A DNA stretch of 44,548 nucleotides. Source: Pelomyxa schiedti. Lineage: Eukaryota; Protista; Evosea. Numbering within the stretch: the first letter of the stretch is position 1; the number at the start of each line of letters is the position of its first letter. Location: positions 1 through 44,548 of the forward strand of contig JAHLWZ010000383.1 in the NCBI GenBank assembly GCA_020536535.1, given 5' to 3'. The notes beneath the pieces are model-generated. The model saw nothing but the letters and a program-made list of their open reading frames with translations, searched no databases and was not told where the DNA came from. This document shows, in pieces, positions 1 to 44,548 of the stretch. The position numbers and the translations under genes are program-made.

Positions 1-260
1 CCGCTATGCTACCAGGTCTGGTTAGGATCTATGATCTCCTGGTCTGGTGTCGTGTTAATTAGCCTAGCTTATTGTTACGGGCCCACACAAAAACCACACT
101 CTCGTTACCCCTGTCCCTATTGGAATGACGATTAAAGTTCTGCAGGGAGTGGTGTAGTTGTTGCAGGTAGTGTGGTTTCTTTGCTTTTCTTTTCTTTCTT
201 TTAGGCATTACGAGAACGGCCGATGTTCCCACAATTGATCAAAAGTCGCAACGAAACGAA

Positions 261-420
261 ATGCTGCACCCGGAGGATACGGAACCGTTGGTGGTTCTGG
301 CCGCGACTTCCCCCACGTCGTCTCGCCCCCAGCCTCCCCCCTCGGTCCGCAACGCCCGACTCCTCAACTCGGGCCACAGGCGGCACGACACCGCCGCCCC
401 CACAACGACAACGACAACGA

Positions 421-451
<31 letters not shown>

Positions 452-3158
452 CACGCCCGGGGCGTCGCCGTCGCCGGGCGCCACTACTACCGCCGAGGCT
501 TCGGCGCACGGCCCCATCCCCCACGCGTACTCGCGGTTCGGCAACCCGATACGCGGTACGTCGGACGACTCGGAGGTCGCGTACAACAACGCGCCGCGCC
601 CGGCGACCCCGCCGAGGCCTCCCATAATCCCGCGCACGCAGGCGGCCTCGCCTACATCCGGCATGGGCACGGCCCCACCGCCAGACGTGACAGCCACGGC
701 GTCGTCGTCGCCAGTGATGTCGAGAATCGTTCGACCCGGGCAGGTGCTCTCGGCCCAGTTGACGTCACGCCGGCCCGCTCGTGCAATTTCGGCATCGGGC
801 GCCACCGCCAACCACGCCACTGCAGTAGCTATTGCTCATGCCCATGCTGTTGCTATTGCTAATGCTAATGCCAATTCTACTGGCTCTGGCTCCAGTTCTA
901 TTACTAGTACTAGTACTAGCTCTAGCTCTAGTACCAGTTCTAGTGCCAATAGCAATTCAAATTTTAGTGGTAATGTGGCTGCTACTGGTATTACTTCCAG
1001 TAATTCTGGTGAAAACGTTGTGACCGCCGAGGGCACTCTGGAAACCACATTGAGAAGTGAAACAGGTGCAGCATGCACAGACCCAGTAGAGCCGAGTGCT
1101 GTGGGACGCCCCACAGTGTCTGGCAAATCTGGAAAGCCGTTTCCCGTGAGGCCACTCTCATCACCACTTCCCCCTCCAATACCAACACATCCCCCACCAC
1201 TTTGCGAAACAAACTCCTTGGTGGAGACACCAACAATCGCCACCACCACCATCACCGCAACCACAACCCCATCTACATCTACAAATACGAGTATAAATCA
1301 GATTCAAATATTTGCAGCAGATGATATGCCACTTCCCCCTATGGCAGCACCTCTTCCACCAACACAATCAACCTCCCCTGTTTACACCATGTCCCCGTCC
1401 CCGACTTGCACCACGGCAATTACATCCAGTGAATCCAGCGAAGATATCCCACACCTCTCGCTTGATGCCCAAAACTCCGCACTTCCCAGCAGTCCTGAGC
1501 ATAGCAGGGCACCTCGCAAGCCCCCTCCCCCGATTCCTACAAGCTACAGAGACGGACGCCCAGTAGGTACGAGGGCCAACTCACTCTCCATGTCAGAGGG
1601 GAGCAGTCACTCTACAAGCCTGAGCCAATCTCCACAATCTCCACAGTCTACGCGTATTGCATCTGCAACTAGTCTGCTCCGTACAAGCGATGTGGCATCA
1701 CCATCTCCAAAGTTCCATGCCATGTCACCTCACATGAGCAATATTCCACCTCCTCCCCCACAAACACAACCTCCACACATACATCCTCCTCCACCCCCCC
1801 CACCACCACCAGTAAGACGACCTTCTGTTCTAAACTTAAAGCCTGTCACAACCGCTGCAAATCGTGTAGAAATGTCAGAGGTTTCTTTGGAGCTCAAACC
1901 CAAATTACTCAGTAACTGTGTCTATAGGAACGCAGAGAGGCTTTTAAAGCATACCAAGCCAAGCTCTCTGAAAACTTGTCCCAAAGGTTTGAGGACAGTT
2001 AAACAGTCATGAGACTAAAAATATTCTACAGACCCACGGAAGAAACAACTACCAAAACAGAGGAATCTGGATTGAAAAAAAGTTTACAAGAGGCTGCGAA
2101 AAAATCTGAACCGAGCGATTCCATACTGAATGTGGGTAGTCCGTATTGTTGAAGTAATGTAAACACAAGCTTTCTCACTTCAAGATTCTAGTCCTCAGAG
2201 GCTATTAAAAGCAAGTCAAAGAAAAGGAGGAAGAAGAAGCACTTTAAATTTTTTGGCTCCTGTTTGCGGGAAATACTTGAATGGGGTGACGTAAATGGCG
2301 TACCAACAATTATTTTTTCAATGGTTGAATTCCTGAGACGAGAAGAAGGTATCTTCTCAGTCCTTAAATTTGGCTCTTTTTCTGCTCTTCCTCTTTGTCA
2401 TCCACTTTTTCTAGAACCAATAACCCCACTTCCATACTTGCAGTGCTTAACAGTGAGGGGATTTTCCGCCTATCTGCGAGTACTTTGAAATTACAGGAAC
2501 TGCAGAAATTAGTCGAAGGTTTGATCTAGCTAAAAAAATTTTCTTTTGACTTGGTATCAGATACCCCAGAACTGGATTTAAGTACAGTCGAGCTGTGCCG
2601 AGAAGAACCACTGGTGGTAGCATCTCTTTTAACCAGATTTTTGCGGTGTATGGCAGAGCCCATCTTTCCCTTTGAAAGCTATGTGTGCTTCATCTCTGTG
2701 CATGGTTGTTTCCCCTTCTTTTGGAAAGTAGTACTTAAATAAAAATAGGGATCCCCAATCCGGTTACTGGTGCACCAGATGATTCCCTAAGATTAAACAA
2801 AATGAAAGGACTCTTCCAAATGATGATACCTCCTGGTAAAAACCCATGATAGCCATTTTTCACTAAATACAATATTCAAGAAAATGTCAGAGTCATAAAA
2901 TACGTGATGCAGTTTCTTTCCGAAGTAGCTCAACACTCTGATAAAAATAAGGTACTTCCTTTTCAACACACTGGTTATAACGGCTCTCAGATGACTGTTG
3001 AGAATTTAGGGACTGTATTTGGGCCGGCACTAATGCGGGAAGCACCAATAGGACTGTTTGGTACAACAGATGTGTCATCAATAATGACGGATTCTGGAAT
3101 TGTTGCCGAACTTGTATCAATGGTCATTTCCAATTGGCAATTGTTGTGTACTTTCTAA
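261..3158 (+). CDS. RhoGAP domain protein with long Pro/Ser/Thr-rich N-terminus and a degenerate RPEL-like motif (multi-exon)
   Basis: Exon 1 is long and low-complexity. Spliced exons give KLSENLSQRPT, FFGSCL..GVPTIIFSMVEFL, the arginine finger EGIFRLSA, VASLLTRFLRCMAEPIFPF and MTVENLGTVFGPALM. Stop TAA at 3156-3158. Confidence 0.9.
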
Positions 3159-3275
3159 GAGACAAATACCCAAAAAAAATACTGTTGTTTGTTTTTCTAA
3201 AAAAAAAAGTGTTGCCTCAATTTCCTTCTCTTCACAAACTCAACTAGTTGGAATCGGGTCAACTCTAATATTACA

Positions 3276-5357
3276 TTACAACCTCTGAGGCTCAGCCTTT
3301 GTCGGTTCTTCCGTTGTTATTGTTGCCTTTGTGGATGGTTGTGGGGGTGCCGACGGAGACGGTACAAGGAAGCTGAAGGAAGGAAACCAGTCAATCATCT
3401 GCTGCACAGTGGCTGTGGCTGCTGCTGATTCTTGCAAGAACGCGGTGATATCTGCTGCGCTGGTTGGAAATTCCTTCTGTAGAATAACAAGAGAATGTGC
3501 AACACAGCGGGCTAGGTTCTCTGTGTGTATTTGTGGATTTCATTAGATTATATTGAATTCTTTTATTGCGGTGGTGATGTGATTAGGATTTGTTTGTGGA
3601 TTAGGGATGCCTGATGTCATTTTATTCAGATCACTGGCCTGGGAAACGAAGTTCAAAAGCTCTAGTAACCATCTAAGTTTGGTAAGAAGAGACAAATGTG
3701 AAAGGACACAAACATTAACAGGGAAAAGTAAGAAACAGGAAGTTTTTGAAAATATTCGAGCAGTTCGTCAACAGGTGGCGGGGAGCCGTTGTTGGCTTTT
3801 TGCATTATTGCCACTAGTTGAGTGTTAAGTTCTGGTGTTGGGGTCAACAGTGATACAGGCAAGGATCTAAGTTCACAAGAAGTTAAGGGAACCATTCATT
3901 TATTTATTGAACTTCAAAGGTAACCTGAGGAATGTTCCAATGAGACTGGTTGCATCATGTGGTTCCAGGTCATCAAAAGATGTATAAAGTGCCATTCCGG
4001 ATGCGTCAATCAGTTTTCTCAGTGATTCAACACGTTTTACTCCACCAGAAATTCTGAAAAGACCTTCACAACGTACATCTTGAAGACATGTTATTAAAAC
4101 AACAAGGAATTGAAACAGACCCACTTGCACGAATGACTTTCCCACAGTCTACGAGGAAAGTTGGTACTCCTTGGATAGTGGGTGTCCTTTCAGACAACAG
4201 CATTGGGTCGACCTTAAATATTCTTGTTGCATCGGACACAACAGCGAGAGAAGCTGCACTGTGTAAGAAAGTGGTATTATTGGCTTACTCAGTACGGCCA
4301 CTGGGTTCACTTTTACGGAACTTTCCAAAAATCGCGAATGGGTTCTGTTGGTTGTCAATTAGTTGAGAGTCAACATAATAAAATGTACTTTGTTTTTCGG
4401 AGGGAGCTTGGTTCTGGAACTTAGACTAGTTGACTGAGAAAGGCCTCCACTTTTCGTTAAAGCTGTTGATACTGGTGGAGGTGGGGGAGGAGGAGGAGGA
4501 GAAGATAGAGAGGGGGTGAGAGGAGCTTGTGAGGGAAGAGCAGGTGACTGCTGGGACTGTGGAGGTGGTGCTGGTGGGCGACGAGCTGGAGGGCGTGAGA
4601 GGGTTGGTGAGGGAGGTGTGGGGAGGGCACGGGGAGTACTGTGGCGTGCAGTGGTGGGGGAGGTGCTGGATGTGCTAAGTGACAGGTTGCCCATGTGTGT
4701 GCTTGCCAGGGTGGGGGCAGTTGTGGGGGATACAGAGGCGCTATTTGTGGGCGAAGTAGAGTTTAAACATGGAACGAGTTTTGGAGATGAATTCGAGGCT
4801 GAGTGGAGTCTCGGGGATGGAGTGGAAGTTGGAGAAGTATGTGCGTTTATGTTTGGAGTTGAGGTGACAGGTTGAGTGTCTGTGAGGTTTGTGTCCGTGG
4901 AATTGAGGATCCCAGCTTGCATAAGCTCGGCAACGGTGGGCCTCTGACTCAACCTCACTGCCAAGTTGCGCTTGGCCATTTTCTTCTGTAGTGCTTTTTT
5001 TTCCTCTGAGTACTTGGACTCAAGTGGCGCTTTTTAAAGGATCAGTTTTAAGAAAAAGAGGACCACGAGTATGAAAGCTAACTCCTAAAGTTAGGGTGGT
5101 TTTTTTTTTTTAATTTTGGTTTTAAATAACACTCTACACACCAACGACCACAGGAGGCCCAGTCTTGACAGGCAATTCATCAGGTTTGGTTCTTGATCCC
5201 GAGAGCCATTTCGAAATTCCTCCTTTCTTCTTATCTTTGGGGATGTAAACAAAGGCCAAAAAAAAAAAAAAAAGCCACCTTTAGGCTCTGATGACGACGA
5301 CCTCAGACGGTTTGTCCTCGATGTCGACGGAGTCTGCGACGGTGACCCTTCGTCCAT
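3276..5357 (-). CDS. RhoGAP domain protein with RPEL (G-actin-binding) motif and proline-rich linker (multi-exon)
   Basis: Start MDEGSPSQ at 5357. Contains RPEL KRNLAVRLSQRPTVAELMQAGIL, poly-Pro, GVPTFLV, arginine finger EGLFRISGG, HDATSLIGTFLR and ENLARCVAHSL. Ends EPQRL* at 3276. Confidence 0.9.
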
Positions 5358-5444
5358 GAACCAGCGTGGGAAAAAAAAAGGAACCAAGGGACACTCCTTT
5401 CTTGCTTTTTGTGCTCTTTTCTTTTTTTTCGCGTTTGATCGGGT

Positions 5445-7408
5445 TTATGTACAGTTAGGTGAACCAGATTTCTCGGGCTTGGGTGTCTCTGCCTGACGCC
5501 AAGAGGCCGCCCTATGAATTGGGCTGTGAGTTTCGTTTCATGCAATGGGAAATACTTTGTTATGGTGGCTTCTATCCAATTAGGTATTTGTGCCTCGTCC
5601 TGTTGGCATTTGACAAGGAAAGTGAACATGATTTCTTCCCATTCAGAGAAAACACTTGACATCGATGCAGCATACTCGGCATAACTAATTGTGGAGTGAG
5701 GTGTTGCATGAGCACAACGGTGGGAAAGTACGGTTGTCTCTTAGGCAAATCATACAAGAATACTAAATTTATAACTCTTGGATAGACGTTAGACTATGTA
5801 GTTACAAGGGTAGGGTAGCTGACATACATGTTGGGACAACGCCGGCATGACTGTAACAAGGCAATTGCTTGCTGTTGTGTATTGGGATAACGATGGAGCG
5901 CCCAGCCAGAAAGCAAAAAATCCTTGCCAGTTATTGCGTAGTGTGGCACGAAGTCTTCTTTTTTCGTCGTAAGGTTTCAGGAGATGGAGAAGACCACAAC
6001 CATCCTCTGCACTTGGACTTTCAGCCTGTGAGCGCATCTTCTTTGCACACAAATACCTAAGTCCTCTCTAGGTTTTCCAGTAATTGAGAGACTGCTAGAT
6101 AGGTCTTGGTCGTACAGTTGCAGCAAGAGCTTTCAAGTACTTTCCACTTCCACATCCCTTGGGCGCAAAAATAATAACACGAAGTGGTCTACATGGACAA
6201 ATGACAACACGAAGACAAATGTGGGGTAAAAGCTCCTGTTGTGTTACGTTTGAGTGCGTTCGTAGAAAAGAAGTGTACTACACGACCTTCATTGATCTTT
6301 CACCTTTTAGTTCAAACAGTGTAACTTCATTCAAATCAAGTATTGTGGCCTTGAGGTTAGGATAGGTAGTTTGGAACTTTTGAAAACTGGTGCGAGTGAG
6401 ATAACAGTACATTTTTGGTTTTCACCTTGATTCTTCAGCGGCATTAGTTATTTTTGCCCTGCAAACCTTCAAAGCTTTAAAAGATGAATCAAAAAGAACG
6501 CGAACCTCTCCAGGAACGTTGAATTCGAATACAGTTTGAGGAATAGCACCCAATTTCTAGGTTTGGTGTGAAAAAAATTACGTTAGGAACTCAAATGGGA
6601 TGTGGTAACAACCATTAGTTTCATGCAAGTGTCAATATTCCCGGGGCACACATTCATGATCCAACCTTTATTAGCCCATATCACTCTGTTATCCCAGTTC
6701 TCAGCTTTGAAGTCGTCGGAGCAGGTGACAGGAATTAGGGAAAACTTCTTCGCAAGAAAATTGGTAACTTCTAGAAGATCCTGTCGTATAGGTCCCACAA
6801 GGGCAACTCTGTTATCTTTCATTTTTATTAGAGCAAGTGATATCTCTTAGTATAAATTTATTGCAGGGCTATAGTTTGACGATGTATCAAATACAAGCGA
6901 GACTTCTGAAAGAGTGGAACAGAAAGGCTGGAAAATTTTCAGGCATGAGCCGCACAGAATTGTTCAGAATTTCCTGTACACAATGGGTCAATCCGTGAAG
7001 CCTCATATACTCCTTCTTAGCCTCGTTGAGTCCCGAAGGCACCAAATCCGGGTGTGCCTCGTCGTGCTGTGCGAACGTTTTCCAAGCGGTAACAACAGGC
7101 GAAGGAGAAGTCGCAGTGGCAGTACCAGTCATAGATGTAGTAGTGGTAGTAGTGCTGCTAGTGTTAGTGCTAGTGCTAGTTACAGTTGTAGCTGCAGTGG
7201 CAGTAGCAGTCGCTGCAGTTGCGGAAGCAGTTGATGACGTGGTTGCTGCAGTTGCAGTGGCAGAATTAGAACTGCAGGTCAAAGATGGGTGTCCTTCTGC
7301 TTTCCGAGTCCGACCGACGTGCTTCATCGACACGCCAGAGTTTGTTGCTGTTTTCTTGGAACTGGTCCCTTTTCGCCCTCCCCTGTGGGTCGACTCATGT
7401 TGGAGCAT
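5445..7408 (-). CDS. Adenylate kinase 8-like protein (DPY-30/RIIa-type docking helix plus two degenerate adenylate kinase domains)
   Basis: EYMRLHGLTHCVQEILNNSVRLMPENFPAFL resembles the AK8 N-terminal docking helix. Domain 1: RVALVGPIRQD..FLAKKF..GWIMNVCPGN..KLGAIPQTVF. Domain 2: RVIIFAPKGCGSG..GWALHRYPNTQQQA. The 3' end is predicted via a GT-AG intron near 5513-5554. Confidence 0.65.
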
Positions 7409-7479
7409 CTACCACAAAACCGATATCCTCTTCGTCGAACCAATCAAAACAAAGATCGGCAAAACAATAGGGAAAAGAA

Positions 7480-8471
7480 ATGGCAGACACGGGCTTAGTG
7501 CTGGTGACTACGTCGTCGAGTGGCGGGGAGCCCCAGACTCTTAGTGAAAGATTCACGTTCGTCAATCAGCAGAAGCAGGCACATAGGGAACAGAGGCTTT
7601 TTGCGGCGAGGGCCAGGCGCCAGAACGCAGTTGCACGCGCTCGTCAACTTGTACTTTTAAATTACATTTTTTTAAAAATTCAATTGGAATTTGTTTGTCT
7701 CTCCGAAGTCTTTATGTTACTTTCTTGTTTTTTTCCTCCGTTTACACAGTCCCTTTTTGTTGTGTTACTACTGATTTTTCTTTACACTATAAAAACTGAG
7801 ATACATATCATAAACAGGCTTATGCACCGGTGTACGACAATGTGACTGTTGCCAATATTTCGCACAGAAGAACCCGAGGCGGCGGCACCAGAGAAATATG
7901 GACAGGCACCCCTCAACATTCCTCAGTCATGAGCAGGACATCACTCCATCCCAGTGGCCTGATGCTATCCCACAATGGCCGCGTTGCATCCCGTCCCCGT
8001 CGTTCTCGACGCCACCGTCAACCCGTTCTCACAGCCAACAACATTGGCGGCATGATTACCACTCCAAATGTACCTATGCCTCTGGCCGTGCCAATGTTTG
8101 TTGCCCCTCAACAAGTTCCATTTGTCATACAACAGGGTGGCCCCCCAGTGCAATACATTCAGCACCCACTGGTATCATCAACAGCTTCAGTTGCACCCAG
8201 ACACCCCAGGGGACGAGCAGGACCACCAATTAACAGTGGGACAAATGCAACTGCAACGGCAACGGCAACTGCAAATTCAAATGGAAAGGGAAAGGGAAGG
8301 GGAGGAAGAAAAGGTAGGGGGAGGGGAAAGGCCAAGGGCAAGGGAAATGGGAATGGGAAGCTTACTGCTGATTCACTGAACAATGACTTGGAGGGTTACA
8401 TGTCTAAGAACCCAGTTACAAAGCAGGAGAAGCTGGACAACGAGCTGGAGCAGTACCTCAATGGACAATGA
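7480..8471 (+). CDS. CHTOP/Friend-of-PRMT1-like protein (RGG-rich, C-terminal FoP duplication)
   Basis: N-terminal TLSERF motif, one intron at about 7651-7818, a GRGGRKGRGRG tract, and tandem C-terminal LTADSLNNDLEGYM / KLDNELEQYL motifs (UAP56-binding type). Stop TGA. Confidence 0.75.
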
Positions 8472-8645
8472 GGAAAAGAGTTCTGTTGTTACTTGTTGTG
8501 AAAAAGAAACTGTTTGAGTTGGGACACTTGTGTTTATTCCATTGTGGTACAATATGGATTTCTTGGCATCAAACAAAGAGGTGTTTTTGAGTGGAGATAG
8601 TGGAGATAATACGAAGGGCATTATTGAAACAAACAGGATAAATGT

Positions 8646-10484
8646 TTAGTCCTGAGGCTTGTACAAAATTGCACCAACACCACTTGTATCACCCAAAAAT
8701 TTTCTGCCTTCTGCGGTCTTGTGTAGTTTTAGTGTTCACACTATTATGGGACTAATGGGAAACACACCCAAGCGGAAACCAATGTAAGAGTACATCCATA
8801 TATTTGGTAATTCTGGGCTATCCATTCAGTAAAACGCATCTTGGATAGCACGTCATGGTACTCATCTTAACAAAAAAAGTGTTACTAACGTGGATAAGGT
8901 GAAAGGTGATGGTACACACAACATTCTTTTTCACTTGGAACATAAATGACCCTCCCAGTGCTTGGTGGATTAACACCTACTAATAAGTGCCACCAATCAC
9001 AATTTTGAGAAACGATCAGCTTATCTACAAGTCCACGTTCACACAATTGCATAGTGCCAGCAATGCCTTCAATGGCCAAACCGTTACCTGCTCTAAATTA
9101 GAATTGTTTGCTGTTTATATAAAGAAAAAGTACCAGCTTCTTTTTTTCTGAAGAATTCTTCCACCAGTTCTTGTTCTTGAAAAAGCTGCAGAAAACATGG
9201 ATTAGTAGATTGACGTGGTGACGAAACAAACCAAATGATTTGCTCTTGAAAATTTAACTGCTTGCCAAAAGCCACATTCTCCTCCCTGTGCCACCTGGAA
9301 AACTCTGCATAGTGACGCAAGTGAGGGTGGAATGAGGCCAGGTGTGCACAGATCCTGGTAGAATTCGGAAGTGCAACCAAGTGCAACTTCTGGTACTCGT
9401 ATCTAGTAATCATCAGTGAGTTATGTTTGAAAACTGAAGAAACCAAACCTCTTGCCTCACGGAAAAAGTTTCATTTGCTAACTGCAGGGCACTCAGAAGA
9501 AAGTTTTTCCGTCCTTGTATATGATCATCCAGAGAGTCTTGGAGCGAGTTGCCGAGATTACATGCAAGAGTTTTCACAGCCTTACGGCAGCTTCCACAAA
9601 TTGTGCTGTGAAGTGGGAAGAAACAAGGTTTTGAGCACTAGTAACATATTGGGATTGTTATTTACCTTACTTCAGCACCTGTATTACTAATGACAATGAT
9701 ACCACAGCTTGTTCTAACCAGTTCCATCTCCTCCAAAATGTTGGTGGCAAAGTGGTTGTCACATATGTACAAGCTAGCATTCAGTTGAACACGAGGCTTA
9801 GGGTATCACAATAAGACAACAGATATTGCAGAGATATAGACCCATACTTCAAAAGATAATATGAGCTTCTTTTCTCTTCCTTCAGTATCAATGGTGATAC
9901 CACAAAAAATAATGAGGCCATTGCTTGGAAGCATTGAGTACTTCTAGTGGAGGAAATGAGTCCACTACCACGGGTGAAAATTGGAAAAAGTATATGACTA
10001 AAACTATACCTTGAGTTCTTGTGCAGCCGCACTGAGCGAGAAAAGAGGTAGCTTCCGAGAAACACGAGTTCTAATGGACATTGCAGTGCCATACTCATCA
10101 GCTAAAAGTTTAGAGGTCTTTGCCAAAGAACCTGTTGCAGGTATATACAGCGAAATAGCAGTGGCGGAGTGTCTGCAACATACAATAAACAACGAATCAC
10201 ACCAAAAGGGGAAAAAGGAAAAGCCCAAGGTGTTTGGTCTTTTTTCTCACAGGCACACACATGCAGGCGTGCGTGAGCCTGACCAGCCTCGTGGTGTACA
10301 GCCAGTCGAGCACCGCGTCGTGCTGCGCCGCGAAGATGGCGGCCAGCCACGCACAAGCTATCTCCCGCAGCACCTCGCGCGGCGCCCAGCGCACAAACGA
10401 GCAGGCGCCCACGCGTGGGTGCGCCCCACAGCACAGCGCCACCACCCTGTCTCGGAATGCCCGCTGGCGCCCACCTGTATTCAT
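8646..10484 (-). CDS. Divergent eukaryotic release factor 1 (eRF1) paralog lacking GGQ and NIKS, with N-terminal extension
   Basis: Spliced product is collinear with eRF1: AISLYIP..KLLADEYGTAMSIRTRVSR, PSNGLIIFCG..EGREKKL..FEP, SLYICDNHF, GIIVISNTGA, RKNF, GGECGFWQAV, GLVDKLIV, EWIAQNYQIYGCTL, EGRKF..GVGAILY. Stop TAA at 8646-8648. Confidence 0.88.
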
Positions 10485-10562
10485 TCTGAGACCCGAAGCA
10501 ATATTGTGATCGAAACTTTACGCGATCCCACTCCCTTCTTTTTTCGACAAGAAGGGTGAACC

Positions 10563-13329
10563 TTGATGAAGCCGTCGGTGGACGCGTTTGCCGTGATGAT
10601 GGGAGCAGCAGCTCGCGGCGGAAGCACCAACTGCAACGGCACCAACAAGCACCGAGGAGGCGGCGGTGGCCGAGGTCGAGGGCGCGCCTCCCGCATTTTC
10701 CCGATCACGACGTCGTCCTCGGGTGTCAAGTTACCGCCGTCTCTTGGGGGTGGCGCCTATCTCGCGGCGACGCCTACTACTACCGCGGCAGCGCACGAGG
10801 ATGCCTACGCGCGGCGGGACCGCGGCGACGACGAAGTTTCTCTTCCACTGCGCCGGCCTCATCACCCCGATGAGGGTTGCGATTCACCCTTGCAAAACCC
10901 TAACGCAAATGCAACTGCAACGACGTCATCTGCCGCTACAACTGCAACTGCAGCTGCCTGTTCAAGCACAGACGCAGCAACTACAACTACCAGTGTGGCT
11001 GAAATGACCACTGAAACTACAACAACCACTGTGAGTGACAAACTTAATTGTGATACACACAAGGACTGTGACTTGGTGAAAACGTCGGAATTACAACCAG
11101 GCGATGGAATTGTGGGAGACCCTTCATCATCGAGCAAGACTTCTGCCGAATGTGGGACCAATTCTGTTTCCCCGAGCGATTCTTCTTCCCTGAAGATATC
11201 ACTGCCATCTGCCTCCCTCAGTCTTCCTATTGCTACTCCTACTTCTCCTGATTCTGCAGCCAACAGTTGTGTGGTTCCAGCTGCCAAAGATGCCTTCAGT
11301 GTACTTTTTGCCAATTCACGCAACGCCAGTGCCGTGGGCACAGGAAAGAGAAGGAAACTGTCGGGTTCCGGTGTGCCACGTACCGAAGTGTTCTCTCTCA
11401 CACTAGACGCCACCAAGTGTGAGTGGTCCTGGTCGTGGACTGCGAGTAAACCTGATACCCAACCAAGCCAAAGTCTGATTTTGCCCTCTGCATCTACCAC
11501 CTCTCCCCCACTTTTGCCAACGTCTCCGCTAAAAGGCTCGTCATGCAGTCTTCCTAGTACCTCTTCATCTGATCCTCCTAGCGCCTCTTCAATTCCACAC
11601 GGGGATTGGATTTATGTTCCATGCTGCCATCATAAAAACTCTGTCTGTGAGATTTCTACTGAGTGTCTGGAAAAGCGGCTAGATTCCTCATCTGTGAAAA
11701 CACTTGCCTCATTTGAGGAAGCCAGCAAGTCATTTACGACAGCGGCATCACTTATGCAAGAAAAAAAAAGTAGCTCCCAGATTTTATCTTGTACAAGTCA
11801 GTCTCTTAGTTCAACACAAACACCCCCTACTGGAACGCACCCCTACTGGACTCGCGCAAACGTTAATGGCCGATGGAGTGCTGTTTGTAACTATGTTGAT
11901 CCAGTCGACGGTATGAATGGCATATCCATTAAGAAACAAACTCAAACTCAAGATAAATGTTGTTGCAGGCTGTACTGTATCGGTGGCACTTGAAACGAAT
12001 CATACAGCTGCCAAGCCAATCAATTTAAATGATGATGCCTTGCGATGCAACATGAGCAGGCCAAACAGAAGACCCCTTAACTTGCCTCGATCTATTCTGA
12101 AGAGCCTTTTGCAGAAAAATGTTCGCCTTTGTAGACCAGATGCTGCTGTCAGGGCTGCTCTGGCGCTCATGAAGTATATGAGTGAAATAGCTGATCTCTC
12201 TTTAACCTTATTACAGATTAGATTTTGTTCATTTTATACGCCGCCTTTCCATCATCGTTGTTGAGGATGCCATTGCCCACCCACTCCTACCTTTTGTTGT
12301 CTGGCTTACACTGGCAGTATCCGCCCAGGGAGCTTGCTTTAATCTCACCAAGTGCCATGTTGAAACATGTCTCTGGATCGTTTCAGAACTGGCAACTATT
12401 AACATCAAGTATCTCCCCAGTAGAGCACCACCTTCTAAATTGTATTCAGGGACCCCTTTCCCGGCTACCACCAAGCACCCCTTACAACTTCTGAACTCCA
12501 GAGACTTCCGTGTCACCAGCAGAGCTTTGTCAAAGTGAGTACACTGTTCTCTGTCACATTTTTTTGCTTATCTCCCGAACAGTCGCTTTTTGTGCGGGCG
12601 GCGTTTGGTGGTATGAAGGGAGATGTGAAGATGTTGAAACTGTTTGGGAATCTCTGGACTAGACGCTTTCTTCAAGATATCCCTTCCCCTCTCTGGTGTG
12701 GAACTGAATTTTGTTGCTGGGAGAGCTTCATCTGCGGGATGTATTCACGGCATGCCACCAGAGCTATAGCTCTGGAAACTGTGGGACCACTATCAGAGTC
12801 AGGTACGATTCCACTTTTGATTCACAATTTAAATCTAGTGAACGGGCAGATATCCCTCTGTCCTGCGTTGACTTCCACTGCTGTTCCATAGACACTCTAT
12901 TATCCAATCAAGTGGTTATCGATTCCATCACCAACTTCGTAAAGGAGAATACAGGGTATGATCATCAACCACATAACAAAACAATATATTAATAGTAACA
13001 GCAATCTTACCAAACCCACCCAAACTGATTCAAACCTAAAAAGAGAAAATTCTGTACACCCTGAAGATATGTTGTTACTTATCAAGCGTGTAATGTGGCA
13101 CTTCCGCAGTAGCACCAATTTCAAGAAACCGGTTATTGAGATTCAGCAGAGCGACATTGAAGCTGCACACACAACAAGCTCGGCAATCAACACGCTCAGT
13201 GACCAGCGCCTAACCCCATTATGGGAATCACTCAAGGACCAGTTCGATGCGTTCTCGTACCAAACAATACAAAAAGTCCGCTACAACAACCCGGACACAA
13301 AATCTTGGTCACAAAGCACTGGCTTCTAA
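10563..13329 (+). CDS. Uncharacterised protein with MgsA/RarA C-terminal-like helical domain and long disordered N-terminus
   Basis: Spliced C-terminal part reads LKSLLQKNVRLCRPDAAVRAALALM..FIRRLSIIVVEDAIAHP..VWL..RAAFGGMKGDV..VDFHC. The first motifs resemble RarA SALHKSxRGSxPDAA / RRxxxxxxED. No Walker A motif seen. Confidence 0.6.
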
Positions 13330-13456
13330 AAAATCCAATTTTCATTCTCAGTTTTTATTGAATTTTTTTTCTTGTTGATAGACAAAGAGGTACAAGCATT
13401 TTGAATGCTGTGAGGTGGGTATTTCTTTTGCTTTTTTAAAGGTATGCTAGTGTATG

Positions 13457-15272
13457 TCACTGATGCTTGCAATCTTTGTTTGATGCATTATCCAAAGAAT
13501 GCTCCAGAGCCTCAAGTTCTTTGAGCTGTGCATCCATGGCCCTTTTAGCTTCCTCATCCTCGTCTTCTACTACTTCTTCCTCAACTTCCTCTTCTTCAAC
13601 CTCTTCTTCACCTTCTTCTCCTTCCTCGCCTTCTTCTACTTCCTCCTCTTCATCTTCATCATCCTCCACCGTTTTCAGTACGGCCTTTGTGATGAGGTCA
13701 AAGAACTGCCTCACACGCATCAGAAAGGCCTCTTTGTCCAGACTCTTGGAATACTCAAATAAGAAGGTGATGAACTTGGTCATATTTGCCTTGGAGGCCC
13801 ATTTTGCTAGCTCCTCACTTTCAACAGAACCTGGTTGTAAAAGTTCAGAGCCGGAGTCAAGAAAGAAGAAAAAAGTGTACCAGATTTGTCAATATCCACA
13901 ATGTCAAACATAACCTCAGATGTGCTCACTAATTCCTTTCCGGTCTTTGTCAGCCAGTCTTGGGCCTTTGAATGCTTGCAAGTGGCACCCAGCTCTTCTT
14001 TCATCTTTGTTTCGACGGTTTTTGCATCAAGGCTGTTCCATTTAAGGAAGAACATTCCAATTATAACTTCCTTTAGTGACACTGCTCCACTTCGGTCAAC
14101 ATCAAAGAGGTTAAAGAGAGTATCTCTTTCTTGAACAAATTCATCACTGCCATCAATCTGTTTTTTTTTAGCATAAAGGAAGAATGGAAAAAAGTTACAT
14201 AGGGTAGAATGACACCACAATCCTCCTCAGTAATTTCAGCTACCCCAAGCCTTGTGAAGATGTTGACGATCTTGTCAAACTGATCATTAGGTAAAACAGA
14301 CATGTCCTTTAGTTTTATTCCCTCAGCCATAGCTTCAGCTTGTGCCTGCTGCTGTGCAGCAAGGGCTTCTGCTGTTTTTGGCGGTCTTTTTGGAATTTGG
14401 TTGAAAACCTGTTGTGGCATTAGCACAAAAGTGCCTCTTTCTTTTGTTCATACCTCTTGATTCCAGGTGCCAGTAAAAGCAGCGAATTTTCTTTCAGTTA
14501 AAAGCTCGCTAATTTCATCTTGGTATGTCTCTATTGCGGGTGCATAAATAATTCTAATGTTTTCATGTAAAAAACCACAGTACCAGTAAAGAGTTTAGAG
14601 GGATCTTTGCACGCCCATACAACATCTTCCTGGAACAGTTGTGGTTTTTGCTTGAGAGATTGGAATCTCCACGAAGAAATCTTTTCTGCAGTCATTGACT
14701 GCTCCATCATAACTGTCAACTTTTGCATAATGCTCTTTCATTTTGGAGGTTAGAGGCGCCTACGTGCCAATTGGGGGAAAAAAAACTCACAGCAAGAGGC
14801 TTAGGCAGCTCTGCAGTACCAGCATAAAGTGAATCAACAAGTTGCTCTGTTCTATCCCGGACAGCAACAACACGGTACTTAGCCTATTTCAAGTCAACAA
14901 AACAGAAACCAAACAAACAAGCAAAAGGGTAGGAGGGAATAAAATAAATTTGCTTATTTAAAATAAGTCTGAATTCGGAACTAAAAGTTAAAACCCCTCC
15001 TCCCACAATGAGGTTCGGTCAATGGGAACCTGGGACGGGGTGAGGGCCATGGACACCATCGTTGCCTCGATGTCGGCGTAAGCCTTGAGCAACGAGTCTC
15101 TCATCTTGAGTGCCTTCTGGGCCTCGGCCAACTTGGCCGCCTTGGCCGCCGCCGTCTCGCTGCTGCTCGCGGCCGCAGCGGACGTCGTGGTGGTCGTCGA
15201 CGTCGCCTTGCTGACGACCTTGCGCTTCACTGTTGTCTTCTTGGTGGTGGTCGACGCAGTTGTGGTGCTCAT
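13457..15272 (-). CDS. EF-hand calcium-binding protein with acidic C-terminal tract (multi-exon)
   Basis: EF-hand loops FNLFDVDRSGAVSLKE and FDIVDIDKSG(S)VESEE, a Glu-rich tail, and start MSTTTAS at 15272. Confidence 0.75.
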
Positions 15273-15538
15273 TTTGTCTACGGAAAAATTTGGGGTGTTG
15301 CTTGGTTGTTGAATGGTTTCTTTTGTATGTTGAGAAAGGAGTGTGTTCTGTAGAGACCCAGAATCTTCCAGTCTCTGCCACACTCCTTAACTACAAAATG
15401 TAGGCCACTCCTTGTCTCGGTGGATCTGAAGTTCTGTGATTCAGATCGCCAGTGCGATCTAGCGAAAAAGAAAAAAACGGGCGGAACGTTGTAGACGAAT
15501 GAACGCTGTGTCTTTGACGTCTGCTTCAGCACCAACAC

Positions 15539-15571
15539 AAGTGAATCAACAAGTTGCTATGTTCTATCCCG
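15539..15571. repeat. Degenerate intergenic copy of a coding segment (14827-14859) of the adjacent EF-hand gene
   Basis: AAGTGAATCAACAAGTTGCT[C/A]TGTTCTATCCCG, 32 of 33 nt identical between the two positions. Confidence 0.85.
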
Positions 15572-17763
15572 TGCAACAACAGACAAAAGGGTGACAACAA
15601 ACAAGGTGACAAACAGCACAACACGAAACATTCCCCTGTCAAGATATGATGGAAGAAATAAACCTTTTTTTTGTTTTCGAATTTTTTTAGTGTTCCCGCG
15701 GTGACATAGGGGAATTGTGTCGACCTTAAACCTAACATTGTCTTTTAAGTCTCAAGGCGTGAGAACAGAATTGGTTGCTTGTCGAGCCAGATAGTGAAAG
15801 TAACCAATTCTATTCTCAAGTGAGGGCACGAACCTACGTGATTTGAAATCACAGCATTCAGGAGTGGTTTCTGTTTCCCTGTTTTGGCAATCGCCTTCAG
15901 AATTTTCCCCTACAAGCCGGAACGAGCATATTTTGTGGTGTGAGTTCATTGTAACCCCTGTTCAGCCAGTACCTGCACTTAGGCCCTCTCCTTTCCAGCA
16001 ATTGATGGCACATGTCACTGTATGCACCCTGGGTACGCACATAGTCATATCCATTCCCACTCATGATTTCAATGATACCGAACAGTGGCTCAAGGGGGCC
16101 TATAATAAAATAAAATACACGCATGCGGGGGTAAATTGGCTATCTGCCGAGCATTGACCTCCACGCCATGACATCATCAAGAGCAACCAACAAGTCATCG
16201 ACATGGAAATGGTGATCCATTACATTCCACAGTACCATCCAACCTTAAAAATGATAAGCATGAGACAAGTTAAGTTATAAAGGGATACATGAGGTTTGAG
16301 CCAAATCGACATTGCATTGGTGCAGGTGCTTCCTCGAGCAACGTGACTGCTTCTAACAACAACACAATCCGCCGTCTCTAATAAGCATATTCTCAGCCAC
16401 ATTCTGATGGGTGTTGAAACTAAAACCTGTCTTGTATTTGGTTTTGAGTCTGAATAAGGGAATCATTTCACCTCCTCCTCCAGTGTCATTTGGAATGGGG
16501 AGGAATGACGTGAGTGGGGGCAATACTCGAATCCTCTTACAGTGGTTGTTAACAAGCACGTCCCCGGTGTGTGAGCAACACTTCTTCACAACGTAGTGAA
16601 ATCAATCTGAGGATTCCAGGCTGGAGTCTTTGTGTTCCTCCTGTTTGACAGAGTAGAGATAGCGTTCCAACAGAAGAAGTAGGAGGACCCTGTGGGGCCA
16701 AATCAACACAACTCAGAATCTGGTGCAGAGAATACTGAGAGGCGGTTTTTTTTTTGATGTGTCGGTTGGGTGCAACGACACATCTCCCGGAGACCCGTTG
16801 GCGTTGGGAGGGGAAAATGCACCAAAACCAAAAACCACAATGGGGATTTCCTTCCTCCTTGGGCAATAATCATCAGCGCCGCACAACAATGGATGCCGGC
16901 GGAGGTTGCAGGAAAAAATGCTGAAAGCGGCCTTGATGAAGCATGCTCCAACATCAATCAACGATTTGTGTGTCTATCCAGGCATCTTGTCCACCACGAA
17001 TATATGTGTTGCCAACATATGCCGGGGCAACAACAATACAGCTGGTCCGGTACACAACCCAGGAACGATGGGGGGAGCCCATAACCAAAAAAAAGAGGCA
17101 CCAACCAATCACGTTCACTACCGCAATCACGACGGATGACTTCGTAGTAGCCGACAACCCCACGATAATGATGCCACGTCACGGCATCCCACAATTGCCA
17201 CGCGGACCCCGCCGTCTCGCCTCGTTCGGGCACGGGTGTGTTGTTCCCCTCCGCAGCAACACCCGGCCGCGTCACCACCTCCAAAAAAAACATTGGTAAA
17301 AGTGCGTAATTTTTAGACCTTTCGTTGTTTCCTTTCTCGTATCGTTTTTTAATTTTTTTGCCTGCCTTTCGTTTTTTCCTCTTTAATTTTCTTTTCGCTC
17401 GCAATTCTCCGGTCACAATACCGTACACCGGCGTGTTTTACTGTACAACATTGTCGTCACAGCCTCTGACGTGTTTAGTCTCTTATGTTCTTGTATGGTT
17501 GTTGTTGGTTTTCTGTTTTCGCGCTTACGTAAAAAGTTTTTTTCATTTTTTTTTAAACCTCGTTTGTTTTTAGTGCAGGGAATGCCTCGTTGCTATGTCT
17601 TTTTCAGCACCACCACACGGCCCATTTCAAATGAGGTAGTTTGAATTATTATAATTTTATACAGTAACCCTAACATTTTCCACCAGGATTGAATTCCTGG
17701 GGGTGGTTCTCTTCTGTTTGTGCATGTGGGTGATGATGGGATTCCACCATTTCGTTACCAGAG

Positions 17764-18105
17764 CTTGAGTGGCATATACCGGCTTTGGGAAGATATGACA
17801 CCCCCCACTCAAAGCACAAACAGGAGCACACAAGAGACCACCCCCAGAGAGAGACCAGAGACCCACGAAATTCGGCCCATTTCANNNNNNNNNNNNNNNN
17901 NNNNNNNNNNNNNNNNNNNNNNNNNNNNNNNNNNNNNNNNNNNNNNNNNNNNNNNNNNNNNNNNNNNNNNNNNNNNNNNNNNNNCTTGAGTGGCATATAC
18001 CGGCTTTGGGAAGATATGACACCCCCCACTCAAAGCACAAACAGGAGCACACAAGAGACCACCCCCAGAGAGAGACCAGAGACCCACGAAATTCGGCCCA
18101 TTTCA
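17764..18105. other. Scaffold gap (100 N, 17885-17984) with identical 121-bp flanks; assembly artifact
   Basis: 17764-17884 equals 17985-18105. Confidence 0.9.
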
Positions 18106-18352
18106 CCCACAACTGAGAATGCGGTTCATAAAAATTTTTTCGTATGTGTAGATTCTTATCCCCCGATTTTTATTTCGCATCGGCTTACGGTTAAACGAAG
18201 GTGTGAAGAGCAACTGGAGTACGATGCACTGCACAATGGCCGTGTTGCCTTATCGACCTAGACTACACTACGACCCAAAGAATCTCCTCTATCTTGTAAC
18301 TCTTTCAGTTTAAAAGTACAGGGGGCTTGTAGTAGTGGGAGCACAACAACAA

Positions 18353-21300
18353 TCACTCCAAGCTTTGTACTTTTTTGAGCTTGGACGCGAGTGTGAGAGC
18401 CTTTGGTGAATCGGGGGACTCCTGTTCGATGCACGTAGTGTAGAACTGCATGAGAGCCTGCTTTTGTCTGACAACGTCCCTGTGTGCCTCGTTCTTGAAC
18501 ACATCACGTGTTACGGCAAGTGCTTCAATGTAGAACTGCTCTGCTTGATCCAAAAATCCAGCCCTGAGGTTGAGAACAGCCGCATCATTCAGAGTGAGTG
18601 CAACTGGTGGACAATTAGTGTAATGTACTGTAAAGTAATGTAATGGGATGTGTTCTGTTTTGTGTGGAATTGATTATATGGTTGGGAAATGCACACCATC
18701 GGGGTGGTCGTATCCTTGGGTTTTTTCTAGAATGCTGAGTGCTCGGGTATACAGTGGCATGATTTCGTCGTAGGGTGCGTTTTGCCTTTGCGCAATGTTG
18801 GCCAATAGGTTGAGTGTTTGAGCAACATCTAGGTAAAATCAATGGTTGATAAGGCACCAAGGAAACAATTGGACTTACTGCAGTGATTTTCTCCAAACAG
18901 ACCAGTTAAAATACCGAGACTTTCTTGGAGCATTTTCTGCGCGGATGCTGTATCTCCAAGATCAGCTTTGAGTTCTGCAAGATTGTTCATTGACTGAGCT
19001 GTATCTGGGTGATTTTTCCCGAATGCCTTTCGTAACTGAGAATAAAATAAACTCGGAGTTTCATAAATACTTGAAGTCGAATAGAAAGTGCCCGTTCATA
19101 AAGTGGTTCTGCTGAAGGGCGCTTGCCCTGCCGAGCAAAAAGAACAGCATAGTCATTCAAAGAGAGAGCCAAATCCTACAAGCTGTTAATGCCAAGAAGA
19201 ATGGAAATTATACCAACAGGGTGCGTTGGACCAAGTAGCTGCTCTCTTATTGATATACTTTGCTTATATAGTTCTTCTGCCTTGTCAAAAAATCCTTTTT
19301 CCATAAAGTTCCCAGCAAGGGTATTCAACACTCTGGCTACATCGGGATGAATTTCCCCAAATCTTGTATTGTTACTCGATATGTAGTGTTGTAATATCTT
19401 ACAATCGCTCATAGATATCAAACGCTCGTCCAAGAAGAATTTCTGAGGAACAGTAAAACAATGCTTGAACAAGATAGCAAACCTGCGTCATCATATCGAC
19501 TTTCATCTATTAAAAGGCTGGCAAAATTACTCAATGTCATAGCAACATCGGGGTGGTTTGGACTAGGAATGTTTATTACCTCAAAAAACACATTAGGCAA
19601 CAAACCCAAGAGCCGATTCCCTTATCCGCAGTGCTTTTCTGAAGTATTCTTCAGATAAAGGATTGTTATTAAGGTCTTGGTATAAAGCACCCAAGCTATT
19701 GTAGCTATCTGCTACATCAGGATGACTACCACCAAGTATCTAGTAAAGTTAGATCCAGAAATGAGTCTTCTCCTGAACCTTCTCCCTGATGGTTAATGCT
19801 CTTAAGTACAGTGGCTCAGCCTCTTGATATTTTCCCATTTTTCTATATACTACTCCCATACTGAAAGGGAAAAGGTTATTGTGTTACCCTGTTTGTACCC
19901 CTTCTCCTTACTCATTTAAAGTTGAAGCCACAGGGAGACTAGACTCTCCAGAAAGATTCTCACGTGTTTTTAAAGAATCTTGGTAGAAAGGGAGAGCAGA
20001 CTGATACTTGCCAGTTAGGCGGAGCAAGTACCCCATACAATCACTGAAAGTAAGTGAGTATTCCGAAAAAAAGCTAGGGTAGTACCAAGTTTCAGCAAAA
20101 ATATCCTTTTCTGGCAGGGTGCAGCCGATTTGAAAAGCGGCATCATAACTACTGCTCCCTAGTGAGTAATTACCTATATCCTGGAGTACAGTTACGCTTC
20201 AGAATATGAACATAACCAACCTCGAAGAATTTTCCAGCTTTTAGATATTTATTGCACAAGCTCTTTTTCTCCTCAGTTCGGGCAGATAGAGTTACATTTT
20301 TTATGAGTAGTTGATCAACGGGAACAACTTTTTCGCACTTCAGATGTTAATTAATTTGGGCCCAAATGCACTAAGAACGAGAATACCTGTCGCCAATAAA
20401 CATAAAGGAGGAACCGAGTTTGAGGACTACACAAGTCCAAAAATACATCAGGCAATGTGAGAAAGTTTGCTAGAGCATTAGTATCTCCACTCTTGAAATA
20501 TTGGTAGGACAGTTCTTGTGATTTTCTGTTGCCAGTGAAAAATAAGTCACGTTAAGTTGAGCGAACCTTGGTGAGTTCGGACAATTACTATAATAGTTGA
20601 GCAGAAGATGCCGGACTTCCTGGACTTTGCTTGGTGTATGCATATAACGCTTTTCAACTGCCACACGTATGTAGTCATGAGAAAAGGAAATTACACCAAA
20701 ATTGGAGAAGAACATGTCCTGTGGGTTCTCAATCCAAGGGGAGTATTCCTTGAAATTACCTTGATTGATACAAAGATACTACTCCATACAACGCGAGAAA
20801 GGTGACAAATATCTAAAATTTCCTGTTCATACAGCCCCTTCTCTGAAAGAAAAATCGATGACAAAGTTTTTTCAAGGGCAGGCCTATGTTTATATCACCT
20901 CTACTCTTGGATATTAAAGATTTACTTATTTTCCCCCAGATCCTCTTCAAGACGAGTAAAAACGTGTTGAATCAGGTCAGGGACTGTGTCACTGGATAAA
21001 TATAGCTTAATCCTTGTAGTAACTTGCTCAAATACCTTAATACTGAGTCAAATTAAGAAAATAAGATTCCTTGAGTTATACTCCAAAGAAATGAAGTTCC
21101 TCCAAAATAGTACGTAAATAGAGAGGTAATTTGCACGGTTCCGAATCTTGAAGTAGGGCGAGCTGAGAATCAGCAAGGGTTTTACCATAGTGACCCAAAA
21201 GTCTTTTTGTGAAATTGTAATTTCGGATTACAAGATGAAATACACACGTACTCGCGAGAGAGGACGGCAATATCGGTTCTAGAGAGGGGTGGCACTGGTA

Positions 21301-23700
21301 AAATTTGCCAATTTCTAGACTTTGCTACTTCAGTGCATCTTCCCTCTCTTGAGGATAAAACGAACTGCACCTGAGGAGGTATTTGCATTGGTAGCCAAGC
21401 TTTTGTTTTTTAATCACAACAACTCTCAAGATAAATGCCTCACCTAGTTCTTGTGCATTCACATCACTTATTTGATCAATTCCATCTATTATAACAAGTA
21501 ATGCAGTGCTTCTGGAAGCTTCAACTAGCCAGTGGGGGAACTCTTCAATGAGTGCATGTTTGTCAGTTGGAATTTTTCTGTGCGTTGTGAGGAATTGCTT
21601 CAATGAAAGAAAAGTACTTTTTAACATTGAACAGCAAGGATATTTCACTTACAAGTCGATGCAGCAGTGACTGCAAATCCGTACTTGTTGGGGAACAACC
21701 AACGAAGTGCGAGATGGTCTTAAAACAGTGTGTGATTAATTTGTAGGTTTTATTTTCCATTTTCTTACCACTTGATTTGAATGGGTTTGTTCATAATGAA
21801 ATGCAAAGTTAGCTAATAAAGCACTTTTTCCTGGAAGACAGTGATTTTTGGAATCTAAATTACAAACGGATACCACAGCCAGCAGCTCCAGTAATAATAA
21901 TTGGTATTGGATGTGCTGATGCATTGGCGAAAGAATTATCAGTAGCGAGTGTGAGATTTTGAATCAAGCACTCTCCATCGACATATAGTCTAGTACGAGC
22001 AGAACAGAAGGCATCATGTGCATCATGCTCCATCTCTAGGGTCGAGGGAACTTCACTTACTGGGAAATCTCTATAGTGAGTTAATAAATCATTTTCAAAA
22101 TAAGGAGATAGCCTGTCAAGTAGAGTCCTCAAATTTTGTTTGACCATCTCTGCTACTTCTCCTGGATTACTGTACTCGGAAACGGTACCTTCTTTCCTAG
22201 CCACGTGCAACGGTAAGACAGTTATTATAATAGTTATTCATACCGTATTAACCCCTTCAATTGAGAAAGCCGTGACTTTGCATGATCACTTTCTGACAAG
22301 AAATTATCACCTCTACTTGTACTATAGGTTGGATTGCGGAAGTAAAATAGTGCGTGATCAGATTGCTGTGGGTCGTTGAGATCTAGATTGTGTTGCTTGG
22401 AGTAATATGTTCAAACTCATTCATTACATGCATGGCGAATTTCAAGTTCGGTGATTGATGCCTGCGGGTGCTTAGCTACCCAGGGAAAGTCAAGGGATGC
22501 CCGCCCAAATGTCTTTTGTAATAACAGATCTTTCACTAGAATTATCAATTTGAAGGAAGAGTTAGAAGATGCCTGGAGTCCCAGGGGGCTGGTGCCAGCC
22601 ATATCTCTCCCCCAACATGCACACAAACCATGGCCGGCAATTGTCAACTGATAAATTTAGTTGTCGTAAGTAAGAGTTCACACACTTTCTGAAAGGCAAA
22701 TCTTAAGAGTGCTACCCTCTGAAGATTGTTCTGTCTGGGAAAATTAGCACAGGAGTATTTTTGAGGAGACTGTACAGTTATACCCCATCGCAGATCAACT
22801 TCACTAAGGAAAACACCTCTCGGAGAATAAATGGATTGTAATTCAGGGATAACCTTGACAAGGGTAAATTGTTTTAAAGAGCTGGAAAAGTATGTGCCTT
22901 TTTTATAAGTAATTCCCTCTCTTCCATCATATCTCGGAACGTTGACGAGAAAAATATCCGTACAACACGGTTTCTCTTATCTGCTTTCCTTTTGTCACGT
23001 ATAACTTTGTAGTGGGGTATATATGCATCAGAATCTACAGAAGCAAAATCGTGACGGATGGAAGGTGACCCAAGAAGGCTTTTTTTTAAAGAAAAAAAAA
23101 GAAGAAGAATGAGTGAGGTAGTGTAAAGATACTGACTCCTACCATTCGATAGCTGAGCGACCAGGGGGAGGTTCAAATACTGACAAAATTTTACATTGTT
23201 GTTCCAGCTGTGCAATTCGTTCTTCATCAAGTTCAGAAAGGATATCCTCAACCACACTCTGTGGGAGATCTAAAATACAATTGCCATCTTGGTTTTGATG
23301 GAGTTGGTTGATGGCTTGCGCCAAAGCTGCTGCTGATTCATCTGGCAAAATGACAGGTTTTGGTGTCTCTATGGAGCCACCTCCCTTTTCCAAAAGGTAA
23401 ATGAAATCCCCATATATTTAGTAGAAACCGTATCAAGAAGTTCCAAAGACAGAGCTTTCCTTGGGCAAAAACCTAAGAGCAAGAAATATTAATAACGTAA
23501 ATCAAACTAAGAGAGTACCATAAAATATTACTTATTTACGAGGTCAAGAAATTTAGTTTAACCCTCCTAATTCTATAGACTTCTTTGCCTCAATCAGAGT
23601 GCAAGTACATACTTATGGGTTGTGAATTTGAAGGAGCAGCACTGTTTGCCGCCAACGATCCAGCGTCCAGTGTGTTTCGGGTCGACAATCCAGATGACAT
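18353..23700 (-). CDS. DUF4062-NACHT-TPR protein (nephrocystin-3-like STAND NTPase; many introns, 5' end uncertain)
   Basis: DUF4062 motifs VRIFFSSTFRDMMEERELL..VDLRWGIT..LGERYGW. Walker A ITGAAGCGKSALL and Walker B VIIDGIDQ. PLYLRTILEEL and FSHDYIRVAVEKRY follow, then kinesin-light-chain-type TPRs (HPDVADSYNSLG, HPDVAMTLSNFA, HPDVARVLNTLA). Stop at 18353. Confidence 0.88.
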
Positions 23701-24369
23701 GCACTAGACAGGAAAAAAAAGTCAGTGGAAACTACTTAGGGGAGTGCCCTCTCCCAAGATGTTACTCCCCCGTCTACTCCCCTCCATTCATCCCCCAAAT
23801 TCCAAAACAAATTCAATGGAGCACTGTGGGTGCCCGATGTGTCGTTGATTGAACAGTGTCATGGTCAGGTCACATACCCCCATGGTTGTGTGCTTAGTGC
23901 CTTATTAATTAGATTGACGGTTGGGAGGGTCTGACTGTGTCTGTTTTGTCTTCTCGCACTTTGTTTTTGTACGTAATTGGCCGAGTACGAAACACTAAAG
24001 ACCGAATACTTTTTGGCAACTTGCGGAGATTGACGCGTTGTTACACCAACGTACCATTCTCATTTCTAACCAAGTTGCTACTTTCAGTCTCTGAGTGATT
24101 TCCAGGATTTCCGTTTCAGGTAAGATGTCGCTTTACCAGCCGTCTCCGTGAAAACGAAAACAAAAAAAAAAAAAAAACAAAAAATGAACACCAACAGGGA
24201 GACGGTGGCGTGGTGGGAGGTTGGCCTCGGCTTCTTTTTCCACGTTATTGATGCCCTTGTGTAGGTGAGGAAACATTTTGTTGGGTTAGTCATTGCCAAC
24301 CCGCTGGAATGTGTGTTTCCTCCGCCCCTCTCTGTTCCTCCCGGGGGCTCCTTCACCTAACCCCACTCT

Positions 24370-27300
24370 ATGCTTCCCCGGACAAAAAAAAAAACAGCCT
24401 CCGGCTCCCTTTTCGTTGTCGACTCTTATGGCGGGAAAATGCCCAACAAATTGACACCCCCAAAACACCCAGAGGCCAAGAAAACCACCCCCAGAACCAG
24501 CCCCGAGCCCGCGCCCCACGCCGCCCCGTCGTGCACTCCCCCGCCACCAGATCTCTCTTTACAATCCGCACCCTCCGCCACTGTCACCATCACGCCCCCA
24601 CCTGTCACTCCTCCTACTACTACAACCACATCAGATACAGCAGCTGCAACTGCAATTGCACCTGTAACTGCCTCTTCTGGAGTGACACCGCCGCCTGCCA
24701 GTCTCACACTGACATTGCCGGCCCAATCTCCTCCCTCCAATTCCGCCTCCGCATGTACCCTCGATGCCTCGTCGGCGGCGCCAAAGACCTCCCCGAGAGA
24801 CAAAGACGGCGGCGCCGTGACTCCGCGCACGCGCAACCGCAGCTCCTCGAATTCCAAAATAAATCCGCCACCAAATGCCGCGAGCGGCACGGCCGCCGAC
24901 GCAAAGGACAAGGAAAAGGACGCAACTGCTGTTTCTGGACAAACAAGACCAAGGAGCTCATCGCGATCAAAGCAGCCGGCTCCTAATACCCTTACTGCTT
25001 CAGCTTCTGCTTCAGATGGCGCAGTTGCATCTGGTGCTCCGAAACCTGAGAATCCTGTGAAGGATGCACCAAAGGTAAAGTGTGAAACAGTCTCACAACC
25101 TTGCAGAAGGTATCTCCCTCTCACTGGGGAGGCACGTGAATTGGTTTCTATTAGCCCGGGTAATTTCGCCTCTGGATATGTATTATATATACATGTTCAT
25201 AGTGTACTCTCATTTTGGGCTTACCCGTAGTGTATAGGAACTGTTGTGGAAGTAAATGTGAAAGTGGATGCATCTGGAAAACCCTCTGCTGTACTTGCTG
25301 GTCCTCCTTTGGCACTGCCGGGGAGTGCCAAGGCAGCTGCCTACGCAATTGCTTGTGCCAGGAGGTTGGACCCTGGTGTGTAAGGATCTAACTTTCTACA
25401 CATGTAATAATGTTCTGGCAGTTTTCTCTGAGGAAGTTATGGCACACACAAGACATCTCATTGAAAATCCAGGATTTGGTGATCCTAAACTCAGAGATTT
25501 AACGGGATTAGCATTTATCACAATGGGTTTCAACAACAACAACAACTGGCAAAACCAGAATGACTTCTCTTAGACAATGAGGATTCCCGTGATCTAGACC
25601 AGGCAATGTTTATCAGGATGCAAGGGAAAGAGTATAATATATTATATGCTTTAGCAGATGCCTCCTACTACATTACTCCTGGCACGCCCCTCTTCCAAGA
25701 AGCGATGAAAAGAAACACAAGCTATTATCTTCCTGGGATGTGTATCCCAATGCTTCCAAAAGAATTATCTGAAGGACTCATTTCACTGAATCCAGGTTAC
25801 TCAGCATAAATTGTGAACTGCAACACTAAATTTAACAGGGGAACTCAGGCGTTCTCTAGTATTTGATATGACGATCAATGATGAAGGACTTCTCACCAGG
25901 ACTGAAGTATACAGAGCTCTTATCAGATCTAGAAGAAAGTTAACATATGAAGGTAACCAAATATAAGCTATCTAAGCAAACCAATTCACCTTAAAAAAAA
26001 CCTCTTCAGGAGTTCAACAATACCATGATGATAAATTACATTCGCCTCTTTCCGGCCAAGATTTTACTGAAACTCTCGATTTACTCCAAGTGGTTGGTGA
26101 TATTCGTATTGCAGAAGCCTCTCGCCGTAATGTTGTGTCATTCCATCGAAGTGCTGTAAGTGTACATGCGGGTATTGGGCCTGGAGGTGTCTTTGAAATG
26201 GCTGGAGATGCCAGATTCATGACAGAGAGATGGAATGAACAAATCTCATTATTGTGCAATATAGCAGGAGGTGCTTTGCTTTTAGGGGGAGGTGTATCAG
26301 GTGAAGCTGATGAAAAGAAGAAAGAAAACCTTCAAGGTATATGGCGTGTGCACGCAGCACCTCCACCAGAGCGTTTACAGCACCTACAAGAACGAATAGA
26401 AAAAATTGTCGCTGCACATTCTGAACTTCCTAGTGACATGGTGCAGCGGTTCCTTTGGAAGAGAGCAGAAAATGACTTCGGATTCTCTTCTACTCCACCT
26501 GGCCGTGAACCCGCAAAAACGGCTGTTACCCCAGTTTCCGAGCCAAAAACTCCCCTTGAATCAAATCCTCCCACAGAACACACCACTCCTCCATCAAGTG
26601 AACCCGCTTCTACTACTAAACCTCCTGTGCAAGGGGAAACGCTTTCCGCATATCTTTCCAGATTACCTCTGGAAGGCCCGTATATGCCAATTAGCAAAGC
26701 CATACACAGAGCTGCAATGATGACTAACGTAGCGTCAGAGCTAGACCGCAAGCCTGGTATACATTACGGCGTAGGTGCCCAGTGCTATGCTCGCTTTTCC
26801 AGCCCAATGCGTGAAATGGTAGGTATATTTGTGCACAAGCAAGCATGTGATTTCCTGGGACTACAACCAGCATCAGCAGCAACCGCTGAGCAACACAGCG
26901 ACGAACAACTCTGCAAGCATGTTGTCTATGGTGGAAATAATGCAAAATTGCTCCAGTCACAGCTAGTGAAGGACACAAACAGACTTGCCATTGACCACGT
27001 CCTTGGAGCTGATCTTTTGTGGCCTTCAGCAATGCGACCTCTCCGTGCTGGAATTATCCTTGGAATTTCAGTTGACAAATCCCGATTTTTTGTGCAGGTA
27101 AAATGGATGTCTCTAATAATTCTCATCTCATTCTCGAAATAGCTTGAGAATCCCCCAATCGAGGTCAAAGTTTACTTGAATCACCTTGATAAAGCTGGAG
27201 GTGACTTATTCCAGGTTAGTAGTATATTCTTTCCTGCTGGCTTCCCTCCAGCTTTTTGTTTTCCTTGGTGCTTTCTTACATAATCCCAACAGATAGACCA

Positions 27301-27900
27301 ATCGGCAGTAAGCATCTCCAATGCGAGCGGTGATGTATTCTCCGTCGGGGACCAAATTCTCGTTCGGGTTGTTTCCGGTGGCTGCCACGGCGTGAGTGAT
27401 GTTTGGGTACTAGAACCAGTGAGACCAAAACACCACTCCAAATCAAAGAAAACCGGTACACCCCCGGCAAGTTCAGCAACAGCAACAGCAACTGCATCAA
27501 CCACTACCCCAGCAACACCACAACCNNNNNNNNNNNNNNNNNNNNNNNNNNNNNNNNNNNNNNNNNNNNNNNNNNNNNNNNNNNNNNNNNNNNNNNNNNN
27601 NNNNNNNNNNNNNNNNNNNNNNNNNGGGTACTAGAACCAGTGAGACCAAAACACCACTCCAAATCAAAGAAAACCGGTACACCCCCGGCAAGTTCAGCAA
27701 CAGCAACAGCAACTGCATCAACCACTACCCCAGCAACACCACAACCCCCTGCAGAATCCATTGTACCAGCCTCAGCTTCAACACCAACAGTGGAATCAAT
27801 TTCCACAAAACCGGCTGTAAATGTCATCAGCCCAACGACAACAAATGCGACAGAGGTTCATACTCACGACTCAACTAGCACCACTGAAAAGAAGGACTAA
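24370..27900 (+). CDS. RNB-domain 3'-5' exoribonuclease (RNase II/R family), bacterial-type core with low-complexity termini
   Basis: Spliced motifs DLTGLAFITMDNEDSRDLDQAM, ALADASYY..TSYYLPG..PMLPKELSEGLISLNP, HYGVGAQCYARFSSPMRE, plus a C-terminal S1-like region. The gene spans the gap at 27526-27625. Start is 24370 or 24440. Confidence 0.88.
27405..27746. other. Scaffold gap (100 N, 27526-27625) with identical 121-bp flanks; assembly artifact
   Basis: 27405-27525 equals 27626-27746. Confidence 0.9.
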
Positions 27901-27963
27901 TTTGAAAATAATTCAATAGATGTTGTCAGGGGTTTTTTTTTCTCTTTCTCTTGGAAGTTCCAA

Positions 27964-29029
27964 CTAGGAAAAGGATAGTTCCGCAACTAAAGGACGGTGG
28001 TCACTGCAAGTGCTATCGGGAATCCAGGTATTTAGCACTTTGACAGCAAGCTGGGAATCCTTGTTAATAAAGATGTAGTCTATCTTTTCAGTCGGTGTAT
28101 CCTGTGGAAAGTGTGAGAGCCGCTCTTTTTGAGGGTTTTTTCATTTTGTTGTACTTACAGAAGGGAATGTGTATCCAGAACCTGTCCCAGCCAGGTCCCA
28201 AACCTCATAGTAGTCCTCCTTCATGTCCAACACGGGTTGGTCTTCTGGAGTTGCATTGAAGTCTCCAGTGACAATGACTTATAATTGGAATAAGGTTTCA
28301 AGTAAGCACCGAGTGGATAAGGAAAGAGAATACCTGTATCATTTGGATATTTTACGCGGAGTGTACTGTCAATAAAGGTTTTTAACTCGGCTATTTCATC
28401 TACGCGACAGTCCTCATCCAAATCCAAGTGAGTGTTGATAAAGAGCAATCCAATTTTGCCACCCAATTCCTGAGGCAGTAATCTTATTCCAAAGCAAGCT
28501 CTAGCCTCATTGGAGTATGACTTGTAGTGATACTCCTGGTAGAATTCCACAGTGAAGTCAGACAATCCTCCAATTCCGTACCTGCACCCGCAACATAAGT
28601 CAAATCTCAGGAATTCTCTCCCGAATCCCCAACAGTGAAAGAGAAGTACTCTCCACCCTGGTAAGGTATTGTCTCTGTATACACGTCATACATCCCAGTC
28701 AGCTCAGAAAATTCCGCGGGTTGATCAACACCCCCTGACCTAGTTGTCATGTTGTCCAATTCCTGCATTCCAACAAGCTGTGCACCAGCATCCAATATTA
28801 CTGCAATATGTAAAATAGGAAATAAAGTAAGCAAGTCAAGTTTTTCATTTTGGGAGCTAGAAGAAGAAAAACCATTAGCTTGGTCAGGGATATTTAAGGA
28901 CCCCTTGATATTGTGACCAGACTTCACATTGTATGTCATTACAACAAGTGATGATGCACTCCTTGTCATCAACAACATCCCATAAGCGAGAAACACCAGT
29001 CCAGAAACCACAACGTGCCGTGTCCTCAT
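27964..29029 (-). CDS. Secreted endonuclease/exonuclease/phosphatase (EEP) family metal-dependent hydrolase
   Basis: Signal-peptide-like MRTRHVVVSGLVFLAYGMLLM, then VMTYNV, LVGMQELD, NTHLD, VTGDFNATP, GYTFPS, KIDYIF and SDHRPLVAEL. Four GT-AG introns. Stop TAG at 27964-27966. Confidence 0.92.
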
Positions 29030-29164
29030 TGTCTCTCCTTGCAAATGTTTTCGTTTTTGAAAAGGTTGAGGGCTGATTTTTTTTTTCGGATTTTTACAAT
29101 TAACAGATAATTTGACGATTTGAGGGCTGGTTGCTGTTACTGAGGACTCCATTGTAGTAGTGTT

Positions 29165-32100
29165 TTAGTTTTGGTTGGAGGAACCTGGCTGAGGTTGTGT
29201 GACTACCAACATTTTGGTGCCTGCTACTTGACTCTTGGTCATGTGTATGTGTTGGAATCCTGAGGCATCACAGGGCCTGTCATCATCATAGTCGTTGTCA
29301 GGGTGATCACCACTTTTGGGTGTTTTCCGGTGGTGACTGTGGTTGATGGTTTTCCCTTGTGTGTGAGTGTGAGTGTGGGTGTGGGTGTGGGTCTTGGTGT
29401 GGGTGTGGGTCTTGGTGTGATTATGGGATGAGTGAGTGTTGTGCTTCTGCTTGGATGTGTTTTTGACCTTCATCTCTATTCCCGATTGTTCATCTGGGAG
29501 GATATTCTCGTGTTCAGGGTCCTGGCCGGTTTCAGTAGAGCTGGGTCTTGGGTGTGGAGTGGTGCTGGATTCATCTTTACTCATGCTGGTGAGAATTTCC
29601 ACGATATCCTGAAAATCGGGCCGGTCACTTTCTTGTTGTGCCCAACAACTGGTTTTGCTGGTAAGAGAACGCGTGAAATTCCAAGGAAAGAACCGTTGAA
29701 TCAACTGAGCGTAATTTGTTGGACAATCAGAAGGTATGTTGGGTCTTTCTCCATTGGCTACCTGTGCGGTGTTGATGAGGCAGAGTGAGAAACTAAACTA
29801 CCTTTGGAGGAATATCCCATATGGCAACTCCTTCCCAAGGTTCCTCGCGAGACCACATTTCCCATAGGCACATACCAAAACTGTAAACATCAACCTAGTA
29901 TCATGTTAAACATTGCAATGCCACTGCACACTCTTGCTTTATAGTTGTAGTCCTCAGCAGTGATAAGCTCTGGAGCCTTTTGAACATTAAAAAGCAGGAA
30001 TTATGAGAACAAAAACCATGTAGATGGGAGTTCCAAGGCCACAAGTATAATTTTTCTTCAGTTCTGTACAGTGTCAAAATTAGGCTAGTTAGTGACAGCT
30101 CTTGCCTGGATTTTCCACGTTTCTTGCTGTTCCAAAATCTGAAATAACGATCAGTACCGAGGAGAGGGAGATTTACAAAACCAGTTATTTTGCAGTTAAC
30201 TGGAGCATCTAAAGATTCGGAAACAAGAAGAATATTGCTGCACTTCAGATCACCTTGTTGTTTTGGAAAAAATCCATTGGAGGAAATGTTCTTACGGAAT
30301 AAAATTTTATTGTGATGCAGGAACAACATGGCATCAGCAGTATTATGGCCAAATTTGAGGAGTAAACTAAGTGGAATATCTTTATCAAGCTCTAAGTATG
30401 TCTGGAGACTTCCATTTTCAATTAGCTCCGTGCATAGACACAACTTTCCTGAAAGGTATTGGTATCTCCCACTTCTCCCCATTATCAAACCAGGAACATG
30501 AGATGCCCCAACAAAAGATACAATACAGGGGTGTCGTAGAATTTTCATCAGGTCACATTCTTCTTCAAAGTGCTTAATCTCTGCATCTCTGAAGGCCTCT
30601 TGGTGCTTTAATATTTTCACTGCAATAATTTGTGACCGGTAGACACCCCTAAAGACTGATCTAGTGCCAGTTGTAAGAGAGTAGTCATTTTTGTTTTGCA
30701 TTTGTACCCAAATCCTCCTGAAGCTAGAGGAAGCGGGTCTAACATTACTTCTGCCGGGTCAATTCGCTCACTCACAGCTCCCTCTAAATTGATTTTAACA
30801 AATGCCCCTCCAAGTAAATCTCTATCGTTGGGGGGTGTGCTCCAAATCTGCTGCGCAGCTTTTATAGATGAAGCTGTGTAGACTTCCACTCTCAAAGGTT
30901 GGTCAAAGTGGGCAGTATACAGAAGTTTAAGTGCCACATCTATTATAATTACATGGCCTGCCCGAATAATACCCCTGCCTGGTGTGGCAGATATTTTTAC
31001 AAGATCAGGGGCATCAGGAAGGAATACAGAAAAAGCTACAGAGTGATGAGACCTGTGCACCTGATTATTTGACGCTTACTTATAGAAAAGAATGAAACCT
31101 GTTTTCTATTCTCACGACATCGCGGAGCTGTTGCATAATAGGACAAGCATCTCCCTCGTGCAAGTCAAAAGTCAACTTCTCAGTGTCGATCACAAACCCA
31201 GCCTCAGACAGTTCCTTACCTGTAAATCTTGTATAATAATTGGGAAGCTCCTCTCTGGTCACAATAGGCACTTTTTCTCCTGGCATTGATCTCCAAATGT
31301 ACTTTGCGTGCCTCCTTCTCTTAACGACTACAAATATAGCCGCAGATAGCACGAGAGCGCAACATACTGCACCAAAGGTAACAGCGAGCACGATAAAGCC
31401 TATTGCCACGTTACTCATAGGTACTCGCCGAGCTGTCCAGTTTAGTACAAAGCCATGGTGACTATTATATCCGTCAAGTGTTACAAGAACAAACTTGTCA
31501 TGTAACACAATAGGTGCAGGAGCTTCTGTGTTGGTTGAAGTAATAGTCTCTATCATTGCACCAGTCATATTTGATGTGTACAGAGTAATGATCCCACACT
31601 TATCCAGACCGACAAAAAGAAATTCGATATACAACTCATCATAACTGCAGTCCGGGGCAATGAGCCATTTACAAGCTGTGTCAGGTACAAAATGCATGTC
31701 GTTATAAAGACCACTTGGCGGCCTATCTGACCAAATACTTCCTTCACAACCAGTATTGATAACAAGTTCCTCCATGCAGCCTCGGCTACAATCATACCAG
31801 AAACAGCCAGAATTACAGGTGCACAAAGCTGTATCTTCATCGCATGAGCCTCTTCCGGTTTCACTGTTGCAAGTATTGCTTTCTCCCAAACCGCACCATG
31901 CATCATCAACACAGTCTTCCCAACCCAGCACATACAGAGGAACGTACAATATTAGGAGATCCTGTACATCACTTTGGATCCCAATCGAGTAGTTGCCAGG
32001 CTGAAAAAAAGCAGCAGACTCATTATAGCCTGAATACTCCTGGTTCCATTGAGGGCACGCCTCATAGGGGATGAGAGAGGACCAAGTCATAAAATACCTT

Positions 32101-33318
32101 TTTAACCAGATAAGTGGCAAAGATGAGATATAAAACCACATTTGAACCTCCGGTCAGCAAAAAATCCATTATGATCAATGCCATACCACACCTTGTTTCC
32201 AGCCCCACTAATTCCTGCGATTGTATAACTAACATAGGCCATGAGTTGGGAATCGAACTATATTTGATTTGAAGTCTCTCTTGATAGACTTTTATTAGAA
32301 CATATTTGGAGTCGCATACGGGATGGTATATGTGAAGACAAGTGGATCCTGTGGGCAAAACTCCAAGGTTGTTACTATCTTGACCCCACAAGAAGGTTCT
32401 ACCCACCCCTCATCACAAACACAGTAGCCAAGCTTTTCTTCACACCATCCATGTAGCGGGCAATAATCAGGACAGCCTGGTTTGTAGCAGCGCCATCTAG
32501 GTGCAAAAGATACTGTTCTAGTTGGGATAGTAGTCATATTTACATTTGGGTCTGAAAAAGTGATGGAAATAGATGCAGCTGTTGATGTCGATTAGGTTCA
32601 GTCACTTGACGAAGTTATTTTATAAAAAGGATTTCAACCGGCAAGGATGTCTTCCTGACAATTCATTGTGATGGTGAAATATCGCGTATTTGTTTCATCA
32701 GGGGCTAATCCTGATGCATTCAGTCCCTCAACAGTCACATTAGTTCTAACATAAAGAGAAAAAGGGGAAAAAAAAAAATCAGCCAAGAGAAAACCGGCAA
32801 TAGGCCCTCCCGCCCCCCAAAAAAAGACCATGAGAAATGTGTTATTACCTAATTGGGGTGGGTCCAAGTAGAGCACCAAAAAGAGCGGCGATGTGCATCT
32901 CCCAATGTGCCGAGTACGCGACAGTGGTGGCATCACTCCCCTGCCACGACGACGACGACGACGACGAAGAATCCGCGATCCACCAGTAGAACGACACGTC
33001 GGCCTGCTGCGCGTCGGCGTGCGACGTGCTGTCGGGGTGCGACGCCCCCTGGTCGACGAACCACTCGTCGACCTCGTCGCACACGACCACGGGGTACTCC
33101 ACAAAGTCGCCAGCGTCCACGTGGCCGTACGACGGCGCCGCCGACGAGGACGAGGAGTTGGCGATGGGGGTTGTTGTCTGCAGGGATGATTGGGGAATAA
33201 GGCCAATGACATAGAGGCACGGAGAAGCGGACACTGAAAGAACGGTGCGTGACGTCGTGTGGAGAGCAAGAATGATAAACGCCTCGAGTGCGACGCGTAG
33301 GCTCGTCGTTGTTTGCAT
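29165..33318 (-). CDS. Single-pass receptor-like TKL protein kinase with EGF-like and CUB ectodomains
   Basis: Hydrophobic N-terminus, EGF motifs (CPDYCPLHGWC..CVCDEGW; GSCDEDTALCTCNSG), CUB-like CKWLIAP..IEF, and a TM helix followed by KRRR. Kinase motifs LASGGFGSV, AVK, FRDLKCSNILL, DFG, GTPIYMAPE, DVYSFG, CWAQQESDRPDF. Confidence 0.9.
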
Positions 33319-33590
33319 TTTTTTTTGTTGTTGTTTTTTTCGGTAGTTTGTTCTTGTTTGTTCAGTCTCAAATTCCGTTGAACAACTATTCGTGTAACCA
33401 CAAAACTTCTTCATTCTCCCAGACAAGCATGGAACATTCCTGAACCACGGGTCTGTCCCCATGCACGATCCAAGCACGCTCACAATGGTTCCAGTGTGTC
33501 TAGTGTTGAAGAGAAGTCCCAGGAGACCGTAATTGGTAGGGATGGTTCTCAAAGCGGGAACCATCAAAGATCGTTTGATTTGATTGGTGA

Positions 33591-35489
33591 ATGGCAACTG
33601 GGGCGGGTACGGGGGCGGATGACACTGTTCTGGAAACGGGAATACCGCCTCCAATGCGGTACACTTCCGGTCGTCCGCGATTTGCGCCTCCCAGAAGCGC
33701 CGACATTCTCGTACGACCCCTTCGTTTTTTTTTTTTTTTTGCCCTCTCTTTTGTTTTCTTTAAGATCCTCGTTTCTCTCGTTTAATGCACCATGATTTTA
33801 TGTTCGAAAATACTAATTTAGTGTGCAGGCTGATGACCAAGTTCCGGGGATTGTTTCTGAACCTGTCTCCGTCGAAGCAGCTTCCAATGCTTTCAAGGAT
33901 GCGTCATTTGAACCAAAAGGTTTCATTTTTCCCCACTTGGTTTTGTGCCAAAGCTTTTTCTTTCGAGATACGGAGTTGTTAACAGCAAACAGAAGAACCA
34001 GCTGACAACCGCTTTGTACCACGTGATATACCTGCTCTGCCAGAAAGAGACATGACCCCACAAGAGATGCTTCAATGGTTGCAAAAGCTTCAAGTTGAAG
34101 TGACTCTTTTCGAAAAGAAACTATTGGCAATGAATACCACTCCAGCATCACAAGTTAGTCTGGTTGCAGATTTTGTACCACTAACACTGCACCTAATCTA
34201 AAAGATTTCACCCACCACAAACCAAATTAAAGAGGAATTAAGTAGATTAAAAACTCTTATGCTTGAATTGCAACAAGAAACCAGGTGAAAGAACCTTTTT
34301 TTTTTCTTTTTTCTTATCCACCAAAAAGCACCCAAGCCTCACAGTCAACGATGCCAATTGCAAAATCTTTAAGTTTACAGCAAGGTAGGCATTATTAGTG
34401 CTGATATTCATTTAAAATGCCTTAGATTTGATACAACAAATAAGATCGGAAGTAGACAATTTCATGCATAATGGACAATCGGTTCAGCCAATAGTATCAA
34501 AAGTACTGCATGTTGCTTTATTTCTTCTACCTCCAATCTCATTAATACAGACTACTGGCATCCGTTCTGGGGCTGATGCACCGGTGAGGCGCATGCTTTG
34601 CATTTTTTGGGTAATTTTCATACAGACAACTCACTGTAAATAGGCTATGCTTACTTACGAGCTTACGTGTTCCCCTGATGCATCCAGAGTTATTTTAACA
34701 TCCCGCATTACCGCATTAGAGTCCAGAGTTGCTCATCTGGAAAAACTCATTGGATCCCTATCACCTGAGGTAGATTTCTGAGGTTCGTGATTGGAAGACT
34801 CTGATTTTTCAAAGGAACAAATATCACTGGGAGCTCCCCTTATAGTACTAACCAGGGATCTTCGTAAAAAAGTCAACCTTCTGTCAACTGGAAACTTAGA
34901 CCTCATTGACGCTAAACTTAAAGTTGTAACGGCTGAACTGAAAAATGCCAAAGAATCCCTTCATAACCACGTACCTTCTGATTCAAGTGAAACGAAGATA
35001 AACCAAGCAAAGGTTTGTCTCCTAAAATTAGCAAGAAATTATTACTGATGTAAGAAAACATAGAGATAATTATAAATAAACAAGCAAACAAAATAAATAA
35101 ATAAAAGATAGATGCCCTCTTTGAAATGATGAAAAAATGGGACACAACTGCCCAGTGCTTGCCTGCCATTGTGGAACGGATGAGAACACTGCACACTGTG
35201 CACAAAGCGGCTTTATCTCTCACTGAGGTACATACCCTTTCCCCCAAACACACCATTTGACATTCACTTCAGGACATTCAACAAATCGAAGTTGGTCAGG
35301 CCCGCGTGTCTGAGCTCCTCGTTTCCAACAACAAGTTGTTATCACAGGTTCAAACAAGGCCTTTTTTTTTTGTTTAAACACTTATAACCTTAACAGATGG
35401 AAACCTCGTTCAAAGAAAACATCGAGGTCATGCAAGCCAATTTGCAGATATTACTCCAAAGACTCTCCACCACAAAAAGCAAAAGCTAG
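33591..35489 (+). CDS. DCTN2: Dynactin subunit 2 (dynamitin/p50)
   Basis: Spliced motifs TVLETG, AASNAFKD, EELSRLK, TYEL, LESRVAHLEKLIG, KVNLL..LDLIDAKL, MKKWD..LPAIVERMRTLHTVH, SFKENIEVMQANL. Stop TAG at 35487-35489. Confidence 0.8.
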
Positions 35490-35656
35490 GCCCACTCCCT
35501 CAGTCAATAACCACAATAACAAAAAAAAAAACGAGTCCCAATCAACCATCAAAACCCCTTTTTTCATCACACCCCTTTTTCCTTTGTTGAAACATTTGAT
35601 AACAACAGACGAGCAGGAAAAGGAACAAAAAAACAAATAAAAAGAGTTTGATCTAG

Positions 35657-36781
35657 ATGGAGAGGTACGATTACCTGTTCAAGTTCATTATCATTGGTGA
35701 CGCTGGAACCGGCAAAACGTGTCTGCTGTACCGTTTTATGGAGGACAAATGTGTCCCACAATACCTCATTTTTGGCACACCATAAATTTTTGCGTCTCCC
35801 ATCCGAATCACCTCACCCTTCTCCTTTTTCCTTCTCCATGGATGTAACATTCTATTTACCTTTTTCCACACTTCAGTCAAGTCAAATTCGTCACACACTA
35901 TTGGCGTTGAGTTTGGCAGCAAACTTATTGAAGTGGGTGGAAAAACTGTAAAATTGCAAATATGGGTGTGTCGTTCGTGCTTCAAATATATATATTTTGG
36001 TCAGTCTTACACCAACCATCATAAAATCAGGACACTGCCGGGCAAGAGCGATTCAGGTACAAGAACTCTAACAAACTTTGTGGAAGAAAATAATTCAACT
36101 CTATAGAGCTGTAACTCGCAGTTACTACAAAGGTGCTGCTGGTTGTATACTGGTATGCCATTTTCGTCCATTTCCAACCGTCAAATAAGAGTTATTATAG
36201 GTGTATGACGTAACCAAGTGTGTTTGTTCAATCTCTCCTTGTCGGCATTTATATCTATTCGGGAAGGAGAGACACCTATAACAACATTTCTTCATGGCTC
36301 GCTGATGCTAAGTCACTTGCAAACAAGGATATTGCAACAGTTTTGGTTGGAAACAAAACCGATTTGTCCGATGTAGAGTTTCCCTTCCTGCTTTCCTGTC
36401 ATCTAATGCAACCTGAAATCAGAGACAAGTCCAGTTTTTAGAAGCAAGCAGATTTGGGCAAGAGAACAGTAACTTCCCCTGGATTAAAAATGTAGCATAA
36501 CATTCTGAAGATATGATGTACATTGAGAGCAGTGCATTTTCTGGTGAGAATGTAGAAGAAGTATTTTTAAAGTGCGCGCGAACCATACTTAGCAAAATCA
36601 ATTCCGGTAAGTCCCTACCCACACAATTTCATACCATTCAACACAAATCCTAGGCATCCTTGATCCCACCAAGGTATCAGGTGGCAAGCCAGCCGATGTA
36701 GTAGACCCCTCCACACCAGAAGCCAGCAACACAACCACACTGTCCCCCTCCTCGTCTTCCTCTCCATGCTCTAACTGCTAG
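35657..36781 (+). CDS. RAB4: Rab family small GTPase, Rab4-like (8 introns)
   Basis: [86 protein letters not shown]. Ends PCSNC*. Confidence 0.92.
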
Positions 36782-37110
36782 AGAGTATAGAGAAAATATG
36801 TTGACACTTATAACACCCACACTTCTCTTTGCTGCCTGGGCTTGCCCACTTGTCTTCGTTTGGGAAATATGGGAAAAACGAGGTGGTATGAAAAATACTT
36901 TTTCAACAGAAAAAACATGAAAAATATTGTGAAACTACTATTTATTTCACCACGTTTTTGTAAAATCGAGTTGTGGTAGGAGGGCATCCCAGTGGTGTTT
37001 GAAAATGTCCGCTGGTGTGCCAGTGTGTCTGGGGATAATTTCGTTACTGTTAAAAGTGAGACGAACTTTCTGATAAAGGTGTCGTGGTACACAAGGGTAC
37101 AACAATCAGA

Positions 37111-37216
37111 GGGTCATTGGGATAGGGGGGGAGGGAGGGGGGGGAGAGGAGGACGGAGGGGTACCCCCTCCCTACTGCTCCTCCTCCATCACCCCCATTC
37201 CGGGGGTCATTGGGAT
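37111..37216. repeat. G-rich/C-rich imperfect inverted repeat flanked by 13-bp direct repeats
   Basis: GGGTCATTGGGAT at 37111-37123 and 37204-37216, with a central palindrome GGGGTACCCC between a purine arm and a pyrimidine arm. Confidence 0.6.
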
Positions 37217-37675
37217 TGTAACAGGTTTAATCCAAAATGCATACATATAGCCAACAGTGATGATTACATAGCTCCACGAAAGTTGTGCTGTTTATTTGTA
37301 CTCGGAGAAAAAGGGTCGCAGTGGTTGGTTGTTGTCAGTGGCTGGATCCCGTGGGTTCCCCTGCAGTAGAAAACCGTTAGTGATGGTTGCTACTACAAGT
37401 GCAAGTGCACTCATTTACCTTCATTAGTAGTTCGTCTTGCTTGTCGTTTTCGTGTCAGCGCCCAGTGTCGGCGGTCTGTTGTTTTTTTTATTCAGCCAAG
37501 TGTATGAGGAAGGGCTCCGTAAGAAGTGCTGGCCGTTGGGAAAGAGGTGATCGCCACCCTCCGTTTCTCCAATTGGGCAATTTCCCGCGAATTTCGACTT
37601 TTCTCGTTATCAGTTCCCTCACACGGGTGTTTACGAGAGAAGAAACAGAAAATAAAATTACACAACAAACACAAC

Positions 37676-39293
37676 ATGGAGGACTTCGAGCCAACGGGAG
37701 AGTACTTTGACATAGAGGACTGGAAATGCGAGCGGGATCTGCCGTCTCATGGTGTGCGCATTACGTTGCGGTTTGGAGTTGGGCCTGAGGCCCGCGCACA
37801 GGCTGCGGCCCTTTTGGTGATGCGAAGTGACACCGCCACGATGTCTGTGCCCGAGATCGACCTGGAGACCCCCGGCGGATCTGCGCGCTACGCGTCGGTG
37901 GCTACGACCATGAGAGAGGCCAGGGACGCCGTGGCGTCGTCTGGGTTCGCGGGGGGCGCGAAGTTTGCTCAGTTCCTGGCCGCTTTTGATGAGCTTCTAG
38001 ACGCACGAGCGCCTTTTTCCTTGTGCGTCGGGATTCCCTTTTTTTTTTTTGGTTTTTGTTACCCTCCAAGTGGCTAAAACCTGTTATTAGAGTGCTAGAT
38101 GATCCATCTGGGAGAAGCTTTCTGAGGTACAATGAGGATTACCCAGATCCAGATATTACCATCTACAAATATGAACGCACTTGGAGACAAAAGGAGGAGT
38201 TAGATATAGAGGACGACGAGGAAGTACCTTTTTTCGTTTTGTAATTTCCTTGAAATAAACAAATAAAAAGGCCACAGCCCTGGATATAGAGAGTGCCCTT
38301 TTCAGTCTGGTAGATCTTATTGAGCAGTCTAATAACATTGTAGGCTTTACCGGGGCAGGAATAAGCACAGGAGTAAGTAGTACTCTATAGGCAGAAATTA
38401 ATCTCATCTAGTCTGGAATTCCCGCATTCCGCACCACAGAAGGAAATCTAGCCGCTGTTTTCAGTGAATATGACGTCAGCGTTGAAAGTTATTCAAATTT
38501 CCTTGCATCGGAGACAGCAAGAGTCAAGTATTGGCAGTTAGAAAAGCATCTCTTTGACAGCTGCAGCAAGGCTGCACCCAACCCAGCACACAGGTTTTTT
38601 ACCTGTCTACATGAAAGAGGAAAACTTAGTGCTGTAATCACTCAGAACATTGATGGGTTGCATTCATTTGGCGTTCATGGACTCCCTAAAGAGAAGGTAG
38701 TGGAGCTACACGGATCTTCCATTACCACATCCTGTGTAGTTTGCAAACACAGAGTTCCCACTTCAGAGGTGCTTGGTGGATGGCACACTGAACCCACAAA
38801 CACCGAAAAGACACCCAAATCAGAACCAATAACGGGGAATAACCTGGCAGAAAGTACAAATGAGGTAGAAAATACTACTGCGGCAACACCAAACGAACCC
38901 CCACAAGAAACCCCAGCACTAGATACCCCACCTACATCCACAACAACCTCAGCCGCAGCGACTGTCACAGCGTCAACACCCATGGCCCCACACTGCTCAC
39001 TTTGTGGGGGGCCCTTGAAACCAGACACAATCTCATTTGGACAGCCACTGGACACCGCAGTCATTGAGCGGGCACAAACAGCCTTGTCGTCTGCAGACCT
39101 CGTCATCATTGTAGGGACATCCCTCACAGTAGCCCCAGCCAACAAACTGCCCGAAATTGCTCTTGACAGAGGCATACCCCTCGTAATCATAAACAAGTCC
39201 GAAACTCCCCTGGACAAACATGCAACACTGTCACTACAAGCTGACTGTACTTCCATTTGTGCCTCCCTCATGGAAAACCTCAAGTGGTTGTAG
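37676..39293 (+). CDS. ZPR1-like domain fused to Sir2-family NAD+-dependent deacylase (3 introns)
   Basis: N-terminal part: VMRSDTATMSVPEIDLETP..APFSLVLDDPSGRSFL..DPDITIYKYERTWRQKEEL (ZPR1 non-zinc-finger part). C-terminal part: FTGAGISTGSGIPAFR, PNPAH, ITQNIDGLH, ELHG, CVVC/CSLC, LKPDTISFGQ, GTSLTVAPA, IINK. Confidence 0.85.
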
Positions 39294-39388
39294 TAGTGAC
39301 TACTGGATCCTTGCAAGAAAAACCAACAAAGGTTTCTTTTTTGTGTGCAACTATTAACATTTTTGTTACTTTGGGAGTGTTCTGGAAC

Positions 39389-41962
39389 TTAGACACCATC
39401 ACAGTCATCTGTTTGGGTTTTGGTTTTGAGTGAGAACAAGTAATAACTGAGAGTGTTGCGTACCAAATGACACTGAATAGAGTGAAGATTTTCTTGCATC
39501 TTTAGGGGCAGTGCTGACGAGGTGTGGAGTGAACACTTTAATCATTTCCTGCTCAACTGCAATGACAGCATCACAAATTGTCCTGGGCTTGAGATTCGTG
39601 ACCGCGGAAACTATCTGTTTTGAGTTGAATTCGGTCAGTCAGGAATTCTAGAATCAACCCCTCTTCATATTGGACCCTGGTCCTTATGTTTGGTTTGTTA
39701 TGTAAGAGAATGAGATACCCTGATGGCATCCCTGAAGGGTGCGTGAACATATTCTTCCCACTGGAATTCGGAGACTTGTGGTTCTATAGAGCAATAGTAC
39801 ATACTTTCATAGGTGAAGTAAGGTCGTGAAGCAGGGGTAGGTGGTGGCGCCGGTTTGAACTTTGCCTTACTGGAGAAGATGGATTCCAATTCCGCTGCTC
39901 TTGTGGCTTTCATTGCAGCCAGTTCATCCATCTGATGGTTCTTATGTGCCGCTTTTTGTGCTTCCAATTCGCGCTGCTCCTGCATCAACTGATGACTGTT
40001 TCCAACAACCGAAGTAATGCACTTGGATGCTGATTGGTGATAATAACCAGCCAGATGGAACTTTCGGCAGCGTACTTCGTTATTGGAATCCAGCACAGAA
40101 ATTGTGAGGCACTCAGGCTGCTGATGCCTCACTTCTTCTTCTGTGGCTTGGGTGAGAAAAAATTGGAGAGAAGTCCTCATTGAGGGCTACTTGGAGGCGG
40201 TGTGAACTCAGCTTCCCTAAATGTTCCTTTGCTTTCTATGTTTAGAGGCAATTAGGACTGTTAATTGGCATCGTACTCTTTTATATCTTCTCTGAACTCG
40301 ATGCTCCACCATTGACTTTCCCATTGGTCAATCCATTGGATAAGTGCAGATTTATCAAACCTATTCTCATCAACTTGGACCAGAAGAGCAACTTGATTAC
40401 AAAGGTGAATGAGGTTCCAACGTCCACCCATCTAGATTCTTCTTCATTGCAACCACAATACAAGCAACAAGCCGCGCTTCACACAAAAAGTAATCTTTGA
40501 TACCCAGAAGATGGGCAACATTATAGGCATCATATGTGATTATATCTGATATGATTATTGTAGGTAATTAGGGGAAAGGAAAAACCAGGAAGGTGTAGTC
40601 TTCGTACGATACTATGCAAAAGTAAAAGTATGTTGGAGCCCCCAGATTGCAAATTAAGAGCATGATGCTAGAAACCATTGATAAAAGGAGGAGGGCAAGG
40701 TTTCCATTACATGTATAAGGATACTGACAACTACTCGTAAACGTCTACCAGTGAGCCTATACTGTCTGAGGTCAGCGCTGACCATAAGTAAAAGAGTTCA
40801 ACCTTAGGGCACATAGCGCGCCATACTACCTCTGGAATTGCCCACGCCTCACCGTTTATTCCTTTTTCTTTTGCAATGTGAAATGCAGTGAACTGAGGAA
40901 GAACACCGGAGTTCGCAAAGCTTTGTTTAGGTAAGCAGTCAATAATGTAAAGGACCATTGTGAACCGGCAGAACATTTTGACTGTAAAAGGAATTCCCAA
41001 ATACATGCAAGTAACGTAACTTAGGGCAACTGGGATTTCTGAAAAAATTGCTACATCTTGCTGGTTGAACGGGAGGTACCTACTAAGAGTCAGAGGTAAT
41101 TGGCACTTTGAGCAAAACGTACAAATCAACTTCAGTGGGTACTGTACTACGATACAAAACCATAACAGACCCAGTTCTAACATAGCCTATAAGATGCAAA
41201 ACGTGAAGAAGGAAAGTGAGCCTACAGTTTTTTAATGAACTTCAGCCAGAAGTATCTTAGGACAGGTTGAGTCTCTGGAGGGCAGCAAAGGTTTTGCTCC
41301 AATGCTTCACCAAAAAGCTTCACAACCTGCATAAGATGGAGGTTGGTGGGTGCATAAGCAATTAAATGACAGAAATAATTTTTTAAAGACCTCTTGTACA
41401 AAAATATACACATGTTCCGTGTCGTATTGCTTGATAGGACCTGACTTTTTCGCCTTTTTTTTCTTTCTCGAATGTCCGTCATCGGAAAAAGCTACCTGTA
41501 ATAAGTGTGGGTGACAGTTAGTTTCGCTAATTCAGTGCCTCCACTCACAAGCTGCAACAGCAACAACCAAACAACAACAGCAACAGTAACAGTAACAGCA
41601 ACAGCAACAGCAACAACAACAACAACAAAAAAAAAGAAAAACCAATAACAGAGTAATACCTCGCCCGCCTCTCGGTGACAACGAGGGCACAATGACCTAC
41701 CGCTCTCAGTATCCCACGACGCGCCAATGAGCCCACAATGGATGCATTTGCATTTGTTGTTGGTGTCGAGCGGGTCCACGCCGACGCCCCCGGCCTCCAC
41801 CATTGTCTTGGACTGCCGAAACCTGGACTCCTGTAGCTGCGACTCGCAGAGGGGCGTGCCCAGCCCCGAGCTGCGGGAGGCGGCTGCAAGTAGGACCTGG
41901 GATTCTGCTTCTTCTAAGGCCTTGGCGTCCCCGGATGAGAGTGCGCCAATGAAACTCGCCAT
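39389..41962 (-). CDS. Probable TAF1B/Rrn7-like RNA polymerase I initiation factor (3' end approximate)
   Basis: Zinc ribbon CIHC..WDTESGRSLCPRCH, then VLRYFWLKFI and ALSYVTCMYLGIPFT..CRFANSGVLPQFTAF, resembling the Rrn7 cyclin-fold region. Multi-exon. Confidence 0.6.
41570..41627. repeat. Intronic (ACA/GCA/GTA)n microsatellite
   Basis: aacaacaacagcaacagtaacagtaacagcaacagcaacagcaacaacaacaacaac lies inside the first intron of the TAF1B-like gene. Confidence 0.85.
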
Positions 41963-43924
41963 GACAGTATCGTTTGTCCTTGAATTCAAAAAAAGAAAAC
42001 AGGAAAAAAATGAGACTGAAGGCCTTCAGTGGCTGGGTTTTTCTGCGACGACTGCCCCTACTCTCAGGTCACAGAACATTTGCGTCGCGTAGTCGATGTA
42101 ATTCAATCAAGAAGGCTGTGAGTGTGATTTTGCCGATTCAATCTCGAGGCTGAGAAAAGAATCGCAATCTGAGAGTCAGTTGTTGCTTGACGCAGTCTGT
42201 ACATACAACAATGCAATCTTGCAGTGCTTGGGCATAGAGAGAATTGCAGGATCGGTTTCCCTCCTCCAGGAGGTATCTTTTTTTGGATTTCCTCTGTGAA
42301 CAACTCTGAACCCCAGTATGATTGGTTTGTCATTACAAAGAATGTTAACGAACTCTAGGTTTATATTTGTGCCTGGGTAGCTCTCTTCGTGTGCGTCCAG
42401 CATGTAAACTACCTCTTATTTCAAGGAAAGCGGGCCATGAATGCAGATTAGTTATTGTAAACTTACAAAGAACACCCCTGGATGACAAATGTGACATACG
42501 AATCTTTACAAAAATGGGATTGTGCCCAATTGATTAAGGCTCACAGAGAGAAATTTGAGATTCACTAGCTTTTTATGGCTTAGAGGTATAAATTTATTAG
42601 CAGTTAAATATGACTTATAAGACTTGTAGCCTACTTTAGACATAGCATTTGGTAGACTTGTTAAATGGCAAGCACAACCTGAAAGGTCCTCAAGCTTGCC
42701 TAATTTACCCTATTTTTTTTTCAATTTTCTGTTGATTCGGTCAACCAAGGGTAATTTCGTGGTGTACCCAGCTCAGCAAAATAGACTGTAAAGTATGGTC
42801 TGGGTGCGGTGCATTCTATATAGCACTAATTCCAATTGAACGGATGCAAGGAAACATTTGGCGGCCTTCTTTGTGCTTGTCTTGCACACTTGTGGTGGAC
42901 TCCGAGTCTATGAAAGAAGTTTATCTTGAACTCAGGATTGTTTGACTATTTTATGGGATGGGCACATAGCCGTTAGTATTTCAATAACTATTCTATGTAC
43001 GTACTCGTAAACCTCTCTCACATTAAAAGGATCCAACAAATCAGAATATTTGTGGCGCATGAAACCTTGAACAATGGAAATCAAAGCCGAAAGATAAATG
43101 AAGGAGTGTGAGATATTGTATGCAATGAATTTCCTGCTTTCCAGGTTGCTATTTAACGTGACAAAATACGAAGTACGCTTGTTTGATGAAAGAATCCACT
43201 CATCTCAGAAAGAAATAAATTCGGCTGGTTCCTTCGTGTATGCCTTCAATCTGAAATGTGATTGTAATCGTAATGTTAGTTGTTAATTCAACATCCATCC
43301 ATAACACCGCCACGCTCGTTTTCTATCCAGCACTACGTCGACAGCCCCAGTGATGGGAGGCTAATGGCGGTGGCAGGGGAAAGCCTTTTCAGCTATACGG
43401 AGAGCAATTCATCGCACGGCCGAACCCGCGGGTCCAACGGCCAGTCACCCAACTTGGTTTCTCATTGGCAAAAAGGAAATTTTTTCGTTTTCCCTGGGGG
43501 AAATGCTGGGTCAAATTACGGGGGATCTTGTTCATAAAAAACAAAGTAAACGAGGAGAGTGCCAGTAACTGAGTGTGGCAGTAACTACGACACGGTAAAC
43601 GAGACACGCGATACTGTTGTTGTGTTGGTAGGTTTTTTCTCCTTTTTCCCCCCTTTTTTTATGGTGTCTATTTAACTTGGTGCACGTATGTTTTGCTAAA
43701 CAATTCTTTTGGTTGTGCAGTGTGCACTTGCTCACAAATGGGTACACTTAGTGGTGGTAGGTACTTTTATTCTACATCCTGCACCCATTGATATCTTTTC
43801 ACTATTTATTAACTATGTGCATCTNNNNNNNNNNNNNNNNNNNNNNNNNNNNNNNNNNNNNNNNNNNNNNNNNNNNNNNNNNNNNNNNNNNNNNNNNNNN
43901 NNNNNNNNNNNNNNNNNNNNNNNN

Positions 43925-44548
43925 GGGTACTAGAACCAGTGAGACCAAAACACCACTCCAAATCAAAGAAAACCGGTACACCCCCGGCAAGTTCAGCAAC
44001 AGCAACAGCAACTGCATCAACCACTACCCCAGCAACACCACAACCTCCTGCAGAATCCATTGTACCAGCCTCAGCTTCAACACCAACAGTGGAATCAATT
44101 TCCACAAAACCGGCTGTAAATGTCATTAGCCCAACGACAACAAATGCGACAGAGGTTCATACTCACGACTCAACTAGCACCACTGAAAAGAAGGACTAAT
44201 TTGAAAATAATTCAATAGAAGTCTGTCAGGGTTTTTTTTTTTCTCTTGGAAGTTCCAACTAGGAAAAGGATAGTTCCGCAACTAAAGGACGGTGGTCACT
44301 GCAAGTGCTATCAGGAATCCAGGTATTTAGCACTTTGACAGCAAGCTGGGAATCCTTGTTAATAAAGATGTAGTCTATCTTTTCAGTCGGTGTATCCTGT
44401 GGAAAGTGTGAGACTCTTTTTGAGGGTTTTTTTCATTTTGTTGTACTTACAGAAGGGAATGTGTATCCAGAACCTGTCCCAGCCAGGTCCCAAACCTCAT
44501 AGTAGTCCTCCTTCATGTCCAACACGGGTTGGTCTTCTGGAGTTGCAT
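43925..44548. repeat. Near-identical second copy of 27626-28256 (RNB 3' end plus EEP 3' end); probable alternative haplotype joined across a 100-N gap
   Basis: It starts at the same base as the post-gap contig at 27626. Differences are three synonymous SNPs plus small indels or substitutions in the intergenic spacer and intron. Confidence 0.9.

Follow-up and report, generated by a model that had tools for sequence, protein, structure and literature searches.

The GGQ motif has been called universal in a/eRF1 by a published survey, and the divergent eRF1 paralogues of ciliates retain it (PMC2613156). Inactive members of the aeRF1 superfamily are already known, namely Pelota, baeRF1 and Balon (PMC6514570, PMC10901736), of which Balon is an aeRF1 homologue that lacks both NIKS and GGQ and hibernates ribosomes (PMC10901736). 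A keyword search of the literature, which was not exhaustive, returned no description of a GGQ-less eukaryotic eRF1 paralogue, and the sequence searches given below turned up no second example. Here we describe such a gene from Pelomyxa schiedti, in a window comprising the 44,548 nucleotides of contig JAHLWZ010000383.1 (GenBank assembly GCA_020536535.1).

The product of this gene shares with eRF1 (Sup45/ETF1) the N-M-C order and fold of its domains, 29-31% sequence identity, the YxCxxxF motif, E55, R65 and R68, and eight intron positions. It differs from eRF1 in having a catalytic loop that is seven residues shorter and acidic, SIRT in place of NIKS and SAT in place of GTS, in the loss of most of the eRF3 interface and the acidic tail, and in an additional N-terminal element that we term the HPRxG box. 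Like Pelota/Dom34 it is eukaryotic, belongs to the aeRF1 superfamily and lacks GGQ, but Pelota has an Sm-like N domain without YxCxxxF, and the protein is 12-14% identical to Pelota structures. In Balon and inactive baeRF1 the aeRF1 fold has three domains but neither NIKS nor GGQ, and they offer a precedent for the repurposing of a dead release factor; they are, however, ancient and conserved members of a bacterial clade marked by an HP motif and a bL27 trap, whereas the Pelomyxa copy is eukaryote-derived, fast-evolving, confined to a single lineage, fused to a box and only 10-17% identical to them. Ciliate eRF1-2 and the eRF1s of giant viruses are likewise extra or divergent copies with altered NIKS and GTS, and the Mimivirus copies also lack F406 and the acidic tail (PMC2613156, PMC6582330), but none has been described with an N-terminal box, and the Pelomyxa gene has host intron positions. 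At most the protein would work like a dead aeRF1-type factor, and not as a functional eRF1, Pelota or Balon. Our tentative preference, which we hold at somewhat less than an even chance, is that it is a lineage-restricted eRF1 duplicate turned non-catalytic adaptor, whose eRF1 body would bind a target or act as bait while its box would recruit a common partner.

Gene structure and transcript

The gene lies on the minus strand at 8646-10484, with the ATG at 10484 and the TAA stop at 8648-8646 both placed exactly. The coding span is divided into ten exons by nine introns, where an earlier note on this DNA had counted about eight exons, and its open frame of 443 codons encodes a product identical to the public protein KAH3763451.1 (P0001), annotated as P. 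schiedti eRF1. A contig of 1280 nt from run X4, which starts at 10506, skips eight of the nine introns, all of them GT-AG on the strand of the gene, and reads straight through exon 5 as modelled, whereas the same eight stretches are unskipped in three other runs. Run X4 carries no RNA label on its record. All four runs belong to a single study of one sample, from which the assembly was probably made, and so count together as one line of evidence. The gene is thus expressed and spliced, and the exons for which the earlier note had sought confirmation in a transcript are borne out at eight of their nine junctions. Intron 9 (8718-8767) falls beyond the end of the contig and is inferred; its position is the same as in both canonical Pelomyxa genes, and KAH3763451.1 agrees with it. 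Two DNA runs cross the locus in one unbroken piece, which rules out an assembly or sequencing artefact.

The contig of the GGQ-less gene and that of its plus-strand neighbour, which starts at 10560, are arranged head to head, with about 53 bases between them in which a shared promoter could lie; the neighbouring open reading frame (10563-11993) has no Pfam match. On the other side a convergent plus-strand neighbour (7830-8471) carries at its end a CHTOP-like domain of the Friend-of-PRMT1 family (PF13865, E 2.6e-11). Elsewhere in the window a 633-base segment is found at both 27626-28256 and 43925-44548 with 97.6% identity, and stretches of 121 bases are duplicated across 100-N gaps (at 17885, 27526 and 43825). 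These repeats around gaps are likely to be scaffolding artefacts and lie away from the GGQ-less gene.

Descent from eRF1 and selection

Pfam recognises the N and C domains of KAH3763451.1 (eRF1_1, E 2.5e-10; eRF1_3, E 4.4e-9) and the M domain only at E 0.06 (eRF1_2), while a profile of 161 a/eRF1s matches the protein at E 7e-60. In Pfam, PDB sequence and profile searches the similarity to eRF1 spans residues 55-438. All three domains are eRF1-like in the AlphaFold model (mean pLDDT 82.5), which itself rests on an eRF1 alignment and is not independent of it. Among the structural matches of the model eRF1 comes first (E 3e-37), followed by Balon (2.5e-17) and Pelota (4e-12). The modelled N domain superposes on the eRF1 N domain 2llx with a TM score of 0.85 and an rmsd of 1.4 A. 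The earlier reading of three eRF1 domains in order with no frameshift is upheld by these matches and by the intact frame, as is its description of a true eRF1 N domain with YICDNHF and PxNGL rather than that of Pelota.

Eight of the nine introns, intron 1 included, agree in position and phase with those of C1215, the canonical eRF1 of the genome with GGQ and NIKS. This sharing shows that the copy of an intron-rich eRF1 gene was made by duplication at the DNA level, and that the box entered upstream, captured inside exon 1. The gene models of C1215 and of a second GGQ-intact eRF1, C424, were drawn in this analysis without RNA support. In a tree from which the other long branches had been removed the GGQ-less gene groups with C1215 and C424 (SH-aLRT 90, unstarred), a phylogeny with the canonical eRF1 being among the checks proposed in the earlier note; a tree of 33 rows made by a quick search was swamped by long branches. 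Pelomyxa is the sole amoebozoan in the tree and the duplication is therefore undated. On the combined strength of sequence and model we regard the gene as an eRF1 derivative and not a Pelota, the genome having a separate and normal Pelota (C804). Other assignments were also discarded. Membership of Balon or baeRF1 is ruled out by the introns and the tree, and no baeRF Pfam family matches KAH3763451.1; a viral origin is ruled out by the shared host introns and the lack of any viral relative among the sequences found; and the gene is neither the sole eRF1 nor a variant-code eRF1, as C1215 (NIKS) and C424 (CIKS) both have an intact GGQ.

Besides the GGQ-less gene and Pelota, the genome has four eRF1-derived genes (C1215, C424, C267 and C87). 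C424 (about 17970-19600, plus strand) is 67% identical to C1215 and has only four introns. C267 (about 5140-6900, minus strand) is an eRF1 copy with an intact HGRGGQSA loop and a degenerate N domain that lacks GTS and NIKS and keeps YFCDAKF; it mirrors the GGQ-less gene and is a candidate for a release factor that would act independently of the codon. C87 (about 18440-19060, minus strand) encodes an eRF1 N domain on its own, in which the motifs have been rewritten (HCIKSR, YKHDDHF); its introns occupy the same two N-domain positions as in the GGQ-less gene. No orthologue of the GGQ-less gene was found in two length-limited word searches, the first of which scored 8000 candidates, in an exon-1 search of 1.84 billion representatives, or in searches of metagenome contigs and the Atlas; such searches have little power when a gene evolves fast and has many introns.

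Identity to C1215 at the first, second and third codon positions is 0.42, 0.60 and 0.34, respectively, and 17 of 49 four-fold sites are identical; synonymous divergence is near saturation. Invariant sites are kept more often than variable ones (77/207 against 15/95, p 1.5e-4). When neutral decay was simulated to the same identity a mean of 12.5 stops accumulated, and none of 300 runs remained stop-free. Measured by this divergence, the gene shows purifying selection over its history, if not necessarily today. A decayed pseudogene, the outcome that the earlier note had named as fatal to its reading, is ruled out by the intact frame, the spliced contig and the non-neutral divergence.

Selection of this kind leaves room for a fast-drifting duplicate that is kept only because of its fold or because it serves some purpose outside translation, is possibly heading for loss, and acquired its box by chance from an abundant family. 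We consider this somewhat unlikely. The branch leading to the gene is 4.5 changes per column long, against 0.16 for canonical eRF1, none of the known functional motifs has escaped erosion, although 52 of the 67 invariant hydrophobic sites still hold a residue of that class, other degenerate eRF1 copies exist in the genome, no orthologue was found, and two of the three differences seen in another run are non-synonymous (too few for a test); these points speak for drift. It accounts less well for the intact frame and splice sites, the spliced transcript, the conservation of the second codon position despite near-saturated synonymous divergence, and the selective retention of basic residues in the N domain.

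Catalytic loop, eRF3 interface and N domain

Exon 5 (9449-9605) encodes M domain and contains, at 9559-9500, the loop NLGNSLQDSLDDHIQGRKNF, which is seven residues shorter than the canonical loop, has a net charge of -1 against +6, and lacks GGQ, at the position and within the single exon that the earlier note had given for it. No minus-strand frame of 8400-10600 encodes GGQ, the sole occurrence in that interval being antisense at about 10338; this, and the passage of the spliced contig straight through exon 5, eliminates the alternative exon restoring GGQ that would have undone the earlier claim. The placement of the gap varies between aligners: the profile deletes GGQ, phmmer sets Q227 (in S-L-Q) on the catalytic glutamine, and MAFFT sets N224 there, but Gly-Gly-Gln is present in no alignment of KAH3763451.1. 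The M domain begins in exon 4 and is completed by exon 6 (9232-9402). Of its 14 invariant Lys/Arg positions 11 are lost and three are still basic; R189 and R192 are replaced by Asp and R203 by Leu (human numbering, via P0088 with a constant offset). Peptidyl-tRNA hydrolysis has almost certainly been lost, and the description of the protein as a catalytically dead eRF1 holds on sequence grounds. A factor that still hydrolyses peptidyl-tRNA or cuts tRNA, with Q227 as its catalytic glutamine in the manner of the variant motifs of Vms1/VLRF1, is very improbable. One alignment does place Q227 on Q185, but that register finds no support in the two others, active variants carry a tiny residue before the glutamine (GxuQ; PMC6514570) where this protein has Leu, the arm is seven residues shorter, and the arginines that follow have become Asp or His.

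The C domain begins in exon 7 (9134-9185) and continues through exon 8 (8920-9087), which includes a mini-domain shortened by ten residues and is followed by the sole intron absent from canonical eRF1, exon 9 (8768-8865) and exon 10 (8646-8717), where GAILYK stands for GAILRY and the TAA closes the frame without the acidic tail. Eighteen of its 38 invariant residues are kept. The eRF3-binding residues of eRF1 are F291, I294, Y301, Q397, Q401 and F406 (PMC6582330), and only F291 is kept: I294 is replaced by Lys in exon 7 and Y301 by Ala in exon 8, and Q397, Q401 and F406 are all replaced in exon 10. With five of these six positions changed, and with the acidic tail, NIKS, GTS and most of the M-domain Lys/Arg gone, competition for eRF3 is unlikely, as far as can be read from the residues themselves. 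This bears directly on the role put forward in the earlier note, a dominant-negative pseudo-release factor that would titrate eRF3, Hbs1 or ABCE1 and so increase readthrough or modulate NMD. Its three eRF1-folded domains, the partly retained C domain and the contact that ABCE1 makes with the C domain of eRF1 (PMC6813808) speak for such a factor; with the interface reduced to one residue, R192 and R203 changed to Asp and Leu, the tail deleted, the mini-domain shortened and N61, K63, T32 and V71 replaced, we consider it distinctly improbable, and the eRF3-competing, dominant-negative part of the note's model is not sustained.

The N domain is encoded by exon 2 (10010-10172), exon 3 (9848-9943, with PxNGL) and the first part of exon 4 (9666-9796). 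In exon 2 the decoding motifs have been rewritten, GTS as SAT (10168-10160) and TASNIKS as TAMSIRT (10087-10067), by which T32 becomes Ala, N61 Ser and K63 Arg, and V71 is replaced by Pro. In eRF1, N61 and K63 read U1 and T32 reads position 3; E55, Y125 and C127 read position 2, and R65 and R68 contact rRNA (PMC4605324). The protein keeps E55 (its own E101), R65 and R68 in exon 2, and Y125, C127 and F131 in exon 4, where YxCxxxF is present as YICDNHF (9769-9749). Against an invariant set drawn mostly from animal eRF1s, together with the two Pelomyxa copies, 37 of 79 residues are kept in the N domain and 18 of 76 in the M domain (p 0.004), and the Lys/Arg class is kept at six of seven invariant sites in N and at three of 19 in M and C together (p 0.002). 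The N domain, including its rRNA-contacting arginines, is thus the best-kept part of the protein as compared residue by residue, and this could reflect folding constraint alone.

Retention of the rRNA-contacting arginines, and the ranking of Balon and Pelota after eRF1 among the fold matches, could also be read as the marks of an A-site plug, which would occupy the A site without peptide release in ribosome hibernation or rescue, as Balon does without NIKS and GGQ, the box being incidental. The M-domain arm has, however, lost its basic residues and become acidic, the GTPase interface for delivery is eroded, the genome already has a normal Pelota, and descent from a eukaryotic eRF1 makes the HP motif of Balon unexpected; a plug of this kind seems to us quite unlikely.

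The HPRxG box and a possible adaptor role

Exon 1 (10261-10484, residues 1-74) encodes the HPRxG box and then a helix that continues into helix 1 of eRF1. The earlier reading of the gene as an eRF1 stands for the body; exon 1, by contrast, is largely not eRF1, and the motif that has expanded in this lineage, at residues of about 10-47 (10344-10457), had been left out of it, although nothing else in the gene points so clearly to a new role. The box consists of a helix, HPRxG in a loop with a following Ser (xxS), a short helix and a further helix. It was matched by a five-sequence profile built without this gene (E 2e-11, a score biased upward because the seeds were first found using the gene) and by a second profile that likewise excluded it (E 3.7e-14). 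There are 1301 first-look candidates in the genome, and all 150 that were scored passed; by these matches the box is common to hundreds of Pelomyxa genes. Most members are intronless frames of 400-600 aa, and the box is placed elsewhere at the C-terminus of an ankyrin protein and upstream of Vint or kinesin-like domains, an attachment to unrelated bodies that is as expected of a portable adaptor module.

Two members can be described further. An ankyrin-repeat protein (L075:2-1456) carries the box at its end, an architecture like that of ASB or poxvirus ANK/F-box adaptors. In a predicted gene model at L073:1310-2700 the box, apparently split by an intron, precedes a kinesin-like motor (PF00225, E 9e-7) in which the P-loop is intact and the switch motifs are altered (no SSRSH, and DLPG for DLAG); this is possibly a second case of the box joined to a dead housekeeping domain.

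The family resembles F-box and SOCS-box substrate adaptors in that a short helical box is carried on varied bodies, among them ankyrin repeats with a C-terminal box, and F-box-fused VLRF1 has been described in Naegleria and ciliates (PMC6514570). It differs in that the likeness to the F-box is confined to helix 1, and membership was not established by profile, Pfam or structure comparisons. Against the genome's own F-box profiles the box aligned only over helix 1, with probabilities of 1% and 22%; the latter comparison, with F-box helix 1 (LPxEvLxxI), covered 17 columns and scored 18.8 against a shuffled maximum of 11.6. The GGQ-less gene matched the F-box profile of the genome only at E 0.9-1.3, scans of 28 box members gave no Pfam F-box or SOCS match, and searches of the box against Pfam, PDB and structural families gave no match. 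We therefore do not class the box as an F-box, and a SOCS-box identity is without a profile match. Of 405 candidates in the genome at least 150 are canonical F-box-like matches, whereas no SOCS box exceeds the cut-off.

According to the adaptor reading, the eRF1 body would, after the duplication and capture of the box, have become a binding or bait module, most likely through its N domain, which could either dock on the decoding region of the 40S subunit, where it would not read stop codons in the normal way, or lure proteins that recognise eRF1. The box might recruit a partner common to its family, possibly a cullin-type ubiquitin ligase, and the adaptor would act independently of eRF3 and release no peptides. 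The shared introns, the grouping in the tree, selection, retention of the N domain and the presence of the box on unrelated bodies are points in its favour; against it, none of the comparisons made (Pfam, profile, structure and the genome-wide SOCS search) tied the box to a ligase, and with no orthologue there is no conserved surface that could be read from relatives. In a more specific form of this reading the dead eRF1 would be the subunit that directs a ubiquitin ligase to its targets: the N domain would enter the 40S decoding centre with a rewritten codon preference and without eRF3, and a cullin-type ligase would be carried by the box to these ribosomes or to intruder proteins that bind eRF1. 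We regard this form as rather unlikely.

The reach of the finding is limited: it concerns one gene in one species, no orthologue was found, and degenerate duplicates abound in the genome. Pelota, Balon and baeRF1, the inactive relatives that have been described to date, are ancient clades; here the inactive member is an expressed eukaryotic eRF1 derivative whose divergence bears the mark of selection. It has shed catalysis, and probably eRF3 binding too, while retaining much of the decoding domain, and so offers a natural experiment on the uses of the eRF1 scaffold beyond termination. Since it joins an orphan box to a known fold, the protein is also a useful probe for what the box family binds. 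If the ligase-targeting form were true, eukaryotic translation control would gain a new arm, and a motif carried by hundreds of Pelomyxa genes would be given a function.

Follow-up and report, generated by a model that had tools for sequence, protein, structure and literature searches.

Positions 37676 to 39293 (+ strand) of the window analysed here, a stretch of 44,548 nucleotides from the anaerobic amoeba Pelomyxa schiedti, place a region resembling part of ZPR1 directly before one resembling a sirtuin, which raises the question of whether the two belong to one gene and, if they do, what the combined protein might be for. To our knowledge, the ZPR1 domain is known only from ZPR1 itself. An earlier note, made from the letters alone, had proposed that the two parts are fused, that this architecture is not known from characterised proteins and that the product couples deacylation to eEF1A. 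The second of these points is consistent with our search of the openly accessible literature, in which no paper describing a ZPR1-sirtuin fusion was found. Surveys of sirtuins and chromatin proteins yielded no mention of ZPR1. The other two points are taken up below, starting with the gene itself.

Structure of the fused gene

Joining four exons on the + strand gives a frame of 1464 nt that encodes 487 amino acids and carries one terminal stop, and the fusion gene is single copy in P. schiedti. The domain matches given below come from the exons taken singly, which were joined only for this frame check. Exon 1 (37676..38022, aa 1-116) opens with the ATG at 37676, and it contains a Cys-free remnant of the strand that follows the ZPR1 zinc knuckle, the double-stranded beta-helix strands and the alpha-helical hairpin of a ZPR1 repeat; it matches Pfam jr-ZPR1 (E 4e-4) and residues 2-125 of a Mastigella protein (44%). 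Intron 1 (38023..38090; 68 nt, GT-AG, phase 2) lies outside RNA coverage and is placed from sequence, and it is also found in the NCBI model. Exon 2 (38091..38223, aa 116-160) supplies the DDPxG strand, a C-repeat-like YERT tail and an acidic linker, with a jr-ZPR1 match above cut-off (E 8e-7) and a match to residues 115-163 of the Mastigella protein. The ZPR1 domain is then connected with the sirtuin by intron 2 (38224..38270; 47 nt, GT-AG, phase 0), whose coordinates and in-frame join proved, on re-reading the sequence, to be exactly those given by the earlier note. Its acceptor is the first AG after the donor and is in frame, and retention of this intron leads to a TAA at 38242 and a 166-aa ZPR1-only product. 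The accompanying claim that the sirtuin has an in-frame stop upstream and no start of its own was likewise correct, the sirtuin frame being closed upstream by a TAA at 38256-38258 and lacking any ATG ahead of GAGIS.

The Sir2 domain is complete, as had been claimed, but it is not encoded by the one exon first described, since a 39-nt intron (intron 3, 38373..38411; GT-AG, phase 0, with two in-frame TAG codons and also present in the NCBI model) had been overlooked. Exon 3 (38271..38372, aa 161-194) encodes the first helix and strand of the Rossmann fold with the GAGIST motif, and exon 4 (38412..39293, aa 195-487 plus the TAG stop; Pfam SIR2 E 4e-30) encodes GIPAFR, PNPAH, TQNID (38640-38654), the catalytic His294 (38709-38711), CxxC pairs at 302-305 and 389-392, TISFGQ, GTSL and IINK. 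Between both CxxC pairs sits a Pelomyxa-specific Thr/Pro/Glu-rich insert of ~65 aa (38790..38990), which is covered by RNA contigs X2 and X3 and is absent or much shorter in Acrasis and in the family member P0037.

The single-cell RNA contigs, from three RNA libraries, match with zero mismatches and cover only 38731-39170 in exon 4. The support that the earlier note had hoped for over the 38223/38271 junction was not forthcoming, as no contig spans any junction. One contig begins with the tail of a template-switch adapter in + orientation, which indicates + strand cDNA. The NCBI gene model joins the same first exons and adds two further introns (~38594-38646 and ~38697-38753), which we rejected; they would delete TQNID, the catalytic His and one CxxC, and the last 23 nt of the second are overlapped by RNA contig X2 (38731-38960). 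The public annotation removes the active site in this way and needs correction.

Comparison with relatives offers strong support for reading the Pelomyxa locus as one fused ZPR1-sirtuin gene. The alignment with a transcript-derived protein from Mastigella eilhardi is unbroken across intron 2 and collinear over all four exons, and the spliced DP-to-GAG spacing is 67 aa, where that of the fusion family is mostly 57-90 aa. In other members the fusion is a single frame or transcript: intronless fusion ORFs occur in Acrasis kona (1353 nt) and Naegleria fowleri (1416 nt), and full-length fusions derive from transcripts in Mastigella, Thecamoeba, Physarum, Clastostelium, Rhizamoeba, Gefionella, Spironema, Telonema and dinoflagellates. 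The single fused gene of the earlier note is strongly supported by these single ORFs and transcripts together with the family-typical spacing.

Around the gene, a Ras-family (Rab-like) small GTPase gene lies upstream at ~36020-36790 (+ strand). A G-run followed by a C-run at 37122-37200 is a potential hairpin or G-quadruplex; Rfam returned nothing near gathering score, with only chance-level miRNA matches for this segment. At 37442-37503, 170 nt upstream of the ATG, lies the right-hand part (~60 bp) of a MITE-like dispersed repeat that is ~95 bp long, is bounded by terminal inverted repeats and has at least 40 genome copies, and a second repeated upstream element at 37323-37430 is 87% similar to another Pelomyxa contig (C346:48892-49001) and has raised contig depth. 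Converging on the 3' end of the fusion gene is a spliced neighbour transcript on the - strand (39385-39938; RNA contig X1, introns of 55 and 104 nt), in which no Pfam match was found.

Identity of the two domains

The description of exons 1 and 2 as a ZPR1 repeat without its zinc finger agrees with the Pfam jr-ZPR1 matches in both exons and with the lack of any CxxC before the sirtuin. Against a profile of canonical ZPR1 C-repeats only, the two exons scored 23.6 and 25.5 bits, compared with 2.1 and 8.6 for the best of 1000 shuffled sequences. The profile and structure comparison suggested by the earlier note for residues 1-165 gave the same answer, with mouse ZPR1 (2QKD) as the sole clear match of an AlphaFold2 model (pLDDT 91; Foldseek E 2e-11; Z 15.8 and rmsd 2.7 over 136 aa, the next best Z being 3.5). 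The fusion-family profile also matches 2QKD (E 6e-68), in an alignment that begins at the second zinc knuckle.

Compared with eukaryotic ZPR1/Zpr1 (2QKD; PF03367 + PF22794; TIGR00310), the fused domain has the same beta-helix and helical-hairpin fold and the SD..PELD, DDPxGxS and YERT motifs, but it differs in being much less conserved, in having an enzyme attached and in forming its own third clade. In the Pelomyxa protein the PF22794 fold is present as one repeat rather than in tandem, and the C4 zinc finger (PF03367) is absent; among the 38 two-domain proteins, PF03367 was found only in Chytriomyces. The IPxF zinc-finger loop occurs in none of 66 fused domains. Both types of hairpin tip are largely lost, with the N-repeat motif Q-x-x-R-[RK] found in 26 of 32 canonical N-repeats compared with 1 of 48 fused domains, and the C-type tip in 29 of 32 C-repeats compared with 5 of 48. 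The conserved positions that are left are core positions.

Our trees never placed the fused ZPR1 domain within the N-repeat clade. Its identity is 0.27 to C-repeats versus 0.23 to N-repeats, and its tail motifs are also C-leaning. A more specific derivation from the C-repeat, which received 99 SH-aLRT in the first tree, was lost under better models, and the trees cannot settle the placement of the fused clade relative to C-repeats (AU p 0.49). What stands, from alignments and trees, is a domain that lies outside the N-repeat clade and leans towards the C-repeat by identity and motifs. Pelomyxa also has an ordinary two-repeat ZPR1 on another contig (C136), so the fused protein is not a replacement chaperone. 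Elsewhere in the genome, a weak sub-threshold jr-ZPR1 match (E 0.015) was seen at C138:5732-5929 in a 413-aa frame, where the fusion-family profile has no match.

The Pelomyxa sirtuin scores 105 bits against PF02146, for which the cut-off is 24, and all sirtuin motifs tested are present (GAGxS, PNxxH, TQNID, the catalytic HG, two CxxC, FGE/Q, GTS and N). The NAD-binding motifs, catalytic His and zinc cysteines that had been called intact are indeed so, with His294, the Q, N and D of TQNID, the PNxxH His and four zinc-binding Cys in place. The catalytic His, the PNxxH His and the Asn and Asp of TQNID are invariant in all 56 family members. The Asp of GIPDFR is replaced by A, P or S in every one of the 55 scored members, compared with its presence in 274 of 282 scored non-fusion relatives; class III enzymes, Sir2Af1 (GIPTFR) among them, likewise lack it. 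The Tyr-x-x-Arg pair with which the class III desuccinylases SIRT5 and CobB line the acyl pocket is absent too, since the residues that we take to be its equivalents, by a motif-based mapping to SIRT5, are E and L in Pelomyxa and K/H and L in the family, which may point to neutral acyl groups. The fold of the Mastigella orthologue matches the Sir2Af and Sir2Tm deacylases (TM by target ~0.87).

The nearest relatives of the sirtuin are prokaryotic (40-46% identity), and in the tree the fusion sirtuins nest among bacterial enzymes with a TISFGQ-type motif, apart from a class I-like Chytriomyces/L005 group and not with SIRT1-3 of class I. The best PDB and NCBIfam matches are Sir2Af, Sir2Tm and CobB-archaeal types, all under cut-off, that of the class U model PRK14138 included, and set beside a tree that contains no named class U reference. 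Compared with class U-like sirtuins (Sir2Tm, Sir2Af1/2; NF001753, NF040867), the fold, the NAD-binding and catalytic motifs and the four-Cys zinc module are alike, and an uncharacterised bacterial group with a [KR]PxT[IV]SFGQ motif is singled out among these relatives. The fusion differs from the prokaryotic enzymes in being eukaryotic, in having introns and an N-terminal ZPR1 domain, and in reading GIP[APS]FR rather than GIPDFR. At 80 loci checked, no ZPR1 domain was found near the prokaryotic relatives. The closely related sirtuins include bacterial fusions of a urea transporter with Sir2 (P0142 and relatives). The sirtuin repertoire of Pelomyxa is strongly expanded, with 37 SIR2 matches on ~27 contigs.

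Distribution and origin of ZPR1-sirtuin fusions

A profile search of 1.84 billion representatives gave ~35 clusters (50% identity) matching through both domains. Around 55 related proteins have the ZPR1-sirtuin architecture, with 56 rows in the tree after later matches, and the top two-domain matches contain jr-ZPR1 in 34 of 38 cases and SIR2 in all 38. Members come from Amoebozoa (Pelomyxa, Mastigella, Thecamoeba, Balamuthia, Physarum, Clastostelium and Rhizamoeba), Heterolobosea (two Naegleria, Willaertia and Acrasis), the malawimonad Gefionella, the hemimastigote Spironema, Telonema and the dinoflagellates Effrenium, Biecheleria and Polykrikos. The ESM Atlas held no cluster with this architecture, and a word-seeded search with the N-domain of P0037 recovered only P0037 itself. 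Some members depart from the basic layout: P0145 has an additional N-terminal zf-UBP, P0147 has an amine oxidase in front (in one automatic ORF call), and dinoflagellate-type members (P0155, P0160, P0174 and P0271) have a ~190-aa C-terminal extension that has no Pfam match.

The closest relative of the Pelomyxa fusion is the M. eilhardi protein, and the two are sisters in the ZPR1 and sirtuin trees alike. Across the family, the fused ZPR1 domains group in a single clade (100/99), and the sirtuin domains attached to them do likewise (89/79; 87 in another tree). These trees are most simply read as a single ancient event that joined a eukaryotic ZPR1 repeat to a sirtuin of bacterial type. The species tree is not followed by Balamuthia with Gefionella, nor by Spironema with TSAR taxa. 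The family may be deep in eukaryotes, possibly dating from near LECA, or may have been widely transferred among protists, and the data are compatible with both.

A second such protein is found in Chytriomyces hyalinus and C. confervae, where a zinc finger, jr-ZPR1 and a sirtuin are combined (KAJ3242158.1 and TPX76443.1, unannotated as fusions). Both loci (L112:5001-6903 and L113:5001-6905) encode a complete ZPR1 C-repeat and a class I sirtuin. Like the protist family, the Chytriomyces protein has a single ZPR1 repeat, an acidic linker and then the sirtuin, but it keeps both CxxC pairs, its repeat is clearly a C-repeat (138.8 versus 88.3 bits) and its sirtuin resembles those of class I; a single sirtuin clade shared with the protist family was rejected (AU p 5e-7). 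Since one exon carries the ZPR1 tail, the linker and the start of the sirtuin, a merged gene model is excluded. By these comparisons, the ZPR1-sirtuin fusion arose independently in Chytriomyces.

Both domains are of known kinds, and it is the architecture and the family that are apparently undescribed. The earlier note had allowed that the architecture might already be common and described; it is indeed widespread, and automatic Pfam annotation shows the ZPR1 and SIR2 pair on several public proteins, but it appears not to have been described. Described parallels are SIR8 with CAP-C (PMC9486876) and AcSir2 of Acanthamoeba with YEATS (PMC7376869), which likewise carry an accessory domain on an intact sirtuin, presumably for targeting. 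They differ in the partner domain and in belonging to sirtuin class IV, and neither paper mentions ZPR1.

Possible roles of the fused protein

The gene structure, both domain identities, the intact catalytic motifs, the wide distribution and the one origin are firm ground from which function can be considered. Here, we lean modestly towards an active deacylase on which the ZPR1 domain is docked as a repurposed interaction module that does not use the known grip on eEF1A. The gene product is predicted to be a soluble NAD+-dependent protein-lysine deacylase and, since it has no N-terminal leader, it is probably cytosolic or nuclear. NAD+ would be bound in the Rossmann cleft and His294 used to remove an acetyl or other neutral acyl group. 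The ZPR1-derived domain would pack against the sirtuin core to form one rigid unit with it and, by analogy with the N-terminal domains of Sir2 and SIRT1, may act as a repurposed protein-binding module that picks the substrate or partner and tunes activity, leaving unused the zinc-finger and hairpin-tip surfaces with which ZPR1 grips eEF1A. An AlphaFold2 model of the full-length Mastigella protein (pLDDT 91, pTM 0.84 over 432 aa) has a pTM above that expected for two freely moving domains, which suggests a fixed domain arrangement. The Atlas model of the Acrasis protein has a pTM of only 0.59, which counts against a docked geometry, and the family-wide loss of the GIPDFR Asp also counts against the deacylase reading. 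Arbitrary co-option of the ZPR1 domain is harder to reconcile with the independent Chytriomyces fusion, which suggests a link to the native ZPR1 pathway.

Closer to the coupling proposed in the earlier note, the ZPR1 domain may still recognise eEF1A or EFL, perhaps in a non-native or chaperone-bound state, with the sirtuin deacylating that GTPase and the level of NAD+ thereby coupled to translation-factor biogenesis or activity. We regard this as possible and rather doubtful, and our findings weaken the original claim. ZPR1 repeats have been joined to sirtuins twice independently, and eEF1A is the only established conserved ZPR1 client (PMC11790920, PMC10869706). However, Zpr1 uses a zinc finger together with a helical hairpin in folding eEF1A (PMC11790920, PMC10869706), and the fused domains have lost the former and largely lost both tip motifs of the latter. 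Binding to eEF1A is a property of the N-terminal half of ZPR1, and in pull-down no eEF1A is bound by the yeast C-half (PMC2132977), whilst the fused domain falls outside the N-repeat clade; the same C-half nonetheless supports viability alone (PMC2132977), and folding intermediates might therefore be what C-like repeats act on. The fusion is retained in dinoflagellates even though, as a group, these are reported to encode EFL and not EF1A (PMC4217694). A very long ZPR1-domain branch (2.67) in the subgroup with EFL-using dinoflagellates might be taken in favour, but Telonema, for which an EF1A sequence exists, sits on this branch as well, so the long branch does not track EFL. That eEF1A2 is reported to be a lactylation substrate (PMC10895275) fits a deacylated GTPase, whereas the normal ZPR1 elsewhere in Pelomyxa speaks against this reading. 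If a single substrate is to be named, an elongation GTPase is the best candidate, a tentative choice made mainly because the fusion occurred twice.

It is improbable, in our view, that the protein binds NAD+ without being mainly a deacylase, whether as an ADP-ribosyltransferase, an NADase or an NAD+ sensor that controls the availability of the ZPR1 domain. Such a role would suit the GIPDFR Asp being found in 0 of 55 members and the failure to reach the curated cut-off in any NCBIfam deacylase model, but the catalytic His, the Q/N/D residues, the zinc module and the FGE/Q substrate strand are conserved, the fold is that of the Sir2Af and Sir2Tm deacylases, and class III enzymes, Sir2Af1 among them, have no such Asp either. 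That the locus holds two neighbouring genes or a prediction artefact, with a ZPR1 fragment ending at the TAA at 38242 and a separate sirtuin, would fit the lack of junction-spanning RNA and the stop that the unspliced exon 2 frame meets shortly past the donor, but it is very improbable given a sirtuin part that has no start codon, an orthologue found undivided, as an ORF or a transcript, in more than 15 named taxa, the spacing and the collinear Mastigella match.

These proteins define a sirtuin family that has apparently gone undescribed and whose catalytic core, of bacterial type, lies outside classes I-IV. Its span over Amoebozoa, Discoba, Malawimonadida, Hemimastigophora, Telonemia and Alveolata implies either deep eukaryotic age or wide transfer among protists. 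The family also provides a direct handle on the role of ZPR1's second, non-eEF1A-binding repeat, and is made testable by compact intronless members that model well (Acrasis, Naegleria). By Rosetta-stone logic, the repeat of the fusion in Chytriomyces hints at a link between sirtuins and the ZPR1/eEF1A folding pathway. More speculatively, and against the odds as we judge them, this may be an ancient enzyme family, possibly near-LECA in age and re-invented in chytrids, in which an NAD+-dependent deacylase is wired directly into elongation-GTPase folding by the ZPR1 pathway. If that is true, acylation state and NAD+ level would gate the biogenesis of eEF1A or EFL, and animals, yeasts and plants would use unfused sirtuins for the purpose.
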